In this document: positions 1 through 64,000 of the stretch, in pieces
How positions within the stretch are numbered: position 1 is the first letter of the stretch
How the letters are laid out: every line of letters begins with the position of its first letter
Assembly: GCA_028864975.1 (NCBI GenBank)
Contig: JAGWLG010000002.1
Location: 96,001 to 160,000, forward strand
Direction: 5' to 3'
Length of the DNA: 64,000 bases
From: Thermoplasmata archaeon
Lineage (GTDB): Archaea > Thermoplasmatota > Thermoplasmata > Lutacidiplasmatales > UBA184
Notes under the pieces: model-generated
What the model saw: the letters and a program-made list of their open reading frames with translations, nothing else
Told to the model about the DNA's origin: nothing
Database searches by the model: none
Position numbers and translations under genes: made by a program

Positions 1-53
1 GGGACGCGGATGGCGCGGTCCTCTTCCGCGCAGAGGCGGACCCCGACGAGTGA
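1..53 (+). CDS. possible 3' end of a gene entering from the left edge
   Basis: Frame from nt 3 reads DADGAVLFRAEADPDE then TGA at 51-53. Too short to identify. Confidence 0.25.
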   Translation, partial: DADGAVLFRAEADPDE

Positions 54-91
54 CCCCCCTCTTCGTCGCCCACCTGCGCGGTCCAGTCTGC

Positions 92-784
92 CTAGCTCGC
101 GCGTCCGCGTCGCGGGCGCTCCTCCCTAGGGAGACGGATCACGTGCGCTCCGGGCTCCTCGGGGCGCGGGCGTTCGCTCCAGGTTCGCTCGGTCCACTCC
201 GCATAGCGAGGGGAGCGAAGACGCCAGACCTCCCTGGCGCTCAAACGTCGCTCCTCTTTCCATCGAGCCCGGGCGTCACGCGTGGCCCGCAGCGCGAGGT
301 TCCCCAGGAAGGCCCCGCTGCCCAAAGATGCGAGCGCCGCCGCACCTTCCGCCGCCTGGCCCGGCACGGCCAGGTCGGGAGCCCACAGGACCCCTACGAG
401 CAGAAGCAAGGCCGCGCCGATCGAGAGAACGGCGGCGAGAACGATCCTGAGCTCGTTGTCGACGACCACGTAGTCGCAAAGCCGGTAGCTCTCGAGGTCC
501 GAGAGGTCTCGCGATCTCGGCACCGGGGGAGGCGACCTCCTAGGTGCGCCGGGCCCGGCCTTGGGCGACGAGGATAGATGGTCGTACTCGCGCCTTCGCA
601 CCGGGTCGTTGAGCGTCTCGTACGCCTCCCGCAACTGTCGGGTGTTCGCCTCCGCGACCCTGCGATCGCCCTGGTAGACGTCCGGGTGGTACCGTCGGAG
701 GAGGCGGCGATAGGCCCGCCGCAGCTCCTCCGGTCCCGCGGAGCGGTCGACGCCGAGCACGCGGTAGTGGTCCACGGTGGGCAT
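92..784 (-). CDS. J-domain (DnaJ class C) membrane protein
   Basis: N-terminal DHYRVLGV...RRYHPD...EAYETLNDPVRRREYD J-domain with HPD motif, followed by two hydrophobic helices. ATG at 784 chosen over the ORF start at 859. Confidence 0.85.
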   Translation of the reverse strand: MPTVDHYRVLGVDRSAGPEELRRAYRRLLRRYHPDVYQGDRRVAEANTRQLREAYETLNDPVRRREYDHLSSSPKAGPGAPRRSPPPVPRSRDLSDLESYRLCDYVVVDNELRIVLAAVLSIGAALLLLVGVLWAPDLAVPGQAAEGAAALASLGSGAFLGNLALRATRDARARWKEERRLSAREVWRLRSPRYAEWTERTWSERPRPEEPGAHVIRLPREERPRRGRAS

Positions 785-860
785 GGGGATGGGACCGGTC
801 CTAGAGGGGCCGGACGCCGTTGGGGGGCTAAGCGATTGCGACCGGGGCCGGGAGGGCACG

Positions 861-3800
861 CTAGGGCTGGTCCGACCTGGGCGGGGTCCCTTCCACCGAC
901 CGACGGCCTCGGGACACCTCCCGCGTCAGCCGCGTCGGCATCGGGCGCGGTCGGATGGGGACCTCGGCAGGGTTCCGTCGGAAGGCTCGCAAGAAGTTCG
1001 GCCGCCACCAGATGCGGTCGCGGCTTGCCCCCAAGATCGCGGGGACGAGGTAGGTCCGTACCACGGCGGCGTCCAAGATGACCGCCGCTCCCACGGCGAA
1101 CCCGAGCACGCGGAGCAGGCTCACCTGGGCCGCGACGAGGGCGAAGAACGCGCCCCCCAAGATGACGGCGGCGGCCGTGATGATCCCCGCGGTGTGCGCG
1201 ACCGCATCGATCACCGCACGTCGTGGTGGGCTCCCCTTGAGCCGCTCTTCACGGATACGGGTGAGGATGAAGATGTTGTAGTCCATCCCCAGGCCCATGA
1301 TGAGCAGGAAGAGCACGGGGGGGATGTAGAAGAAGAGCGAAAGCTCGAGTCCGAGGACGAAGACCGCGTAGCTCAGGGCCCAGGACCATGCGGCCGAGAG
1401 GGCGATGGTGATGAGCGCGAGGGGAGGGAGCACCGCCGAGCCCAGGGCGAGGAACAAGACCAGGAGGAGCCCGACGATGATGATGAGCTCCATCCGTTGC
1501 GCGCTCTCGGCGAGCTGGGCCTGAAGGTCCTTGGTGATCGAGGCCGCGCCTCCGTAATAGACGTGCGAGACCGTGGGGTGGGTCGCGGTGAAGCTCGAGA
1601 GGTTCCCCTCGATCGAGTTGAGCTCGTTCACCCCTTCGTTGGTGTTGCCGTTCGAGTCGAGCGCGACGGTGTAGTCGACCGTCGTTCCATCGTTCCCTAC
1701 GTAGGAGGTGAGCGTCGCCAGCAAGGTCGCCTGGGGGACGGGGAGGGCGGAGGTGAGATTGAGCCACGTGGGGAGCGGGGCACCCCCCGACCCGAACATG
1801 GAGTTCACGGAACGGACGCCCGAGTGCACCGTGAGCAGGTGGGCGATGCCGTTCGCCTCCGCAAGCTCTGTCGGGCTCACGTACGCGACGTTCGAGTTCG
1901 GCGGACACGCGAGGCCCGGAGCGACAGGGGCCGAGGGCACGGCGGCCGTGCACGTCTCCACGAGCGGTGTCTGGAAGGTGACCAGGATGTCGAGAGGGAA
2001 CACGTAGCCCGGACCGAAGTTCCCGGAAAGCTCGTTCAGGCCCTGGGTCGCAGGCTGGGAGGGCGGCAGCTGTCCGAAGTAGCTGTAGGACTGCGGTGCC
2101 GTCAGCGCAAGGTAGACCAGCGGGATCGAGACCAGCGTGGCAAGGAGCAGCACCGTCGCCGGGCGCTTGGTCGCGACACGGCTCGCGCGGTGGAAGTAGG
2201 TGTTCCTTCTCCTCACCGCCAGGTTCCGGGCCGCGGCTTGTTTGCGGAAGCGCTCGCCGGTGTAGGGCCAGAAGATGCGAGGCCCGATGAGGTAGAGGAC
2301 CGCGGGGACCAGGGTCAGCGCCACGAGGATAGCGATGGTCACACCGGTGGAGAGGACCTTTCCCCAGTCGGTGATGAGCGAGGCCCCCGAGAAGGTCATG
2401 GCCAGCGTCGCCAGGACGACCGTGCTTCCGCTCGTCGCGATGCTCTCCCCTGCCCACGTGACCGCGTTGACCAGCGCCTCCCGGTGCTCCTTCCCCGACC
2501 AGAGCTCCTCGCGGTAGCGCGCCGTCAGGAAGACGGAGTAGTCGGTACCGACCCCGAGCGAGAAGGTCACGAGGAGCGTGAGCGAGGTGTCCGTGACCTG
2601 TCCCGTGAACGTCGTAGTGATGACCATCGCAGCCAGGCCCAGCAGGAGCGCGAGCCCGATGGTCAGCAGGACCAGGACCGGGGTGAGGGGCGCACGGAAG
2701 TAGAGCGCGGTGATCGCCAGCAGGAGCACGACCGTGATGGGCAGGATCGCGTTGGTGTCCTGATTGATGAGGTTCGACTCGGTGATCACCAGCGCGGCGT
2801 CGCCCGTCTGGACCCAGCCGATCGTCCCGGCGGCCCCCACCTGGGAGAGCGCGAGGGGCGTGAGCCGGTCGACATCGCTCACGACGCGCTGGGCCTGAGG
2901 TCCTTGGTCGGAGACGTTCAGCGCGATGACGATGACCGTGACATTGTTGGCCGCCCCATCCACGAACGTCCCCAGGATCGAGGGGGGGACGGGGGTCGCG
3001 TACGTGGCGGGGGTCCCGCTCGAGATGATGGCGTAGCTCCAGGCGTCGAGCGCCGAGGAGGAGGGGTCGAGGCTAGTGTCTGGGCTCCAGGTGGCCCACG
3101 TGGCGTTGAGATCGGGGAAGGGAACCCCCGAGGTCAACGCCAGGAAATGCAGGGTCGCCCACTGGACCGGAGGCGTGTAGCTGAAATTGGTGAGATTGAG
3201 CTGCGCGAGGACCCACCGGTCGAGGAACCCCCCGCCCCGGAGACCGGCAGCCACTGGGTCCGAGTGGAGGGCACGGACCATCGAGGCGGTGCAGCTGGAG
3301 ACCAGGGACTGGTTCGGGACGGAACCCCAGCATCCGTTGGAGGCGTTCCAGCCGTCGGGGGAGGGTCCTCCCAGATAGCCGTGGTAGAAGAGGGAGAGGT
3401 TCTGAAGGGCCAAGGGCTGGTTCGAGAGCGCCGGGTTCGAGAGGGTCCTCTGGTAGGCGGGGGCGTTGTAGGAGTTTGGAGGGGCCATCGACCCGTTCGC
3501 GATCCCCGCTTGGTAGAGGGTTGCCCAGTTGGAGAGGTAGAGCCCGGCGGTCCCCCAGAGGAGCTGGGAGGTCCCGTCCATCGCGTCGAAGAGGGAGGCG
3601 TTCCCGACGAACCCGGGGCGGAGCACGGCGAGCCGCGCGGTCTCCTCGGCGTTGAGGTAGCTCTGGTACGTCGTGTAGAGACTGTCGACCCGGCCCACGC
3701 TGGTGATGTGGGTGTCGTTCTCCAAGGCGCGCGTCACGGCGAGGGTCGCGTCGCGGCCCACGACCCCCGTGATGTCCGGGCCGGAGAGGAGCACCAGCGT

Positions 3801-4061
3801 GTCCGCGTTCACCGTGGCGTTAGGGAAGACCTGCCCCGCCTGCTTCGCCTCCTGGGAGCTGGGCTCGCTCGAGGGGATCGTCAGGGCGCTGGAGGTGGTC
3901 GCATTCCCGATGTGGGTGAGGAGGGGCGCCGCCGCGAGAAGGAAGAGTACCCAGACGAGCACGACCAACTTCGCGTGGCCAACGATGAGCTCCCCGAGCC
4001 GGGCGAACGGGCCGCGGACGTGGACCTGGGCCCGGCTCTCAACGCGCCCGTCATCCGACAT
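861..4061 (-). CDS. MMPL/RND family transporter
   Basis: 1066 aa with two TM bundles carrying GVGTDYSVFLTARYREE and GLGMDYNIFILTRIREE motifs, and large extracytoplasmic loops rich in N-x-S/T. Confidence 0.9.
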   Translation of the reverse strand: MSDDGRVESRAQVHVRGPFARLGELIVGHAKLVVLVWVLFLLAAAPLLTHIGNATTSSALTIPSSEPSSQEAKQAGQVFPNATVNADTLVLLSGPDITGVVGRDATLAVTRALENDTHITSVGRVDSLYTTYQSYLNAEETARLAVLRPGFVGNASLFDAMDGTSQLLWGTAGLYLSNWATLYQAGIANGSMAPPNSYNAPAYQRTLSNPALSNQPLALQNLSLFYHGYLGGPSPDGWNASNGCWGSVPNQSLVSSCTASMVRALHSDPVAAGLRGGGFLDRWVLAQLNLTNFSYTPPVQWATLHFLALTSGVPFPDLNATWATWSPDTSLDPSSSALDAWSYAIISSGTPATYATPVPPSILGTFVDGAANNVTVIVIALNVSDQGPQAQRVVSDVDRLTPLALSQVGAAGTIGWVQTGDAALVITESNLINQDTNAILPITVVLLLAITALYFRAPLTPVLVLLTIGLALLLGLAAMVITTTFTGQVTDTSLTLLVTFSLGVGTDYSVFLTARYREELWSGKEHREALVNAVTWAGESIATSGSTVVLATLAMTFSGASLITDWGKVLSTGVTIAILVALTLVPAVLYLIGPRIFWPYTGERFRKQAAARNLAVRRRNTYFHRASRVATKRPATVLLLATLVSIPLVYLALTAPQSYSYFGQLPPSQPATQGLNELSGNFGPGYVFPLDILVTFQTPLVETCTAAVPSAPVAPGLACPPNSNVAYVSPTELAEANGIAHLLTVHSGVRSVNSMFGSGGAPLPTWLNLTSALPVPQATLLATLTSYVGNDGTTVDYTVALDSNGNTNEGVNELNSIEGNLSSFTATHPTVSHVYYGGAASITKDLQAQLAESAQRMELIIIVGLLLVLFLALGSAVLPPLALITIALSAAWSWALSYAVFVLGLELSLFFYIPPVLFLLIMGLGMDYNIFILTRIREERLKGSPPRRAVIDAVAHTAGIITAAAVILGGAFFALVAAQVSLLRVLGFAVGAAVILDAAVVRTYLVPAILGASRDRIWWRPNFLRAFRRNPAEVPIRPRPMPTRLTREVSRGRRSVEGTPPRSDQP

Positions 4062-4221
4062 GGTCCCGGGGGTTCCTCTCGATGGGGAACGACCCGGCGC
4101 ACGTTCTCTCGCGTATAGGTGTTGGGGGTGGGACCTCTTCGAGCTGGGTCGGCTGAAGCTCCGGGGGTGTGAGGCGCGGGACGCAGGAGAGGAGAAGAAC
4201 CTCCGGGGAACTTCCTCATCG

Positions 4222-4515
4222 ATGCCCGACCAGGTTCGCTATCGATGGATCGTCGGCGGACGCGTCCAGGGCGTGGGCTACCGCGCCCACGTGGCCCGCC
4301 TGGCCGAGCGCCTCAAGATCGTGGGGTCCGTTCGCAACTTGAGCGATGGCACGGTCGAGGTCGTGGCGCAGGGGCTCCCCACGATGGTCGAAGCGTTCCG
4401 CGCAGCCCTGCTAGCTCCCGCTTGGCCTTGCCACCCGGAAGGGATACGGCGAACCGAGGGACTTCCTCCCGACCTCGGCCTCGGGGAGTTCCGGGTCGCG
4501 GCTTCCTCGGATTGA
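4222..4515 (+). CDS. acyP: acylphosphatase
   Basis: GRVQGVGYR and VRNLSDGTVEVVAQG signatures. 97 aa from ATG 4222. Confidence 0.92.
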   Translation: MPDQVRYRWIVGGRVQGVGYRAHVARLAERLKIVGSVRNLSDGTVEVVAQGLPTMVEAFRAALLAPAWPCHPEGIRRTEGLPPDLGLGEFRVAASSD

Positions 4516-4582
4516 GAAGGACGTCTCGAAAGCTTGGCTGAAATAGTCCCGCTGGGCTGTAGTAACGGCCGAGCGTGACATC

Positions 4583-5128
4583 TTGCCGACGGAAGCCTGT
4601 CCGATCTGTAACCACCGACTCCCGAAGGAATTCCTGACCACCCACATGGCCCGTGCGCATCCGGACCGGTCGGTGTCGGCGGAGCCTGGGCCGAGCGAGG
4701 CCCCGGCCCCTCCGAGCGGGGCCTACCAGGGGGACCTGGCCGAGGGACTCGCCCCTCCCGACAGCGTTGGGGCGGAAGTGCCGGCCCATCTGGGTCCTCC
4801 CCCTGCCGACCCGGAGCCGGAAAGCCCTGCCGCACCGGTTCCCCAGGACCCCGCCCCCACGGCGGAGGCCAGCCCGACCCCTGCGGCCGTCGTGGCCGAG
4901 GCTCCGTCGGACCCTGTCGAAGCGCCCTCCGACCCTCCCGCTACCGAGGGGCCCGCGGTGGTCCCCCCTGCGGCCTCCCCGGTCCCGCCTGCCGCTCCGC
5001 CTGTGATCCCGACCTCGAAAGAGCTCCGGTCCTGGCTTGGCAAGCACCAGCGCCACACGACGAAGGCGCGCGAGAGGGCCGAGGTCTGGTGCCAGGAGTT
5101 CGTCGACTCCCGTCGCCACCGACGCTGA
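4583..5128 (+). CDS. hypothetical protein with N-terminal C2H2-type zinc finger and Pro/Ala-rich linker
   Basis: CPICNHRLPKEFLTTHMARAH (C-x2-C-x11-H-x4-H), a long P/A/E low-complexity linker and a basic helical C-terminus. TTG start. Confidence 0.6.
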   Translation: MPTEACPICNHRLPKEFLTTHMARAHPDRSVSAEPGPSEAPAPPSGAYQGDLAEGLAPPDSVGAEVPAHLGPPPADPEPESPAAPVPQDPAPTAEASPTPAAVVAEAPSDPVEAPSDPPATEGPAVVPPAASPVPPAAPPVIPTSKELRSWLGKHQRHTTKARERAEVWCQEFVDSRRHRR

Positions 5129-5197
5129 GCGTTCGGTCCTTCGGTCCAGAGAGTTTCCGAGGGCCAGGCTTATACCCATCCTCCGGTGAGCCGACCC

Positions 5198-6184
5198 ATG
5201 CCCGCCACGGGCCGCAGCGCAAGTAATGTCGCCCCCGCGGCGCGGTCCTCCTCCGCTCCCCCTCCTCGTCCGCTACGACGGGGCAAGGTGAAGGAGGTCT
5301 GGGAGGTCTCCCCCACCGAGCTGGAGTTCGTCTTCACCGACGACATCAGTGTCTTCGACAAGCACATCCCGAACGCCATTCCTCACAAGGGAGAGACCCT
5401 CGCTCGTACGAGCGCGTTCTGGTTCGACCTGTGCACGAAGCAGGGCGTGAACCACCATTTCCTTCGGCTCTCCGGACCGAACAAGATGCGAGTGCGTCGT
5501 GTGGAGGTCGTTCCCGACCCCCGATCGTCGGGGCATCCGAAGAGGAGCTTGTTCATCCCGCTGGAGTGCGTGGTGCGCTACTACGTCGCCGGCAGCCTCT
5601 GGGACCGGCTCCAGAAGGGCAAGATCCGACCTGAGGACTGCGGGTTCCCCGGCGCACATGTGGCCGCCTACGGGCAGAAGCTCCCCGACCCGCTCTTCGA
5701 GTTCACCACCAAGCTCGAGCCGGTGGACCGCCTCCTTACCCCGTCCGAGGCGTTGGAAGTTGGAGGAGTGACCAAGAAGGACATCTCCGACATCGAGGAG
5801 ATGATCCTCAAGATCGATGGGGCGATGCAGCGGGCCATCTCCCCGCGCGGGCTCCTCCACGTCGACGGGAAGAAGGAGTTCGCCTTCGACGAGCATGGGA
5901 AGGTCATGGTCGTCGACACCTTCGGTACAGCGGACGAGGACCGGTTCTGGGAGAAGGACGCCTACGAGCGGGGGCGATTCGAGGAGTTCTCGAAGGAGTT
6001 CGTCCGGCAGCACTACCGACACCTGGGCTACTACGACAACCTCCAGGCCGCCCGTGCCGCGGGCAAGGCCGAACCCGACATTCCGTCCCTTCCCCCCAAT
6101 CTGGTCCAAGAGGTGAGCAAGCTCTACACCACCGTTTTCGAGCGGCTCACCGGTGAGCGGTTCCACCCCGGTGGCAAGGCGTGA
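5198..6184 (+). CDS. purC: phosphoribosylaminoimidazole-succinocarboxamide synthase
   Basis: RGKVKEV, TDDISVFD, IPLECVVRYY, DGKKEF, DEDRFW and SKEFVRQ motifs. TATA-like CTTATA about 25 nt upstream of ATG 5198. Confidence 0.95.
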   Translation: MPATGRSASNVAPAARSSSAPPPRPLRRGKVKEVWEVSPTELEFVFTDDISVFDKHIPNAIPHKGETLARTSAFWFDLCTKQGVNHHFLRLSGPNKMRVRRVEVVPDPRSSGHPKRSLFIPLECVVRYYVAGSLWDRLQKGKIRPEDCGFPGAHVAAYGQKLPDPLFEFTTKLEPVDRLLTPSEALEVGGVTKKDISDIEEMILKIDGAMQRAISPRGLLHVDGKKEFAFDEHGKVMVVDTFGTADEDRFWEKDAYERGRFEEFSKEFVRQHYRHLGYYDNLQAARAAGKAEPDIPSLPPNLVQEVSKLYTTVFERLTGERFHPGGKA

Positions 6185-6243
6185 GCAGCAACCCGGCGGC
6201 GCCGGGTGGCTCACCTAGCACCGTTTCACGACCTCCCCTGCGA

Positions 6244-6300
6244 CCTTTTAAGGGCCGCCCGCGGGTTCCGGACGAATCGCCGACGCGATCGCCGGAAGTG
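6244..6300 (+). promoter_or_regulatory. putative TATA box and RBS of radA
   Basis: TTTAAG-type element near 6246-6252 in a GC-rich background, and GGAAGTGA just upstream of ATG 6306. Confidence 0.5.
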
Positions 6301-6305
6301 ACAAC

Positions 6306-8843
6306 ATGAGCGCCAAGGCCACCAAGCCCGCCACCGACGAGAAGGCCGAAGAAGAAGAGACGAAGGTCGAGTTCGAGGACCTTCCCGGGGTGGGGGCCAC
6401 CACCGCGGAGAAGCTCCGCGAAGCGGGCTACGGGGACATGATGGAGCTCGCCGTCGCGTCTCCGGACGACATCGCGGCGGCCGCGGACATCGGCGAAGGC
6501 ATCGCGCAGAAGATCATCGTCGAGGCGCGCAAGCGCGCCAAGGTCGGGGGGTTCGAGAGCGGCACCGATATCCTGGAGCGGAGGAAGAGGATCGGCAAGG
6601 TCACGACGATGTCCAAGAACCTGGACGAGCTCTTGGGGGGAGGCATCGAGACCCAGGCCATCACGGAGGTCTATGGGGCTTTTGGGAGCGGCAAGTGCAC
6701 GCACCCTGGCACGCCAGTCCTTTACTTCAATGACTCGGTGGCCCACCTCGAACCCATCGGGGAGATCTACGCGAAGTACGCCGCCAAGTTCGGAGAGATC
6801 CCCTTCGATGGTGGATGGGCTGTCCCGGTCGACTGCGTTCAGGTGGCGGGACTGACCGAGTCAGGAGTCCAGCGCGTTCGGGCCTCCCATCTCTACCGGG
6901 AGAAGGTCGCTCGGCTGATCCGGATCAAGACCGCACGCGGTCGTACGTTGGAGATCACTCCGCCGCACAAGTTGGTGTCCATCACCACGGAGGGGGTCTC
7001 GTGGGTCCCCGCGGCTAAGCTGGCTCCGGGATGCCCCATCGCTACCCCGCGAACGCTGCAGGCCCGATCCGCCGAGGATCATCCCAACATGGTCGACGAG
7101 GACGACGCCTTCTTCCTAGGTCTCTACGTTTCGGAGGGGGATCCCATCGGGATCACGAACACCGACCTTCGTCTCATCAAGTGGGTGGAGAGCTACATCG
7201 AAGGGAAGTTCGGTCATTCACCCCGGGTTTCGGTCGGGCACGGGCGCCCCCTGCCGGCGTTCCGAGTCCTTCTTCGTAAGCCCGTCCGCACTTTTCTGGG
7301 CGATCTTGCGACTCAGCGATCGGCGACCAAGCGGGTCCCTGCCAGCGTCCTTGGTGGGAGCGATGGCGTGGTGAGGTCCTTCCTCGCCGGATACATCGAA
7401 GGCGACGGATGTATCCAGCCCCTTCACACCGAGGTCGACACCGCGAGCGCCGGTCTGGCCCGAGATGTCGCCTACCTCTTCGCGCGCATCGGCATTCAGT
7501 CGAGCACTCGCGTCCGCCAGGTCAAGGGAAAGCCGTACTGGCGGGTGTCGGTCGTTGGGGAAGACCGCTCGAGGATCCGATCCCTCCCTCTTCGCTTCAA
7601 GCAATGGCCGAGTACCCTGCCCTACACCTCGGCCTATGGGTTTCCGACACCGACCATCGAGGTCCTTCAAAGGATCTACCGTCAGGGTCTTGGTGGCCAC
7701 CGCGGACGGAAGCAGAAGCGCGTTGGAAGGGCGCGGAACCGCAACGACCGTTTCTACCACGTCTTGGTAGAAGAGCGTACCAAATCTGACACCCTTAATG
7801 AGGCGACCTTCCGAGCCATCGCTGAGACCTTCCTCGAGGGGAGGGCAAGGCTCGAGCGGGCGCAGAGGCTGACCACCCGACTGGACCACCTCGACCTGCG
7901 CGAGTTCGCGCGCTTGTTCGACCTGCTGCCGCAGGCGTTCTCTGCCTATGCGGAGAGGGCAGGGATCTCAAGATCCGTGTCTCAGAACTGGCGCCGCCGA
8001 GGCGTCTCCCCGAACCGCGATCTCGAGCCTCTCAAGGCAATCATGACCGAGGACCTCTCGAGAAGGATCTCGATCCTTTCGCAGGGGCTCGCTCAGATGA
8101 AGAACATCCACTCGTTCGCGTGGGATATCATCGTTTCCGTGGAGCACGTCCCGTACGACGGCTTCGTCTACGACCTAACGGTCCCGGAAGGGCACACCTT
8201 CGTCGCCGGCGAAATGCCGACGATCATGCACAACACTCAGCTCGCTTTGCAAGTGTCCTCCTCGATCCAGCTCCCCGTGGATCAAGGTGGACTGGAGGGG
8301 GAGGCGGTCTGGATCGACACCGAGAACACCTTCCGCCCGGAGCGTCTCACCGAGATGGCCAAGGCGGCGGGTTTGGACCCCGCCGAGGCCCTGAAGAAGG
8401 TCCACGTGGCTCACGCCTTCAACGCGAGCCACCAGGAGCTGCTGGTCCCGAAGGCCTTCGAGCTCGCCCGCCAGAAGCCCGTTCGTCTGCTCGTCGTGGA
8501 CTCGCTCACGGCGCATTTTCGAGCCGAGTTCCTGGGGAGAGGCGCGCTCGCCGAACGCCAGCAGCGCCTCAATCGCCACATGCACGAGCTGCTCCGCTTC
8601 GGCGACGTCTTCAACGCGGCGATCATCTGCACGAACCAGGTCTCGTCCCGTCCCGATGTCCTTTTTGGCGACCCCACCGGCCCGATCGGGGGGAACATCG
8701 TCGGCCACACGGCGACGTACCGGGTGTACATGCGGAAGTCGAAGCCCCCGCGCCGCATCGCTCGGCTCGTCGACTCCCCGAACCTTCCCGAAGGAGAGGC
8801 GATCTTCTCCGTCCTGCCCGAAGGGATCCGCGACGCGGGCTGA
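6306..8843 (+). CDS. radA: DNA repair and recombination protein RadA, intein-containing precursor (about 332-aa extein)
   Basis: N-terminal HhH ([14 protein letters not shown]), Walker A GAFGSGK interrupted by an intein and resuming TQLALQ, then [19 protein letters not shown] and GGNIVGH. Confidence 0.96.
6696..8234 (+). mobile_element. intein (513 aa) with LAGLIDADG homing endonuclease in RadA
   Basis: Begins with Cys (TGC 6696) directly after GSGK and ends [23 protein letters not shown] before Thr +1. Internal [10 protein letters not shown] and [10 protein letters not shown] blocks. Confidence 0.95.
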
Positions 8844-8853
8844 CCCCGTTCGA

Positions 8854-10410
8854 TCACGCCCCGAACGAGCGCAAGCGTCGAAGGAGCGCCCCCGTGCCCA
8901 ACGGGGTGCCGCTGGTCTCGTTGACCTGCGCTACCCAGTCCTGGGTGATCCCAGGACGGAACCAGTTCCGGGTCAGCCACGGGGCAACCCGGGGGTTGGG
9001 CCAGGTGTCGCCCCCGATGTCGCGGAGCATCCCTTCCCGCACCTGAGAGGCAAAGAGCCAGGCGAAGAGGTAGCTCTTGGCGTAGAGGCCGTACTGGACC
9101 CAGATCCCATCGCCGAACGAGGCAGGGACCGACGTTGGCAGGTAGCCCTCGTACGCTCGTTGCAGGCGCGCGAACGTCGAGACCAGGTCCCCTGTCGGCC
9201 GACGGTAGAGTTCGAGCTCCTGCTCCACCCAAAGGGCGGTGTACCCCACGGAATCTGGCCATCCCACGGCACGGTCCGCGATGAGGCGATCGATCGAGGC
9301 CCGAGGCAGGCCGGTTCGCGTGGAGAGCCAGGCCGCCTCTCCCGAGATCTCCTCGAAGAGGCCACCGACCCCTTCCGACATGCCGGCGTTCCCGGGGAGC
9401 GTCTCGTACCCGCGCAGGAGGTGCGTGGGGGCCCGCGTCAAGCTCGCGTGGACGGCGTGTCCGAGCTCGTGCATCAGGATCCCATACCAGACCCAGCCGC
9501 CCTGCGGATTCACGACGACCCGGACGTCTTGGGGAATGGTCGGAGCGTAGCACAGGCCCCCCGCACTGATCGCGTGCCGGTCGATGCGAAGGTGGTAGCG
9601 TTCAGGATGGAAGCCCCACCCTCGCAGGGCTCCCATCGCGGCCGAGAGCATCCCTCGTCCAGGGAAGTATCGGTCCACCGCGGGCGGCTTTCGCAGCTCG
9701 AAGGCGCGCGGGAGGTCCCAGGGGTACCAGCCTCGTTCCCCTTTCGCATCCTCGAAATCGTCCCGCACCCTCCGGGCCGCCGGGCGGCCGATGGCCTTCA
9801 GCGAGACGATGAACCGTTCGAGCTGGGCGCGCGAGACCCCCTCTTGGGAGAGCCTCAGTTCGACGAAGGAGGGGAAGCCGAGCTCGTGGGCCCGAGCATT
9901 GCGGAGCTCGGCCAGCTTTCGTATCCCCGGCTCCAGAGTGGCCAGAGAGCGCTGCGATGCCTCCCAGAGCCTCTGGCGTTCCCTTCTCTCTTCCGCCTTC
10001 CGCAGTAGCTCTCCGACACGGTGCAACGGCAGGAGTCGTCCGCGGTAGCGGACCCGAAGACTGGCGTCCCTGCGGAGGAGATCGTTGCGGAGACGGACAA
10101 TCGGGGTGTCGTGCTCGACCTGGACGTCCTCGGCCGCGCGCCGAAGGAGGGCGACGCGTCGCTCGAGCAGACGCGGGAGGGGTCGGGAGAGAGCCTCGTC
10201 CGCGAATCGAACAAGTTCCGGACCTCCGAGCAGGCGGGCCCGCGCCATCTCCCACCGCTCGGGATGAGCTGAACGGCCCATGGCCACGCCCCACTGGGCG
10301 AGGAGGATGCCGCGGTCGAGGGGGGCCAACGCGGACTCGAGCCGGTCCATGAAGCGACCCACCTCGGTCGTGGAAGCGGACCGGCCGGACGGAGGGGAGA
10401 GAGGGACCAT
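8854..10410 (-). CDS. M3-like (gluzincin) oligopeptidase
   Basis: MHELGHAVH HExxH motif with downstream SEGVGGLFEE third ligand, and YAKSYLFA. The start could also be ATG 10350. Confidence 0.8.
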   Translation of the reverse strand: MVPLSPPSGRSASTTEVGRFMDRLESALAPLDRGILLAQWGVAMGRSAHPERWEMARARLLGGPELVRFADEALSRPLPRLLERRVALLRRAAEDVQVEHDTPIVRLRNDLLRRDASLRVRYRGRLLPLHRVGELLRKAEERRERQRLWEASQRSLATLEPGIRKLAELRNARAHELGFPSFVELRLSQEGVSRAQLERFIVSLKAIGRPAARRVRDDFEDAKGERGWYPWDLPRAFELRKPPAVDRYFPGRGMLSAAMGALRGWGFHPERYHLRIDRHAISAGGLCYAPTIPQDVRVVVNPQGGWVWYGILMHELGHAVHASLTRAPTHLLRGYETLPGNAGMSEGVGGLFEEISGEAAWLSTRTGLPRASIDRLIADRAVGWPDSVGYTALWVEQELELYRRPTGDLVSTFARLQRAYEGYLPTSVPASFGDGIWVQYGLYAKSYLFAWLFASQVREGMLRDIGGDTWPNPRVAPWLTRNWFRPGITQDWVAQVNETSGTPLGTGALLRRLRSFGA

Positions 10411-10454
10411 GTCCCGGTCAGAAGGAGGGCGAGAAGAAGCTCTCCCTCGACCGC

Positions 10455-10483
10455 CGGCGGTGGGCTAATATCCCCCACCGCCG
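10455..10483. promoter_or_regulatory. perfect 10-bp inverted repeat around an AT-rich core in the divergent peptidase/AIM24 promoter region
   Basis: CGGCGGTGGG-ctaatatcc-CCCACCGCCG. Confidence 0.55.
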
Positions 10484-10507
10484 CTCGCCCACCTCAAGGT
10501 CGCGCTC

Positions 10508-11155
10508 GTGCAGCTGGAGACGCTCAAGGGGATCGTGCCCGCCGTGCTGGCGACGCTCGGACCCCAGGAGGCGGTCTACTGCGAGCATGGCATCATGTTG
10601 TACAAGGACCCCACCGTGGGGGTCGGCCGTAAGACGATCAAGTCCGGCGGCATGTTCGGCGCGCTCAAGCGCGAGACCGTGGGAGGGATCCCCTTCTTCC
10701 TCGCCGAGTTCGTCGGTCCTGGCTCCGTCGCCTTCTCCCGAGATGGGGTGGGCGAGATCCGCGAGATCGAGCTCGCCCCCGGGGAGGTCCTGGACGTGGC
10801 GGAAGGGTCGCTTCTCTGCGCCGAGAACCGCATTCCCTACGACATGTTCTACGTCTCGGGCACGCACCGCCCCGGACGGATGGTGGGGTTCTGGATGGAC
10901 CGGCTCACCGGACCTGGGTGGGTCGCGCTGCACGGCTTCGGGAACATCATCTCCATGTCCCTCGCCCCCGGCGAAAAGATGACCTGCGACTACGGGGCCC
11001 TGCTCTGGAAGAGCGCGAGCGTCCAAGCGAAGTCCCTGAACCTTCCGTTCGGCGGCGGCCTTCTGGGGAAGCTTGAGTCCTACGAGGTCTTGGAGCTCAT
11101 TGGCCCGGGGAAGGTGGCGCTCCAGAGCGTCGACCCGAAGAAGCCGCACAGCTGA
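10508..11155 (+). CDS. AIM24 (TRAP-like fold) family protein, paralogue 1
   Basis: LGPQEAVYCEHGIM, FFLAEFVGPGSVAF, LAPGE and LTGPGWVALHGFGNI, which is the typical AIM24 pattern. GTG start. Confidence 0.88.
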   Translation: MQLETLKGIVPAVLATLGPQEAVYCEHGIMLYKDPTVGVGRKTIKSGGMFGALKRETVGGIPFFLAEFVGPGSVAFSRDGVGEIREIELAPGEVLDVAEGSLLCAENRIPYDMFYVSGTHRPGRMVGFWMDRLTGPGWVALHGFGNIISMSLAPGEKMTCDYGALLWKSASVQAKSLNLPFGGGLLGKLESYEVLELIGPGKVALQSVDPKKPHS

Positions 11156-11187
11156 GGACCCTCCACGAGGAAGCAGGAGAACGAGCC

Positions 11188-11367
11188 ATGCCGATACCGG
11201 AAGAGTTCACGAAGAAGCGGACCGAAGTGACGATCAGCCGTGCGGTGCTCAAGGAGATCAACTGCAAGAGCTGCGGGGCGAAGATCGACCCGGCCAATAT
11301 CAAGGGCGGCTACGCTCGCTGCTCCTACTGCGGCGGAACCTACAACCTCGACGTCCAGGGAGCGTAG
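11188..11367 (+). CDS. small zinc-ribbon protein (59 aa), absent from ORF track
   Basis: MPIPEEFTKKRTEVTISRAVLKEINCKSCGAKIDPANIKGGYARCSYCGGTYNLDVQGA. Two CxxC pairs, AGGAGA RBS upstream, host-like codon usage, and it fills the gap between AIM24 genes. Confidence 0.85.
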   Translation: MPIPEEFTKKRTEVTISRAVLKEINCKSCGAKIDPANIKGGYARCSYCGGTYNLDVQGA

Positions 11368-11379
11368 GGGGGGTCTCTC

Positions 11380-12030
11380 GTGAAGGCCGACACGGTCGGG
11401 GGGATCACCCCTGCGGTCCTGGTCCAGCTGCGGCCCGGCGAGAAGGTCCTCGCGGCCCACGAGATCATGCTCCACATGGACGGGGAGGTCAAGCTCCACC
11501 GCAAGACGCTGAAGCATCTGGGGGTCTCCACGGCCCACCTGATGTCGATGCGGGCCAAAGGGGACTCGGAAGAGAACTACTTCTTCGCCGAGTTCGAAGG
11601 CCCGGGGAACGTCACCTTCTCGCGCGACAAGGCCGGGGAGGTACGGATCCTCCAGCTGGCCCCCGGCCAGGCGATCCGGCTGCGCTCGGGCCATCTCATC
11701 TGCTTCGACGAGACGGTTCGGTACTTCCCCATGGTCGTCGCACGTTGGGTGGTGAAGAAGGGGAACGACCAGGAGACGGAGTACATCTTCGCGGATGAGC
11801 TCACGGGACCTGGTACGGTCGTCTTCCAGTCACACGGGAACATCCTCTCCTTCAACCTTCAGCCGGGGGAGGCCATGCGCACCTCTACCGAGGGGTGGCT
11901 AGCGAGTGCGCCCACCACCCAGGTCAACGTGACGTGGTTCGCCCCACGCATGGGGGGGGTGGGGGTGAATCCCCGGCCGGTCCTTCACCTGGTGGGGCCA
12001 GGCTCCGTCATGGTCCACAGCGGGGTGTAG
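11380..12030 (+). CDS. AIM24 family protein, paralogue 2
   Basis: LRPGEKVLAAHEIM, FFAEFEGPGNVTF and LTGPGTVVFQSHGNI. GTG start. Confidence 0.88.
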   Translation: MKADTVGGITPAVLVQLRPGEKVLAAHEIMLHMDGEVKLHRKTLKHLGVSTAHLMSMRAKGDSEENYFFAEFEGPGNVTFSRDKAGEVRILQLAPGQAIRLRSGHLICFDETVRYFPMVVARWVVKKGNDQETEYIFADELTGPGTVVFQSHGNILSFNLQPGEAMRTSTEGWLASAPTTQVNVTWFAPRMGGVGVNPRPVLHLVGPGSVMVHSGV

Positions 12031-12032
12031 CG

Positions 12033-12689
12033 ATGCAGGTGAACGTCCAAGGGAACTTCGTCCCCGTCGCCCTGGTCCAGCTCAACCCCGGCGAGGAGAT
12101 CTTCTGCGAAGGGGGGCTCATGGTCTACGCCGACCCCTCCATCCAGATGAGCATCCGCCCGTTCACCCAGGGGGGGATGGGCCAGACCCTGCGACGGACC
12201 CTGGTCGGCGGGGTCCCGTTCTGGATGCACGTCTTCCACGGACCGGGGTATGTCGCGTTCAGCCGGTTCGGTCCTGGGGAGATCCGGGTGCAAGAGTTGG
12301 CCCCGGGACAGGTCGTCGACATCGCCGAGCACTCCCTCCTTCTCGCGTCGAACACGGTGCGCTACGACACCTACTACGTGGCCGGGACGGGGCGCATCGG
12401 GAGGATGGTCGGGTTCTGGATGGACCGGCTGACCGGCCCCGGCACGATCGTCTACCACGGCCACGGCGACATCCTGGGATTCGACCTCAAGCCAGGAGAG
12501 TCGATGCAGATCGACCATGGTGGGCTCCTCCGCAAGGATGCTACGGTGCAGATCCGGGCGTTCAACCAGCCTCTGGGCCAGGGGCTGATGGGGCACGCGA
12601 TGAGCTTCGAGGCCCTCCAGGTGGATGGCCCTGGGCGTCTCGAGCTGCAGACCGTGGACCCGACGCACCGTGGGGCGGGGGGCGGTTAG
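12033..12689 (+). CDS. AIM24 family protein, paralogue 3
   Basis: LNPGEEIFCEGGLM, LAPGQVVD and LTGPGTIVYHGHGDI. ATG lies 2 nt after the previous stop. Confidence 0.88.
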   Translation: MQVNVQGNFVPVALVQLNPGEEIFCEGGLMVYADPSIQMSIRPFTQGGMGQTLRRTLVGGVPFWMHVFHGPGYVAFSRFGPGEIRVQELAPGQVVDIAEHSLLLASNTVRYDTYYVAGTGRIGRMVGFWMDRLTGPGTIVYHGHGDILGFDLKPGESMQIDHGGLLRKDATVQIRAFNQPLGQGLMGHAMSFEALQVDGPGRLELQTVDPTHRGAGGG

Positions 12690-12753
12690 CCCACCCGGGC
12701 CGCCCATCCTCCCCTCCCCCACGCTTAAGGCGATGGCTCGTGACCCCCGGTCC

Positions 12754-14277
12754 ATGAGCGGCCCGGTGGTCTTGGATGGCAACCACCTCACACTCTCGGA
12801 CGTGGTGAGCGTCGCGCGCCAAGGACGGCCGGTGGAGATCTCCGCGGAGGCCCGGGCCAGGATGGAGAAGGCCCGGGCCGCAGTCCTCCACATTGTCTCG
12901 GACGGGAGGCCAGTTTACGGGGTGAACACCGGCTTCGGACGCCTATCGGACCGAATCGTTCCCAAGGAACAGCTGCCCGAGCTCCAGCGGAACCTGGTCC
13001 GCTCCCACGCGAGCGGGGTGGGACCCGACCTACCCCGAGAGCTGGTCCGGGCGATGATGCTCCTTCGGGCCAACAGTCTCGCCAAGGGGGTTTCCGGGGT
13101 ACGGGTCGAGGTCGTGGAGACGCTCCTGGCCGCGCTCCACCACGATCTGGTCCCCGCCATCCCGGAGCAGGGCTCGGTCGGGGCCTCCGGGGACCTTGCC
13201 CCGCTCGCTCACCTTGCCTTGGCGTTGATGGGCGAGGGGGAGGTGATCGACGAGCGGGGGCACCGGATGCCCTCCTCCGGGGCCCTTGCGAAGGCGAAGG
13301 TCCCTCCGATCACGCTGGTCGAGAAGGAGGGGATCTCTCTCGTCAATGGAACCTGCCTGATGGCCTCCCAGCTCTCCTTCCTGGTCCATGACGGGGAGGC
13401 GTTGCTCCGAATCTCCGAGCTCGCCGCGGCCGTCTCCTTCGACGCCCTCAAAGGGAACGTTGGCGCCCTCGACCCGCGGCTGCACGAAGCCCGCAACCTC
13501 CCCGCCCAGAGCTCGGTCGCTGCCGAGATGCGCACCCTCCTCTCCGGGAGTTCACTGACCCGGGCCCCCGGCGACTACCAAGGGCAGGACCCCTACGTCC
13601 TCCGCTGCATCCCCCAGGTCCTCGGGGCCGTTCGCCTCGGCCTTTCCTGGGCGCGATCGGTGGCGGAAGGGGAGCTCAACGCGGCCTCGGACAATCCTCT
13701 CGTCTTCGACGGGGAGTTCCTCTCCGGCGGGAACTTCCACGGGCAGCCGCTCGCGCTCGCCCTCGATACCGTAGGCCTCGCCCTATCCTATCTAGGAAGC
13801 TTCAGCGAGCGGCGGACCGCCCGCTTGGTCGACGCGGACCTCTCCCGGGGGCTTTCCCCGTTCCTTTCCGCCTCCCCAGGGTTCTCTTCCGGGTACATGA
13901 TCCCCCCCTACGTGGCGGCGTCGCTGGTCGCGGAGGACCAGGTCCTGGTCCACCCCGCGAGCGCCGCCTCGCTCCCCACGTCGGCGAACCAGGAGGACTT
14001 CAACAGCATGGGTGCGACCGCGGGAAGGAAGGGGCTCCGGCTGCTCGAGAACCTCCGCAGGATCCTCGCGATCGAGCTCATGGTCGGGGTGCAGGCACTA
14101 GAGCAGCGGGGTCCCTCACGTGGCGGGAAGGGGAGCGAGACCGTTCGGGCCGCGGTCCGGACCCGTATCCCCCCCCTCACCGAAGACCGCCCCCCTGCCC
14201 CGGACATCGAGCGGCTCTACGAGGCCCTTCGCGAAGGGTCGTTCCTGGCTGACGTCGAGCGGAGCCTAGGGGCCTAG
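12754..14277 (+). CDS. hutH: histidine ammonia-lyase
   Basis: VYGVNTGFG, GSVGASGDLAPL (MIO-forming ASG), QDPYVLRC, SGGNFHG and NQEDFNSMG. CTTAAG element about 25 nt upstream of ATG 12754. Confidence 0.95.
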   Translation: MSGPVVLDGNHLTLSDVVSVARQGRPVEISAEARARMEKARAAVLHIVSDGRPVYGVNTGFGRLSDRIVPKEQLPELQRNLVRSHASGVGPDLPRELVRAMMLLRANSLAKGVSGVRVEVVETLLAALHHDLVPAIPEQGSVGASGDLAPLAHLALALMGEGEVIDERGHRMPSSGALAKAKVPPITLVEKEGISLVNGTCLMASQLSFLVHDGEALLRISELAAAVSFDALKGNVGALDPRLHEARNLPAQSSVAAEMRTLLSGSSLTRAPGDYQGQDPYVLRCIPQVLGAVRLGLSWARSVAEGELNAASDNPLVFDGEFLSGGNFHGQPLALALDTVGLALSYLGSFSERRTARLVDADLSRGLSPFLSASPGFSSGYMIPPYVAASLVAEDQVLVHPASAASLPTSANQEDFNSMGATAGRKGLRLLENLRRILAIELMVGVQALEQRGPSRGGKGSETVRAAVRTRIPPLTEDRPPAPDIERLYEALREGSFLADVERSLGA

Positions 14278-14999
14278 AGCTCGTTCTGCACCCCGAGCGC
14301 CCTTCCACACCCTCGGCATCGCAGTGCCGACAGAGCGTTATCCCACCCGCAACTCGTGCAGCTGACCGAGATCGCGCCGATGGGGGGCGGGGGGGCACCC
14401 CCGCCCGGCCTTCCGTCGGACGTGCCCCCTCCAAGCGGGCCAGGGAACGTGAGCGGGGGAAGCCTCCGCTGGGCCTCCCGGACCCCCAGGTAGACCTGGA
14501 GAGGTCCCACCAAGAGCGGCAACAGCGTCAACGCGGCACCCATCCGGATCCTCTCGCTGCTGAACCGAACGCCCGCGCGATAGACCCCGACCAGGGTCGC
14601 GGCGTAGCCGGCCAAGAGCACCACCCCTCCCACGAGAAGGGCGCTGGGGGTCGTCCAAAGGATGAGGCCGGTGAGCGCGAGACCGACCACCGAAAGGGGA
14701 GCATAGGCCCAGGGGACCTGGAAGGACGGCTTGTCGAGCTTTCGCAACACGTCGAGGGCGAGGTAGTAGGCGAGGAGGGAGGCAAGGTAGGCGAGGATGG
14801 AGGTGATGGCGACCGAGGTGGAGACGGTGAGGAGACCTGCGGGGCCCCCCAGGAGGGTGACCAGGGAACCGAGGCTCGAGATGAACAGGGACGTGAACGC
14901 GACGAAGAGGAGAACCATCGCCTGGGAAGCCAGGGAGAAGGTCGCCCCCCACCGAAGGAAGTGGAGGGCATCCGTGTCCAGTGGCCGGGTGCTCCACAT
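14274..14999 (-). CDS. membrane protein with C-terminal double zinc ribbon
   Basis: About 5-6 hydrophobic helices, a Gly/Pro linker, then CTSCGWDNALSALRCRGCG. Confidence 0.7.
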   Translation of the reverse strand: MWSTRPLDTDALHFLRWGATFSLASQAMVLLFVAFTSLFISSLGSLVTLLGGPAGLLTVSTSVAITSILAYLASLLAYYLALDVLRKLDKPSFQVPWAYAPLSVVGLALTGLILWTTPSALLVGGVVLLAGYAATLVGVYRAGVRFSSERIRMGAALTLLPLLVGPLQVYLGVREAQRRLPPLTFPGPLGGGTSDGRPGGGAPPPPIGAISVSCTSCGWDNALSALRCRGCGRALGVQNEL

Positions 15000-15039
15000 T
15001 CCGGACGCATGGGGGGTCGATGGCTATTGGACCTTCCGA

Positions 15040-15290
15040 AGGAGGGAGGGGGGAAGCGTTCCCCAGCCTTTCGGCCCACCAAGAACGCGCCCTAAGGCGC
15101 TGGGAAGGGGAAGGCTCGGGTGGGGTAGGCTCTTGGTCTCGCGGACGGTGCCACCGGAGACGCTACCCCACCTGAGCCCGAGGCCAAATGTACAATGCCG
15201 TCGCCGTCCTAAATAGCTAACTCCGAACCTCGGAACACGTGAAATGTGCTGGGGGAGGGGTCCGCGAACTTCCCACCCCCCTAGCTTCCG
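15040..15290. ncRNA. candidate structured RNA or long leader (unassigned)
   Basis: 16-bp stem 15113-15128/15163-15178 with one G-U pair and nested GTCTC/GAGAC and CGGT/ACCG helices, plus smaller hairpins (GCGCC-ctaa-GGCGC, GCC-tttc-GGC, a G-run/C-run stem at about 15248-15285). No convincing ORF. Confidence 0.35.
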
Positions 15291-15356
15291 AACTGAAACC
15301 ACCAAGAACCTGAGCGCTTGAAGACCGTTCGAGCGGAGGGGGGGAGGACCGCCAAC

Positions 15357-16781
15357 GTGAGGGCGACCCGACGACAGGGGGGCCACCGGCCCGCCATCCG
15401 TAGCTCCGCACGGCCGGCCACGACCGCTCTTGGCGGGAGGGCGGGGGGACCGCTTCGCGCCCCACATGGCCTCCCGTTGGAGGTCTCGTCCGAGGTCCTC
15501 GCCCAGGTCGATCACGATGCCTCGGGGGCGCGTGGCCGTCCATCCGCCCGGGTCTGCCCCAAGACCGAGAGGGACGTCGTGGCCTTGGTCCGGTGGGCAC
15601 GCCGCCACCACATCCCCCTGGTCCCGCGGGGAGCGGGAACCTCGCTCGACGGAGAGAGCGTCCCACGGCGCGGCGCGGTCGTCGTCGACCTCTCGCGGAT
15701 GGACCGGATCCTTGAGGTCCGCGAGGAGGACCTCTGGGCCCGCGTCGAACCCGGACTGGTCAACTACCGACTGCAAGAGGCGCTGCGCCCGAAGGGGCTG
15801 TTCTACCCCCCCAATCCCGGGAGCTGGGAGTCTTCCACCATTGGGGGGAACGCCTCGACCAACGCTTCCGGGTTCCGCTCCTTCCGCTACGGCCCCACAC
15901 GAGCGTGGGTGATCCGTGCCCGGGCGGTCCTCGGCACGGGGGAGGTCGTCCAGGTGGGCACGCTCTCCGCGAAGCGTTCCGCCGGACCGGACCTCCTCAC
16001 TTCGCTCTTGGGCAGCGAGGGGACCTTCGCGATCTTCACCGAGCTGACGCTCCGACTGGTCCCGACCCCGGCTCGCCGTGTGGGGCTCCTCGCCCAGGTC
16101 CCCGAGGGGGTCTCGCTCGGGCATTTGGCGCAAGGCCTCCAGTGGGCCCGACGGGAAGGTCTCTCGGCCGTGGAATGGGTGGATGCACGGGTCGGGGCGG
16201 CGCTCCTGCGAGGCACCGGACTTCCGCTTCGGGAGGGTCGCGGAGCGCTCCTGCTGGAGGTCGAGGTCCCGCGGGAGATCGCGGACACCGTCCTCGAGCG
16301 ATGGTCGGTCGCGCTCAAGGGCTTGGGGCTGCCAGAAGAGGTGGGGTTGTTCGAGGACGCGGACCAGCTGTGGAAGGCTCGCGGGAAGGCGGGAACCCTC
16401 CTCGACAAGGAGGTGGGGGAGAGGGTCCGGGAGGACGTGGCCGTCCCGCTCTCCTCCTGGGACCGACTGATCGAAGGGGTCCAAGAGCTCGCACAACGCC
16501 ACGAGGTCGGGTTGCTCATGTACGCCCATCTGGGGGAGGGCAGCCTCCATCCGAACTTCATAGTCGACCCCGTCTCCCCCCTCGCGCGACGCCTCCGGCG
16601 CGAGCTCTGGGAGCTCGCTTGGTCCCTGGACGGCACCGCGAGCTCCGAACACGGGCTCGGGTCGCTCAAGGCCGGAGCGTTCGTGCGTGAGCACGGGCCC
16701 GCGGCCGTGCGGGCGCTGCGCGCCCTGAAGCAGAGCTGCGACCCCGACGGGATCCTGAACCCCGGGAAGTTCTGGGGCTGA
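15357..16781 (+). CDS. FAD-binding oxidoreductase, GlcD/D-lactate dehydrogenase family
   Basis: VPRGAGTSLDG, STIGGNASTNASG, GSEGTFAI, HLGEGSLHPN, EHGLG and DPDGILNPGK. Start uncertain (15318, 15357 or 15477). Confidence 0.9.
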   Translation: MRATRRQGGHRPAIRSSARPATTALGGRAGGPLRAPHGLPLEVSSEVLAQVDHDASGARGRPSARVCPKTERDVVALVRWARRHHIPLVPRGAGTSLDGESVPRRGAVVVDLSRMDRILEVREEDLWARVEPGLVNYRLQEALRPKGLFYPPNPGSWESSTIGGNASTNASGFRSFRYGPTRAWVIRARAVLGTGEVVQVGTLSAKRSAGPDLLTSLLGSEGTFAIFTELTLRLVPTPARRVGLLAQVPEGVSLGHLAQGLQWARREGLSAVEWVDARVGAALLRGTGLPLREGRGALLLEVEVPREIADTVLERWSVALKGLGLPEEVGLFEDADQLWKARGKAGTLLDKEVGERVREDVAVPLSSWDRLIEGVQELAQRHEVGLLMYAHLGEGSLHPNFIVDPVSPLARRLRRELWELAWSLDGTASSEHGLGSLKAGAFVREHGPAAVRALRALKQSCDPDGILNPGKFWG

Positions 16782-17883
16782 CCCACACGAGCATCTTGCA
16801 GGTCGCCGTCGGGAGGGGAAGGGCGGGGAGCTCACGCGCCGTGACCCAGCGCAAGGTTCGCTCGACTCCCAGGGGGTGGCCGGTTCCCTTCGTCCCGGCG
16901 AGCCGAAAGACGTGGAGGGTCGCGTGGAAATGGCTGTAGTCATGTTCGACATCGCCCAAGTGCTCGACCACGCTCGTGCGCAGGCCGGCCTCCTCTCGGA
17001 ACTCTCGGATGATGGCGGCCTCCGCGGACTCTCCCGGCTTCAGCTTGCCCCCCGGGAACTCCCAAAGGCCGCCGAGCAACCCGCCGGGAGGCCGCTGACC
17101 CACGAGCCATCGTCCCTCGCGCTCGAGGAGACCCACCGCGGCCTCCACGCGAGGGCGGACGGGTCGGGGCCGGCGCGGCGGGAAGGCCCCGGGATCGGGG
17201 AGCTCTTGACGTGCCGCGCACCGACGGGCGAGCGGACACGCGCCGCAGCGAGGGGAGCGCGCCGTGCAGTAGCGCTGCCCGAGCTCCATCAACGCCTCGT
17301 TGAACGCGCGCGGTGGGTGGCCACCTAGGGCCTGCCGCCCGAGGGCCTCGGCCCTGGGGGCGGTCTTCCCCCCCGAGGGGTCGATCAGGAACAATCGCGC
17401 GAGGACGCGCAGGGCGTTCGCATCCAACGCGACCACCGGGACACCGAAGGCGATCGCGGCCACGGCCCGGGACGTGTAGGGCCCGAAACCTGGGAGCTGC
17501 TCCATCTCCTCGACCTCGGAGGGGAGCTTCCCTTGGCGCCGGTGGATGAGGAACTGTGCGGCCTCGTGCAGTCGATGGGCACGCGCGTAGTATCCCGCCC
17601 CTTCCCACACCTTCAGAACCTCCTCGCGGCGGGCCTGGGCGAGCTCCTCGATCGTCGGAAAGGCGGCGAGGAAGCGCCCGTAGTACGGACGCGCCTGCTC
17701 GACCCGCGTCTGCTGGAGAAGCACTTCGGCGACCCAGATCCGATACGGGTCCCGGGTTCGACGCCACGGAAGGTCGAGGGCCTCTCGTTCGAACCATGCG
17801 ACTAGCCTGTCGCCGACCTCCCGGACCCCCCGGGCCCACCGAGCGCTCTTCGGTCGCTTCACCCCCCGGCACGGGACCGTCAA
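16666..17883 (-). CDS. mutY: A/G-specific adenine glycosylase MutY with C-terminal Nudix domain
   Basis: LPWRRTRDPYRIWVAEVLLQQT, HhH LPGFGPYT, LDAN, C-x6-C-x2-C-x5-C FeS motif, and Nudix box GKLKPGESAEAAIIREFREEAGL. Confidence 0.93.
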   Translation of the reverse strand: MTVPCRGVKRPKSARWARGVREVGDRLVAWFEREALDLPWRRTRDPYRIWVAEVLLQQTRVEQARPYYGRFLAAFPTIEELAQARREEVLKVWEGAGYYARAHRLHEAAQFLIHRRQGKLPSEVEEMEQLPGFGPYTSRAVAAIAFGVPVVALDANALRVLARLFLIDPSGGKTAPRAEALGRQALGGHPPRAFNEALMELGQRYCTARSPRCGACPLARRCAARQELPDPGAFPPRRPRPVRPRVEAAVGLLEREGRWLVGQRPPGGLLGGLWEFPGGKLKPGESAEAAIIREFREEAGLRTSVVEHLGDVEHDYSHFHATLHVFRLAGTKGTGHPLGVERTLRWVTARELPALPLPTATCKMLVWVSPRTSRGSGSRRGRSSASGRAAPARPRARAHARTLRP

Positions 17884-17925
17884 GGTTCATGAGGTGCTAG
17901 TTCCGTGGGCGTACAGGGTGGGAGC

Positions 17926-18285
17926 ATGACCGCGAAGGACGAAGGGTCGGGACAGGGGGACTTGGCTAAGGTCACCGACGCGACGTTCGACGAGAAGGTC
18001 CTCCAGTCGCCGGTCCCGGTGGTCGTGGACTTCTACGCGGACTGGTGCGGCCCGTGCCGCCAGGCGGAGCCGTTACTCTCCCGTCTCTCCACGACCCTGC
18101 AGGGAAAGGTCCGGTTCGCACGTCTCAACGTGGACGAGAACGAGCAAACGGCGGAAAGCTACGGGGTCTATTCCATCCCCACGTTCATCTTCGTCGAGCG
18201 AGGTACCGAACGCGGGCGCCAGGTGGGACTCCTCGCGGAGAACGAGTTCCGCACGATCCTGAAGAAGTACTTCTCCTCGGTCTGA
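17926..18285 (+). CDS. trxA: thioredoxin
   Basis: VVVDFYADWCGPC and YGVYSIPT. Confidence 0.95.
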   Translation: MTAKDEGSGQGDLAKVTDATFDEKVLQSPVPVVVDFYADWCGPCRQAEPLLSRLSTTLQGKVRFARLNVDENEQTAESYGVYSIPTFIFVERGTERGRQVGLLAENEFRTILKKYFSSV

Positions 18286-18329
18286 CCTCCCCCGATCGTG
18301 AGGCCGGAAACCCTGCCGAGGCCGTGCTG

Positions 18330-20045
18330 ATGGAGGGCTCCGCCACGGTGGCCCCGCTCGGGCCCCCCCGCGAAGACCCGCCGGTCAAGCAGGACGGGGT
18401 CGCGGTCGTTCTCGGAGCCGGAAGCCCCTGGGGGGGCGTGCTCGCGGAAGCCCTCGCGCGCGAGAACTTCCTCCCCGTGCTCGTCGATGCGGCGGGAGAG
18501 GGCCTTGGGGCCGCTCGCGAACGCGTGCTCAGAACCGGGGCCAGCGCGGAAACGGTCTCCGCGGACCTTCGCGACCTGGAAGTTGTCCTGGCCCTGGGAC
18601 GGAAGTTGCCGACGGGACTCGGGACCCCCACGCTCTTGGTTCATGCGCTCCCCCCTCCCATCACCGGTCCCTTCCACGAACGCCGCTTTCCGGAGGTGGT
18701 CGAGGAGGTGCACCGTGGTTACTCCTCGCTGGTCGTGCTCGCGCGCGACCTGCTGCCGGCGATGATCGAGCGGCGGGAGGGCCGGATCATTGTCCTCGGG
18801 TCCGCAGCGGCCCGGGCGCCGCTCGCCAAGGCGGCGGTGCACTCGGCCCTCGCTGCCGCGCTCCCTGCGTTCCTGACGGCCCTGGACCGCGAGGTCCACC
18901 GGCAGGGCGTGCGGATCTCCTACCTGGAACCGGCCGGTTACCCCTCCCCACCCCTTCCGGCGGAGACGGCGACGGGGGAGGGGCTTCCGAACGAAGCGCA
19001 CCGACGCTTCCTCGTAAGCGACGCCGCCGTCGCGCGCGCTTTCCTTTCCACCCTCCGCTCGCCCTCGGTCCGACACCGGTCGTTCCACGGGCACGGACGC
19101 GCCCCGCCCTCACCGACGGTCCTCCGGCGCTACGTGGAACGCGAGCTCCACGGCCGCCACCCCGAGGAGCCGAGGGAGCGATGGGCACCCGTCGTCGTTT
19201 CCCCAGAGTCGCTGCGAGGCAGGACCGCCGTGGTCACGGGTTCTTCACGAGGCATCGGGCGCGCGATCGCGCTCCGTCTCGCTCAACATGGAATGAAAGT
19301 GGTCCTCACCGGTCGCGACAAGGGGGCTCTGGAGAAGGTCGCCAAGGAGGTCCACTCCCTGGGCGGGGGGGCCCACCCGTGGGTCCAGGACCTTCAGGAA
19401 CGCGGGGCCGCCGAGAAGCTGTTCCGTTTCACGATGGAGGCCGGGGGAGCTCCCTACCTCCTGGTCAACAATGCAGGCCTGGGCTTCTTCCGTCGCCTGG
19501 TCCGTCAGGACGATGCACAGCTCCGCACCCAGATCGAGGTCGACCTGCTCGCCGTCCTGGCCCTGAGCCACGCTTTCCTCCCCGCGATGCTCGAAGGAGG
19601 ATCGGGGCACCTCGTCGCCGTGGGGAGCCTATCGGCCGAGGCTCCCTTCCCTCGGCTCGCCCCCTACTCGGGGATCAAGGGGGCCGTGAAGGGCTTCTCC
19701 CTCGCCCTAGGGCGGGAGGTCGGCCATCGTGGCCTCAACTTCAGCGTGCTGGAGCCGACCACCGTGGACACCGACTTCATCGGGAGGGCTGGGGAGCCCG
19801 GGCGCCGCGACATGCGCGAGCGAGGGAGCCTCCGCCGGGTGATGATCGGTCCAGACGAGGTGGGGAGGGTCGCCGAACGGACCCTCCTGAGGCCTCGGCC
19901 GGTGGTGGTGGTCCCTCCTCGGATCCGACCGCTCATCTGGTTCTACCGCGGGCTGCTCCCCATCTCGGACCGGCTCCTCCGGCTCCCCCCGCCCTCCGCG
20001 GGCGGACCGAAGGGGGAGCACGGGAAGGCCTCGACGGGAGCGTGA
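18330..20045 (+). CDS. tandem short-chain dehydrogenase/reductase (two SDR domains)
   Basis: The C-terminal domain has TGSSRGIG, NNAG and YSGIK. The N-terminal domain has the Rossmann pattern VVLGAGSPWGG but HSALAA in place of YxxxK. Confidence 0.8.
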   Translation: MEGSATVAPLGPPREDPPVKQDGVAVVLGAGSPWGGVLAEALARENFLPVLVDAAGEGLGAARERVLRTGASAETVSADLRDLEVVLALGRKLPTGLGTPTLLVHALPPPITGPFHERRFPEVVEEVHRGYSSLVVLARDLLPAMIERREGRIIVLGSAAARAPLAKAAVHSALAAALPAFLTALDREVHRQGVRISYLEPAGYPSPPLPAETATGEGLPNEAHRRFLVSDAAVARAFLSTLRSPSVRHRSFHGHGRAPPSPTVLRRYVERELHGRHPEEPRERWAPVVVSPESLRGRTAVVTGSSRGIGRAIALRLAQHGMKVVLTGRDKGALEKVAKEVHSLGGGAHPWVQDLQERGAAEKLFRFTMEAGGAPYLLVNNAGLGFFRRLVRQDDAQLRTQIEVDLLAVLALSHAFLPAMLEGGSGHLVAVGSLSAEAPFPRLAPYSGIKGAVKGFSLALGREVGHRGLNFSVLEPTTVDTDFIGRAGEPGRRDMRERGSLRRVMIGPDEVGRVAERTLLRPRPVVVVPPRIRPLIWFYRGLLPISDRLLRLPPPSAGGPKGEHGKASTGA

Positions 20046-20076
20046 GGCTCGTAGGGCGAGGACGCCAGGTCCTCGC

Positions 20077-21657
20077 TCAGTGGCGGAAGACCCGCCACCC
20101 GGTGAAGTACATGGCGATCCCGTGCCGGTCCGCCATCTCGATCACCTCGCGATCTCGGATGGAGCCTCCGGGTTGCAGGATGACCTTCACTCCCGCCTTG
20201 CCCGCCTCCTCGATGCCGTCGGCGAAGGGGAAGTAGGCGTCGGAGGCAAGGACCGACCCTTGCGCCCGGGGCCCCGCGACCTCGAGGGCGAGACGCACCG
20301 CGCCCACCCGACTGGTCTGGCCGCCCCCGATTCCGACGGTCTCCGAGCCGCGGGCAAGGACGACGGCGTTGCTCTTGGCGTGGCGGACCACGCGCCAGGC
20401 GAAGTCCGCGGTCCGGAGCTCCTGCGCCGAGGCTCGGCCCTTGGTGACGGGCCGGAGGTCCTCGGCCTTGAGCGTCCGCTGGTCGGAGGCCTGGAGCAGG
20501 ACCCTCCCCGTGGCGGTCCGCGCTTCCCACCTCGGGAGCTTCGGGTCGGGAGGGGCGACCTGGATGAGCTTGAGCTTCGGCCGCTTCGAGAGCCTCTCCT
20601 GGACCTGGGGGGGGAAGTCCGGCCCTGCCAGGAGGTCGATGAACGTCCCCTTCATCGCATCCACGGCCGCGACGTTGAGCGGCGCGTTGACCGCGATCCC
20701 GCACCCGTAGCGAGCCACCGGGTCCGTGGCGAGGGCCCGTGCGCAGGCGTCCTCGATGGTGGGGGCGCTCGCCGCCCCGCAAGGGGTCGCGTGCTTGACG
20801 ACGACCGCTGCAGGTCGGTCCAACTCGCTCACGAGCGCGAGGCTTCGTTCCAGGTCGAGGTAGTTGTTGTAGGAGAGGGCCTCCCCTTTGAGGACCTCGA
20901 TCGGCCAGGGTCGAAGCAAGGTCCCCGGAGGGCCCGCGACCGCCATGACCTGGGAGGGTTGGTGGGGGTTCTCCCCGTATCGAAGGGTCTCGCCCGTCGG
21001 GGTGAGAGCGATGAAGGCCGAAGAGATCCGGGCCGCCTCCGGAGCGGCCGATCCGTTCGAGAGCCAGGAGGTGACCGCTATGTCGTGGAGCGCGGTGGTC
21101 CGGAACGACTTCGCGGCGAGCCGTGCCCGGGTCGCGAGGGAGATCCCTCCACGTGCCGAGAGTTCCTCGAGGAGGGACTCGGTGTCGCCGGGGTCCGAGA
21201 ACGGGACCACCCATCGGTGGTTCTTCGCGGCCGCCCTCAGGAGCGAGGGCCCGCCCACGTCGATCCACTCGAGGAGCGTCTCGGGAGGAAGGGTCCCCTT
21301 CGCCAGTTCCGATTCGAACGGGTAGAACAGGACGGCGACCAGGTCGAAGGGCAGGACCTTCCGCTGCTCAAGCTCCTTTACACCCTCCGCGGTCCGCGGA
21401 GCAAGGATCCCACCGAAGAGCGCGGGGTGCAGGGTGGCGACACGGTGCTCGAACCAACTTGAGATCCCGGTGATCTCTTCGGTGGGGTGGACCTGAAGTC
21501 CCTCGGCGGAGAGCCGTTTCTGGGTCCCGGAGCTCCCCCAAAGCTCGACCCCCTGGGACGCGAGCCCCTGGGCGAGCGGGAGCAGCGCGAGCGGGTCGAA
21601 GGCGGAGAGCAGAGCGCGACGCGGGACCACGAGCGCGTCTTCGGTGTCGGACCCCAA
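20077..21657 (-). CDS. purH: bifunctional AICAR transformylase/IMP cyclohydrolase
   Basis: IDVGGPSLLRAAAKNH, LRYGENPHQ, LSYNNYLD, KHATPCG, KSNAVV and SDAYFPFADG. TTG start, with TTTTATT about 35 nt upstream. Confidence 0.93.
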   Translation of the reverse strand: MGSDTEDALVVPRRALLSAFDPLALLPLAQGLASQGVELWGSSGTQKRLSAEGLQVHPTEEITGISSWFEHRVATLHPALFGGILAPRTAEGVKELEQRKVLPFDLVAVLFYPFESELAKGTLPPETLLEWIDVGGPSLLRAAAKNHRWVVPFSDPGDTESLLEELSARGGISLATRARLAAKSFRTTALHDIAVTSWLSNGSAAPEAARISSAFIALTPTGETLRYGENPHQPSQVMAVAGPPGTLLRPWPIEVLKGEALSYNNYLDLERSLALVSELDRPAAVVVKHATPCGAASAPTIEDACARALATDPVARYGCGIAVNAPLNVAAVDAMKGTFIDLLAGPDFPPQVQERLSKRPKLKLIQVAPPDPKLPRWEARTATGRVLLQASDQRTLKAEDLRPVTKGRASAQELRTADFAWRVVRHAKSNAVVLARGSETVGIGGGQTSRVGAVRLALEVAGPRAQGSVLASDAYFPFADGIEEAGKAGVKVILQPGGSIRDREVIEMADRHGIAMYFTGWRVFRH

Positions 21658-21699
21658 CGCCTCTTACCCCGACGTAAGTCGTACCCGGGGGAATAAAAT

Positions 21700-22164
21700 C
21701 TACGGAAGGGGCTTCAGCCCGCCTTTCGCTCTCCAGGCCGTGGGTCGGAGGTGGGGACCCGCGAGCCAGCGTTTCGCGTCCTTGAGGGTGCCCCAGGTAC
21801 GGCACGTTCTCACGGCGAGCCCGCGCCCCAGGGCCCCCGAAGGTCCCGTCAGCGGACCGTTCCACGCCGCCCGCGCCGCAGGTAGGTCCTCGTGCGCGAC
21901 TTCGACGATCGCGCGGGAACGCTCGGTGCGAATGACGCGGACCCAAGGAAGGGGAGCGGAAGGGGGACGGCGGGCCCCTCCCCCGAATCGAAGTGCCAGA
22001 AGACGGGCGAGCTCTCGAGTGGAGGGGGGTTCTCCCCCCTCCACCTCGATCCCGACATAGCGGGAACGGGTTGGACGTGGCGAAGCGGGCGGTGCACGCG
22101 AGGGGTCGCGATCAGCTGACCTGGTCGATGCCCCCGGAGGTCTCGCCCTGGGCGTAGCCACCAC
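21700..22164 (-). CDS. rnp2: ribonuclease P protein component, Pop5/Rpp14 family (divergent)
   Basis: RSRYVGIEV ... RAIVEVAH ... VRTCRTWGTLKDAKRWL matches the family's RY...SGT(L/I) pattern. The GTG start overlaps the ftsZ 3' end. Confidence 0.7.
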   Translation of the reverse strand: MVATPRARPPGASTRSADRDPSRAPPASPRPTRSRYVGIEVEGGEPPSTRELARLLALRFGGGARRPPSAPLPWVRVIRTERSRAIVEVAHEDLPAARAAWNGPLTGPSGALGRGLAVRTCRTWGTLKDAKRWLAGPHLRPTAWRAKGGLKPLP

Positions 22165-23254
22165 GGTTCCCCAGCAGGCTCGCGGCCTTCACGCCCGTGA
22201 TGATGAGGAGCACCTTGATGGTGTTCTCCAGCTCGGGCGAGGTGTCGATCGTGCATCCCCAGATGATCCTGGCGCGCTTGGAGATCTTGGAGCCTACGAG
22301 GGCCGCCGCCTTCTCCGCCTCGCTCACGGTCATGCTGGGTCCGCCGACGACGCGGACCAGGGCGCCGGTCGCGTCCTTGAGGTCGACATCGCCCAGGAGC
22401 GGCGAGGTGAGGGCCTCGGTGACCGCCTCGGTCACCCGGTCCGTCGCGCTCTCGCTCTCCCCGAGCCCGATCAACGCGACCCCGCCATCCTTCATGATGG
22501 TCAGGAGGTCCGCGTAGTCCAGGTTCACGAGGCCGGGCCGGGTCACGATCTCCGTGATCCCCTTGATGGCGGTCATCAGGACCGCGTCGGCGAGCTTGAA
22601 CGCCGCGTCCAAGGGCATCCGGGGGACGAGCTCCAAGAGCTTGTCGTTCTGGATGACGATGGTCGTGTCGCACACCCGGCGCAGGCGCTCGAGCCCGTCG
22701 CGGGCCTGCTCCATCCGGACCGCGCCTTCGGCCGAGAACGGCAGGGTCGTGACCCCCATGGTGAGGGCCCCCAGCTCCTTCGAGATGCGGCCGACCACGT
22801 GGGCCGAGCCCGTCCCCGTCCCTCCGCCCATTCCGGCGGTGACGAAGACGATGTGGGCCCCCTGCAGGAAGTTGCGGAGGTCCTCCTCGTTCTCGCGAGC
22901 GGCCTCCTCTCCCACCTCGGGTCGGGCCCCGGCGCCCAGGCCCTTCGTGGCCCGGCGGCCGATCAAGACCTTGCGGGGGGCATGGATGGTCAAGAGGTGC
23001 TTGGCATCCGTGTTGATGGCGCACATCTCCGCGCCCTGGATACCTTCCTCGACACAGCGGTTGATGGTGTTCGACCCACCGCCGCCGCAGCCGACGATGC
23101 GGATGTTGACCTTGAGCTGCTCGGCGAGCTTGGCAAGCTCCTCGTCGTCCGCGCTCACGGGGGTATGCGCCGGAGAGGGGCTCGCCGCCTGTCGCTCTTC
23201 GTTGGCCTTCGTTTCTTGGTGCTTCGCAATCGCTTCTTGGATGATGGACTTCAT
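22112..23254 (-). CDS. ftsZ: cell division protein FtsZ
   Basis: VGCGGGGSN, INTD, AGMGGGTGTG and GLVNLDYAD. Confidence 0.97.
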   Translation of the reverse strand: MKSIIQEAIAKHQETKANEERQAASPSPAHTPVSADDEELAKLAEQLKVNIRIVGCGGGGSNTINRCVEEGIQGAEMCAINTDAKHLLTIHAPRKVLIGRRATKGLGAGARPEVGEEAARENEEDLRNFLQGAHIVFVTAGMGGGTGTGSAHVVGRISKELGALTMGVTTLPFSAEGAVRMEQARDGLERLRRVCDTTIVIQNDKLLELVPRMPLDAAFKLADAVLMTAIKGITEIVTRPGLVNLDYADLLTIMKDGGVALIGLGESESATDRVTEAVTEALTSPLLGDVDLKDATGALVRVVGGPSMTVSEAEKAAALVGSKISKRARIIWGCTIDTSPELENTIKVLLIITGVKAASLLGNRGGYAQGETSGGIDQVS

Positions 23255-23275
23255 GCTCTCGCCCCGATTGGATTT

Positions 23276-23305
23276 GTCTGCCGAGCGTCAGACGCTCGCG
23301 CAGAC
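23276..23305. other. 13-bp hairpin between the membrane-protein gene and ftsZ
   Basis: GTCTGC-CGAGCGT-cag-ACGCTCG-c-GCAGAC, 21 nt upstream of the ftsZ ATG. Confidence 0.45.
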
Positions 23306-23319
23306 TATTCCCAGGTTCT

Positions 23320-24624
23320 CTATTTAGACGTTGCGCTCGAGCTGTCGATTTCTACGTCTGGGGGTTTCGTCTTCCCTTCGTCTGACGATTCTCCCTCTTC
23401 TAGCCTTCCCTCCACCGTCAGCGCGGTGGCGCTCTTCGAAGGCGTTCCATCTCCCTCGCCCTCGAGGGGTAGAGGGCTCTCCACCTTTTCGGGAGGTCCG
23501 GTTCCAGTCGCAGGCACGGGGGGCGTTTCCGGCGAGAGCGGGGGTCCTCCCTCCGGGGAGGGGGGAGGAGGGCGTGGCATCCGGGTCACGACCCAAAGGG
23601 TGGTCCCAACGATCACGAGAATGAACCCGGTCCAGCCGGACGGGACCGTGGCCGCGCCGAGGGCCACCGTGCCCGCAGGGATGTCCCCGGAGGTGTAGTT
23701 GACCCAGACCGAGGCAGGGCCGCTCGAGGTGCCCGGGTACGTGATCCAGACGATGAAGACCCCTCCACCGTTCTGGAGCGAGAAGGGAAGGAAACCGGGG
23801 ACCTGGGCGCTTCCCGCCAGCACGCTCGCGCTCACGGGATTCCCGTTGTGGTCCAGATACGTGGCCGCGACCCCCGCCGTCGAGTTCGAGGCGGCGATCA
23901 GGAGGTAGAGCTCGTCCCCGGGGGCTCCGGTCGTCGTGAAGTTGTACGACCCCCCCGGGGCGAGCACCTCGGTGTGGTCGAGCTTGACCCCTGCTATGGG
24001 GGCGACGGCAGGGGAGCCGTTGTATGAGACGTAGAGCCCAAAGGCCAGCAGCAGCAGCACGATGCCCAGAAGGCTGGCGTTCCGGCTCCAACGGTGCACT
24101 CGACGCAGCCGACGCTTGCGCTTCTCGGCGGCGGGGTGGCCCACCATCAGGAAAAGGACGAGGGCGATCACCGCCCCTCCCAGCGTCGTAGGGGAGGTGA
24201 GTCCCACCGCTCCGCCTACGAAGTACGCGGTGAAACCGCCCGCCGCCGTCAGGAGCAGGAGCGGGGAGGTGCGCATGGTGCGCCGCTCGAGCCCCGCGAC
24301 GAAGAGGAGGAGGGGGGGGACCTCGAGGATGCCCGCGATCAAGGAGGTCGCGCCGGCGATGGGAAGCGCGGACCCGAGCCGCCAAAGTCGCGCCCCGGTG
24401 CCGAGGAAGAGCGCCAGGGAGAGGGCGAACGCGACGATGACCGCGATGCGACGCGGTTGGACCCACTCCTCCCCCTGCGGGCGCCGCTCGGCAGGGGGCG
24501 CTCTTGCCTCCGCCGCCGAAGACGCCGAGGCCTGGGCGGCGTCGAGCGGGGATGCCCGGTCCGCCTCGGAAGCGGCGGGCGGACCGCCGAGGCTTTCCCC
24601 CTCGGATGGGATCGCTTCGGTCAT
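23320..24624 (-). CDS. hypothetical multi-pass membrane protein with extracellular beta-rich domain
   Basis: About 6 TM helices, a T/G/N-rich segment, a final TM helix and an acidic Pro-rich tail. Confidence 0.7.
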   Translation of the reverse strand: MTEAIPSEGESLGGPPAASEADRASPLDAAQASASSAAEARAPPAERRPQGEEWVQPRRIAVIVAFALSLALFLGTGARLWRLGSALPIAGATSLIAGILEVPPLLLFVAGLERRTMRTSPLLLLTAAGGFTAYFVGGAVGLTSPTTLGGAVIALVLFLMVGHPAAEKRKRRLRRVHRWSRNASLLGIVLLLLAFGLYVSYNGSPAVAPIAGVKLDHTEVLAPGGSYNFTTTGAPGDELYLLIAASNSTAGVAATYLDHNGNPVSASVLAGSAQVPGFLPFSLQNGGGVFIVWITYPGTSSGPASVWVNYTSGDIPAGTVALGAATVPSGWTGFILVIVGTTLWVVTRMPRPPPPSPEGGPPLSPETPPVPATGTGPPEKVESPLPLEGEGDGTPSKSATALTVEGRLEEGESSDEGKTKPPDVEIDSSSATSK

Positions 24625-24778
24625 CGTGCCCTGCCCCTCGTGCAGCGCCGAAGGGGAGGCGGGCTTACGCCTTGCGTGTCGCTCTCACGGACCCATGGTC
24701 GGTCTTCCGGCGACGGTGACGGAGCCCGACGCTCGGCCTTTATGCTCGCGCCAGCGGTGGAGAGCCTGAGGCCGCGGC

Positions 24779-27700
24779 TTGGAAGAATACTTCCGTCACC
24801 TCGACGAGGAGGTCACCCGTGCCTACGAGGTGGCCACGCGGGCCCGCGCCCTCGGGATCGACCCCGAGCCGCGGGTGGAGATCCCCCGGGCGCAGGACCT
24901 CGCCTCTCGGGTCGAGAAGCTCCTCGCGAAATGGCCGGTCTCGGGGGTCGCGGTCCGCATCCGCGAGCTCTCCGCCCAGACCCCGAAGATCTCCCGGGAG
25001 GAGGTCGCGATCACCCTGGCGCAGGAGATGGCCGGGGACGCCTCGCGCGGAAGCGTCGCCGAACGTCTCGAGGTCTCCCTGCGCGTCGGGCTCGCCATCC
25101 TGACGGAAGGGATCGTCGTGGCCCCGCTCGAAGGGCTTGTCAAGGTCGAGGTCCACCCCGATCCCCAGGGAGACTACGTTGACCTCTACTACGCGGGCCC
25201 AATCCGCGCCGCTGGGGGGGGCGCTCAGGCGGTCTCGGTCCTCCTCGCGGACGTGGTCCGCGAGAAGCTCGGGCTCTCGCGTTGGCATGCGACGGAGCAG
25301 GAGATCTCCCGCTACTGCGAGGAGTTGCCGCTCTACAAGCACCTCCAACATCTGCAGTACTCCCCCTCGGTGGAGGAGATCCGGACCGTCGTCTCCCGGC
25401 TCCCGGTCTGTATCGACGGGGAAGCGACCGAAGGCGACCAGGAGGTCAGCGCCTTCCGCAACGTCCCCCGCGTGGGCACGAACGGCGTGCGGGGCGGGGC
25501 TTGCCTGGTGATCGCCGAGGGGCTCTGTCTCAAGGCCCCCAAAGTGAGAAAGATCGTGGACAACCTCCGAAAGAAGGGGCTCTCCCTCTCGGACTGGGAC
25601 TTCCTCGACAAGGTGGGCCTGAAGGGGGCGAAGGAGGACGACGAAGGGAAGGGTTCCTTGCCCAAGTACCTCGCCGAAGCGGTGGGCGGACGCCCGGTCC
25701 TGGCCTACCCGCACCGTCCCGGGGGGTTCCGGCTCGTCTACGGACGCTGCCGGACCACCGGCCTCGCCTCCTGTGGCGTGAACCCCGCCACGATGGTCCT
25801 GCTGAGACACTTCGTCGCGATCGGCACCCAGGTGAAGACGGAGCTGCCGGGAAAGGCCGCGGCGATCTCCCTCTGCGACACGGTCGAGGGGCCGCTCGTC
25901 CTGCTTCGCGACGGCACTTACCTCCAGGTGAACGACGCCGAGCGGGCGAAGGAGGTCCTCCCAGAGGTGGACAGGATCCTCGACCTGGGTGAGCTCCTGG
26001 TCTCCTTCGGGGAGTTCCTCGAGAACAATCGCCCCCTCGCACCGGGCGGCTACTCCCTCGCCTGGCACTTGGAGGTGCTACGGGCGAAGGGGGCGACCCT
26101 CGACCGCCGTGCCCTCGCGCCCACCTTCCCCGAAGCGCTCGAGGACGCGAAGCAGCTCCAAGTTCCCCTTCACCCTCGGTTCAATCTCTTCTGGCACGAC
26201 CTCTCAGCGGAAGCGCTTCGGGCGCTCTCCCGCCGGGTGGAGGACCAGAGCGCCTGGTCCGGGGGTACCCTCCACCTCCCGATGGACCCCTCGTTGAGGG
26301 AGGAGCTTCTGGTCTTGGGCCTCCCTCATCACGTCGAGGGGGGCTCGCTCGTCCTCGACCCCGAGCGGGCCCCCGCTTTCCTCCTGGGCCTCGGGCTGGA
26401 GGTCGTCCCCTCGAACGGCGAGCTGCACCGGCGAGCCCCCCTGGAAGGAGGGGCGGCCGACACCATGGCCGAGGTCGTCCGGCTCTCGGGGGTCGCGTGG
26501 AAGCCCCGAGCTCCCACCCGTATCGGTGCCCGCGTAGGAAGACCGGAGAAGGCCTACCAACGGGTCATGTCGCCGAACGTGCACGTTCTCTTCCCTGTGG
26601 GGGAAGCGGGAGGTGCCAAACGATCGGTCCTGGCGGCGGCGGACCGGGCTCGTGAGGCTGCGCGTCCGAGCTACCCTCGCAACCACCCTTCGCGCCCTTC
26701 GTCCGCCGCCTCCCCGCCCGCACCCCCGCCCTCCCTCTCTGTCGCGCTGGGGATCCGGCGTTGTGAGCAATGTGGTCAGGAGGTCATCTCCAACCGTTGC
26801 GCGTGCGGGGGACACACCCGGCCGACGGAGCGCTCGGTCGCCGAGCCCGTACCTTTCCATGAGCTCTGGGAGCGTTCCCTGCGCGCTCTAGGGTTCTCGA
26901 AGTTCCCGCGGGACGTCAAGGGGGTCAAGGGCCTCATGTCGGAGAGCAAGACCCCGGAACCGCTCGAGAAGGGGGTCCTCCGGGCCCTCCACAACATTTC
27001 CGTCTACCAGGATGGAACGACACGGTTCGACCTCACGGACCTTCCGCTGACGCACTTCCGTCCCTGCGAAGTGGGGCTCCCGTTGGCGAAGGCCCATGCG
27101 CTCGGCTACACCCACGACTGGACCGGTGCGCCCCTGGAGCGGGTGGACCAGCTCCTGGAGGTCCTTCCGCACGACATCATCGTCGCGAAGAGCTGCGGCG
27201 ACTATCTGCTCGCCCTTTCGCACTTCCTGGACGACGAGCTCCACCTCCTCTACGGGATGGACCCCTACTACCGGGGCCAGAACCGCTACGACCTCCTGGG
27301 GAGCCTCGTGATCGCCCTCGCACCGCACACGTCGGGCGGCGTGTTGGGCCGGCTCATCGGGTTCACCGACGTCGAGGGATGCTTCGCCCATCCGGTCTTC
27401 CACGCCGCGAAGCGAAGGAACTGCGACGGGGACGAGGACTCGGTCACGCTCTTGCTCGACGGTCTCCTCAACTTCTCCTTCGCCTACCTTCCCGTCAAGC
27501 GGGGGGCGCTCATGGACAAGCCCCTCGTGCTCACGACCCGGCTCGACTCCCGGGAAGTGGACAAGGAGGCGCAGAACGTCGACGTGGCCTGTTCCTACCC
27601 GCTCGCGCTCTACGAGGCCGCCGAGCAAGGCGCCTCCCCCAAGGCCGTCGAGTCGCTCATCGACACGCTGGGAAAGCGCCTGGAGAAGGGCCCGTTGCAG

Positions 27701-28273
27701 TTCTCCCGGATGGGGTTCACGCACGACACCGCGGACATCGGGGCAGGACCCCGCCAGTCCGCTTACCGCGAGGCCCGAGGGATGGAGCGCACCGTGGAGG
27801 AGACCCTCCTCTTGGGCGCCCAGCTACGGGCGGTGGACGTGTCGGACGCGGTGGGGCTCCTGCTCAACCACCACTTCCTCCCCGACATCATGGGCAACAT
27901 GAAGAGCTACGCCACGCAGAGGTTCCGCTGCAAGGTCTGCGGAAGCTCTCTTCGCCGCCCCGCCTTGGATGGGCGCTGCCCGGAGCTGAGAGGGAAAGCC
28001 CGGTGCGGTGGTGAGCTCCTTCCGACGGTCTACCCCAGCAACGTCACCAAGTACCTGGGACTCTCCCGCGACCTCGCCAAGCGCTACGGGGTCTCGCCCT
28101 ATCTCCGCCAGCGGGTCGAGATCCTCGAGTCCTCCTTCGCGAGCCTGTTCCCCACCTCTCCGGGGGCGGTGGGGCTGGAGGAATTCCACGCCCCCGACCG
28201 GCCGACCCCGCCCCCTCCCCCGGAAGAGGAGCCCCCGTCGGAGCCTCCTCCCCCCTCCGCGCCAGCGGCGTGA
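24779..28273 (+). CDS. polC: DNA polymerase II (PolD) large subunit DP2
   Basis: YYAGPIRAAGG, GFRLVYGRCRTTG, PTRIGARVGRPEKA, catalytic KRRNCDGDEDS and Zn-binding Cys clusters. No intein. TTG start. Confidence 0.97.
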   Translation: MEEYFRHLDEEVTRAYEVATRARALGIDPEPRVEIPRAQDLASRVEKLLAKWPVSGVAVRIRELSAQTPKISREEVAITLAQEMAGDASRGSVAERLEVSLRVGLAILTEGIVVAPLEGLVKVEVHPDPQGDYVDLYYAGPIRAAGGGAQAVSVLLADVVREKLGLSRWHATEQEISRYCEELPLYKHLQHLQYSPSVEEIRTVVSRLPVCIDGEATEGDQEVSAFRNVPRVGTNGVRGGACLVIAEGLCLKAPKVRKIVDNLRKKGLSLSDWDFLDKVGLKGAKEDDEGKGSLPKYLAEAVGGRPVLAYPHRPGGFRLVYGRCRTTGLASCGVNPATMVLLRHFVAIGTQVKTELPGKAAAISLCDTVEGPLVLLRDGTYLQVNDAERAKEVLPEVDRILDLGELLVSFGEFLENNRPLAPGGYSLAWHLEVLRAKGATLDRRALAPTFPEALEDAKQLQVPLHPRFNLFWHDLSAEALRALSRRVEDQSAWSGGTLHLPMDPSLREELLVLGLPHHVEGGSLVLDPERAPAFLLGLGLEVVPSNGELHRRAPLEGGAADTMAEVVRLSGVAWKPRAPTRIGARVGRPEKAYQRVMSPNVHVLFPVGEAGGAKRSVLAAADRAREAARPSYPRNHPSRPSSAASPPAPPPSLSVALGIRRCEQCGQEVISNRCACGGHTRPTERSVAEPVPFHELWERSLRALGFSKFPRDVKGVKGLMSESKTPEPLEKGVLRALHNISVYQDGTTRFDLTDLPLTHFRPCEVGLPLAKAHALGYTHDWTGAPLERVDQLLEVLPHDIIVAKSCGDYLLALSHFLDDELHLLYGMDPYYRGQNRYDLLGSLVIALAPHTSGGVLGRLIGFTDVEGCFAHPVFHAAKRRNCDGDEDSVTLLLDGLLNFSFAYLPVKRGALMDKPLVLTTRLDSREVDKEAQNVDVACSYPLALYEAAEQGASPKAVESLIDTLGKRLEKGPLQFSRMGFTHDTADIGAGPRQSAYREARGMERTVEETLLLGAQLRAVDVSDAVGLLLNHHFLPDIMGNMKSYATQRFRCKVCGSSLRRPALDGRCPELRGKARCGGELLPTVYPSNVTKYLGLSRDLAKRYGVSPYLRQRVEILESSFASLFPTSPGAVGLEEFHAPDRPTPPPPPEEEPPSEPPPPSAPAA

Positions 28274-28294
28274 GGGCAGGGCGCCCACCCCAGC

Positions 28295-29263
28295 CTACTT
28301 CAGCAGCTGCCGGAGCAGTGTGGGGAGGCGTGCCGCGAAGTCGGGAGGGTAGTCGTGCCCGAGCCCGGGCACGAGGTCGAGGCGACAGTCGACTCCTCCG
28401 TCGACCAACTTGTCCTGCAAGGTCTCGGTCGCACCTCGAGAGGGATCGGCCGTCCCCGTGACCAGCACCCCCTTGAGGTCGGGGGACAGGGGCCGCGCGG
28501 CCAGGTCGACGAGAGTTTCCCCCCCCTCGAGCGCAACAGCCCTCGTCGGGGCGACCGCGAGGAATCCGATGGCCGGAAGGGTTTGTTGCAGGGTCGCGTG
28601 CACCGCGAGGGCTGCTCCCTGGGAGTAACCTGCCAGCACGAGCGGGACGTTCGGGGACTCTCTCGGAAGGTCGAGGGTGACCGAGCGCAGGTCATCCAAG
28701 GCCCGAGGTACATCATCCCACCGATAGCGTTGGGACGACCAGGGTTGCGAGGATTGGACGAGCGCGACTCGGAAGCCCTCTTCCGCGGCGCGTCCCCAGA
28801 TGGGCTCGGCAGCGCGAGCGTTCTGTCCCCGACCGTGAAGGACGATGAGCCAAGGGGGCGGACGGTCCGGCGGGCTCTTGGGGATCGAAGGCATGACGAG
28901 GAGGTGGGACGGTCGCCGGGTCTCCCCTTCGGCCCGCGCCTGGAGCTCTCCCGCCCTCTTCCGGACACGGTCGAACTCCGGGAGACCCTGGAGAGGTCCC
29001 AGGAAGTTCCCGTACATCTCGAACCACTGGGGCGGCCACCAAAGGCCTCGGTCCAGGGATTCCTCCAGTTCGCGGACCGCTCCCGCGTGGTCCCCACGTT
29101 GAACACGAGCGATCGCGACGGTCATGGCCGCATCGTCGCTCTGGTCGGGGAAGGCCGCGGCGATCTCACGGGCGGCCGCCTCCAGAGCGACGAAGTCTCC
29201 CCGAGCGAAAGCGAGGTTCTGCCGCTCCTCCAGGGCTCGGAAGTCGGTGTTCCCCTCGGTCAT
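28295..29263 (-). CDS. alpha/beta hydrolase (esterase-like) with helical TPR-like N-terminus
   Basis: LIVLHGRG, nucleophile elbow AGYSQGA, GTADP and GLGHDYP. Confidence 0.75.
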   Translation of the reverse strand: MTEGNTDFRALEERQNLAFARGDFVALEAAAREIAAAFPDQSDDAAMTVAIARVQRGDHAGAVRELEESLDRGLWWPPQWFEMYGNFLGPLQGLPEFDRVRKRAGELQARAEGETRRPSHLLVMPSIPKSPPDRPPPWLIVLHGRGQNARAAEPIWGRAAEEGFRVALVQSSQPWSSQRYRWDDVPRALDDLRSVTLDLPRESPNVPLVLAGYSQGAALAVHATLQQTLPAIGFLAVAPTRAVALEGGETLVDLAARPLSPDLKGVLVTGTADPSRGATETLQDKLVDGGVDCRLDLVPGLGHDYPPDFAARLPTLLRQLLK

Positions 29264-29419
29264 GATGCACGCTCGGCGGTCGGCTCCTGGGATGCGTCCC
29301 GGACCCCGCTTCGTCTTGAAAGGCGTTCCGACCGGTCCCTCGGCGCCATGACGTCGTGGTTGTGGGCCCTCGTCGCCGCGAACAGAATCCCTAAGTCCTC
29401 CGGGAAGGCTGCGCCTCGC

Positions 29420-29529
29420 GGGCTCGTGGGGTAGTCTGGACTATCCTGATGGCCTTCGGAGCCATCGACCCGGGTTCGAAGCTCATCGGCCGCTAAGGGC
29501 GACCATGAGAGAGAATCCCGGCGAGCCCG
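29420..29529 (+). tRNA. tRNA-Arg(UCG) with a 35-nt intron in the T-loop
   Basis: Acceptor stem GGGCTCG/CGAGCCC, D-arm with A20 (Arg identity element), anticodon stem ATGGC/GCCAT with loop CT-TCG-GA (anticodon 29456-29458), T-stem CCGGG/CCCGG, discriminator G, no encoded CCA. Exons 29420-29480 and 29516-29529. Confidence 0.92.
29481..29515 (+). other. tRNA intron at non-canonical position 59/60 with relaxed BHB motif
   Basis: GCTCATCGGCCGCTAAGGGCGACCATGAGAGAGAA. Inner helix CTCAT/ATGAG, central helix TTCG/AGAG (3 of 4 pairs), and 3-nt bulges AAG and AAT. Confidence 0.85.
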
Positions 29530-29555
29530 CTCGCTCCCGCTCGGGCCCGCGGGCC

Positions 29556-31082
29556 CTAGCTCGCGCCCTTCCTCAGGGTCAGGACGGACTCTCTTAGGAG
29601 GAAGTCCCTACGTTGCCCCGAGCGACGGACGCGGGCGACCTCGAACTTCTCGACCTCGAACCCCGCACGTACCGCAAGCCGACCGAAGAGCAGGTCTCCA
29701 GGAACGTAGCTACCGGCCATCCAACTGTCCCCGTTGACGACCACGAACTTCCCGCCGGGGCGTAGCGCGCGGTGGACCGCCACGATCACCGGGACCAGGT
29801 CGTCGAAGTACTTCGCGACGATCTCCGCCATGTCGCGTCGGCGATAGACGGTCTTGGATGCGATGTTCTCCTCGATCTGCCCCAGGGCGTGGGAAAGCCA
29901 GCCATCCTCCTTCACCCAACGTCCCGCTTCATGCGCGCTGATCACGCTGGGGGAGACGTTGTCGCAGGCCACCATGTCCGATTTTAGCCGCGCGAGGTCC
30001 TCGTAGCTGCGGACCTGGCCGAGCCACGCCATCTCGAGCTTGTAGTTCATCACATAGTCCATCCCGTTGACGTAGGGCGGGCTGGTGATCGCCAGGTCGA
30101 CGCTCGCCTCAGGGAGGTCGAGCTGCTTCGAGTTCTCTTCGAGGACTTGGGCCGGCGGTCCAAACCGCCCCCTTTGCGGCTTGAGCCACGTGAGGTCGGT
30201 CGCGATGAGCTCCGCCATCCCAAGGAAGCGCTGGTAAGGGGTCTCGGCGCCCACCTCGGGCTTGCGCGCGTACCCCAGGCAGGGCGAGCGCTTGAGCCGG
30301 CTCGAAGCGACGAGCACCCCCGCGAACGCGAGCTCGAGCAGAGAGCGGACCTCGCCCGCCGGTAGCCTCTCGAGCTCCGCGCGCATCCGAAGGAGGGAAT
30401 CGAGAGCTCCCGGGGCGAACTGTCGAGAGGTCTCTCGAAGGAACGGAGGGGGAGCTGGGGTCCCCCGTCGCGCGCGGACAACGAGCTTACGAGCGGCAGA
30501 ACGGACCCTTGAGGGAGCCGCCGTCCAGAGGTGCTTGGCGCGAATGACCATGGCGGCCACTGGCATGAGCTCGGAGGCGATCGTCTGGGCTCCCCGGAGC
30601 CGCGCCTCCACGCTGACCGTGCCCGATCCTGCGAAGGGGTCAAGAACGACCTTCCCCGGGCCGATGTCGAAGGCTTCGCAAGTGCGACGGACGAACTCGG
30701 CACTGAATCCCTGAACGTAGGGCCACCACCGATGGACCGGAAGCTCCTCGTTCGGGTTGAACTGGATCTCCCCCTGGAACGGGTCTGGGCCAGGAAGCTC
30801 GAAGCCCTTCAGGAAGCGGTCGAGATACCAGGACGGCCCCCGAACGTCGCTCTCCTCCCCGGGCTGACCCTTGTACCGGGGAAGGATCCAGAGCCCCTTC
30901 CCGACGCGCAGTACGCGCTGCGCCTGCGAGAGCCGACGGAGGGTCGCCTCGACCTCGACGACCGGCCTCCCCGTGGTGGAGGCCAATTGCTTGGAGGTGA
31001 TCCCCAAGAGCCCCGCGTTCTCGATCGCGGAGAGCAGGGGCCTGTCGGCCGTTGACGCCACGAGCCCTTGCACGAACCCCAA
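29556..31082 (-). CDS. amino-DNA methyltransferase (likely N4-cytosine, motif I before motif IV) with N-terminal winged HTH
   Basis: VLDPFAGSGT (motif I), ITSPPYVNGMDY (motif IV) and LRPGGKFVVV. The N-terminal 70 aa look like a wHTH. No adjacent endonuclease. Start TTG 31082 or GTG 31073. Confidence 0.85.
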   Translation of the reverse strand: MGFVQGLVASTADRPLLSAIENAGLLGITSKQLASTTGRPVVEVEATLRRLSQAQRVLRVGKGLWILPRYKGQPGEESDVRGPSWYLDRFLKGFELPGPDPFQGEIQFNPNEELPVHRWWPYVQGFSAEFVRRTCEAFDIGPGKVVLDPFAGSGTVSVEARLRGAQTIASELMPVAAMVIRAKHLWTAAPSRVRSAARKLVVRARRGTPAPPPFLRETSRQFAPGALDSLLRMRAELERLPAGEVRSLLELAFAGVLVASSRLKRSPCLGYARKPEVGAETPYQRFLGMAELIATDLTWLKPQRGRFGPPAQVLEENSKQLDLPEASVDLAITSPPYVNGMDYVMNYKLEMAWLGQVRSYEDLARLKSDMVACDNVSPSVISAHEAGRWVKEDGWLSHALGQIEENIASKTVYRRRDMAEIVAKYFDDLVPVIVAVHRALRPGGKFVVVNGDSWMAGSYVPGDLLFGRLAVRAGFEVEKFEVARVRRSGQRRDFLLRESVLTLRKGAS

Positions 31083-31130
31083 GGTGGTCGAAGGCCGATA
31101 AAGTTCGTCCTTGGTCCGACGTGCGCGAGC

Positions 31131-31664
31131 TCAACGTGGCGGGGCAGGGGGTGGGGCGTTCCACCCGCCCCCGGGTCGACGCTCGTGCTGAGCGGGGGCC
31201 CCGCCCGGACCACCGGGCACCTTCCCCAGGGCCTCGAGCCGACGCTGGCGCATGCTCTCGGTCCACTGCGCAAGTCCCTGGGCTTCCCGAGTACTGCCGG
31301 TGAGAAGATAGAGGGTCGAGAGCCCCATGCCCGAGAGCTCGACCATCAGTTCCATTCGGTTGTCCTTCACCTTGACCTCCTGGATCTTCTCGAGGTCGGC
31401 CCCAAAGCGAGGTCGGAACTGCCGTTCCTTGCCGAAGAGGCCCTTCTCGACCTCGTCGAACCCATAGCCGATCATTCGCTGGTCGGTTACGATGAGGTTC
31501 GTGGGTCGCTCCACCATCTCGTAGCGGATCTCGTCCATCCTCACCCCACGTCCCCCCTGGATCCCGATGACCATCGAGAACAGGTTGGGTAGGAAGCCCA
31601 GGATCTGTTCCCCCGGACGCCACGGGATCAGGGGGAGGACCTCGGGAGGGACACCACCCGCCAT
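31131..31664 (-). CDS. hypothetical protein, possible bacterial-type PH domain
   Basis: NLIVTDQRMIGY ... IQEVKVK ... helix pattern resembles bPH domains. Pro/Gly-rich tail. Confidence 0.55.
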   Translation of the reverse strand: MAGGVPPEVLPLIPWRPGEQILGFLPNLFSMVIGIQGGRGVRMDEIRYEMVERPTNLIVTDQRMIGYGFDEVEKGLFGKERQFRPRFGADLEKIQEVKVKDNRMELMVELSGMGLSTLYLLTGSTREAQGLAQWTESMRQRRLEALGKVPGGPGGAPAQHERRPGGGWNAPPPAPPR

Positions 31665-31752
31665 CGCGCCTCGAGGCGCATCAGCACTTGCTAGGCGATA
31701 AACGATGGCCCCCTCGCACGGAGCCAAGAGCCCCACGAAGGGGAGCGCAGGA

Positions 31753-32055
31753 TCACCCGAAGTAGACCTGGACCTGCTCGGGGACCTTCTTTTCCTCTTC
31801 GGGCTTCGCCGCGTGGAGGATGTCGATGGAGAGGACCATGGCGGCGGGGATCAGCCGGATCCGCCCCTTCGCTTCCTTGCCGTGGGTGTCGTCGAGCTCG
31901 ATGGAGAGCGCCTGGTCGCCGCTCCCGATGCCGACGTAGCCACGGAAGGTTCCCGTGGTCACGAGCGGGTCCTCCCCCTTGTCCCCGGACCGCACCTGGA
32001 CCGAGGAGCCCGTGGTCAGGGACATCCCGGAACGCTTGGGCTTCTCTTCCGCCAT
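31753..32055 (-). CDS. small beta-rich hypothetical protein (possible Sm-like fold) ending in VYFG
   Basis: 100 aa with host-like codon usage. The G.F.GY...G...RLIP...V..I pattern resembles an Sm-type barrel. ATATAT element upstream. Confidence 0.7.
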   Translation of the reverse strand: MAEEKPKRSGMSLTTGSSVQVRSGDKGEDPLVTTGTFRGYVGIGSGDQALSIELDDTHGKEAKGRIRLIPAAMVLSIDILHAAKPEEEKKVPEQVQVYFG

Positions 32056-32123
32056 CGGGTTCCCGCCTCAGGTATGCACCAGAGAGGTGGGATATATGCG
32101 ACTTCGCAGGGGCGGCCCCGGGC

Positions 32124-32636
32124 CTACGCGCGCACGGAGGGGGCGGTGAGGGCCTTCCCAAGGGCTTCCCTACGCTCGACTCCGGGTGTTGGGGTCGGCT
32201 TGCGCGAGCTCTCGACAAGCCCCTGCAGGTGATCGACCGTTTCGCGGTAGCGCTTGAGCGCGTTCTGCGCGTTCGCCTCGACGAAGTCCCACGCCTTGGC
32301 CAGGTTCCCGTAGCGAATGCGGTAGCCCTTTCGGCCCTTCCCGGTCGCACGGACCTCGGGCACTTCTTCGAGCAGGTCCATCGCCTTCAGCTTGTTGATG
32401 TGCCGGTAGACCGTCGGCTTGCTGGTCTTGAGCACCCCCGAGAGTTCCTCCGGGTACCAGGGACGTTCGGGGTTCCGCAGGAAGCAGTCCCGCACCAATC
32501 GGTAGGCGATCGACCGGTCGCCCCCCTCTCCTTCGGGGAGATACCCGATCAGGGTCAAGAACTCCCTCAAGACCTCGTCCAAGTCCTTCACCGGCGTGAG
32601 GGGCGTGGTGTAGCGGACCTGGATCTCGAACGTCAC
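32124..32636 (-). CDS. ArsR-like winged-helix transcription regulator
   Basis: WYPEELSGVLKTSKPTVYRHINKLKAMDLLEEV...YRI. Divergent from the Mo-enzyme operon. Start GTG 32636 or ATG 32666. Confidence 0.8.
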   Translation of the reverse strand: MTFEIQVRYTTPLTPVKDLDEVLREFLTLIGYLPEGEGGDRSIAYRLVRDCFLRNPERPWYPEELSGVLKTSKPTVYRHINKLKAMDLLEEVPEVRATGKGRKGYRIRYGNLAKAWDFVEANAQNALKRYRETVDHLQGLVESSRKPTPTPGVERREALGKALTAPSVRA

Positions 32637-32776
32637 GGGAGCTCCTGGAGATGAGACGACGGCCACGCCAAATGAACGTTGCGCGGGGGCTCCCGCACGA
32701 AGGACGCCTCCCTGTGGCGCGAGGTGCGCCGAACTATAGGAAAGGGGGTTGAAGGGGAAGCTCTTCGACGGTCGGA

Positions 32777-33646
32777 ATGAGCTTCACGCTCCACTTCCCG
32801 ACCCGGCTCGAAGAGGCTTGGGACCTCTTGGAACAGGGGCCCCCCGGCGCCTCGCTACCGATCGCGGGGGGGACGGACCTGCTCCTCGGGCTCGACTTCG
32901 GCCGCTTTGCCCCTGAGAGGCTCGTCTCCCTGTCGCGGCTGCCTCTCCAGCGGCTCGAGTTCGGACGGGACGGGGTCCGGATCGGCAGCATGCTGCCCTT
33001 GCGGACGCTCGAGCTCGACGAGCGTGTCAGGAAGGGCGTGCCCGCGCTCGCCCAGGCGATCAACGAGGTCGGGAGCGTGCAGCTCCGTCATCGAGCGACC
33101 CTGGGAGGGAACGTGGTACGTGCCTCGGCCACCTCCGATCTGCTTCCGCCCCTGGTGGCCTTGGAGACCGAGCTCACGCTCGTAAGCCGCGGGGGACGCC
33201 GCACGGTCAGGCTGGAAGGGTTCGTGGAAGGTTCCTGGAAGACCGGCCTTCGCGTGGGGGAGATCGTGGAGGAGCTGCATGTCCCCTCACCGCGTCCCGG
33301 GACCTACCAATGGCAACGGGTGCGTCCTGCGAACGACATCTCCCAGGTGGGCGTCGCCGTCGTGCGGCATCCGAAGAACGGGGGAGGCCCTTCCGTACGC
33401 TGGAGGATAGTCGCGGGAGGGACGGCAGGGTCGTTCCAGCGGCTCACGAGGGCGGAGGCCTGCCTCGAGCGTGACGAGCCCTCGGAGCGGGAAGTCGCGG
33501 AGGCCGCTCGTGAAGCCGCTGGGGAGGCGAAGTTCCTGACCGACCTTAGGGCGGCCGAGGAGTACCGAAGGCACCTCCTGAGGGTCCTCGTTCGCCGGGG
33601 GATCGAACGGACGGTACGCTCGGCTGCGACCGCCGGGGGCGGTTGA
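32777..33646 (+). CDS. xanthine dehydrogenase/CoxM-family FAD-binding subunit
   Basis: IAGGTDL, QLRHRATLGGN, SDLLPPL, GEIV and DLRAAEEYRRHL. Confidence 0.92.
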   Translation: MSFTLHFPTRLEEAWDLLEQGPPGASLPIAGGTDLLLGLDFGRFAPERLVSLSRLPLQRLEFGRDGVRIGSMLPLRTLELDERVRKGVPALAQAINEVGSVQLRHRATLGGNVVRASATSDLLPPLVALETELTLVSRGGRRTVRLEGFVEGSWKTGLRVGEIVEELHVPSPRPGTYQWQRVRPANDISQVGVAVVRHPKNGGGPSVRWRIVAGGTAGSFQRLTRAEACLERDEPSEREVAEAAREAAGEAKFLTDLRAAEEYRRHLLRVLVRRGIERTVRSAATAGGG

Positions 33647-34236
33647 TGTCATCGCGCCCCCACCCGCTCCGGACGACCGTCAATGGCCGGAAGCGCACGC
33701 TCCGCGGGGTTCCCGACGACGAGCGGCTGCTGGACCTCCTGCGTTGGCGTCTCGGATTGAGAGGCACGAAGGAGGGTTGCCGCACGGGAGATTGTGGCGC
33801 CTGTACGGTCCTGCTCGACGACCGGACGACGCTCTCCTGTCTCACGCTCGCCCATGAGATCGAGGCCCGTCGCGTCGAGACGATCGAGCATCTTGCACGG
33901 GGGAGTCCTGGGGGAAAGAAGGTCGCCGAGGCGTTCGCCCTCGCGGGGGGCGTGCAGTGCGGGTACTGCACCCCAGGCTTCGTGGTCGCCGTCGAGGGGT
34001 GGCTCCGCGAGCGGGAGGGAAGGGCACCCCAGGGGGTCGAGCAGCTTGCCGACGAGCTGGGAGGGAATCTCTGTCGGTGCACCGGGTACTACGGGATCCT
34101 TCGTTCGCTCTCGAGGGTGCTCAACGAACGGGCCCGCGAGGTCTCGGAAGGGCCCGCTCGCTCGCGGTTCGCGAGGGTGGCCACCTCCCGCTCGGCGACG
34201 GTAGGATCCGGGTCGAAGGAGGAGGAACACCCATGA
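33646..34236 (+). CDS. xanthine dehydrogenase/CoxS-family 2Fe-2S subunit
   Basis: GTKEGCRTGDCGACTVL, QCGYCTPG and GNLCRCTGY. TGATG overlap with the upstream gene. Confidence 0.93.
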   Translation: MSSRPHPLRTTVNGRKRTLRGVPDDERLLDLLRWRLGLRGTKEGCRTGDCGACTVLLDDRTTLSCLTLAHEIEARRVETIEHLARGSPGGKKVAEAFALAGGVQCGYCTPGFVVAVEGWLREREGRAPQGVEQLADELGGNLCRCTGYYGILRSLSRVLNERAREVSEGPARSRFARVATSRSATVGSGSKEEEHP

Positions 34237-36536
34237 CCCGTCCTGACGCTCTTCCCAAGGCGGAAGGGAGGGTCGAGTTCGGCGCGGACCTCTCTGCCCC
34301 CAGGATGTTGTGGGCCGCCTACGCCACGGCCCCCCATCCGCACGCCCGCCTACGTTCACTATCGGTGGACGAGGCGCTGGCCACGCCAGGGGTCCGGGCG
34401 GTCCTGACCGCGGCCGACCTCTCCGCGCTGCTCCCCAAGAGGAAACCGGACCCGCAGCGCCCTCTGCTGGTGGCCAAGGAGTCGCGGTTCCAGGGAGAGC
34501 CCTTCGCCCTCGTGGCCGCGGAGGACCTCGCCACAGCACGGGCGGCGGCGCGGAGGGTCCGGGCGGATTGGGAGGTTCTTCCTGCCTTCACGGACCTCAC
34601 GAAAGAGCTCCCTTCCTGGCCGACCCCCGAGGTGATGAAGGGGGACGACCGGGTCAACGCCCACGTTCTGGCCTCTCGAGGAGATTTCGAGAAGGCCTGC
34701 CGGGACGCTGACGTGGTCCACGACGAGACCTACCGAACGAACATGGTCGCGCAGGTTCCGATGGAACCTCACGCCTGCCTGGCCCGCGTTCGTGGCGAGG
34801 ATTGGCACGTCCGGACGACCACGCAAACCCCCTTCGGATTGCGCGAGGACCTCGTGGACAAGCTCGGCCTCCCCACGGAGAGGGTCCGGGTGGAAGGGAC
34901 CTGGGTCGGGGGAGGCTTCGGGGGCAAGAACGAGGCGCTTCTGGAGGCGCACGCCCTGCTGCTCTCGAAGCGGACGGGTCGGCCGGTTCGGCTCGCGCTC
35001 ACGTTCCGGGAGGAGTTCCTCTTCTCGAGGACCACCCAACCCGCGGTCTTCCAGATGACGAGCTGTGTCCGGGGCGGACGGCTCATCGGTCGTCGTACGA
35101 GGCTCCTGCTCGACACCGGGGCCTCCCTCCCGGGTCGGGACTTCGCGCTGGGGTATGCGCTCGGATTCACGCTGGGGCCCTACCGTCTCGACGCCTGGGA
35201 GCTCGAGGGGTACGCCCTGCGGACCCACCGACCCCCGTTCGGCCCGCACCGCGCGCCGCTTGCGCCGCAGTGCAGCTTCGCCGCCGAAAGCCATCTCGAC
35301 TCCCTCGCCCGCCGGATCGGGGTCGACCCTATCGCCTTCCGACGTCAGCATGTCTGGGAGGCCGGGGAGAAGACCGCGTTCGGCCAGGAGGTCCCGCCGT
35401 TCGCGGCCGCGGAGGCGCTGGCGCGGGGGCAGGCGCTGGAACGGTCGTGGAGGGCCGAGCTCCCCCCGGGCGGTGGGATCGGGATCGCGGTCGGGTTCTG
35501 GTCCACAGGGACCGGGGCGGGAGGCGAGGCCATCGTGCGACTCTGCCCCACCGGTCTCACCATCGTTCAAGGGGAGCGGGAGATCGGCACCGGCTCGGTG
35601 TGCGAGGCCACGCGGGCCATCGCATCGAGGGTGACGGGCCTGCCCATGGAAGCGGTCCAGGTCGAGTACCTTGACACGTCGCGTGCGCCGTTCGATAGCG
35701 GGGTCTGGGGGAGTCGGACGACCATCGCCCTCGGACGTGCCGTCCAAAAGGCGTGCGAGGCGCTTCTTCACGACCTCGGACGGCGTGGGCTTGGTCTTGG
35801 CCGTGGTCATCCGAGGCAATCCCGCCGAGGGGCCCCCGAGGTCCGACTGGAGCTCTTTCGAGGGAGGGTCATGGTACGGCAGGGCGAGCTCGCGCGACCG
35901 CTCGTCGCGCTCCTGACCTCGCAAGAGCGCAAGCGTGGGGGGGTCGAAGCGCTCGGCAAGGAATACGGGAGGTCCCACGACATCGACCGTTCGGTGGTGA
36001 AGGACGGGGAGCTCTACCCCTATTCGGACCTCATCGCGTCCGTGCATCTCGCGCAGGTGGCCGTGGACCGAGACACGGGGGCTGTCCGGGTCGAACGCTA
36101 TGCCGCCTTCCAGGATGCGGGCCACGTGGTGGACCCGGAGGGATACCGCGGCCAGGTCGAAGGGGCCGTCCTGATGGGCCTGGGGACCGCGCTGACGGAG
36201 GAGGGGCTCCTCACCCCGCAAGGTCGGTTGCAGAACCCGGGGCTCCTGGACTACCGGATCCCGACCATCCGCGACGTGCCATCGGAACTCCAGATCGTGG
36301 CCATTGAGGGACATCCGGGCAGCGGACCCTGGGGGGCGAAAGGGGTCGGCGAGCCGCCGATCATCCCCGTCCCCGCGGCGGTGGCGAACGCGCTCGCGGA
36401 TGCGACCGGGGCGAGGGTGCTCGAGATCCCCCTCACGCCCGAGCGGGTGGCCCGAGCCCTCGGTATTATCTCTGCGCGCGCTCCCACCCAAGAGGTCCCG
36501 GGGATGCCACCGGTCACGCCGACGGGGGGGAAGTGA
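34233..36536 (+). CDS. xanthine dehydrogenase-family molybdopterin-binding subunit
   Basis: MEPH, TTQ, GGGFGGK, QGEREIGTG, GSRTT and AKGVGEPP. Lacks the aerobic CODH AYxCSFR loop. ATGA overlap. Confidence 0.92.
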   Translation: MTRPDALPKAEGRVEFGADLSAPRMLWAAYATAPHPHARLRSLSVDEALATPGVRAVLTAADLSALLPKRKPDPQRPLLVAKESRFQGEPFALVAAEDLATARAAARRVRADWEVLPAFTDLTKELPSWPTPEVMKGDDRVNAHVLASRGDFEKACRDADVVHDETYRTNMVAQVPMEPHACLARVRGEDWHVRTTTQTPFGLREDLVDKLGLPTERVRVEGTWVGGGFGGKNEALLEAHALLLSKRTGRPVRLALTFREEFLFSRTTQPAVFQMTSCVRGGRLIGRRTRLLLDTGASLPGRDFALGYALGFTLGPYRLDAWELEGYALRTHRPPFGPHRAPLAPQCSFAAESHLDSLARRIGVDPIAFRRQHVWEAGEKTAFGQEVPPFAAAEALARGQALERSWRAELPPGGGIGIAVGFWSTGTGAGGEAIVRLCPTGLTIVQGEREIGTGSVCEATRAIASRVTGLPMEAVQVEYLDTSRAPFDSGVWGSRTTIALGRAVQKACEALLHDLGRRGLGLGRGHPRQSRRGAPEVRLELFRGRVMVRQGELARPLVALLTSQERKRGGVEALGKEYGRSHDIDRSVVKDGELYPYSDLIASVHLAQVAVDRDTGAVRVERYAAFQDAGHVVDPEGYRGQVEGAVLMGLGTALTEEGLLTPQGRLQNPGLLDYRIPTIRDVPSELQIVAIEGHPGSGPWGAKGVGEPPIIPVPAAVANALADATGARVLEIPLTPERVARALGIISARAPTQEVPGMPPVTPTGGK

Positions 36537-37687
36537 TCGACCGCGGCAAGGTCCAGGCCCGCCTGAAGGACTACCCCCTCCCGCCCGTGGTGGGGGCGGT
36601 GGCGTCCCACTCCGCGCTCGACGCGTTCGACGGGGCTTCCGCGGAGGGGTTCCGAACCCTCGCCATCTGTCAGCGGGGGCGCGAGAAGACCTACAGCCAG
36701 TACTACAGGGCTTTCCGCGACGTGACCGGGAACCTCCTCAAGGGCTGCGTCGACACCGCCTATGTGCTCGAGAAGTTCGACGACATTCTGGACGAAGGCG
36801 TCCAGGAGAAGCTCCGTCAGATGGGCACCCTCTTGGTGCCGAACCGCGCGCTCTCCTCCTACGTTCCCATCGATGAGGTCGAAGAGAAGCTCGCCCTGCC
36901 GATCCTCGGTTCCCGCGCGATGCTGCGCATCGAGGAGAGGAGCGAGCGGGAGAACTACTACACCCTCCTCGAGAAGGCGCAGATCCCGACCCCTCATCCC
37001 GTCGTCGACGTGAAGCAGATCGAGGGGCTCTCGATCGTGAAGCTCCCGCACGCGAAGAAGCGGTTGGAGCGAGGGTTCTTCACCTGTGCCTCCCACGCCG
37101 AGTTCCTCAAGAAATCCGGGGCCCTGCTCGCCCAAGGGACGGTGACCCAGGAAGACCTGGACCACGCGCGCGTGGAGCAGTACATCATCGGACCCGTGTT
37201 CAACCTGAACTTCTTCCTGAGCCCGCTCGCCCCCCGTATCGAACGCTTGGAGCTCCTGGGGGTCGACGAACGGCGCGAGAGCTCGCTGGACGGGATGGTC
37301 CGGCTTCCCGCGGAGCAGCAGCTGGCGTTGCCCGAGACCGCACGGATCCCGGAGTACACCGTCGTGGGTCACGGGAGCCTCACGCTGCGGGAGTCGCTCC
37401 TGGAGGAAGCGCTGAAGCTCGGGGAGAAGTTCGTGGATGCCGCGAAGGAGCGCTATCCTCCAGGGATCATCGGCCCCTTCTGTCTTCAGACCTGCGTGGA
37501 CAAGGACGGCAAGCCCTTCGTCTTCGATGTCGCCGTCCGCCTCGGCGGGGGGACGAACATCCACATGTCGCTCGGCCACCCCTACGGGAACACCCTTTGG
37601 AGGGTCCCGATGTCCTCGGGACGCCGACTCGCCTTCGAACTGCGTCGTGCCCTGGACGAGGGACGCTTGGAGGAGCTCGTCACATGA
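36533..37687 (+). CDS. purP: formate-dependent FAICAR synthetase PurP or PurP-like ATP-grasp protein
   Basis: ASHSALD, VPNR, ERGFF, LRESLL, GIIGPFCLQ, GGTN and PMSSGRRLA. GTGA overlap. Confidence 0.9.
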   Translation: MIDRGKVQARLKDYPLPPVVGAVASHSALDAFDGASAEGFRTLAICQRGREKTYSQYYRAFRDVTGNLLKGCVDTAYVLEKFDDILDEGVQEKLRQMGTLLVPNRALSSYVPIDEVEEKLALPILGSRAMLRIEERSERENYYTLLEKAQIPTPHPVVDVKQIEGLSIVKLPHAKKRLERGFFTCASHAEFLKKSGALLAQGTVTQEDLDHARVEQYIIGPVFNLNFFLSPLAPRIERLELLGVDERRESSLDGMVRLPAEQQLALPETARIPEYTVVGHGSLTLRESLLEEALKLGEKFVDAAKERYPPGIIGPFCLQTCVDKDGKPFVFDVAVRLGGGTNIHMSLGHPYGNTLWRVPMSSGRRLAFELRRALDEGRLEELVT

Positions 37688-38904
37688 GCGCATCCTCGCC
37701 CGCCACCGTGGCCGAGGCGACGCCCTCGCCCATCCTCAAGACCCCGCTCCACGACCTTCACGTGGAAGCGGGCGGGCACATGGTCCCCTTTGGAGGGTGG
37801 GAGATGCCGCTCTACTACACTCGGACCGGCATCCTCGAGGAGCACAAGGCCGTGCGGGAGCGGGTCGGGCTGTTCGACGTCTCCCACATGGGGATCGTCT
37901 CGATCGAAGGGAGGTCGTCCGCGGCTCTGCTGGCCCGCCGAACCCCGGCGAACGCCCTGACCACCCCCTCGGGCCGGTGCCGGTACTCCTTCTTCCTGGA
38001 CGCGGAGGCGAGGATGATCGACGACCTCATCTTCACCCGGCTAGATGAGGAGCCGGAGCCCACGAGCTTCCTCTTCGTTCCGAACGCCGGGACGACGCCA
38101 CGGGTCCTGGAGGTCCTGCTCCAGCACCGCCCGGAGGGGTGCGAGATCGTCCGCCACAACGGCAGCCTGGCGATCATCGCGGTGCAGGGTCCGCGGTCCC
38201 GAGAGCTGCTCGAGAACACTTACGGTTGGGACCTCTCGATGAAGATGTACACCGGGGGATTCTTCACCTTCGGAGAGAAGGGGCCGCGCCATTTCGGAAA
38301 GGGGTTCGCCTCGCGGCTTCGCGACGGGAAGGAGGCGTTCATCAGCCGAACGGGGTACACGGGCGAGCTAGGATTCGAGGTGTTCGTCTCCGGAACGCGG
38401 GCCGTCGAGATCTGGAAGCAGCTCTCCGCGAAGGGAGCGGTCCCTTGCGGCCTGGGAGCCCGGGACACGCTGCGCATGGAGAAGGGGTTCCTGCTCTCGG
38501 GCGTCGACTTCCATCGGGACCGGACCCCGCTCGAGGCCGTCATGGACCGCTTCCTCGACATGGACCACCCCTTCGTCGGACGGGAGGCCATGGAGAAGCA
38601 GCGGCAGGGGGGGAAGTACACGCGCTGGTCAGGGGTCCTGGTCGACGACCCCTCCACCATCCCTCGGCATGGGGCCCCGATCCTGCACAACGGGGCTCCG
38701 GTCGCCACGGTGAGCTCGGGTTGTCAATCTCCCACGCTGCATCGAGGGATCGCGCTCGCCTATCTCCCCCCGGAGCTCTCCACGACCGGGACCTCGCTCG
38801 AGATCGAGGTTCGCGGGCGGCGATGCGGTGCGAAGGTCGTCCCTCTCCCGTTCGTTCCGAACGCGCCGTCACCGAAGGCCTCGGCCCCACGAGCTGGGTC
38901 GTAG
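37684..38904 (+). CDS. gcvT: glycine cleavage system aminomethyltransferase T
   Basis: TPLHDLH, MVPFGGWEMPLYY, LFDVSHMG, SRTGYTGELGFE and GLGARDTLRME. Confidence 0.95.
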   Translation: MSASSPATVAEATPSPILKTPLHDLHVEAGGHMVPFGGWEMPLYYTRTGILEEHKAVRERVGLFDVSHMGIVSIEGRSSAALLARRTPANALTTPSGRCRYSFFLDAEARMIDDLIFTRLDEEPEPTSFLFVPNAGTTPRVLEVLLQHRPEGCEIVRHNGSLAIIAVQGPRSRELLENTYGWDLSMKMYTGGFFTFGEKGPRHFGKGFASRLRDGKEAFISRTGYTGELGFEVFVSGTRAVEIWKQLSAKGAVPCGLGARDTLRMEKGFLLSGVDFHRDRTPLEAVMDRFLDMDHPFVGREAMEKQRQGGKYTRWSGVLVDDPSTIPRHGAPILHNGAPVATVSSGCQSPTLHRGIALAYLPPELSTTGTSLEIEVRGRRCGAKVVPLPFVPNAPSPKASAPRAGS

Positions 38905-38931
38905 GCTCCCGCTCCCCGATGGAAGCCTGAA

Positions 38932-39342
38932 GTGCCTCGCGCCTCCCTCACAACCGTGGCGCGACCCCCAGCCCGACGGCGTTTCGGTCACGTCGCGGCG
39001 TGGCTCCGGCTGCGCCTGCCCCCTCCGACGGCGCCGGTCGTGCTCTTGGGCGACCGTCCACCGCCGATGCCGCCCCTGGACCTTCTCGCCCCCGAGCCCG
39101 TGTCGACCGACCCCACGAAGCGGATCTTTACCTGGGAGGAGCCGTGGGGACAGGGGGTCCTGCGTTTGAAGTGGGACGCGGACTCGGCCGAGGTCCTCGA
39201 AGCCGAGTACCGCCTGGAAGCGCGACGCCAACCCTCGCCCTCGGAGGTCAGGGAGTTCTGGGGCGAGGTCAAGAGGAGGGTCGCGGAGCTCGGAACCCTC
39301 CCGGTGGAGGGGGCCGACCCGGTCCCCCGCGGATCAACCTAG
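38932..39342 (+). CDS. hypothetical protein
   Basis: 136-aa ORF filling the gap, with an ordered-looking core (RIFTWEEPWGQGVLRLKWD...EFWGEVKRRV). No family recognised. Confidence 0.5.
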   Translation: MPRASLTTVARPPARRRFGHVAAWLRLRLPPPTAPVVLLGDRPPPMPPLDLLAPEPVSTDPTKRIFTWEEPWGQGVLRLKWDADSAEVLEAEYRLEARRQPSPSEVREFWGEVKRRVAELGTLPVEGADPVPRGST

Positions 39343-41745
39343 GACCGCGCCGCGGAGCCGCTCGAAGACCCCCAGCATCTCGAGACCCGAGCGCGCCGCT
39401 CGCTCCGATTCGGCGATGGGGCGCGTCGAGAGGGTCGTCCGGACCTCGGGGAGCCTTCCCAGGCCGGCCATGGGGACCAGACGCTCGACGACGCGCGGCA
39501 GCATGGCGGTGCCCGTGTAGACCTTCTCCAGAGCATCCAGATGGTCCCGGAACCACGGCCAGACGACCGCGTTCGCGTCCGGGTTCCGAGCCGCCGCTAC
39601 GCCGACACTGCCCAACATCCCACGGCTCACGCCTCCGCTCACGGCCCAGTCCAAGGTCCGAGCGACGAGGTGGCCGTCGTGGAAGGAGACCAAGCCCCCG
39701 ATCAACTGTTCGAGCTCCGACTCGGTCCGCGCCCCCTGAGCGCGTTCGACGAGGGGATCGAAGGCGGAGCTGCCTCCGCTTCGCGCCATCGCGATGGCCA
39801 CCGGCCCCCGCAGGTCGGGGTCCATGTCCGACCACTCTCGGAACCTCACCGACAGCAGCCTCGCGAAGTCGGGGTCGAGGTAGGCACGGTCCGAGTTCAC
39901 CGTCTCACGGGCGATCCCCGTCGCCGCGGGCTCTCCGGGTCGCTTCTCGAGGCCGAGCCGCTCGCTCTGGACCTCGAGGAACCGCCGGACCTCCGAGACC
40001 AGGGGGCCCTGATGTCCGAAGATGGTGAAGAGGCGAGAGGCCTGCCCGGCCGCCTCCAGGGTCACGACAGCGTCGGTCTCCTCCCGGAGCTTCCGCAGGT
40101 GATGGATGTAGACCTCCGGTGTCACGTCCCTGGAAAGGAGGAAAGCGAAGAGGTCGCGCAGGACCGCCCACCGCTCGTGGGAAGGGAGGCCGGAAGGCCG
40201 CTGTCCCATTCGCTCGTACGTGGCCGGGTCGTAGAGCACACGATAGAATCCTGCGCTGCCCGCGTTCAGGCAGAGGTCATCGCAGTTCGGAAGGCGGAGC
40301 TCTCGTGAGGCCGTGTCGAAGAGCTCGCGTCGCACCTCCCCTTGGGCGCGGATGGTGAGCGGGACAGGCCAGACCTCCTCGGAGTGCTTGCCGTGAAGCC
40401 GGAAGCGGCGTTGGGTGAGGTGGACGTGGTCCCCCTGCCGCTCCACCTTGACCACGGGATGTCCCGAGCGACGGACCCAAGGATCGATGATCCGACGCAC
40501 AGGCACCCCGGAGCGCTTCTCGAGCGCTCCCCAGAGGTGGTCCCCGCGCGCGTTCCCGTACGCGTGGGCCCGGAGGTAGTCGCCCACCCCCTCGCGGAAG
40601 ACCTGTTCCCCAAGGTAGGCCTCGAGCATGCGAAGGACGCTCCCACCCTTCCCGTAGCTGATGTCGTCGAAGATCTGTCCGATCTCGTCGACGTTGTGGA
40701 CCTCGACGTCGATCGGATGCGTGGAATCGAGCGAGTCGTTCAGGAGCGAGGTCCCGGTCTCGCTCACCAGGAAGAGCCCGAGGGTGTCCCAGCTCGGGTA
40801 GTTCCTGTCGACCATCTTGAACCCCATGAACGTCGCAAAACTCTCGTTGAGCCAGATGTCGTTCCACCACTCCATCGTCACGAGGTTGCCGAACCACTGG
40901 TGAGCGATCTCGTGCGCGACGACCTCGGCGATCACTTGACGTCGGAAGGTGCTCGTCCGGTCATCGGCGAGGAGGGCGGACTCCCGGAAGGTGATGGCGC
41001 CCCAGTTCTCCATCGCCCCTGCGGCGAAGTCCTTCACCGAGACGAGGTCGAGCTTGGGAAGGGGGTAGGGGATCCCGTAGTAGTCGGCGTAGGCCCGTAC
41101 CGCGAGGTGGCCGTTCTCGAGCCCCCAACCGAACGACTCCCTCGTTCCGGGGGGCCCCTTCACCGCGACCCGCAACCCACTGCGGGTTTCCTCCAGGGTG
41201 TCGAACTCTCCTATCCCGAGGTAGAGGAGATAGGTCGACATCTTGGGCGTGGGGGGGAACTTCCAGGTCTTGCGGTCCCCTGTGGCCACGACCTCCTTGG
41301 GGTCGGTGTTGAAGATCACCTCGAGCCCGGCATCCGCCGTTACCTCGGCCTCGAAGGTCGCCTTCGCGGCAGGGTGGTCGATACAAGGGAAGACACGTCG
41401 GGCGCCCGTGGGGGCAAGGTGCGTGGTCAGGAAGTAGCTCTCCGTACCGTGATGGGAACGGTAGAACCCGGAGAGCGAGTCCACGCTCACGCGGCCGCGG
41501 AAGCCCACGATCAGCTCCGAAGTTCCTGGGGGGATGCCTTTCACCCGGAGCTCTTCCGCGGAGGGCACGGTCTCGAACTCGAGGGCTCGTCCTTGAGCTT
41601 CCACCCTATCGATCTCGAGGCCGATACTGTTCAGGGTCAGTTCGGACGTCGCGCCACGGAGGCCGATCCTGACGACTCCGGAGAACGCGAGGCCCGCGAA
41701 ATCCACGTCCAAGGAAAGGCGGTAGGAGGAAGCGGGGATGCTCAA
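39334..41745 (-). CDS. M1 family aminopeptidase (tricorn-interacting factor F2/F3-like)
   Basis: ARRVFPCIDHP, AGAMENWG, HEIAHQWFGNLVT...LNESFA and YGKGG. TTG start. Confidence 0.95.
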   Translation of the reverse strand: MSIPASSYRLSLDVDFAGLAFSGVVRIGLRGATSELTLNSIGLEIDRVEAQGRALEFETVPSAEELRVKGIPPGTSELIVGFRGRVSVDSLSGFYRSHHGTESYFLTTHLAPTGARRVFPCIDHPAAKATFEAEVTADAGLEVIFNTDPKEVVATGDRKTWKFPPTPKMSTYLLYLGIGEFDTLEETRSGLRVAVKGPPGTRESFGWGLENGHLAVRAYADYYGIPYPLPKLDLVSVKDFAAGAMENWGAITFRESALLADDRTSTFRRQVIAEVVAHEIAHQWFGNLVTMEWWNDIWLNESFATFMGFKMVDRNYPSWDTLGLFLVSETGTSLLNDSLDSTHPIDVEVHNVDEIGQIFDDISYGKGGSVLRMLEAYLGEQVFREGVGDYLRAHAYGNARGDHLWGALEKRSGVPVRRIIDPWVRRSGHPVVKVERQGDHVHLTQRRFRLHGKHSEEVWPVPLTIRAQGEVRRELFDTASRELRLPNCDDLCLNAGSAGFYRVLYDPATYERMGQRPSGLPSHERWAVLRDLFAFLLSRDVTPEVYIHHLRKLREETDAVVTLEAAGQASRLFTIFGHQGPLVSEVRRFLEVQSERLGLEKRPGEPAATGIARETVNSDRAYLDPDFARLLSVRFREWSDMDPDLRGPVAIAMARSGGSSAFDPLVERAQGARTESELEQLIGGLVSFHDGHLVARTLDWAVSGGVSRGMLGSVGVAAARNPDANAVVWPWFRDHLDALEKVYTGTAMLPRVVERLVPMAGLGRLPEVRTTLSTRPIAESERAARSGLEMLGVFERLRGAVLG

Positions 41746-41828
41746 TCAGGCGCCAAGGGGGGGATTACTCTTACGGGGCATCCTATCCCCTGTGCGACCG
41801 CGGTCCGGGACCCGCAAGGGTTCGGTTC

Positions 41829-43235
41829 TCACGAAGGTTGACGCCGAGAGGCCGCGGCGCACCAATCCTCGTACCCCCCCACCAACCGGAGCACCCGGGT
41901 GAAGCCGGCCTGCTCGAGGATGCCCGCCGCGATGTCCGCGCGATAACCGTACGCACAATGCACCACGACCGGGGCATCCCGGGGGACCTCTCCCGACCGC
42001 TGCGGAAGGGTGGCCAAGGGGATGTTGAGACTTCCCGGAACGTGGCCCCGGAACCATTCATGGGCTTCTCGGACGTCGACCACGACGAGGGGTTCCTCCG
42101 AACGCAGCCGTTCCACGAGCGCGGGAGCCTCGATGAGCTTCGTCGAGGCGACGGGACGCCCGGCATCCGCCCAGGTCTCGAACCCCCCCGCCAGGAATCC
42201 CACCACCCTGTCGAAACCGATCCGGAAGAGCTGCCGGGTCGCTTCTCGGGCCTCCCGCTCGTCGCGGGAGAGGAGGAGGATGGCCCGCTCGGGGGAGAAG
42301 AGCCAGCCCACCCACGCGCTCATGGGCCCGTCCGCCCCGATCGCGTAACCCCCGGGGACATGGGCCTGGTCGTGCTCTGGGGCGGTCCTCGTGTCGAGCA
42401 CGATGGCGCCCTCGGCCCGTGCCCGGTCGAAATCCTCCAACCCCAGGGCCCTCGGGGTGGGGCACGCGCCCCCGAAGAGTCGGACCCCGGCCGAGTTGAG
42501 CGCGCGCATGCGCCGGAAGTACTGGGGGAAGGGCCCCTGTTCGAGGATCCGCGAGACGAACTCGTCCAGCGTGCGGGCTCGGATCAGGGGATTGCTCGCC
42601 TTCTCCTCTCGGACGGTGCTGACGCGCCGGTCGGTGCACTCGGCGGAGCAGAAGGAACCTCCACCATGCGTCGGAAGCAGTCGCACGTCGCCCGGGAGGT
42701 GGAGAAGGCGCTCGTGGATCGACCGGTGGAGGTCGCGGGCCAACGGGCGGGCGAGCAAGGGGCCAAGCAGGTCGGTGCGACCTGCGCCCCCCACGGTGAG
42801 CGCTCCGCCGGAGAACAGCGCGACAGGCTTGCCTCCGGGGTCGACCAGGAGGTAGCTCACGTGCTCGGGAGTGTGGCCCGGGGTCGCGAGGACCTGAAGC
42901 TTCCAGCCTCCCAGCCGAACCTCCTCCCTGTCGCGCAGCGGTCGGTGGGAGTAGGTGAGCTCGGCCACGGCGCTCGAGCCGATCTCGGCTCCGGCCGAGG
43001 AAGCGAGTTCTCGGGCGCCGGAGATGAAATCGTTGTGGATGTGCGTCTCCAGTGCGAGGAGGACCTCCCGCTCGGAGCGGGGCAGCCGCGCGAGGTACCC
43101 GTCGACGTCCCTGAGCGGGTCGATGACGGCGGAGCTTCCCTCGCCTCGGACCGTCACGACGTACGAGCAGTTGCCCAGTTCGGGTGCGACCCACTGGGTG
43201 ACGGTGAGCCGTGGGTCCAGTTCGAGCGGGACCAC
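41829..43235 (-). CDS. MBL-fold hydrolase fused to rhodanese domains (persulfide dioxygenase/sulfurtransferase-like)
   Basis: ETHIHNDF, TPGHTPEH, an internal pseudo-rhodanese domain and a C-terminal rhodanese VHCAYGYRA. Start uncertain (GTG 43235 chosen). Confidence 0.85.
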   Translation of the reverse strand: MVPLELDPRLTVTQWVAPELGNCSYVVTVRGEGSSAVIDPLRDVDGYLARLPRSEREVLLALETHIHNDFISGARELASSAGAEIGSSAVAELTYSHRPLRDREEVRLGGWKLQVLATPGHTPEHVSYLLVDPGGKPVALFSGGALTVGGAGRTDLLGPLLARPLARDLHRSIHERLLHLPGDVRLLPTHGGGSFCSAECTDRRVSTVREEKASNPLIRARTLDEFVSRILEQGPFPQYFRRMRALNSAGVRLFGGACPTPRALGLEDFDRARAEGAIVLDTRTAPEHDQAHVPGGYAIGADGPMSAWVGWLFSPERAILLLSRDEREAREATRQLFRIGFDRVVGFLAGGFETWADAGRPVASTKLIEAPALVERLRSEEPLVVVDVREAHEWFRGHVPGSLNIPLATLPQRSGEVPRDAPVVVHCAYGYRADIAAGILEQAGFTRVLRLVGGYEDWCAAASRRQPS

Positions 43236-43410
43236 CTCGAAGCCCTCAGGGCGAGGGTCGGGCGCAGCCCGTGATCGGAGCGACGTCGGGCGAGGACGGG
43301 GGGACGAGGACGCATGCGCCGACGTGCGAGGGCGCGGAGGCACACATCGCGGAAGGCCCCCTCGCCCATAAGGCGACGGGGTGGCCCGTGCCTGAGCTTC
43401 CACCAGCATT

Positions 43411-45999
43411 ATGTCAGGCGCCGTGCCTCTTCGCCAGGAACGCATGCTGGCCTCCGTCGCTCCCCGGTCCGAGCCTCGTCTCATCGGCCGGACGGACCTC
43501 TTGGCCGAGGCCCGAAGGCTCCTTCACGAAGAGGGAGCGTCTCGTAGCCCCGTCCTGCTGGTCGTGGGAGCCACAGGGATCGGGAAGTCCACCTTCGTCC
43601 GTGAGGTCGTTCGCGAGGAGCGCGAGAGGGGCACCCTGGTCCTCGAAGGCCGGGCGCTGCCGATGGACCTCCCGCCCCCGTACTTCGTGCTACAGGAGGC
43701 CCTGCGGGAGCTTCCCGCCGTGCGACGCCAGGCGGAGGAAGCGGACCGTGGGGCCGCGAACATCGGGGTCGCCGGCATCGGCATCCTTCGGGGTTCGGAC
43801 CGCAGCGGACGATCCCTCATGCCCCTCGGGATGTTGCCCTTCGAGTCGGAGTCGGAGAGCGCGAAGGACCGTGAGGCTCGGCTCTTGGAAGCGCTCTCGG
43901 GCGACGAGCCCTCCGTGGAAGAAGGGCGGATGGAGCTCTTCGACGGGCTCGCGTCGCACCTCGAGGACGTCGCGGCCGAGTCGCCCCTGCTCCTGGTCCT
44001 CGAGGACCTCCATCACGCGGACGAAGGTTCGCTGGAGTTCCTCTCGTTCCTCGCGCGGCGAGGCCGGCAGGCATCCTTGGCTGTACTGGTCACGTCGGTC
44101 CCCGAGGCCGAGCTACCCCCTCAGGTCAGGGCGCACCTCGAGGGCTTGGCCAAAGATGGGGTGCTCCGCCGTGTGGCGCTACGCCCTCTCACGGAAGCAG
44201 AGGCCACGGAGTTCGTGGAGGTGCTTGCCCCGGGGAAGAACGTGCCGGGAGCGACGCTCACGAAGTGGTACACGTTGACCGAAGGCAACCCTCTCTTCCT
44301 CGAGCAGTTGGTTCGTGGAGAGGTGCTCTCTCCCGGCTCCACCGAGGGGGCGCCGAGGGAGGTCGACCTGGGAGAGCTCCCCCGGGGCGAGGAGTTGCGG
44401 CAGGCGCTGCGGCGTCGATTGCGGGAGATGAAGGAGCCCGAACGCCGGGCCCTCTCCTACGCGAGCGTCCTCGGCAAGGAGTTCAGCTTCCCCACTCTCC
44501 ATCGTGCTTGCGGGGAGGAGGAGGAGCTCCTGGCGGAGGCCGTGGAGTCCCTCGTGCGCCGCGGACTTCTCCGTGAGAAGGGGGGAGAACATCTGGAGTT
44601 CGTGCACGAGGAGCTTCGGGTCGAGGTCTATACCTCCCTGACCGAGGTCCGACGGAACATCCTCCACCGCAAGGTCGCGGAGGCCCTGGAGAAGGATCTT
44701 CCGCGCGAGGGAAGTCCAGATCCCCGGGTGGTCTACGAGCTGGCCCGGCATTGGTACCTGGCCCAGTCGGACGAGAAGGCGCTCGAGTACAACCGACGGG
44801 CCGCGGAGCTGGGGAAGAAGGCGTTGTCGCCCACGACGGCCGCCTACCATCTCGAGCGCGCCCTGGAGGTCCACCGTCGTGTTCGACCCCACGACCGCTC
44901 GGGGGAGGTCTCGCTCGCGGTGGAGCTCGCCTTGCAGCTGGATGCCGTCGGAGAGGTCCCTCGGGCATCGGCGGTCCTCGAGGAGATGCGGGTGCAGGCC
45001 CATCGGACCCGGGAGGGGTTCGCCCCGCGCGACCGCGCGCGTCTCGCCATCCACCTGGCGAAGATCCTGACGCACGCGGGAGAGATGCAGCGGGCCTACC
45101 CGCTCACGAACGAAGCGCTCGAGGCGCTCGGGAAGGAGGGGGAGCCCCAGCTTCTCGGGCACGCGCACCGGTTGCGCGGGACCGTGGAGTTCTACCGTGG
45201 GCATTACCCCGAGGCCGAACAGGAGTACGCCCGGTCGCAGGAGTTCTTCGAGAAGGCCGAGAGCCCGATGGACGTGGCGAGGTCGAAGATCTCCCTCGCG
45301 AACGTCCGGTCGATGAAGCGGCCTTCCCCACCGGTCAAGGAGGTGGAAGCGTTGTACCGTGGATCGATCGAGGACCTCGAGGCGAATGGCCAGCCCGGGG
45401 AGGCGGCGACCGCCTCGAACAACCTGGCGCTGTTCTACCTTGAGCAGGTCGGGGTCGAGAAGGCGATGGAGGAGATGGCCCGAGCCCTCCACCTGGCCCA
45501 GAAAGGGAAGGACCCTCGCATGCTCGGGTGGTGCGAGTTCAACATGGCGGACCTCAAGCTCCGGACCCGAGAGTTGGACGAGGCCGAGCGCTTGAACCGG
45601 CAGGCCCGCGAGCACCTGGGGAAGGTCGGGGACCGGATCGCGCTCATCCAGGTCGCGCTCAACGAAGGGAGGCTCTTCCAGGCGAGGGGCGACTTCCCCC
45701 ACGCGGAGCTCGCGTTGCTCGACGCCTACCGGCAGGCGCGGGAGGTCTCGTTGGAACCGGACGAGCTCGAGGTCCTGTTGCGCCTGTGCGAGCTCTCGCT
45801 GGAGAAAGGGGAGCTCGAGTCCACCGCGCAGAAGGTCGCAGAGCTCGAGGGCCGCTCCTTCCGGTCGGTCCGTCCTGACATGGCCCCGGAACTCGAGAAG
45901 GTCCGTGAAGCGCTCAAGAGCCGGGGCGTCGCGCTGCCGTCCGTGAGCTCAAGCCCCGGGTCCGAGCCGGTGCAGGCCCACGAAGGCTCGGGGACCTAG
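43411..45999 (+). CDS. STAND-like AAA ATPase with C-terminal TPR repeats
   Basis: Walker A GATGIGKST, Walker B LLVLEDLH, EGNPLFLEQL, FVHEELR...LHRKVA, then many TPR-like helices. Confidence 0.85.
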   Translation: MSGAVPLRQERMLASVAPRSEPRLIGRTDLLAEARRLLHEEGASRSPVLLVVGATGIGKSTFVREVVREERERGTLVLEGRALPMDLPPPYFVLQEALRELPAVRRQAEEADRGAANIGVAGIGILRGSDRSGRSLMPLGMLPFESESESAKDREARLLEALSGDEPSVEEGRMELFDGLASHLEDVAAESPLLLVLEDLHHADEGSLEFLSFLARRGRQASLAVLVTSVPEAELPPQVRAHLEGLAKDGVLRRVALRPLTEAEATEFVEVLAPGKNVPGATLTKWYTLTEGNPLFLEQLVRGEVLSPGSTEGAPREVDLGELPRGEELRQALRRRLREMKEPERRALSYASVLGKEFSFPTLHRACGEEEELLAEAVESLVRRGLLREKGGEHLEFVHEELRVEVYTSLTEVRRNILHRKVAEALEKDLPREGSPDPRVVYELARHWYLAQSDEKALEYNRRAAELGKKALSPTTAAYHLERALEVHRRVRPHDRSGEVSLAVELALQLDAVGEVPRASAVLEEMRVQAHRTREGFAPRDRARLAIHLAKILTHAGEMQRAYPLTNEALEALGKEGEPQLLGHAHRLRGTVEFYRGHYPEAEQEYARSQEFFEKAESPMDVARSKISLANVRSMKRPSPPVKEVEALYRGSIEDLEANGQPGEAATASNNLALFYLEQVGVEKAMEEMARALHLAQKGKDPRMLGWCEFNMADLKLRTRELDEAERLNRQAREHLGKVGDRIALIQVALNEGRLFQARGDFPHAELALLDAYRQAREVSLEPDELEVLLRLCELSLEKGELESTAQKVAELEGRSFRSVRPDMAPELEKVREALKSRGVALPSVSSSPGSEPVQAHEGSGT

Positions 46000-46046
46000 G
46001 CATGCCCCACCCCGACGAACGAGGGCGCCCCTCCGGGAAGGGACGC

Positions 46047-46958
46047 ATGCCGCTCGTCGTCCCCGACCTGGCACCCCGTCCGCTCTCCGCCGCGGTTCGC
46101 CGATGGTTGAGCGAGGACCGGACCCGTCAGGACATCACCTCCCGTCTCGCGATCCCCCCCCGGACCGCGGCTCATGGCCTCGTCGTGGCCCAGGCCAAGG
46201 GCGTGATGAGCGGCATCCCCCCGGTCCTGGAGATCGCCCGGCAACTGGGGCTACATGCCCGTCCACTGCTTCGCGAGGGTTCCCGCGTCCGAGCAGGAGA
46301 CGCCGTGCTCGAAGTGTGGGGCGACGCCCGGAAGCTCCTCGCCTCAGAGCGGACGATGCTGAACGTCCTCATGCACCTCTCGGGGGTCGCGACCGCGACG
46401 GCGCGCGGGGTCGAGTCCGTCAGGAGATCCGGAGGAAGGACCCTCGTGGCCGCGACCCGCAAAACGCTCCCAGGCCTCCGCGACCTCGAGAAAGCGGCCG
46501 TGGTCCACGGTGGAGGGGACCCTCATCGGCGGGACCTTTCGAGCACGGTCCTCGTCAAGAACAATCATCTCGCCCTGGTCCCTCTACGGGAGCTCCTGCG
46601 ATGCCTTCGTTCGCAGAAGGCCCGCGGCGTCTCGGTCATCGTCGAAGCGCGGTCGGTTCGGGATGCGATGACCGCGGCCCGAGAAGGTGCGGACCGCCTG
46701 TTGCTCGACAACATGTCTCCCCAGCGCGTGAGGGCGCTGATCCGTGCGCTCCAATCCGCGGGGCTGCGCGACGGCGTCGTCGTCGAAGTGTCAGGAGGCA
46801 TCGACCCGAAGTCTGTGCGGCGGTATGCTCGTACCGGGGCGGACGTCGCCTCGATGGGAAGCTTGACCCACTCAGCTCCCGCGCTTCCCTACCACTTGGT
46901 CGTGCGACCGGCCCGTCGGTCCAAGGGTAGAAAAGCCTCGGGGTCCGGGCCCTCTTAA
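46047..46958 (+). CDS. nadC: nicotinate-nucleotide diphosphorylase (carboxylating)
   Basis: DITS, ERTMLN, ATRKTLPGLR, HRRDLS, VKNNH, LLDNM and SGGI. The start could also be 46002. Confidence 0.93.
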   Translation: MPLVVPDLAPRPLSAAVRRWLSEDRTRQDITSRLAIPPRTAAHGLVVAQAKGVMSGIPPVLEIARQLGLHARPLLREGSRVRAGDAVLEVWGDARKLLASERTMLNVLMHLSGVATATARGVESVRRSGGRTLVAATRKTLPGLRDLEKAAVVHGGGDPHRRDLSSTVLVKNNHLALVPLRELLRCLRSQKARGVSVIVEARSVRDAMTAAREGADRLLLDNMSPQRVRALIRALQSAGLRDGVVVEVSGGIDPKSVRRYARTGADVASMGSLTHSAPALPYHLVVRPARRSKGRKASGSGPS

Positions 46959-46992
46959 GTCCCTGCGGGCCCTGACACGGCCGTAGGCGGAC

Positions 46993-47952
46993 ATGACGGA
47001 AGACCTCGCCAAGGAGGTCCGCGAGCTCAAGCGGAGACGGGACGCGGTCCTCCTCGCGCACAACTACCAGCTGGGGGAGATCCAGGACGTCGCCGACCAC
47101 GTCGGCGACTCGCTCTACCTCTCGCGCAAGGCGATGGAGACGGACGCCCAGGTCATCCTCTTCTCCGGCGTGAAGTTCATGGCGGAGACGGCGAAGATCC
47201 TCAATCCCACGAAGACCGTCCTGCTGCCGGATCTGGAGGCGGGCTGTTCGCTCTCCGACTCCATCACGGCGGAGCAGCTGCGGGCCTGGAAGAAGGACCA
47301 CCCGGGGGCCGTTGTGGTGAGCTACGTCAACACCTCGGCGGAGGTCAAGGCGGAGAGCGACTACTGCTGCACCTCCTCCAACGCGCTCGAGATCGTCCGG
47401 AGGGTCCCGGAATCCCAGGAGGTGTTGTTCCTCCCCGACATGTTCCTCGGAAACTACGTCAAACAGAGGACGGGGCGCAAGAACATCCACCTGTGGGTCG
47501 GAGATTGTTTCGTGCACACCCGCATGCGCCCGGAGACCGTGCGTCGCATGAAGGGGGAGCACCCGGGAGCTGAGCTCGTGGCCCATCCGGAGTGCGGCTG
47601 TTCTACCGAGGTCCTCCCGGACGTCGACCGTGTCCTCTCGACGGACGGGATGATGCGCTACGCGAAGGAGACCCGACAACCCGAGGTGCTGGTCGCGACG
47701 GAGGTGGGCATCCTGCATCGCATGCGGAAGGTCAACCCCCAGACCTCGTTCATCCCGCTCTCGCCCGAGGCGGTCTGTCCGTTCATGAAGCGGAACACCC
47801 TCGAGAAGGTCCGCGACTCCCTCCGGGACATAAAGTATCGGATCGAGGTGCCCGACCCCATCCTTCGTCGTGCCCGAAAGGCGCTGGACAGGATGGTCGA
47901 GGCGACAGCGACCTCGCCCGCTTCCACCACGGTGTCCGCGGCAATCGCTTAG
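46993..47952 (+). CDS. nadA: quinolinate synthase
   Basis: LAHNYQ, GDSLYLS, AGCSL, YVNTSA, CTSSNA, HPEC and CPFMK. Confidence 0.96.
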   Translation: MTEDLAKEVRELKRRRDAVLLAHNYQLGEIQDVADHVGDSLYLSRKAMETDAQVILFSGVKFMAETAKILNPTKTVLLPDLEAGCSLSDSITAEQLRAWKKDHPGAVVVSYVNTSAEVKAESDYCCTSSNALEIVRRVPESQEVLFLPDMFLGNYVKQRTGRKNIHLWVGDCFVHTRMRPETVRRMKGEHPGAELVAHPECGCSTEVLPDVDRVLSTDGMMRYAKETRQPEVLVATEVGILHRMRKVNPQTSFIPLSPEAVCPFMKRNTLEKVRDSLRDIKYRIEVPDPILRRARKALDRMVEATATSPASTTVSAAIA

Positions 47953-48008
47953 GTCCCCAAAGCAATCTTCATACGCTTCTGCGGGGCGTTCTCCGCGTGG
48001 GCGACAGC

Positions 48009-49691
48009 TTGACCGAACCTGTTCGGGAGGGGCCGGAGCGGCCCCCGGCTTCGAACGGACGCTTGGGGCCGGGCAACACCCCCTCCGGCTCGCCCTCTTC
48101 CTGGCCCGAGGTCGTCAACCTCACCAAGAGGGCCGCCATCCTCGCCTTGGTCGGCGTGCTGCTCGGTATCCTGATGGGTGCCTTGGACAATCTGGTCGTC
48201 CTGACGGCGATCGGCAACATTGCCAGGGACCTGAACGCGAGCAACGGGGTCCCCTTCGTCGTGAGTTCCTACCTCATCGCAGGGACCGTCGCGACGCCGA
48301 TCTTCGGGAAGCTCTCCGACCACTATAGCCGCCGGAACTTCTTCATCCTTGGCCAAGCGATCTTCATCGCCGGCTCGCTCCTGGCCGCGCAGTCCAAGAC
48401 GCTCAACGAGCTCATCGTGTTCCGGGCGATCCAGGGATTCGGCAGCGGAGCGTTCTTCCCCATCGGCCTCTCGATCATCGCGGTCATCTTCGACCCCCAG
48501 ACCCGCGCGAAACTGACGGCGGCCATGTCGAGCGTCTTTGGTATCGCCATGGTCGTCGGGCCGGTCGTCGGGGCGTACATCGTGACCTCCCTTTCGTGGC
48601 AGTGGATCTTCTACGTGAACCTCCCGATCGGGATCCTTTCGATCCTCGTCATGGTCACGAGCGTTGACGCCCTTCGCCCGAAGCTCCGGAAGAAGTTCGA
48701 CACGATCGGATCGGTCCTCCTCGCGGGGTGGGTCACTCCGTTCATGCTCGCGCTCGTTCAGAACGCGGACAGTCGTTGGGCCTGGAGCGACCCCCGCATC
48801 CTCGGGCTCATGGCAGCTTTCATCGCGGTGTTCGTCCTGTTTGTCGTTTGGGAGCTCAGGACGGACGAACCCGTCGTGCCTCTGCGGTTCTTTGCGAAGA
48901 AGCTCGTCGCGGCGAGCGCCGGGGTCACGTTCCTCCGAGGGGTCACCTTCGTCGCAGTGTCGACCTTCGCGACCATCCTCGTCGTCTTCGTCCTTGGTGG
49001 AACACCGGACCAGGTTCGCGACGCTCTGTACTTTTTCGTCGTCCCGATGATCGTCGGGGCGACCGCCGGAGGCCAGCTGATGCGGAAGCTCCCTTACCGC
49101 GCGATCACGGTCCCGGGAATGGCGTTGATGACCTTCGGCGCCCTGCTCCTCGCGAACCTCGACACGAACATGACCCTCTGGCCGATCCGAGGGGCTCAAG
49201 GGTTGTCCGACAACCTCGCGTTCGATCTCATCCCCATCGGGCTCGGGGTAGGGCTCACCTTCGCGACCACGGCACTCTCCGTCCAGTTCGCGGTCCCCTC
49301 CAAGGACATTGGTGCGGCCACGTCGCTCATCACCTTCCTTCAGAATCTGGGGGGTGCGGTGGGGGTCTCGGTGCTCTTCTCCTATGAGCAGTTCCGCTAC
49401 AGCGGACCCCCGGTCCCGTCAGCACCCTCGGGAGTCTATTGTCCGCTCCCTCCCACAGCCAACCCCCCGCCCCCTGCGGCGTGCTTTCCCTACTACAACG
49501 CGCTATCGGCGCTACGCGTACCGACCGCCCACGCTTACATCGACACGTTCCAGCTGGCCTTCGTTCTGGCTCTGCTCGCCCTGATCTTCGCGTTCTTCAT
49601 GGTCGGGAGGATGCCTCAGGGAAAACCGACGGAGAGCCTCGGGGCTGCACCCACGGAGGCTCCCGCTCCCTCCGCGACCGGCGCACTCTAG
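48009..49691 (+). CDS. MFS drug:H+ antiporter (DHA2/EmrB-like, 14 TMS)
   Basis: LDNLVV, GKLSDHYSRR, RAIQGFG, GPVVG and WIFYVNLPIG. TTG 48009 chosen as start. Confidence 0.9.
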   Translation: MTEPVREGPERPPASNGRLGPGNTPSGSPSSWPEVVNLTKRAAILALVGVLLGILMGALDNLVVLTAIGNIARDLNASNGVPFVVSSYLIAGTVATPIFGKLSDHYSRRNFFILGQAIFIAGSLLAAQSKTLNELIVFRAIQGFGSGAFFPIGLSIIAVIFDPQTRAKLTAAMSSVFGIAMVVGPVVGAYIVTSLSWQWIFYVNLPIGILSILVMVTSVDALRPKLRKKFDTIGSVLLAGWVTPFMLALVQNADSRWAWSDPRILGLMAAFIAVFVLFVVWELRTDEPVVPLRFFAKKLVAASAGVTFLRGVTFVAVSTFATILVVFVLGGTPDQVRDALYFFVVPMIVGATAGGQLMRKLPYRAITVPGMALMTFGALLLANLDTNMTLWPIRGAQGLSDNLAFDLIPIGLGVGLTFATTALSVQFAVPSKDIGAATSLITFLQNLGGAVGVSVLFSYEQFRYSGPPVPSAPSGVYCPLPPTANPPPPAACFPYYNALSALRVPTAHAYIDTFQLAFVLALLALIFAFFMVGRMPQGKPTESLGAAPTEAPAPSATGAL

Positions 49692-52150
49692 GGCCCTTCG
49701 CTCCCATCCCGCGGGTCCGAGCGTGGAGCACCCCCGGACCGCTTTCGACGCCATACAACGGCCCCGAGCAGCAGCACCCCAAGCCCGGCGGCTCCCAGGA
49801 CCGCAGCGAGCTCGAGCGTAGAGGGGGTGCGCGGTCCGGTCGAGGTCGGTGCAGGAGCGGGGCCTAAGGTCACCATGAACGAGGTTGACGCATTTCCCTG
49901 GCGTGAGGGATAGGAGCTGTCGGTCACGACGACCGACGGTTGGTACCTCCCCACTTGATCCGGAGCGCAGGAGAGGTTCCCGCCTCCGATGGCCGAGCAG
50001 CCGGAAGGTAGACCTTGCCATGCGTAGGTGAACGGCGAGAGACCACCGGAGACCTCTACCGAGAGCCGCACGCTGTCCCCTAGGACCACCGTGGACGGTG
50101 TCGCACCGAGCTGCACGGGCAAGGGCGGAGGGGATGTGGGCACGGTCACGATGATCGCGATCGTAGTTTGGGTCGAGCGTCCGGAACCGTCCGTGACGGT
50201 CACAACGACCGTGTAGCTACCGGGAGAAGTGTAGGTGTGGGCGATGTCGAAACCCGTGCCCGAGGACGTGTCGCCGAAGTCCCAGGCGTAGGTGTACGGC
50301 GCCGTCCCTCCCGAGGCCGCGGCTGCGAAGCTCACGAGCAATGGGGCCGACCCGGTCTGGGGGGTTGCGGTTGCGGCCAACGTGAGCCGGGGAGGGCTCC
50401 CAGCCGTCGCCTCGACCCCCAGCGACGCGGTCGAGGAAACCCCTGTCGCATCGGTCACCTTGAGCGTGGCCGTGTAGTTCCCGACCGTCCCGTACGTATG
50501 ATTGGCCGTTGAGGCGAGGGCTCCGGTACCGTCGCCGAAGGCCCATACCCATCCGTACGGCGGCACTCCCCCTGTGGCCGAGCCCGAGAACGCCACGGCG
50601 AGGGGTGTGGCGCCAGTGAGGGGGGATCCTGTGGCGCGGGCGACCAGCGATGGCGGAGGGAAGGAGAGCGCAAGGTTCGCGAACCAATCGTTCTCTCCCG
50701 TCACGGGACCGGGGGTCGCGGCGGAGAGGATGAACCTCACGCCGCAGGTTGACCCAGGCGCGAAGGTCTCGTTGAGCGAACGGTGGGACCACCCGATCCC
50801 CGTGGGGAGGAGGCCGGAGGAGAGAACGTACTTCGTACCGCACGAGAGGTTCTGCTGGGCGAGCGTGACGTTCCGTTCATCCAGGTAGGCGTTGACCCCG
50901 ACGTCCAACCGGGTGAGCGGGGCGTTCCACAGGCGAGTGATGGATGCGTTTCCCTCCAAGGTGACCGGACCAACCGCCCCTGTCGCATTGGCCGTGAACA
51001 GGGTGACGTTCATCCCGTCCAGAGAGGAAGGGGCACAGGCACCCACCGGAGGGGTTCCCGCATACGACCATCCCCCCGGGCAGAACGCCCACCCATCGGG
51101 GGCACCTCCCATGTCGAGCGTCCAGTTGGCCGAACGTGAGCCGTTGAAGAGAAAGTCGTGGAGCAACGCGCCGACCCCGGAGGGATAGTCCCAGCAGCCG
51201 TTCCCGACCGCCCAGTCGGCCATGGCCCAGAAGGCCGTGTGGGTGATGTTGTACGACTCCAGGATGTGGACCCGTTGCGAGAATCCTCCCAACCCAACGT
51301 CGCCGGGGCAAGGGACGCCGTTCCCCACGTCCCCGGAGAGCCCCTCGCCCAACCGGTCGCGTGGATACTGGCCCAGGTCCTTGTACAGGCGGTTCCAGAA
51401 GTAGTACCAGCTGTAGTAGTCCATGTCGTAGAAGACGTCCACCGAGGTGGCGGAGAGGTAGGTGGCGTTCCAGAGCTGAGGGTCGAACCATGCGACATCC
51501 ACGGTGGTACGGATCCCCTGGGCGTGAGAGGCGTTCGCGAACTGCCAGAGAAGGTGAGCGTACTCCGCGGAGGTGTTGGCGGGAGGCGTTCCGCTCCCCG
51601 TCCCTTCGATGTCCCAGTTGTACCCTTCGTAGCCGCTGCTGTTCGCCGTGGCCATCGCAGCCTGGATGAAGGCTGGCCACCAGTTCCGGTGATCGATGAG
51701 CGACAACGCATCCGACCCCGCGTTGTCGGCACTGTTGATCATGGGGATCACGTCGAGGCCCAGAGCGTGACCCGTCGCGGAGGTCTGGTCCGGGCACTGG
51801 CAATAGATGGAGCCTGTGGAGGTCACGAAGTACTGGATGTACGAGACCCCGGACTCGTTCTCGGCCATCCTCCCCAGTTCCGTGAGCCCCTGGTTCAACG
51901 AGAGCCCACATCCATTGCAGAGCCAGGGCATGTTCTCCCGTTCGAGCGTGACGTAGGGGGACGCAGCGCTCCGCGGACCCATGTCGGAGGCATGACGTCC
52001 CAGCTCCCAGTCGGTCAGCGCACGTTCCGAGAGCTCCGTGATCGCGGCGGGGCTCCTTGCGGGCACATGACCGGAAACTGGTGGCGGAAGCAGGAGCAGG
52101 AGCGCGAACGCGAGGGGCGCCCATGGCGAGAAGGTCCTAGGCACGGTCAC
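49688..52150 (-). CDS. secreted, membrane-anchored GH18-like glycoside hydrolase with two PKD domains
   Basis: Signal peptide, GYEGYNWDIEG (DxxDxDxE-like), two WAFGDG/WDFGD PKD repeats, and a C-terminal TM helix followed by RRKR. GTG 52150 chosen as start. Confidence 0.8.
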   Translation of the reverse strand: MTVPRTFSPWAPLAFALLLLLPPPVSGHVPARSPAAITELSERALTDWELGRHASDMGPRSAASPYVTLERENMPWLCNGCGLSLNQGLTELGRMAENESGVSYIQYFVTSTGSIYCQCPDQTSATGHALGLDVIPMINSADNAGSDALSLIDHRNWWPAFIQAAMATANSSGYEGYNWDIEGTGSGTPPANTSAEYAHLLWQFANASHAQGIRTTVDVAWFDPQLWNATYLSATSVDVFYDMDYYSWYYFWNRLYKDLGQYPRDRLGEGLSGDVGNGVPCPGDVGLGGFSQRVHILESYNITHTAFWAMADWAVGNGCWDYPSGVGALLHDFLFNGSRSANWTLDMGGAPDGWAFCPGGWSYAGTPPVGACAPSSLDGMNVTLFTANATGAVGPVTLEGNASITRLWNAPLTRLDVGVNAYLDERNVTLAQQNLSCGTKYVLSSGLLPTGIGWSHRSLNETFAPGSTCGVRFILSAATPGPVTGENDWFANLALSFPPPSLVARATGSPLTGATPLAVAFSGSATGGVPPYGWVWAFGDGTGALASTANHTYGTVGNYTATLKVTDATGVSSTASLGVEATAGSPPRLTLAATATPQTGSAPLLVSFAAAASGGTAPYTYAWDFGDTSSGTGFDIAHTYTSPGSYTVVVTVTDGSGRSTQTTIAIIVTVPTSPPPLPVQLGATPSTVVLGDSVRLSVEVSGGLSPFTYAWQGLPSGCSAIGGGNLSCAPDQVGRYQPSVVVTDSSYPSRQGNASTSFMVTLGPAPAPTSTGPRTPSTLELAAVLGAAGLGVLLLGAVVWRRKRSGGAPRSDPRDGSEGP

Positions 52151-52259
52151 GTCCGAGAGGAGCTTCGTTGTCCACAGGATGAACGTTGGGTGGGTCCGGA
52201 CGCGGCGGCGCTCTGTTCCGGCGCCCGAGGGCGGAAACAGCACACGCCCCGCGTACGAC

Positions 52260-52922
52260 CTATGGTATCCATCCGAGGCTTCGGAGGTACCGCCGGGCAC
52301 TGGGCACCCCGTGGATCGGAGGGAAGGTCTGCGCGTTCCAGCCGGCCTCCCGAGCCGCGCGAACGTTGTTCGGCAGGTCGTCGAAGAGGCAAATCTGGGC
52401 GGCAGGGACGCCGAGCCTAGCTCGCGCCCGGTGGAAGGCGAGGGGGCTAGGCTTGGTCGCTCGGAGCTGATACGATAGGAGATGCGGGTCGAAGCCCCGG
52501 CTCCACGCGCGGGAGAAGTACCGACGGTGCGACGCCTCGGTGTTGGAGAACAAGGCGGTCCTCAGACCGGCCCTGCGAAGTTCGGCTGCCCAGGCCACGA
52601 CCGCGCGTTGAGGTCGGGCCCTCTTCTCCAAGAGCTTCCACCAGGATTCACGGATCGCCCGGGAGATCGGCCGGCCGAGCTCTTTCGCGAAGCGGTCCCA
52701 GAAGGCGTCGAGGTCGATCCTCCCTGATTGTAACGGGGGGCGGAACCGTAGAAGGAGCTCCTGGAGGAGGGCCGGCGGCTCTCCGAGCTCCCGTGCGGCC
52801 CTGTCCATGACCAACCGGTCGTCCCAGTGGATGAGCACCCCTCCTACGTCAAAGACCACGAATCGGGGCGACGGGGTGCGTTCCGCCTTGCTCGCTCCTG
52901 CACCCCGGGACCGGCGGGCCAT
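52260..52922 (-). CDS. HAD-superfamily hydrolase (subfamily IA)
   Basis: FVVFDVGGVL, LFSNT, TKPSP and LFDDLPNNV. Confidence 0.88.
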   Translation of the reverse strand: MARRSRGAGASKAERTPSPRFVVFDVGGVLIHWDDRLVMDRAARELGEPPALLQELLLRFRPPLQSGRIDLDAFWDRFAKELGRPISRAIRESWWKLLEKRARPQRAVVAWAAELRRAGLRTALFSNTEASHRRYFSRAWSRGFDPHLLSYQLRATKPSPLAFHRARARLGVPAAQICLFDDLPNNVRAAREAGWNAQTFPPIHGVPSARRYLRSLGWIP

Positions 52923-53062
52923 GTCCTGCGCAGCAAACGTCGGATATGAGGGCGGGCAGGACCCGTGGCGGAAGCTCTCGGGCTCCCCCTTTGAGGAGAA
53001 CAAGCGCCGCTACGGACGACCCCTGGGAAGGCACCCCAGCTCCGGGCCCATGAGCACGTCCC

Positions 53063-54814
53063 TCATCCTCCTCGTCGAGCGGGCCGGGCCGAGGGACCCT
53101 TGGGACGCTCCTTCGGTCGGGTCGAGTCAGGTGAGGGGGAGCCCACCGGGACGATACCGAACGAAGGGTCCCTTGAGTTCATGACCTGCGCCCGAGGCGT
53201 CCAGCCTCTACGGGCGACCCCCGCCGCGAGTAGAAGCCGTGGCAGCTCCTCGGGCTGCCGCGGGAGCCCACTAAGCGCAACCTGCAGTCCCGAGAGGGCG
53301 AGCTCGTGGACCTTCGCGGTCTCGACCGCTACCTTCTCGTGCGTGACCGCCACCTCGACCGCGGCGAAGGGACTCGGCTCGGACAGAAGATCCTTCCACT
53401 CCAGCCCCGAACTGGCCAAGGTCTCCGGGTCGACGTGGCCGAGGACGGCAGGAGTGGACGGAGGATTCCCCACGAGGGCTTGCCACCACTCCCGAGGGGA
53501 GGAGATGCGATGGGTAGGAGGTCGCACGACAACGAAGTCCGTACCCTCAGGGATGGGGGGCCAGCCCTGCGGATCGAGGAGCACTTCGACTGCCAAGAGC
53601 AGCCGAACGTCGGAGGGCCTCTTCGGGAGGGCCGCACGGAGGTCGTCGAGGGTCGTCCGCTTCGCTTGTAGGTCCTGCTCGCGGACGACGAAACCTCCGT
53701 AGCGAAGTCCCAGGCTTCGAAGAGCCTCGACCCACGGAGCAACGTCCTCGACCCCCATCGAGGGGGGAACGTGGATGTGGTATTCGCCCGTGAGGTCTCG
53801 GTCGGATGCGATGGGCGGCACCTCTCCCCTCGCCGCTGCCTCGATCTCCCCCTGGTCCTCTCTCAGCTCCGGAGGGATCCAGGGGAGGCCCACCGCGGCG
53901 TAGACCTCCTCCTCGGTGCGAGCCGGGACGAGCTTTTCGTCCCGGGTGAGGCCATACTCGTTGATGCTGAGACCCTTCTTGTTCGCGAGAGAGCGGAGAT
54001 GGACGTTGTGGTCCTTGGACCCGGTGAAGTACTGCAAGGCCGCGCCGAACGCCTCGGGCGCGACGACCCGCAGGTCGACCTGAAGCCCTTCCTTGAGCAC
54101 CACGGTCGACTTCGTTTCTCCCGACAGTCGGACCTCCCCAACTTCCTCCAAATGAACGAACCGGTCCATGACCTCCTTCGGTCGGGACGAGGTGGCCAGC
54201 AGGTCGAGGTCGCCCACCGTTTCCCGCCTTCGCCGTAGGCTACCAGCGAAGAGGAGCTGTTCGAAGGGGGCACCAGACCCGCGCAGGGAAGCGAGCAGGT
54301 CGTCCGCCGCCGCCTGGGCCATGGGAAGCGGGATCCGTCGCTCTCCCGACCTCGGGGAAGGAGAGGTGCGTGCGCGGGCGAGCGCCCTCTGGAAGAGTTC
54401 GATCTTCCGGTCGCCGAACCCGAAGACTCCGCGAAGCTTTCCGTCGCGGATGAGCTTCTCCAGGTCCTCGGGACCGGTGACCTGGAACTCGACGAAGAAC
54501 CGACGGGTGGTCTTGGGACCGATGCCCTCGAGCCGCATGAGCTCTAAGAGACCGGGGGGCCACTGCTGCCGGAGCTTCTCGAGGTAGGGCACACTCCCGG
54601 TGGCCACGTACTCGCGGACCTTCTCGGAGAGCGCCTCACCGATACCCGGTACCTCGTCGACCTTCCCGGTCCTGACCAGGTCCTTCACGTCGGTCGGTAG
54701 TTGCTGCAGGGTCCGAGCCGCGCGCCGGTAGGCCTCCGGCTTGAACTTTACCCCCTCGAGATCGAGGAGGTCCGCGATCTCGAGGAAGATCTCGGCGATC
54801 CCTTCGTTCGCCAT
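53063..54814 (-). CDS. polX: family X DNA polymerase with degenerate PHP domain
   Basis: [10 protein letters not shown], HhH motifs, [34 protein letters not shown] and PPELRED. The PHP region is only partly recognisable (GEYHIH). Confidence 0.92.
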
Positions 54815-54920
54815 GATGGCGGGAGCACATCTTGGGCCGATATAGGGGGCGTCCACCCCCGCCACCCAGGTCAGGTCGAGGCAGAAGCTTGAGATGGTCC
54901 ACCGGGATGTTTGCGTGTTC

Positions 54921-56393
54921 ATGACGAGCACAGCCTTCGTCCTGGCCGTCGCGGGCGGGGCTCTCCTCGTGGCCTTCACCGCGGACGTGATCGCACGTCG
55001 CCTGGGCTTCCCCGACGTGCTCTTCGTCCTGGCCGTCGGGGTCCTGGTCGGGCTGGCCGGGCCGACCCTGCACTTCACGATCTCCACGCTGCTCTCCTTC
55101 GCTCCCTACCTGGGAACGGCCGCTCTCGCGTTGATCCTCTTCGACGCGGGGCTCGATCTGGAGGAGTCCAAGCTCGAGAACGTCCCTTCCAACGCCGCGT
55201 TGCTCGCGGTCCTTTCCGTCGGTCTCGCGTTCGCCGTGACCTTCCCCGTCGCGTATCTCTACCTCACCGGGAGGTCGCTCCTGCTCTCCCTCGTGTTCGC
55301 GGGCGCCCTCTCCTGCACGTCGAGCGCCGTGGTCGTGCCCGTGGCGTCCCGGATGTCCCTCCCTTCCACCGCGCGTTCTATCGTGCACGTCTCCTCCGCG
55401 CTCGAGGACACCATCGCCGTGGTGCTCGTCACGACGCTCATGGTCCTCCTCCTTCCCGCCTCCAATGGGGTACCGGTGGTGGCCCTCGTGTTGCTGCCCC
55501 TGCCGCTGGGGGCCCTGGGGGGATTCCTGGGGGGACTTGCCTGGATCGAAGCGACCCTACGCTGGCAGAACCGTCCGTTCTTCTCGATGGCCACGGTGGG
55601 ATTCCTGTTCGCCCTGGTGGGGGCTGTGACCGCTCTGGGTGGAGCGGGGATCCTCTCTGCATTGGTCTTCGGGGTCGTCCTGGGCAACGGTCAGTGGATC
55701 CGCGACCGGCTGAAGTGGAAGGGCGACTTCGTCCTCATGGTCCAGGTTCGGCAGTTCCAGACGGAGGTCGCGTTCCTGCTTCGCGCCTTCTTCATGCTGG
55801 TCCTCGGTATGCTCGTCGGGTTCGCGGCCGGCTCCCTCGAGCTGATGCTCGTGGGCGGGGTGCTCGCCGCCCTCGTCCTCGCCACCCGGGCGACCGCGGT
55901 GGAAGGCTTCCTGCGCATCTCGAAACGCCCGCGCAGCTGGAACCTTCCTTTCACCGCCCTTGGCGCGCGCGGGCTCACCAGCGCGGTCCTGGTGATCCTA
56001 CCGGTGACCGTGGGGCTGGTCCCGTCCACCGCTTCCTTCCTGACCCCCACCCTCGTTGTGGTCGTCGCGACCGTGGCCGCCACTAGTATCGGCGTCCTCC
56101 TCTACGAACGGGTCCCGTCCATTCACGACGGAAGCTTCGGCGAGAGGGTCCAAAAGGCTCCTATGTCGCGGGAGGATCTGGAACGCCTCTACCGTTCAGG
56201 TCCCGGCGGGGCGGGCACTACTCACCCCTCACAGTCTGCCGATGGCCCGATGCGTGGTGTCGACCGCCCGCCCGGTGGCGCGGCCGCCCCAGGTTCGCCC
56301 GAGGAGTCTCGACCCGTGGTCGCTGCGGCACCGCCCCTCTTCGACGGGCAATCCCCCCCGCCACTTCCGGTTCGTCCTCCACGCGGCGGGTGA
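54921..56393 (+). CDS. cation:proton antiporter (CPA1/NhaP-like)
   Basis: FPD, LILFDAGLDL, TSSAVV, SSALED, SALVFGVVLGN and ARGLTSAVL. About 12 TM helices and a Pro-rich tail. Confidence 0.88.
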   Translation: MTSTAFVLAVAGGALLVAFTADVIARRLGFPDVLFVLAVGVLVGLAGPTLHFTISTLLSFAPYLGTAALALILFDAGLDLEESKLENVPSNAALLAVLSVGLAFAVTFPVAYLYLTGRSLLLSLVFAGALSCTSSAVVVPVASRMSLPSTARSIVHVSSALEDTIAVVLVTTLMVLLLPASNGVPVVALVLLPLPLGALGGFLGGLAWIEATLRWQNRPFFSMATVGFLFALVGAVTALGGAGILSALVFGVVLGNGQWIRDRLKWKGDFVLMVQVRQFQTEVAFLLRAFFMLVLGMLVGFAAGSLELMLVGGVLAALVLATRATAVEGFLRISKRPRSWNLPFTALGARGLTSAVLVILPVTVGLVPSTASFLTPTLVVVVATVAATSIGVLLYERVPSIHDGSFGERVQKAPMSREDLERLYRSGPGGAGTTHPSQSADGPMRGVDRPPGGAAAPGSPEESRPVVAAAPPLFDGQSPPPLPVRPPRGG

Positions 56394-56591
56394 ACCCCGA
56401 GTCGAGCGACGGTTAGGGTGGGAGTCCTCCTGGGGCGCCTACCCGAGTGAACGAGGCCCCAATGAGGTACGGTCAATCAGGGCCTTGCGAGCGCTGGACC
56501 TCTCGAGACCCTACCGGAGCCGTGGACGACATTGGAACAACGGGTCGCTCCTCCGCAGGGACGGGAGCCGTCGCTCTCGCAATCGCGGCGC

Positions 56592-57617
56592 ATGGTTATC
56601 GGGTCGGTCCCACTCTCCTCTACGGTGCACCGAACCCGTCCTTCCCCGTCCCTGGGGAGCCACTTGGGGTCCCTCGCTTCACACTTTCCGTACGAGCGCT
56701 CGCTCCCTCAGGACCCTCTCGCCATGGTCCGTCCCTTTGCCGCCGACGCTCGGTCGGCCGAGATCGCGGGGATCCTAGCCTCCACGGTCGCCGTAGGGAA
56801 CGTGAAGGCCATCCGACGCGCGCTCGTAATCCTGTTCGATCGCATGGGGGAATCGCCCCGTCGGTACATCGAAGGCTTCCCCGCCCGACGTTGGAGGATC
56901 GCTCTTCACCCGTGGCAGCATCGATGGATCCGCGCGGACCAGATCGGATTCCTCTGCGTACGGCTCCAGGAGATCTACGCTCGGTACCCTGGGGGACTGG
57001 AGGAGGTCGTCCTACGTGGGATGGCGGAGGCGGGAGAACTTGCCGCCCCCGAGGAGAAGTGCGCCCACGGGCTGCACGCGCTCTCAGAGGCGCTCCGCTG
57101 GGGTTCGGTGGATCGCGCGCCGACGGTCTTCGAACCTCCTCCAGGTTATCTGCGTCTCTTCCCGAGCCCGCTCGGGCCCGGAGAACCTGCCTGCAAGCGC
57201 GAAGCGCTCTTCCTCCGGTGGATGGTGCGTCGCGGTTTTCCGGATCTGGGGCTATGGAAGTCGGTCGCTCCATCCGACCTTCAGATCCCCCTGGACACCC
57301 ACGTGTACTGGATCGCCTATCATCTCGGACTGACCCGGCGAAGGACCCGGAACTGGCGAACGGTGGTCGAGATCACCCGAGGATTGCGTCGGTTCGATGC
57401 CCAGGACCCCGTGAGGTTCGACTTCGTCCTTGCTCACACCGGCATCTCCGGGGACTGCCCCAAGCGGCGAGACCCCGAGGTCTGCGCACCCTGCGCCGTT
57501 CGGGCGGACTGCGACCTGTGGCGGGGCCGTCGGATCCTCTTCAGCGCGCCCCCGCGCTGTCCGCCGGCCAACGCCCCGGCTCCGGCGGTCTCGAACCGGT
57601 CGAGGGTCGCCGCATGA
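56592..57617 (+). CDS. TIGR02757/DUF2400-family HhH-GPD-like protein with C-terminal four-Cys motif
   Basis: DP...AEIAG, CKREALFLRWMVR, DLGLW, IPLDTHV and DPVRFDFVL, then C-x8-C-x2-C-x5-C. Start uncertain. Confidence 0.85.
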   Translation: MVIGSVPLSSTVHRTRPSPSLGSHLGSLASHFPYERSLPQDPLAMVRPFAADARSAEIAGILASTVAVGNVKAIRRALVILFDRMGESPRRYIEGFPARRWRIALHPWQHRWIRADQIGFLCVRLQEIYARYPGGLEEVVLRGMAEAGELAAPEEKCAHGLHALSEALRWGSVDRAPTVFEPPPGYLRLFPSPLGPGEPACKREALFLRWMVRRGFPDLGLWKSVAPSDLQIPLDTHVYWIAYHLGLTRRRTRNWRTVVEITRGLRRFDAQDPVRFDFVLAHTGISGDCPKRRDPEVCAPCAVRADCDLWRGRRILFSAPPRCPPANAPAPAVSNRSRVAA

Positions 57618-58063
57618 AGTCCTGGCGGGGGGCGGACCTCGACCCCGAGCTCATCGAGAGCTGTCGCGCTTACGCCCAAGGGATCTCCCTCGGGACGGAG
57701 CACGAGGAGGTCCTTCCCGGCAACAAAGGTGTGGTGCGTCGCATCCGGGTCTCCCATGGGGAGCAGTCGGTGATACGAACGGAGGTCCGTTCCATGCTCA
57801 CCGAGCGGATCTTCGTCGACGCCACCCCTCTCGGAGCGGTCCTCCTGCTGCTCGAGATCGCGAGGCGACGGGATGCCCCGAAGCTCCTGGTCGTGCGATC
57901 GGGGGAGACGGCCGGAGAGTACGCTCAGGGGGCGATCGAGATCGCCTGGGGCGCGGTCATGCTGGAGGGGAGCGGGGTCTCGCTCTGGGGTGGGGGGCTT
58001 CCCGGGGACCCCCGACGGTTGGACATGACCGAGCTCATCTCCCTCGCGGAGACCGTGCTCTGA
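57614..58063 (+). CDS. hypothetical protein
   Basis: 149 aa with an ATGA overlap on the upstream gene and an alpha/beta-like composition. No family recognised. Confidence 0.65.
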   Translation: MKSWRGADLDPELIESCRAYAQGISLGTEHEEVLPGNKGVVRRIRVSHGEQSVIRTEVRSMLTERIFVDATPLGAVLLLLEIARRRDAPKLLVVRSGETAGEYAQGAIEIAWGAVMLEGSGVSLWGGGLPGDPRRLDMTELISLAETVL

Positions 58064-58084
58064 GCACCCGAAGGCGGAGGACGT

Positions 58085-58912
58085 TCACTTGGAGGCCGGT
58101 GCTGCCTTCGCGGGGGCCCCGCCCTCCTCTAGGGAGGGGAGGGCCGCGAGGAACTCCAGCACCGCCTGATTGAAGGCGGAAGGGTTCTCGAGGAAGGGGA
58201 GATGCCCCGCGCCCGGGATCCCGACGCCCTTGGCCCCAGGGATCGCATCCACCAGGGCTTTCGACTGCTTGGGAGGGATCGTTCGGTCCTCTTCTCCCCA
58301 GATCACTAGCGTGGGGACCCTCACCTCGGGCAGGAGGGACGTGAAGTCCGGTCGGCCCGCGAGCGCGACCAGGGAGGCGATCATCGCGGGAACGGGAGAG
58401 GCACGAACGATCTGGAGCACCGCGGGAAAGAGGTCAGGGTTTCCGACGTTGTTCGGAGCGAGAAGGTTCCGCGCGGTCTCGACCGCAAATCCCCCGGGGC
58501 CCTCCTGACGGAGCCGGGCGATCGTCGCGTAGCGCTTCGCGGCGGCCTCCTCAGAGTCCGCCTCGGCGCGGGTGTTCGTCAGCACCAGCGCACGGACCCG
58601 CTCCGGATGCTCCCCATACTTGTGCAGCGCGAGGTACCCTCCGAGGGAATGGCCGATCACCACCGCGGGCGGGGAGGCCAGGGCGTGGGTGCTCGATTCC
58701 ACGACCGCGGAGACGCCTTCCAGGGTCTCGGGAGGGCGAATGGTCGACGCTTGTCCGTATCCTGGAAGATCGAAGGCGACCACGCGGTTCCCGACCGCGA
58801 AGGGGTCGAGCTGCCCCTTCCACACGCCGCGGTGGAGCGGGAAACCGTGGAGGAGCACGATCGGGCTCCCGGAGCCTCGGTCGTCGTGGGGAAGGACGTC
58901 CGCCGTCGCCAT
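58085..58912 (-). CDS. alpha/beta fold hydrolase (enol-lactonase/MenH-like)
   Basis: IVLLHGFP, FDLPGYG, GHSLGG, WGEED and GAGHL. Confidence 0.9.
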   Translation of the reverse strand: MATADVLPHDDRGSGSPIVLLHGFPLHRGVWKGQLDPFAVGNRVVAFDLPGYGQASTIRPPETLEGVSAVVESSTHALASPPAVVIGHSLGGYLALHKYGEHPERVRALVLTNTRAEADSEEAAAKRYATIARLRQEGPGGFAVETARNLLAPNNVGNPDLFPAVLQIVRASPVPAMIASLVALAGRPDFTSLLPEVRVPTLVIWGEEDRTIPPKQSKALVDAIPGAKGVGIPGAGHLPFLENPSAFNQAVLEFLAALPSLEEGGAPAKAAPASK

Positions 58913-59019
58913 CGGCGGTAGGCCCACATCACGGAGGTATAAGGCAGCATGTCGGGGTCGAGCGAGCCGCGCGGCTTCCGCCCCATGCACACCCCCGTCT
59001 CCACCTTACGGCGGGGCGG

Positions 59020-60003
59020 ATGCTGCAGCGGAAGCCCAAATACCAAGGAGCCCTCGTCCCGGGCGTGGCGAGCGTGCAGTTCCTCCAGGTCTCCGCAGGC
59101 GCGTTCCTGGGAGGCGCGGTGGAGGGCGTGGTCCGTGCTGAGTTCGACAAGCCTACCAAAGTGCGGGATATCACCCTCACGCTGACCGGCAGTGAGCATT
59201 CGCAAACCACGGTGCAGGCGGGGAAGAACTCCGAGACGATCACGCAGGTGTCACCCTTCCTACAACAGGCGGTCTCCCTGCGCGAGCGCATCCCGTTCCA
59301 GGACCCCGAGCACGCCACCCCCGGCACCTACGATCTTCCGTTCAAGTTCCCTCTCCCGGTGGTCGCTCCTCCCACCCTGGCCACTTCCATCGAGGACCAG
59401 GACTTCGGGCACATCGATCACGTGCGTGACGGGATGTACGTCGATTACGCCCTTGAGATCAAGGTCGATGTTCCGCTCTGGATCGACCCCCTTCGCCGGC
59501 ACCGTTTTCCCGTCTATCCCCCGGTCCGCGTCCTCGGAGGGATGCCCGAGGCCCGCACGAGCTCGGGCCCGGACCGCGCAGGGCTCCAGGTCGCCCCCCT
59601 GGACGGTAACGCCCCCTGGATCTTCCCCGGCAAGCCCTGCTCGATCCTCTACAACGTCCAGAACCCTTCGGGGAAGACCCTGAAGGGGCTTACCGCGCGG
59701 TTGGTCCGCGACGTGAGCTATGTCTGCCGGGGCCGCTCCTGCGCGAGCCAACAGATCTTCGGGAACTTCTTTGCTCCGTTCCAAGGCAACGCTCCCTCTT
59801 TCCAGGGGCGCCTCGACCTCATGGTCCCGAACGACGCCGGGATGGTGAACCCCGGGAGCGGTCAGCTCTTCAGATGCACCTGGTCGATGGAGTTCGACCT
59901 CGGAGTGGAATGGGGGTTCGACGCGAAGGTCAAGGTTCCGCTAACGCCGCCCGTGGTCCAAGTGCCGGTCCCGACCGCCTCTCCCCCTCCTCCCTACGCA
60001 TAG
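59020..60003 (+). CDS. arrestin-fold protein
   Basis: VEGVVRAEFDKPTKVRDITLTLTGSE, GTYDLPFKFPLP and VDYALEIKVDVP match arrestin N-domain patterns. A second beta-sandwich follows, and the protein ends PPPPYA. Confidence 0.8.
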   Translation: MLQRKPKYQGALVPGVASVQFLQVSAGAFLGGAVEGVVRAEFDKPTKVRDITLTLTGSEHSQTTVQAGKNSETITQVSPFLQQAVSLRERIPFQDPEHATPGTYDLPFKFPLPVVAPPTLATSIEDQDFGHIDHVRDGMYVDYALEIKVDVPLWIDPLRRHRFPVYPPVRVLGGMPEARTSSGPDRAGLQVAPLDGNAPWIFPGKPCSILYNVQNPSGKTLKGLTARLVRDVSYVCRGRSCASQQIFGNFFAPFQGNAPSFQGRLDLMVPNDAGMVNPGSGQLFRCTWSMEFDLGVEWGFDAKVKVPLTPPVVQVPVPTASPPPPYA

Positions 60004-60023
60004 CGGCCCACCTCGCCTTCCGG

Positions 60024-60800
60024 TCATAGCGCGACAGGACCTTGAGCGGCGCTTCGCGAGGGCGCTTTGGGAGACGGATCGCGGAGGGGGACCGTTCGCG
60101 TGCGCTCGCGCAACAGTTGGGAGAAATGCTCACCTCGCACCGTCCACGAGAACCCGTGCGACGGTCGGTAGTACAGCCACCCATTGTCCAGGGCCTCGTC
60201 CACGGTACCTCGAAGGCCTTCCGGCACCCCCTGGGGGGAGGCAAAGAGAAAGGCCTGCACGAGCCGAGAGATGGGGTCCTCGCTATCGGAGAGTGTGAGA
60301 TGGTCGTGCGCGGAGCCGAGCTGCCGCATCAGCGAAGGAGCCATGTCGAGGGGGATCCGGCGAAGGTCGTACGGGCAAAGAAAGCGCGAGCCGCCGCGGG
60401 GTTGCTGGTCGAACCAGCTCTCATACTCCTCGATCCGGGGAACGTCCTCGCGGGTCCAATAGTACGATATGGCGTCCGCACCCGCCGAGACCCCTCGGGG
60501 ATGGGCCGAGACGAACTCCGCGATCTCCGGTACAGGTCTCAGCACGCGCTGGGTTGCGGCCACCTGGGGTCCCTGAAGGTCGCGTATGGCCCCCTCGAAA
60601 CGGGCCGAGATACGAGGGAGCTTCTCCCGGACCAGGTCTGCGACCCAGGGTTCTGCGACCCAATAGGCGGTCGCCCCCGGGTCCGAGGCCCCACGAAGGA
60701 ACGCGACAGCATGCTCGGCCTCCTCCTCTCCCGAGTCATGGAAGGCGATGGCGTGCGTGCCCGACGGCAAGCTGGAGAGGTCTTTCAGCAGAATCGGCAT
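60024..60800 (-). CDS. MEDS (DcmR-like sensory) domain protein with possible C-terminal winged helix
   Basis: HAIAFH...AVAFL, EYESWFD and FLCPYDLRR...AHDH. The tail VDEALDNGWLYY...FSWTVRGEHF is wHTH-like. Confidence 0.7.
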   Translation of the reverse strand: MPILLKDLSSLPSGTHAIAFHDSGEEEAEHAVAFLRGASDPGATAYWVAEPWVADLVREKLPRISARFEGAIRDLQGPQVAATQRVLRPVPEIAEFVSAHPRGVSAGADAISYYWTREDVPRIEEYESWFDQQPRGGSRFLCPYDLRRIPLDMAPSLMRQLGSAHDHLTLSDSEDPISRLVQAFLFASPQGVPEGLRGTVDEALDNGWLYYRPSHGFSWTVRGEHFSQLLRERTRTVPLRDPSPKAPSRSAAQGPVAL

Positions 60801-60883
60801 GGACGCCCCGGGGAGCCCCAGGACCTCCCGTCCAATGCGTATAGGTACGTACCGCAGATATGAACGCGAGGGTTACCTGTTGG

Positions 60884-61912
60884 TTACGGTTCGAGCGTGA
60901 GCTCCTCCCCGGCCTCTTCCAGATAGAAAGCGAAGGCGTGGATCACGGCACGCTCGGCCGTGGCCCAGGCCTCGGGGATCTGCTTCCAGCCGTCCCGCAG
61001 GTCTCCTACGGCGTAGAGACCTGGGACCGGGCCCGAGCCGTCGGTCGCAAGGACACGGCAGTCGTCATCGGTCGCTACGTAGCCGTCGTCCGTGATCTTC
61101 GCCCCCAACTTCCGTGGGAGCTCGGCATGGGTCGAGTACCAGCCCATCCCGCTGAACCCCTTGTCGAAGGTCATGTGGGAGCCGTCGGCCAACACGACCC
61201 CGAACTGCTTCTCCCGGATCCCTTCGAAGCTCACGATCGACGGGTCGAGGTGTCGAACTCCTCGGGACGCGAGCCGCCGCTCGATCTCCCTGCGTTCCTC
61301 CGGCGGGGTGTCCTCCAGCCATGTGGACCCATGCGCGAGGATCGTGACCGAAGTGGGATGGAAGTGAAAGAGGTCAAGGGCCGTCAGGGCGGCGAACTTT
61401 CCTGCTCCTATGACGGCGACCCTCTTGCCCGGCAGGGTGTGGCCATCGCAGAGGACACAGAAGTCGACGATCCCCTGGTTGGCCCAGGGAAAGATCGGTC
61501 GGATCTCCCCTTGCACCTCGGGGATGCGGTCGACGACCCCCATGGCAAGGACGAGGACACGTCCCGTCACCCTCTGGACCTGACGGAGGCGCTCGAAGGT
61601 CACCGTGAACCCCTCCGATCCGCGCTCCACACTATGGACGACGACCGGCGAGAGGTAGTCGGTCCAGTTGGAGACCCGGCGGACCTGTTCGAGCTGAAGG
61701 TCCAGCAGTTTGTGTCCACTGATCCCTTCCGGGAACCCCGGGATGTTCGCCATGTTCGGCGCGTAGTACGACCGTCCGAACTTCGGCCCGCGGTCGAGGA
61801 TGAGCGCGGTCTGGTGGAGCAGCCCGGCCTTGAACCCGGCTTGCAGGCCGGCGTGCCCGCCGCCGAGGACCAGGACATCGTATTGGGGCTTGAGGCGGAC
61901 GAAACCGGCCAT
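60884..61912 (-). CDS. thioredoxin reductase-like FAD/NAD(P) oxidoreductase
   Basis: DVLVLGGGHAG, NIPGFP, LAMG, CVLCDG and GLYAVGD. Confidence 0.88.
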   Translation of the reverse strand: MAGFVRLKPQYDVLVLGGGHAGLQAGFKAGLLHQTALILDRGPKFGRSYYAPNMANIPGFPEGISGHKLLDLQLEQVRRVSNWTDYLSPVVVHSVERGSEGFTVTFERLRQVQRVTGRVLVLAMGVVDRIPEVQGEIRPIFPWANQGIVDFCVLCDGHTLPGKRVAVIGAGKFAALTALDLFHFHPTSVTILAHGSTWLEDTPPEERREIERRLASRGVRHLDPSIVSFEGIREKQFGVVLADGSHMTFDKGFSGMGWYSTHAELPRKLGAKITDDGYVATDDDCRVLATDGSGPVPGLYAVGDLRDGWKQIPEAWATAERAVIHAFAFYLEEAGEELTLEP

Positions 61913-61932
61913 CCACCCTAGGACCGATTTCG

Positions 61933-62721
61933 CTACTTGAGGTCGCGCGCAGGCTCCGCGAGGCGAGCCCGGGTCCGAGGTACGAACGAGGGCAGCGGGT
62001 GACCGCAGGCGCGACAGGTGCTCTTCACCAATCGTCGCTCCAACGGGATCAAGTGGGCCCAGAGCCCACCTGCCGTCAGCGCGTAGAGCTCCAGCGCGGC
62101 CTCACAGCTTTGGTCGAACGAAGTCGCCTCCACCCCCAACGCGCGCCGTTGAGCGCGGCGCCACCCCGGGGACATCCTGGCGCCGACCCGTTCCCAGAGC
62201 GCGTTCTCGGTCCCATAGGGCATCTCGAGGTGGACCGCGACCAGTGCCGCCATGGCGTTCCCCAGAAGGTTCCTTTGGACGGCGGCCGTCTCGTGGTCTC
62301 CTTCGGCCATCGAGCGCGTGAGTTTCTGGACCTCCTCCGCCCAGCCGGTCAGCTCTCGTCCCAAGTACCGACTGGAGGAGCGTCGGAGCCGTTCGGGTCG
62401 AAAGCGTTCCGCTTGCCCCTTGAGCCGGCCCGCCACCCCCGACGGGTCGTGGAGCAGAACGGCCTCCCGCCAGCCGGGGACGGCCCCCCAGGCGTTCTTG
62501 GGATCATCAAACCTGGACCGTTCCTTGCGAACGGTGGTCCGATGCACCGATACCTGGAGTCCCCCGCGGAAGAGGATCTCGGTCCCCTCGCGCCGGCCGA
62601 CCACCCATAGGTCCAGGTCCGACCACCGATGAGCGTCCCCTCGGGCCCAACTGCCCGCAAGGACCACGGCGGAGGCTCCCTCTCGAGCAAAGGTCCGGGC
62701 CATGATTCGTGCGATGGACAT
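61933..62721 (-). CDS. nucleotidyltransferase, KNTase-like (MNT domain plus helical domain)
   Basis: LAGSWARGDAHRWSDLDLWVV, and a helical C-terminal domain resembling the kanamycin nucleotidyltransferase C-domain. Confidence 0.8.
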   Translation of the reverse strand: MSIARIMARTFAREGASAVVLAGSWARGDAHRWSDLDLWVVGRREGTEILFRGGLQVSVHRTTVRKERSRFDDPKNAWGAVPGWREAVLLHDPSGVAGRLKGQAERFRPERLRRSSSRYLGRELTGWAEEVQKLTRSMAEGDHETAAVQRNLLGNAMAALVAVHLEMPYGTENALWERVGARMSPGWRRAQRRALGVEATSFDQSCEAALELYALTAGGLWAHLIPLERRLVKSTCRACGHPLPSFVPRTRARLAEPARDLK

Positions 62722-62807
62722 GGCCCGGCGAAGGTCCTTGCGAGCCGCCCGCGGATTGCGTCGTTCCCAGCGGGAGCGCGACCCTGGCATTCCGTCCGAT
62801 CTCCCGT

Positions 62808-64000
62808 TCAGAGCTCCCGTTGGAAGAACTCGCCCATCCGCCCCCACATCCGGAGCTTCTGCTGGATGTCGTCGGACCCGTGGCCCTCGTCGCCGAACTC
62901 GACGTACTCGAATTCCCGGCCTTCCGTCCTTCCCAGCTCGAGCAGACGGTCGCGGAACTTCCGGGCCTGGTCCACAGGACAGCGAGGGTCGTTCGCTCCA
63001 TGAAGCATCAGGAGCTTCGCTCGGAGCTTCTCGGCGAAGTGGAGCGCACTACGGTCACGCCAGAGTTCACGGTCCTGGACCGGGTCACCCATGTTCTCCC
63101 GCAAGAAGTAGCGGAAGTGCTCCTTGGATCCCTCCCACATCTGTTCGAGGTCGGTGATCCCCACGATGGCGCAGGCGGCCTTCCACATCTCCGGTCGCTT
63201 CACGCTCGCAAGATACGTCATGTAGCCCCCGTAACTCCCCCCGAAGAGCCCCACTCGGTCCGGGTCGACCTGGGGCAGGGTCCGCAGATACTCGGTCGCG
63301 GCGACCACGTCGCGGAGATCGCCCCCTCCCCAGTCCTTGCGGTTCATGTCGCGGAACTCGACGCCGTACCCGGTGCTCCCCCTCACGTTGGGTTCGATGA
63401 GGGTGAACCCGAGAGCGACAAGGTACTGCGCGAGGGGGTTGAACTGTCGGAAGAACTGCCAAGTGGGGCCGCCGTGCACCTCGACGAGGGCGGGGGAGCG
63501 CCGCGCGGAGGCCCGGCCTCGCGGGTGGTAGACGAGCGCCTCGATCTCGCGTCCGTCGAACGTCGGGTAGTGAACCGTCTCGCACGGGGCCAGGGCGCGG
63601 GGGTCGATACCTTTCATGACCGGTGCGAGGAGAAGACGCCGTCTCTTCCGCGGGAGGTCGAAGGCCCAGAACTGCCACGGGCGGTGGACGTCCGTCTCGT
63701 ACAGCAGGACCTCGGAGCCCGAAGGAAGGAACTGGGCCATCCCGAGGGTACCGCCCGGAAGGTCGAGGGCCTCCTCCTTCCCCGAGGCCAGGTCGTAGAC
63801 CCATGCACGGGTGGCGACCCCTGAGTTCCCGACCGTCAGAAGGCGTCTTCCGTCGGGAGAGTGATCCGCGGGGTTCTCCTCCCACCCGGCGTGGCCGAAC
63901 CATCGGACCTGGTGCGTCCCGACCTCCAGAAGTCCGGGACGGAAGCTCCCCGTCGCGTCCGAGGCGACGGCAAGGGAAGCTCCGTCGGGGCTCCATCCCA
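62808..64000 (-). CDS. S9 prolyl oligopeptidase/acylaminoacyl peptidase (5' partial)
   Basis: VHGGP, NVRGSTGYG, GGSYGG, HGANDPRC and DEGHG. The frame continues upstream of Met 63740 toward the window edge as beta-propeller sequence (HSPDGRRLL). Confidence 0.93.
   Translation of the reverse strand, partial: GWSPDGASLAVASDATGSFRPGLLEVGTHQVRWFGHAGWEENPADHSPDGRRLLTVGNSGVATRAWVYDLASGKEEALDLPGGTLGMAQFLPSGSEVLLYETDVHRPWQFWAFDLPRKRRRLLLAPVMKGIDPRALAPCETVHYPTFDGREIEALVYHPRGRASARRSPALVEVHGGPTWQFFRQFNPLAQYLVALGFTLIEPNVRGSTGYGVEFRDMNRKDWGGGDLRDVVAATEYLRTLPQVDPDRVGLFGGSYGGYMTYLASVKRPEMWKAACAIVGITDLEQMWEGSKEHFRYFLRENMGDPVQDRELWRDRSALHFAEKLRAKLLMLHGANDPRCPVDQARKFRDRLLELGRTEGREFEYVEFGDEGHGSDDIQQKLRMWGRMGEFFQREL

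What the first reader, a model, noticed from the sequence alone, without database searches (positions are those of the whole stretch)
10455..12689. Operon of three AIM24/TRAP-like paralogues with an embedded 59-aa zinc-ribbon gene: candidate uncharacterised complex
Seen: three divergent AIM24-family genes in tandem with gaps of 32, 12 and 2 nt. An unannotated CxxC-x16-CxxC microprotein with its own RBS sits between copies 1 and 2, and a palindromic site lies upstream. Known: AIM24 proteins have a TRAP-like beta-sandwich fold and no established biochemical function. Bacillus TRAP is controlled by a roughly 53-aa Zn-binding protein, anti-TRAP. Inference: the three paralogues may form a hetero-oligomeric ring that binds RNA or a small ligand, with the Zn-ribbon as adaptor or antagonist. 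The anti-TRAP parallel is an analogy, not demonstrated homology. The operon is flanked by a peptidase and hutH, which loosely suggests amino-acid sensing.
Basis: partly seen in the sequence, partly recalled or inferred. Interest (0 to 1): 0.72.

Follow-up and report, generated by a model that had tools for sequence, protein, structure and literature searches.

The report
Three AIM24 genes plus zinc-ribbon microprotein
An uncultured acid-soil archaeon carries a tightly packed four-gene unit, three diverged copies of the poorly understood AIM24 protein plus a 59-residue zinc-finger microprotein, and the four are always kept or lost together in its relatives, so they probably build one complex of unknown function.

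Summary
Genes A1 (10508-11155), Zn (11188-11367), A2 (11380-12030) and A3 (12033-12689) lie on the + strand with gaps of 32, 12 and 2 nt. All three A proteins pass the Pfam AIM24 cut-off. The microprotein is CxxC-x15-CxxC, not x16.

The host is a Lutacidiplasmatales-type Thermoplasmata MAG. In its order, 23 genomes carry both the microprotein and three AIM24 genes, 19 carry neither, and none carries only one. In 46 of 47 public loci the four genes sit together, in two gene orders, and no other neighbour is conserved. The peptidase/hutH context is therefore accidental.

The microprotein family is confined to this lineage (3 clusters at 50% identity among 1.84 billion representatives). It evolves under purifying selection and has an invariant N-terminal peptide that AlphaFold leaves disordered. 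It fails the anti-TRAP motif test.

A2 folds like the AIM24 structures 1PG6 and 1YOX. AIM24 triplicated independently in another Thermoplasmatota family, without a zinc partner.

Best reading: a heterotrimeric AIM24 ring with the microprotein as a dedicated fourth subunit. No physical evidence was obtainable. This scan had already noted three-paralogue AIM24 operons in bacteria, next to an M48 protease; the zinc microprotein is the new element here.

The parts
10455..10483 (.). Perfect 10-nt inverted repeat (CGGCGGTGGG / CCCACCGCCG) around a 9-nt spacer holding a TATA-like TAATAT (10466-10471), about 40 nt upstream of the A1 start. Probably the promoter region, possibly with a local operator.
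   Evidence: Relatives keep an A/T box at the same distance but not the arms. The 6-nt core palindrome is not enriched in the genome: 15 sites against 14 in the control.
10508..11155 (+). A1, an AIM24-family paralogue 1 (215 aa, GTG start).
   Evidence: Pfam PF01987 E 2.8e-34. Orthologues are present in all complete loci, and their start codon varies ATG/GTG/TTG at the same position. A1 forms a clade in the tree.
11175..11179 (+). AGGAG Shine-Dalgarno-like motif 8 nt upstream of the microprotein's ATG.
   Evidence: GGAG-like motifs precede the homologous ATG in most related loci.
11188..11367 (+). Zn, a 59-aa zinc-ribbon microprotein of the C(P)XCG type (CKSCG ... CSYCG) with an invariant N-terminal peptide MP(I/V)P(E/D)EF.KKR.E(V/I)T(I/V)S(R/K)A.
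   Evidence: 18-sequence alignment with 21 invariant columns. 86 clusters at 90% identity, all 56-111 aa. Only three full-length clusters at 50% identity among 1.84 billion representatives. dN/dS is 0.24-0.41. AlphaFold gives the ribbon (residues 23-56) pLDDT 72-84 and residues 1-22 below 50.
11380..12030 (+). A2, AIM24-family paralogue 2 (216 aa, GTG start). It is the most diverged of the three.
   Evidence: Pfam E 6.6e-24. The AlphaFold model is mostly above pLDDT 90. Foldseek finds only 1PG6 and 1YOX at significance, E 5e-9 to 3e-7, TM-score (normalised to target length) 0.63-0.70. The A2 clade has SH-aLRT support 98-99.
12033..12689 (+). A3, AIM24-family paralogue 3 (218 aa, ATG start, 2 nt after the A2 stop).
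   Evidence: Pfam E 9.4e-30. phmmer against PDB finds 1YOX (PA3696) at E 1.5e-5. A3 clade support is 94-97.

Best explanation
The four genes encode the subunits of one cytoplasmic complex. A1, A2 and A3 take the three positions that identical subunits occupy in the AIM24 homotrimer modelled on the bacterial structures, a ring of nine TRAP-like beta-sandwich repeats. That makes an asymmetric heterotrimer. The zinc-ribbon microprotein is a dedicated fourth subunit or adaptor. Its invariant N-terminal 20 residues, predicted to be disordered, would fold onto the ring (or onto a client), and the C(P)XCG zinc ribbon would supply a second contact surface. Breaking the three-fold symmetry would leave a single site for one microprotein, giving roughly 1:1:1:1 and about 76 kDa. 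By analogy with the only AIM24 proteins studied (plant PAWH1/2 in the Hrd1 complex, yeast Aim24 with MICOS), the complex more likely acts as a scaffold or stabiliser of another assembly than as an enzyme or an RNA attenuator. Shown: gene order, tight spacing, joint inheritance and joint loss, purifying selection, and the AIM24 fold. Inferred: physical association, stoichiometry, the role of the N-terminal peptide, and the scaffold function.
For: (1) Co-linearity: 46 of 47 public Thermoplasmata loci found with the microprotein hold Zn plus three AIM24 genes. The 47th is cut by a contig end.
(2) Spacing: median gaps are 15, 8 and 5 nt in 34 type I loci, with overlaps in type II.
(3) Phyletic pattern within the order: 23 genomes have both Zn and three AIM24 genes, 19 have neither, and none has only one. 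This count includes the unpublished genome G028.
(4) All four are retained even when the operon is split: in G009 A1 is on another contig, in G014 it is 7 kb away, and in G040 the split is A1-Zn | A2-A3.
(5) There are two gene orders, A1-Zn-A2-A3 and Zn-A1'-A2'-A3'. Type II forms a monophyletic group inside each of the A1, A2 and A3 clades, so the module diverged as a unit.
(6) Each paralogue forms its own clade, including in the most divergent module (L074). No genome has lost one paralogue.
(7) AIM24 monomers have three TRAP-like repeats, and models built on the 1YOX and 1PG6 templates suggest homotrimers (PMC6677890). 1YOX holds six chains, and A2 folds like both structures.
(8) A second, independent tandem triplication of canonical AIM24 exists in another Thermoplasmatota family. 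Three copies matches a trimeric assembly.
(9) Zn-ribbon/AIM24 association recurs as natural fusions: the Chlorohelix plasmid protein and P0285, which carries PF01987 plus PF13240.
(10) The microprotein evolves as slowly as A1 and A3, with dN/dS 0.24-0.41.
Against: There is no direct evidence of a complex. The only modelling possible here was a natural in-frame read-through of Zn into A2. It left the conserved N-terminal peptide at pLDDT below 50, so no docking on A2 alone was predicted. The tool gives no inter-domain error map, and the ring partners A1 and A3 were absent from the model. Distance-matrix correlation did not single out a partner paralogue. No RNA run was listed, so co-transcription is unverified. 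About 45% of genomes searched in the order lack the whole module, so it is dispensable. That fits an accessory function as well as a core scaffold.
Confidence: 0.55

Rival explanations
1. TRAP/anti-TRAP-like logic. The AIM24 ring binds RNA or a small ligand, and the zinc microprotein is an antagonist that masks the binding surface.
For: Each AIM24 repeat resembles the TRAP subunit (PMC6677890). Anti-TRAP is also a roughly 53-residue zinc protein (PMC2896485). The microprotein is basic (pI 8.8) with an invariant KKR.
Against: The microprotein lacks both CXXCXGXG motifs (it has CKSCGAKI and CSYCGGTY). It has no predicted C-terminal helix and no profile match to anti-TRAP in Pfam or PDB. A1 and A3 are acidic (pI 6.1 and 6.0) and A2 is neutral, which is not the profile of an RNA-binding ring. 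An antagonist would be expected to be regulated separately, not encoded inside the operon at apparent 1:1 dosage. No tryptophan or amino-acid genes are conserved nearby.
Confidence: 0.1
2. Three separate homotrimers that are only co-regulated. Each paralogue forms its own ring with its own client, and the microprotein serves one of them or something else.
For: Published modelling on the two solved AIM24 structures points to homotrimers (PMC6677890). Nothing here demonstrates hetero-assembly. The Zn gene sits next to different paralogues in the two gene orders.
Against: No genome keeps one or two paralogues: all 23 carriers have all three plus Zn. Independent homo-oligomers would be expected to be lost piecemeal. 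Independent triplications to exactly three copies fit subunit specialisation within a trimer.
Confidence: 0.15
3. An accessory conflict or stress module, such as a defence or toxin-antidote type system, rather than a housekeeping scaffold.
For: Distribution is patchy within genera (g4 2 of 8, g6 0 of 8, g5 7 of 8). The chromosomal position varies even within a genus. The second copy in this genome is decaying. The nearest outgroup AIM24 proteins found are single genes on bacterial plasmids beside IS elements, an integrase and partition genes.
Against: The A proteins give no match in PADLOC or PHROGs, and the microprotein gives only weak zinc-ribbon matches. The flanks of 31 loci are ordinary housekeeping genes, with no integrase, transposase or defence family among the 25 families listed, which are those matching the most proteins. 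No enzymatic or pore-forming effector domain is present.
Confidence: 0.1
4. The microprotein is the operon's own DNA-binding regulator acting at the upstream palindrome, not a structural partner.
For: It is a basic small zinc protein, and a perfect 10-nt inverted repeat straddles the TATA-like box.
Against: The palindrome arms are not conserved in relatives, while the microprotein's N-terminus is invariant. The core half-sites are not enriched in the genome. In type II operons the upstream region is different again.
Confidence: 0.07

Closest known systems
Single-copy bacterial AIM24 proteins with solved structures: PA3696 (PDB 1YOX) and SPyM3_0169 (PDB 1PG6)
   Same: Same Pfam family and same fold of three TRAP-like beta-sandwich repeats. 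They are the only significant Foldseek hits for A2, and there is a sequence hit for A3. Function is unknown for both (PMC6677890).
   Different: Those are one gene per genome and are modelled as homotrimers. Here there are three specialised paralogues plus a zinc microprotein. The paralogues score far below the TIGR00266 cut-off (29-35 bits against 96.6). They also end right after the AIM24 domain match, whereas the canonical proteins P0285 and P0286 run on for some 30-45 more residues.
TRAP (MtrB) and anti-TRAP (RtpA) of Bacillus
   Same: The AIM24 repeat resembles the TRAP subunit, and a small zinc protein is encoded with a ring-forming beta protein.
   Different: No sequence relationship of the microprotein to anti-TRAP: CXXCXGXG x2 is absent and there are no profile hits. 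TRAP is an 11-mer of single-repeat subunits that binds tryptophan and RNA. No such context is conserved here.
Eukaryotic AIM24 proteins: plant PAWH1/2 (Hrd1 ERAD complex) and yeast Aim24 (MICOS)
   Same: AIM24 domain. In those systems it acts as a non-enzymatic partner that stabilises another complex (PMC6677890, PMC3975624). This is the functional analogy adopted here.
   Different: Those proteins are membrane-attached through C-terminal helices or import signals. They are single or duplicated genes and have no zinc microprotein. The archaeal proteins have no extension beyond the AIM24 domain in which a membrane anchor could lie; transmembrane segments were not predicted here.
Bacterial M48 protease + three-AIM24 cassette
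   Same: Three diverged AIM24 paralogues in a fixed-order operon with one extra non-AIM24 gene.
   Different: The fourth gene there is a membrane zinc protease. Here it is a 59-aa zinc ribbon, and no protease is conserved nearby. Whether the paralogues correspond one-to-one could not be tested.
Canonical AIM24 triplet of another Thermoplasmatota family (loci L092-L094)
   Same: Three tandem, translationally coupled AIM24 genes with orthologous subclades p1, p2 and p3.
   Different: It is an independent triplication nested inside the canonical clade. No zinc-ribbon ORF lies within about 2-3 kb.
C(P)XCG zinc-finger micro-proteins of Haloferax volcanii (e.g. HVO_0758, HVO_2753)
   Same: Under 70 aa, with two C(P)XCG motifs predicted to hold one zinc (PMC11241148, PMC10716476).
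   Different: No detectable sequence relationship beyond the motifs. None of those is reported as an obligate neighbour of AIM24 genes; that is my reading of the abstracts only.

Membership tests
AIM24 (Pfam PF01987) | Score above the Pfam gathering cut-off over the full domain | tested here: met
   A1 119.1, A2 85.2 and A3 104.3 bits against 25.7, covering profile positions 2-9 to 204 of 205.
AIM24 (Pfam PF01987) | Fold of three TRAP-like beta-sandwich repeats, as in 1PG6 and 1YOX | tested here: met
   The A2 model is mostly above pLDDT 90. Foldseek to 1PG6 gives E 4.6e-9 and to the 1YOX chains E 3e-8 to 3e-7, with probability 1.0. Tested for A2 only; A3 is linked to 1YOX by sequence.
AIM24 (Pfam PF01987) | Trimeric ring assembly | not testable with these tools
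   No multimer modelling or coordinates were available. The published models are homotrimers (PMC6677890).
TIGR00266 (canonical AIM24 equivalog) | Score at or above the curated cut-off of 96.6 bits | tested here: not met
   31.7, 28.7 and 35.3 bits. In the tree the three paralogues lie outside the canonical clade.
TRAP (MtrB) | Single-repeat subunit of about 75 aa matching the TRAP profile | tested here: not met
   The Pfam scan at E <= 0.01 returned only AIM24. The subunits are three-repeat proteins of 215-218 aa.
TRAP (MtrB) | Tryptophan-activated binding of (G/U)AG repeat RNA | not testable with these tools
   This needs biochemistry. No trp or amino-acid genes are conserved nearby.
Anti-TRAP (RtpA) | Two DnaJ-like CXXCXGXG zinc motifs (PMC2896485) | tested here: not met
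   The motifs are CKSCGAKI and CSYCGGTY. Neither has Gly at both required positions.
Anti-TRAP (RtpA) | Profile or sequence similarity to anti-TRAP, and a C-terminal trimerising helix | tested here: not met
   There is no anti-TRAP family among the Pfam hits at E <= 0.01 and no anti-TRAP chain among 29 PDB profile hits at E <= 10. The model shows short strands and no C-terminal helix.
C(P)XCG zinc-finger micro-proteins (archaeal class, defined by motif) | 70 aa or fewer, with two C(P)XCG motifs | tested here: met
   59 aa with CKSCG (26-30) and CSYCG (45-49). C26, C29, G30, C45, C48 and G49 are invariant in 18 sequences.
C(P)XCG zinc-finger micro-proteins (archaeal class, defined by motif) | Zinc actually bound | not testable with these tools
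   PMC11241148 reports that several motif-bearing proteins do not bind zinc.
Bacterial M48 protease + 3xAIM24 cassette (earlier scan notes) | Adjacent M48 membrane protease gene | tested here: not met
   No neighbour is conserved across 47 loci. No peptidase M48 is among the 25 families listed for the flanks. The window's neighbour is an M3-like peptidase that was not found in five relatives.
Bacterial M48 protease + 3xAIM24 cassette (earlier scan notes) | One-to-one orthology of the three paralogues with the bacterial ones | not tested

The most novel reading that the evidence does not exclude
A homotrimeric AIM24 ring has been converted into an asymmetric A1-A2-A3 heterotrimer. Its single unique site is read by a lineage-specific zinc microprotein through an invariant disordered N-terminal peptide. 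This would be a previously undescribed four-subunit archaeal scaffold. Together with the independent triplications elsewhere, it would mean that AIM24 proteins in general work as trimeric platforms that recruit small or membrane-bound partners. The microprotein would then be the first defined prokaryotic AIM24 ligand.
Probability: 0.35. Interest if true: 0.62.

Novelty: new variant of a known kind. Interest (0 to 1): 0.5.

Why it matters
[quoted passage not shown] According to PMC6677890, nothing was known about the physiological function of any bacterial member, and the literature searches here turned up no study of a prokaryotic AIM24 function. A strictly co-inherited, tiny and easily tagged partner protein gives a concrete experimental handle: co-expression, pull-down, and a structure of a complex of about 76 kDa. 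Recurrent triplication to exactly three genes is genetic support for the trimer model. If the complex is real, it would also be a clean example of a microprotein that is an obligate subunit rather than a free-standing regulator.

Tried and rejected
- Single-sequence AlphaFold of A1 gave pLDDT 32 and was uninformative.
- Block alignments for the Zn-A2 read-through model were misaligned twice by MAFFT (A5 and A6) before a usable one (A8).
- The read-through model gave no evidence that the microprotein docks on A2.
- The mirror-tree and partial-correlation analysis of Zn against A1, A2 and A3 distances was inconsistent between subsets and is not used.
- The third homologue search was saturated by Thermoplasmata, so no bacterial triplet sequences were obtained.
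- Protein-atlas look-ups only repeated 'AIM24' and generic zinc-ribbon families.
- Sequencing runs: no RNA holder was listed. The DNA holders are mine-drainage and soil metagenomes that may be the source samples.
- PADLOC and PHROGs gave nothing for the AIM24 proteins.
- Genome-wide search for the palindrome core found no enrichment.
- A 'PIPE' resemblance between the microprotein N-terminus and the Nostoc AIM24 N-terminus was not shared by the other outgroup proteins and was dropped.
- Generic zinc-ribbon hits of the microprotein profile carry no AIM24 domain among the 25 families listed.
Full report
**What is in the sequence**

Four + strand ORFs lie head to tail. A1 is 10508-11155 (215 aa, GTG). 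Zn is 11188-11367 (59 aa, ATG). A2 is 11380-12030 (216 aa, GTG). A3 is 12033-12689 (218 aa, ATG). The gaps are 32, 12 and 2 nt.

A1, A2 and A3 match Pfam AIM24 at 119, 85 and 104 bits against a cut-off of 25.7. They score far below the cut-off of the canonical TIGR00266 equivalog: 29-35 bits against 96.6. A1 is 38% identical to A2 and 51% to A3.

The microprotein reads MPIPEEFTKKRTEVTISRAVLKEINCKSCGAKIDPANIKGGYARCSYCGGTYNLDVQGA. Its cysteines are C26, C29, C45 and C48, so the spacing is x15, not x16. AGGAG lies 8 nt upstream of its ATG.

Upstream of A1 there is a perfect 10-nt inverted repeat at 10455-10483 around a TAATAT box. Arms this long occur in 0.4% of shuffles of the intergenic region and in 0.6% of comparable windows of the 64-kb window.

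**Organism and second copy**

Record titles of the closest public loci name Thermoplasmata MAGs, including Candidatus Lutacidiplasmatales and Lutacidiplasma silvani. DNA holders of the stretch are mine-drainage and soil metagenomes.

The window is contig C59 of a 3.6-Mb, 124-contig MAG that is 89.6% complete. The same genome holds a second AIM24 triplet on contig C121. There the microprotein gene lies upstream of the first AIM24 gene and is dead: ATG has become ATC, there is a frameshift, and the second CxxC has lost a Cys to Trp. The first AIM24 gene has CTG where relatives have ATG.

**Conservation of the unit**

The microprotein is found at 50-81% identity in 23 of 60 related genomes. In every fetched locus it lies with three AIM24 genes.

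A scan of one genome per species (185,579 species) with the microprotein's N-terminal patterns returned 47 loci, all titled Thermoplasmata or Thermoplasmatota apart from one titled Methanobacteriota archaeon and one simply 'bacterium'. Of these, 46 hold Zn plus three AIM24 genes, and the last is cut by a contig end.

Two gene orders exist: type I is A1-Zn-A2-A3, as in the window, and type II is Zn-A1'-A2'-A3'. Median gaps are 15, 8 and 5 nt in 34 type I loci, and type II loci have 4-nt overlaps.

No other gene is conserved next to the module: the largest other cluster covers 8 of 47 loci. Pfam families in the flanks of 31 loci are ordinary housekeeping ones such as aconitase, PGK, a tRNA synthetase, FtsZ/tubulin and O6-methylguanine methyltransferase. 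No integrase, transposase or defence family is among the 25 families listed.

The window's own neighbours are not conserved. hutH is about 55 kb from the module in two congeneric genomes, and the M3-like peptidase was not found in five relatives.

**Phyletic pattern**

Searches cover the same 60 relatives. Within the order, 23 genomes have both the microprotein (E < 1e-19) and AIM24 genes, 19 have neither, and none has just one. Of the 23, 21 have three AIM24 matches. G014 has one match because the microprotein sits at a contig end. G019 has three plus a fragment.

These genomes are related and incomplete, and the count includes the unpublished genome G028. G028 also contributes row L025 to alignment A2. 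The conclusion does not depend on it.

Presence is patchy within genera (g4 2 of 8, g5 7 of 8, g6 0 of 8). This implies repeated loss or gain of the whole set.

Where the operon is broken, all four genes are still present. In G009, A1 is on another contig. In G014, A1 is 7 kb away. In G040, the split is A1-Zn on one contig and A2-A3 on another.

Other families of the class carry one canonical AIM24 gene (Pfam E 1e-44 to 1e-76) and no microprotein.

**The microprotein family**

A word-indexed search of 5.8 billion proteins found 86 clusters. All but one weak hit are 56-102 aa and, where named, come from Thermoplasmata. They are labelled hypothetical, or misnamed L37ae, RpoP or Elf1, and none has a Pfam domain.

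A full HMMER pass over 1.84 billion representatives found only three full-length clusters at 50% identity. Every other hit matches only the generic ribbon, positions about 20-56. Among 75 of those other hits, AIM24 is not among the 25 families listed, which are those matching the most proteins. The family is therefore lineage-restricted and never fused.

Twenty-one columns are invariant in 18 sequences. Twelve of them lie in residues 1-19: M1, P2, P4, E6, F7, K9, K10, R11, E13, T15, S17 and A19. dN/dS against 13 relatives is 0.24-0.41. The microprotein diverges as slowly as A1 and A3.

The two CxxCG motifs place it in the C(P)XCG class of archaeal zinc-finger micro-proteins (PMC11241148).

It does not meet the anti-TRAP definition. 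Anti-TRAP has two CXXCXGXG motifs (PMC2896485), whereas here the motifs are CKSCGAKI and CSYCGGTY. No anti-TRAP profile or chain appears in the Pfam or PDB searches.

**Structure**

Zn and A2 happen to be in the same frame, separated by one TAG and four codons. I folded that natural read-through (P0407). The alignment combined paired read-through rows from nine other loci with Zn-only and A2-only rows (A8).

The A2 part is confident (blocks mostly above pLDDT 90) and all-beta. The ribbon, residues 23-56, scores 72-84. Residues 1-22 and the linker score below 50.

Foldseek against the PDB finds only 1PG6 and the six chains of 1YOX at significance. A3 also finds 1YOX by sequence.

Lin et al. describe these structures as three TRAP-like beta-sandwich repeats per monomer, and models built on them as flat homotrimeric rings. 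They also state that nothing is known about the function of bacterial AIM24 proteins (PMC6677890).

The model gives no evidence that the microprotein docks on A2 alone. This is weak negative evidence, because A1 and A3 were absent and no inter-domain error map is returned.

**Evolution of the paralogues**

A tree of 100 AIM24 sequences gives (canonical clade), ((bacterial plasmid singletons), (A2, (A1, A3))). This is a quick IQ-TREE search under LG+G4 with SH-aLRT support. The three-paralogue clade has support 87, A2 has 99 and A3 has 97. A1 and A3 are sisters (92). Most A1 sequences form one group (90), while L074's A1 is left unresolved beside it and A3. Type II sequences form monophyletic groups inside each paralogue clade, with support 100, 100 and 97.

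The triplication therefore predates the diversification of the order. The most divergent module, L074, already has all three. The type II module diverged as a whole.

The nearest outgroup sampled consists of single AIM24 genes on plasmids of Chlorohelix, Nostoc, Mycolicibacterium and Burkholderia. The Chlorohelix protein carries an N-terminal zinc ribbon fused through a Pro/Gly linker. A metagenomic canonical AIM24, P0285, does too.

A survey of 250 Thermoplasmatota genomes shows mostly single canonical genes. One other family (f41) has three tandem, translationally coupled canonical AIM24 genes. These form their own clade (support 92) with three orthologous subclades inside the canonical clade (support 100). 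That is an independent triplication. No zinc-ribbon ORF lies nearby.

**Interpretation**

Several lines point to an obligate heteromer, most simply an A1-A2-A3 heterotrimeric ring with the microprotein as a fourth subunit:
- strict joint inheritance of the four genes;
- retention of all four when they are unlinked;
- co-divergence of the two module types;
- absence of any genome with a partial set;
- repeated evolution of exactly three copies of a protein that published models show as a trimer.

An invariant but structurally unconfident N-terminal peptide is what one expects of a segment that folds on binding. I put this reading at about 0.55.

What the complex does remains inferred. The only characterised AIM24 proteins act as stabilising partners of other complexes (PMC6677890, PMC3975624). 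I therefore favour a scaffold role over a TRAP-like RNA or ligand switch (about 0.1), independent homotrimers (about 0.15), an accessory conflict module (about 0.1), or a role for the microprotein as operon regulator at the palindrome (about 0.07).

Against the regulator idea, the arms of the palindrome are not conserved in relatives, while a TATA-like A/T box at about the same distance upstream of the start is. The palindrome core is also not enriched in the genome (15 sites against 14 in the control).

**Relation to earlier notes of this scan**

Earlier agents reported three-paralogue AIM24 operons next to an M48 membrane protease in many bacterial phyla, and a zinc-ribbon 'handle' attached to AIM24 in a Geobacter-type island. 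I could not fetch those sequences, so orthology with A1, A2 and A3 is untested. The M48 neighbour is not present here.

The new elements in this report are:
- the lineage-specific microprotein as an obligate fourth gene;
- the two gene orders;
- the decaying second copy;
- an independent archaeal triplication.

**Limits**

There is no expression data, because no RNA holder was listed. The genomes are MAGs, so absences are 'not found in those searched'.

Noticed in passing
L007 4687-6935 (own genome, contig C121:108686-110934): A second, type II module (Zn'-A1'-A2'-A3') in the same genome is decaying. In the microprotein gene ATG has become ATC, there is a frameshift and a Cys has changed to Trp. 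A1' has CTG at the start position. A2' and A3' are still open. This is the only genome searched that holds both module types.
   Followed up: yes
L092 3383-5338, L093 3455-5479, L094 3184-5145: Another Thermoplasmatota family (f41, genomes of 1.0-1.4 Mb) has an independent tandem triplet of canonical, high-scoring AIM24 genes, coupled by a 1-nt gap or overlap, with no zinc-ribbon ORF nearby.
   Followed up: yes
L075 4761-5636 (Candidatus Chlorohelix allophototropha plasmid, NZ_CP128401.1): A plasmid-borne AIM24 protein, the closest bacterial relative of A3 found (33% identity), carries an N-terminal CxxC...CxC zinc ribbon joined by a Pro/Gly-rich linker. The metagenomic protein P0285 (PF01987 plus PF13240) has the same layout.
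   Followed up: partly
window 8854-10410 (-): An M3-like HExxH peptidase lies divergently upstream of the module (Pfam Peptidase_M3, E 4.8e-8, N-terminal part only). It was not found at E <= 1e-20 in five related genomes, so it looks like a strain-specific accessory gene.
   Followed up: partly
window 14274-14999 (-): A multi-pass membrane protein ends in a cytoplasmic CxxC-x12-CxxC zinc ribbon (CTSCGWDNALSALRCRGCG). The microprotein query also gave weak ribbon-only matches inside open frames of about 345 aa in many relatives.
   Followed up: no
window 6306-8843 (+): The RadA recombinase gene is interrupted by a large intein (845-aa ORF). Other readers of this scan have already noted it.
   Followed up: no
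window 11365-11379 and loci L028, L029, L031, L036, L038, L040, L042, L051, L056, L062, L072: Zn and A2 are in the same reading frame, separated by one stop codon and a few codons, in the window and in 11 of the public type I loci. That is about the one-third expected by chance, so it is probably not programmed read-through.
   Followed up: partly

What the first reader, a model, noticed from the sequence alone, without database searches (positions are those of the whole stretch)
29420..29529. tRNA-Arg(UCG) split by an intron inside the T-loop (59/60) with a relaxed BHB
Seen: a complete cloverleaf forms only if 29481-29515 is removed. The junctions fold as T-stem, bulge AAT, helix TTCG/AGAG (U-G, U-A, C-G, G-A mismatch), bulge AAG, intron helix CTCAT/ATGAG. 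This places both cuts exactly at 59/60. Known: canonical introns sit at 37/38. Non-canonical positions and relaxed BHBs are characteristic of lineages with broad-specificity splicing endonucleases ((alpha-beta)2 in Thermoproteota, epsilon2 in ARMAN). Euryarchaeal-type alpha2/alpha4 EndA enzymes prefer strict BHBs. Inference: in this apparently Thermoplasmata-like genome, the intron implies either an EndA with unusually relaxed specificity or a recently gained intron. Standard annotation could miss this gene or call it a pseudo-tRNA.
Basis: partly seen in the sequence, partly recalled or inferred. Interest (0 to 1): 0.8.

Follow-up and report, generated by a model that had tools for sequence, protein, structure and literature searches.

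The report
T-loop intron in arginine tRNA gene
This is a real and apparently indispensable arginine tRNA gene, interrupted in its T-loop by a 35-base protein-spliced intron; it is an old trait shared by many tRNA genes across uncultured Thermoplasmata, a group that reviews describe as having introns only next to the anticodon.

Summary
Observation confirmed. Removing window 29481-29515 from 29420-29529 gives a 75-nt tRNA-Arg(UCG). It differs by one base from intron-less orthologues that score 56.7 bits as tRNA. The junction folds as a bulge-helix-bulge motif that puts both cuts at 59/60.

This is the genome's only Arg(UCG) gene. CGA makes up 14% of arginine codons.

- The intron is not recent. 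It sits at the same site in 32 orthologues from published genomes, across most genera of the family and one sister family. Its sequence has diverged, with compensatory changes in every intron-helix pair.
- It is not an oddity. Eight other tRNA genes of this genome carry a 59/60 intron. A model of the motif hits 96 of 151 sampled Thermoplasmata genomes.
- It is only mildly relaxed. 28 of the 32 orthologues have a strict motif. Only this genus has one G-A mismatch in the central helix.

The sole splicing endonuclease is an ordinary two-unit (alpha'2) EndA without the crenarchaeal specificity loop. The 59/60 site copies the geometry of the canonical 37/38 site, so a strict enzyme should suffice.

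This scan found the same phenomenon earlier in other Thermoplasmata genomes. I found no paper describing it. This gene is a new member of a known kind; moderate interest.

The parts
29388..29396 (+). A/T-rich TATA-like element about 25-32 nt upstream of the tRNA start (putative archaeal promoter; inferred)
   Evidence: An A/T-rich hexamer (CTAAG, CTTATA, CAAATA, CTTTAG and similar) lies at the same distance upstream in all 20 orthologous loci printed. The sigma-70 scan is not relevant to archaea and found nothing.
29420..29480 (+). 5' exon, tRNA positions 1-59: acceptor 5' strand, D-arm, anticodon arm, short variable loop, T-stem 5' strand, T-loop U54-A59
   Evidence: Read by hand. The BLAST matches of most family members end exactly at base 61 of the query. 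Matches Rfam tRNA only as a 19-bit partial hit.
29456..29458 (+). Anticodon TCG (Arg, reads CGA) in the loop C-U-UCG-G-A
   Evidence: ARAGORN places the anticodon at position 37 of the gene. CGA is 14% of Arg codons and occurs in 1489 of 1548 long ORFs.
29481..29515 (+). 35-nt intron at 59/60
   Evidence: Its removal gives the sequence of the intron-less orthologues apart from one D-loop base. The BHB-guided splicing scan picks exactly this interval.
29470..29474 (+). Outer helix h, 5' strand (T-stem 49-53); pairs with 29517-29521
   Evidence: 100% paired in 37 sequences, and 4 of 5 pairs show compensatory changes.
29475..29478 (+). Central 4-position helix H, 5' strand (U54 U55 C56 G57); pairs with intron 29510-29513 (AGAG), giving 3 standard pairs plus G57-A
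   Evidence: The 57 pair is G-C in 29 of 37 sequences, A-U in 2 and unpaired in 6. Three of those six are this genus's Arg genes and three are other tRNA genes of this genome.
29479..29481 (+). 5' three-base bulge A58 A59 | G; predicted cut after 29480
   Evidence: Geometry of the motif. Position is consistent across the orthologues.
29482..29509 (+). Intron hairpin: helix h' CTCAT/ATGAG (29482-86 with 29505-09) plus an inner G+C-rich stem
   Evidence: Present in the MFE fold. All five h' pairs show compensatory changes.
29514..29516 (+). 3' three-base bulge A A | U60; predicted cut after 29515
29516..29529 (+). 3' exon, positions 60-73: U60, T-stem 3' strand, acceptor 3' strand, discriminator G73. 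No CCA is encoded.
   Evidence: Identical to the 3' end of the intron-less orthologues.

Best explanation
Window 29420-29529 (+) is the functional, single-copy tRNA-Arg(UCG) gene of an uncultured Thermoplasmata archaeon, interrupted by a 35-nt protein-spliced intron between positions 59 and 60.

Proposed mechanism:
1. In the precursor the T-stem acts as the outer helix.
2. T-loop bases 54-57 pair with the last-but-two four intron bases to make the central helix.
3. A58-A59-G and A-A-U60 form the two 3-base bulges.
4. The intron closes with its own hairpin.

This reproduces in the T-arm (5-bp stem, 7-base loop, cut between loop bases 6 and 7) the geometry of the canonical 37/38 intron in the anticodon arm.

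The genome's one homodimeric two-unit (alpha'2) EndA is predicted to cut after the second base of each bulge, at 29480|29481 and 29515|29516. RtcB with archease would join the exons to give the T-loop UUCGAAU. CCA is added afterwards.

The intron is an old, vertically inherited trait of the family. It was lost in one genus, and it is one of at least nine 59/60 introns in this genome. The G57-A mismatch is a derived, tolerated change of this genus.

Shown here: the gene, the fold with its covariation, its conservation, and the presence and type of the enzymes. Inferred: cleavage, ligation and expression.
For: - Cloverleaf and motif: read. The BHB-guided splice scan recovers exactly this interval.
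- Spliced product: equals natural intron-less orthologues but for one base, and those score 56.7 bits as tRNA.
- Sole copy: ARAGORN's second 'Arg(tcg)' on C20 has no Infernal hit at E<=1 and a non-canonical T-loop. The one on C115 is Glu(UUC) once its intron is placed by the splice motif. Three congeners also carry only the interrupted copy. CGA is in common use.
- Orthologues: 32 from published genomes carry an intron at the same site, 11-35 nt long and divergent in sequence. 28 of them have a 4/4 central helix. A metagenome contig with identical exons has an unrelated intron with a strict motif.
- Covariation: 95.7% paired against 76.7% shuffled and at most 60% slid. All five h' pairs are compensatory.
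- Other tRNA genes of this genome: Ser-GCU, Ser-GGA, Lys-UUU, Gly-UCC, His, Ala-GGC, Asn and Asp also carry a 59/60 intron.
- Class-wide spread: motif model R1 hits 96 of 151 class genomes. 15 of 16 spot-checked hits outside the family parse as 59/60 introns, and 13 of those are accepted as tRNA by ARAGORN after splicing.
- Enzymes: a single EndA with N-C-N-C domain order, Tyr/His/Lys aligned to the M. jannaschii catalytic unit, and no insert where A. pernix has its specific loop. RtcB and archease are present.
- Promoter: a TATA-like element is conserved upstream.
Against: - No RNA data, so splicing and the exact cut sites are inferred.
- The central helix of this gene has a G-A mismatch. The unconstrained MFE fold prefers another register, UUC/GAA with a 1-base 3' bulge, which is not a substrate shape.
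- Published in-vitro work says alpha'2 and alpha4 enzymes cut only canonical motifs (PMC5829648, PMC4033280). Tolerance of the mismatch is therefore assumed from its persistence in four species, not shown.
- The genome is 89.6% complete, so an unassembled second copy cannot be excluded.
- The orthologues are related, so the covariation statistics overstate independence.
- The motif model was trained partly on this gene.
Confidence: 0.85

Rival explanations
1. The lineage's EndA really has broadened specificity despite its plain alpha'2 build, and this intron, with its mismatched central helix, depends on that.
For: - The G57-A mismatch is fixed in all four species of the genus.
- Five of nine T-loop introns in this genome have a purine-purine mismatch at the same pair.
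- At least one canonical-site intron here, Leu-UAA, has the same defect by hand reading.
- The best-scoring placements of the D-loop introns of the single-copy Lys-UUU and Arg-GCG genes have no outer helix, that is HBh'-like. A. fulgidus and M. kandleri enzymes cut that type poorly in vitro (PMC5829648).
Against: - No crenarchaeal-type loop. The catalytic unit aligns to the strict M. jannaschii enzyme almost without gaps.
- 28 of 32 orthologues and most class-wide examples are strict.
- For this gene both bulges and both flanking helices are present, so it does not belong to the relaxed classes defined in the literature.
- The D-loop intron boundaries were not checked against relatives.
Confidence: 0.25
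2. A recently gained intron, by insertion or transposition into this gene in this lineage.
For: Introns at one and the same site in nine different tRNA genes suggest copying at some time. The His and Ser-GGA introns show weak similarity (z 4.3, 1 of 300 shuffles).
Against: - The Arg(UCG) intron is at the same site across the family and in sister family f3, with wholly diverged sequence.
- It shows no detectable similarity to the other eight introns of this genome.
Confidence: 0.03
3. A disrupted relic (pseudo-tRNA) or an assembly error.
For: Standard finders reject or mis-call it.
Against: - All stems are perfect and it is the only Arg(UCG) gene.
- The same structure appears in independent assemblies of three congeners and about 30 other genomes, with compensatory changes.
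- The promoter element is conserved.
Confidence: 0.02

Closest known systems
[quoted passage not shown]
   Same: Same insertion point in the T-loop. Same use of the T-stem as the outer helix. Protein-spliced BHB type.
   Different: ARMAN-2 has a three-unit epsilon2 EndA with its own specific loop, and its Cys intron lacks one helix. Here the enzyme is a loop-less alpha'2 and the motif keeps both bulges and both helices. The site is used in at least nine tRNA genes per genome and across a whole class.
Non-canonical and multiple introns of Thermoproteales and other Crenarchaeota (Sugahara 2008 and Fujishima 2010, as cited in PMC4090602 and PMC4033280)
   Same: BHB introns outside 37/38, including 59/60. 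Many tRNA genes per genome are interrupted.
   Different: Those lineages use (alpha-beta)2 EndA with the crenarchaeal loop. Their introns are spread over many positions and are often relaxed. Here almost all non-canonical introns sit at the one site that mimics the anticodon arm, and most are strict.
Canonical 37/38 hBHBh' introns of Euryarchaeota, cut by alpha4 and alpha'2 EndA (A. fulgidus, PDB 1r0v/2gjw; M. jannaschii, 1a79)
   Same: Same 3-4-3 geometry next to a 5-bp stem and 7-base loop, with the cut between loop bases 6 and 7. Same enzyme architecture: the EndA matches 1r0v at 1.8e-25 and 1a79 at 1.6e-21.
   Different: Placed in the T-arm instead of the anticodon arm. This gene has one G-A mismatch in the central helix.
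Methanopyrus kandleri EndA and its D-loop HBh' intron (PMC5829648; PDB 5x89, the best structural-sequence match, 3e-34)
   Same: A euryarchaeal enzyme without a specific loop, in an organism that nevertheless carries non-canonical introns.
   Different: The M. kandleri enzyme is an (alpha-beta)2 heterotetramer. Here both units are fused in one gene.

Membership tests
Archaeal protein-spliced BHB (hBHBh') tRNA intron | Two 3-base bulges on opposite strands, four helix positions apart, with the cut after the second bulge base | tested here: met
   Bulges 29479-81 and 29514-16 flank TTCG/AGAG. The same register holds in all 32 orthologues from published genomes.
Archaeal protein-spliced BHB (hBHBh') tRNA intron | All four central-helix positions form standard pairs (strict form) | tested here: not met
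   U-G, U-A and C-G pair, but G57-A does not. The feature is met in 28 of 32 orthologues and is missing only in this genus.
Archaeal protein-spliced BHB (hBHBh') tRNA intron | Outer helix h and inner helix h' are both present | tested here: met
   h is the 5-bp T-stem and h' is 5 bp, CTCAT/ATGAG. Both show compensatory changes.
Archaeal protein-spliced BHB (hBHBh') tRNA intron | Excision restores a canonical cloverleaf | tested here: met
   The spliced sequence equals the intron-less orthologues except for one D-loop base, and those score 56.7 bits against a 29-bit cut-off.
Archaeal protein-spliced BHB (hBHBh') tRNA intron | Cleaved by EndA and joined by RtcB in vivo | not testable with these tools
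   The genes are present. No RNA data. Metagenome scans found no spliced form.
Relaxed BHB introns (HBh', hBH, BHL) that need a broad-specificity EndA | One bulge or one flanking helix is missing | tested here: not met
   Both bulges and both helices are present.
alpha'2 (two-unit homodimeric) EndA | Two tandem EndA units in one polypeptide and no separate subunit gene | tested here: met
   Pfam N-C-N-C order in one 374-aa ORF. It is the only locus over the cut-off in the genome. The units align to each other at E 5e-5.
alpha'2 (two-unit homodimeric) EndA | Catalytic Tyr-His-Lys triad in the C-terminal unit | tested here: met
   FRAY, SSHARY and VRKQ align with the RLY, KEH and VRKK motifs of M. 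jannaschii 1a79. The residue numbering is from my own knowledge.
Loop-bearing broad-specificity EndA (crenarchaeal L1, ARMAN L2, DPANN L3) | An insert with a conserved Lys near the active site of the catalytic unit | tested here: not met
   A. pernix 3p1z_B has about 10 extra residues (VEKPRGADFEGP) where this protein has none. The alignment to 1a79 has only 1-2-residue gaps up to position 162 of 175, and the alignment to A. pernix 3p1z_B reaches the C-terminus without an insert in this protein. L2 and L3 were judged only by the absence of inserts, not against their own sequences.
tRNA pseudogene | Broken stems, redundancy with an intact copy, no conservation | tested here: not met
   Perfect stems, sole copy, and conserved with covariation.

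The most novel reading that the evidence does not exclude
The loop-less alpha'2 EndA of this Thermoplasmata lineage has a broader substrate range than its architecture predicts. It would have to accept purine-purine mismatches in the central helix (this gene and four other T-loop introns here). It would also have to accept D-loop introns that lack the outer helix, in the single-copy Lys-UUU and Arg-GCG genes. In that case the published rule that specific loops decide EndA specificity is incomplete, and an unrecognised determinant or helper exists.
Probability: 0.25. Interest if true: 0.65.

Novelty: new member of a known kind. Interest (0 to 1): 0.45.

Why it matters
Reviews state that Euryarchaeota with alpha4 or alpha'2 endonucleases have few tRNA introns, one per gene, at 37/38 only. 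They also state that non-canonical introns go together with loop-bearing enzymes (PMC4090602, PMC4033280, PMC5829648).

This gene and its relatives show a whole class of uncultured Thermoplasmata in which a plain alpha'2 enzyme coexists with many introns at one non-canonical site. In this genome at least 16 of about 47 tRNA genes are interrupted.

The pattern fits a simple rule: a strict enzyme allows introns wherever a stem-loop can copy the anticodon-arm geometry. That rule can be tested in vitro.

There is also a practical consequence. ARAGORN and Rfam/Infernal missed or mis-called these genes here, and the His gene is invisible to both. Genomes of this group will therefore look as if they lack essential tRNAs.

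Tried and rejected
- **ARAGORN intron mode** only handles anticodon-loop introns. It produced false calls: C20 'Arg(tcg)', and C115 'Arg(tcg)' which is Glu(UUC).
- **A fuzzy-regex search with indels** timed out and was replaced by blastn-short.
- **Alternative cut registers 57/58 and 58/59** were rejected. They give no BHB, and in orthologues they would give TTCGACT instead of the TTCGAAT seen in intron-less genes.
- **An apparent insert in the EndA N-terminal unit** (GGTPSKTPSKWW, seen against A. fulgidus) was considered as a new specificity loop and rejected. Pfam covers that unit's catalytic-type domain end to end, positions 1-85. PMC5829648 reports that the A. fulgidus structural unit carries a deletion there.
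- **A kink-turn reading** of bulge plus G-A was rejected because the G-A lies on the wrong side of the bulge.
- **Box C/D guide RNA in the intron**: too short, and no C or D boxes seen by eye.
- **Intron copying among the nine genes**: only His and Ser-GGA show marginal similarity. The Arg intron matches none.
- **Metagenome scan for a spliced or intron-less copy with this genus's exon sequence**: none found.
- **Literature searches** for T-loop or non-canonical introns in Thermoplasmata found no paper.
- **Left unresolved**: the intron placement in two other genes, C10:2785 and C83:15780.
- **Not run**: tRNAscan-SE 2.0 and SPLITS, which are not available here.

Full report
**The locus**

Window 29420-29529 reads as a tRNA whose T-loop is split. 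The 5' part holds the acceptor strand GGGCTCG, a D-arm with G18 G19 and A14/A21, and the anticodon arm ATGGC/GCCAT with loop CTTCGGA. It also holds a four-base variable loop, the T-stem strand CCGGG and TTCGAA. After 35 bases come T, CCCGG, CGAGCCC and G73. No CCA is encoded.

The window is G000:C59:96001-160000. The gene lies in a 292-bp gap between a hydrolase-like gene (28295-29263, minus strand) and a methyltransferase-like gene (29556-31082, minus strand). It is downstream of the PolD large-subunit gene.

**Why finders fail**

- ARAGORN reports 29420-29494, but only by accepting two acceptor mismatches and a 3-bp T-stem.
- Rfam finds nothing at the gathering score in the window.
- In the whole genome the locus appears only as a 19-bit partial hit that ends at base 59.

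**The splice motif**

The T-stem (29470-74 with 29517-21) continues into a four-position helix: TTCG (29475-78) against AGAG (29510-13). This gives U-G, U-A, C-G and a G-A mismatch. The bulges AA|G and AA|T lie on opposite strands. The intron then closes with CTCAT/ATGAG and an inner stem.

Cutting after the second bulge base gives 29480|29481 and 29515|29516, that is 59/60, and the T-loop TTCGAAT.

The unconstrained MFE fold chooses a slightly different register, UUC/GAA. The BHB register is therefore not the most stable one for this particular gene.

The T-arm has a 5-bp stem and a 7-base loop. Position 59/60 corresponds exactly to 37/38 in the anticodon arm. That correspondence is my inference from the standard numbering.

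**Is it a real gene?**

- My BHB-guided splicing scan, followed by ARAGORN on the spliced sequences, returns this interval.
- Several relatives carry the same gene without the intron: one genus of the family, one further genome in the family, and several other families. Their 75-nt genes differ from the predicted spliced product by one D-loop base and score 56.7 bits as tRNA.
- The interrupted copies of this genome and a congener give no hit at E<=1 in the same search.
- The two other 'Arg(tcg)' calls of ARAGORN are not Arg(UCG). The C20 call has no Infernal support and a non-canonical T-loop. The C115 call is Glu(UUC) once its intron is placed by the splice motif.
- Three congeners also hold only the interrupted copy.
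- CGA is 14% of arginine codons and occurs in 96% of long ORFs, so the tRNA is needed.
- An A/T-rich element lies 25-32 nt upstream in all 20 orthologous loci examined.

**Age and conservation**

BLAST matches in most of the 36 family genomes stop exactly at base 61 of the query. Parsing the loci gave the following:

- 32 orthologues from published genomes carry an intron at 59/60, 11 to 35 nt long.
- They cover every sampled genus of the family except one genus and one further genome, which are intron-less, and also one sister family (f3).
- A further family (f11) has what looks like a much longer T-loop insert, which I did not parse.
- Four genomes of another family (f2) instead have a long intron at 37/38.
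- In 28 of the 32 the central helix is perfect (TTCG with CGAA, CGGA or CGAG; TTCA with TGAA).
- Only the four species of this genus have A at the first intron position of that helix.
- A metagenome contig with exons identical to ours has an unrelated intron with a strict motif.

I aligned 37 T-arms: seven paralogues from this genome and 30 orthologues. On this alignment the proposed 14 pairs hold in 95.7% of cells, against 76.7% in shuffles and at most 60% when slid. All five intron-helix pairs and four of five T-stem pairs show changes on both sides. The orthologues are related, so these figures overstate independence.

**Not a one-off**

A whole-genome scan looked for T-arms split after TTCRA-N, with matching acceptor strands and a tRNA after splicing. 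It found nine genes: Ser-GCU, Ser-GGA, Lys-UUU, Gly-UCC, Arg-UCG, His, Ala-GGC, Asn and Asp.

- Four have a perfect central helix. Five have a purine-purine mismatch at the pair next to the 5' bulge.
- The His gene is found by neither ARAGORN nor Infernal.
- Counting anticodon-loop and D-loop introns as well, at least 16 of about 47 tRNA genes are interrupted.

A covariance model of the split T-arm recovers 7 of the 9 in this genome. It hits 96 of 151 genomes sampled across the class.

- Genomes of this family have 2-10 hits each, most of them 6-10.
- Genomes with hits in other families have 1-4 each.
- Four families, with 22 sampled genomes between them, have none.
- The per-genome counts are lower bounds, because only 40 candidates per genome were scored.

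Of 16 hits outside the family that I fetched, 15 parse as 59/60 introns with matching acceptor strands, in Arg-CCG, Arg-UCU, Leu-UAA, Lys-UUU and Gly-UCC. ARAGORN accepts 13 of the 15 as tRNA after splicing, and 14 of the 15 have a perfect central helix.

One genome in these samples (G028) is unpublished. It was left out of the alignment and of the orthologue counts above. It is included in the tallies 96/151 and 15/15 for the family. No claim depends on it.

**The enzymes**

- The genome has one EndA locus, with domain order N-C-N-C in a 374-aa ORF.
- Its best solved relatives are the fused M. kandleri enzyme (5x89, 3e-34) and A. fulgidus alpha'2 (1r0v, 1.8e-25).
- The C-terminal unit aligns almost without gaps to the M. 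jannaschii alpha4 subunit, with Tyr, His and Lys in place. It lacks the roughly 10-residue insert that A. pernix carries at its specific loop.
- The two units are detectably related to each other.
- RtcB and archease are present.

**Literature**

- Reviews say that Euryarchaeota with alpha4 or alpha'2 enzymes have introns only at 37/38 with strict motifs.
- They also say that Korarchaeum is the only alpha2 organism with non-canonical introns (PMC4090602, PMC4033280).
- Kaneta et al. tie relaxed-motif cleavage to inserts L1-L3 and show that loop-less enzymes cut an HBh' intron poorly (PMC5829648).
- 59/60 introns are on record for ARAGORN-independent cases in ARMAN-2 (PMC3239211) and are listed for Crenarchaeota.
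- I found no paper on T-loop introns in Thermoplasmata.

Earlier agents of this scan reported the same phenomenon in other Thermoplasmata genomes. I saw those notes only after reaching the same reading from this genome.

**Verdict**

The gene is real and almost certainly spliced.

The intron is old, one of many, and close to strict. It sits at the one non-canonical site that copies the canonical geometry. An ordinary alpha'2 enzyme is therefore the simplest explanation.

What remains open is how much mismatch this enzyme tolerates. The genus-specific G-A pair, the five mismatched T-loop introns and the two D-loop introns without an outer helix all point to some tolerance. Only an assay can measure it.

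Noticed in passing
G000:C93:18312-18417 (+), outside the window: The tRNA-His(GUG) gene has a 32-nt 59/60 intron. Neither ARAGORN nor Infernal RF00005 (E<=1) finds it. Only the custom T-loop scan and a BLAST cross-match found it.
   Followed up: partly
G000:C38:9218-9362 (+), locus L146: tRNA-Lys(UUU) has two introns: a 41-nt strict one at 59/60 and one of about 31 nt in the D-loop. The best placement of the D-loop intron is 20/21, with a 4/4 central helix but no outer helix (HBh'-like). Published assays say loop-less enzymes cut that type poorly.
   Followed up: partly
G000:C32:210148-210253 (-), outside the window: The only tRNA-Arg(GCG) gene has a D-loop intron of about 30-32 nt with a 4/4 central helix, a 9-10-bp inner helix and no outer helix. 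The exact boundary is ambiguous by one base.
   Followed up: partly
G000:C115:54062-54164 (-): ARAGORN calls this Arg(tcg) with an intron. When the intron is placed by the splice motif it is tRNA-Glu(UUC), which the genome otherwise lacks.
   Followed up: yes
Loci L123, L136, L138, L139 (family f2, same order): The orthologous tRNA-Arg(UCG) genes carry a very long intron (over 100 nt) at 37/38. It is rich in repeated CGAAAAG...GGAAAAA units. Its content and 3' end were not examined.
   Followed up: no
Locus L131 (G050, family f11): The orthologous tRNA-Arg(UCG) has TTCGAA followed by at least 80 nt of A/T-rich sequence before any 3' exon. This may be a long T-loop intron. It was not parsed.
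   Followed up: no
Loci L137, L141 (family f3): Mini-introns of 11 and 13 nt at 59/60, with a perfect central helix and almost no inner helix. An additional short intron lies at 37/38 in the same Arg(UCG) gene.
   Followed up: partly
Locus L170:3776-3879 (metagenome contig Ga0080006_1154657): A tRNA-Arg(UCG) with exons identical to the window's, but with an unrelated 32-nt intron and a strict motif. The intron sequence turns over fast while the exons stay fixed.
   Followed up: partly
G000:C10:2785-2897 and G000:C83:15780-15883: Two further interrupted tRNA genes score 37.8 and 42.7 bits. I could not place their introns with confidence. C83 looks like a second Ser(GGA) with an intron at 32/33. 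C10 may be Trp with a long variable region.
   Followed up: partly
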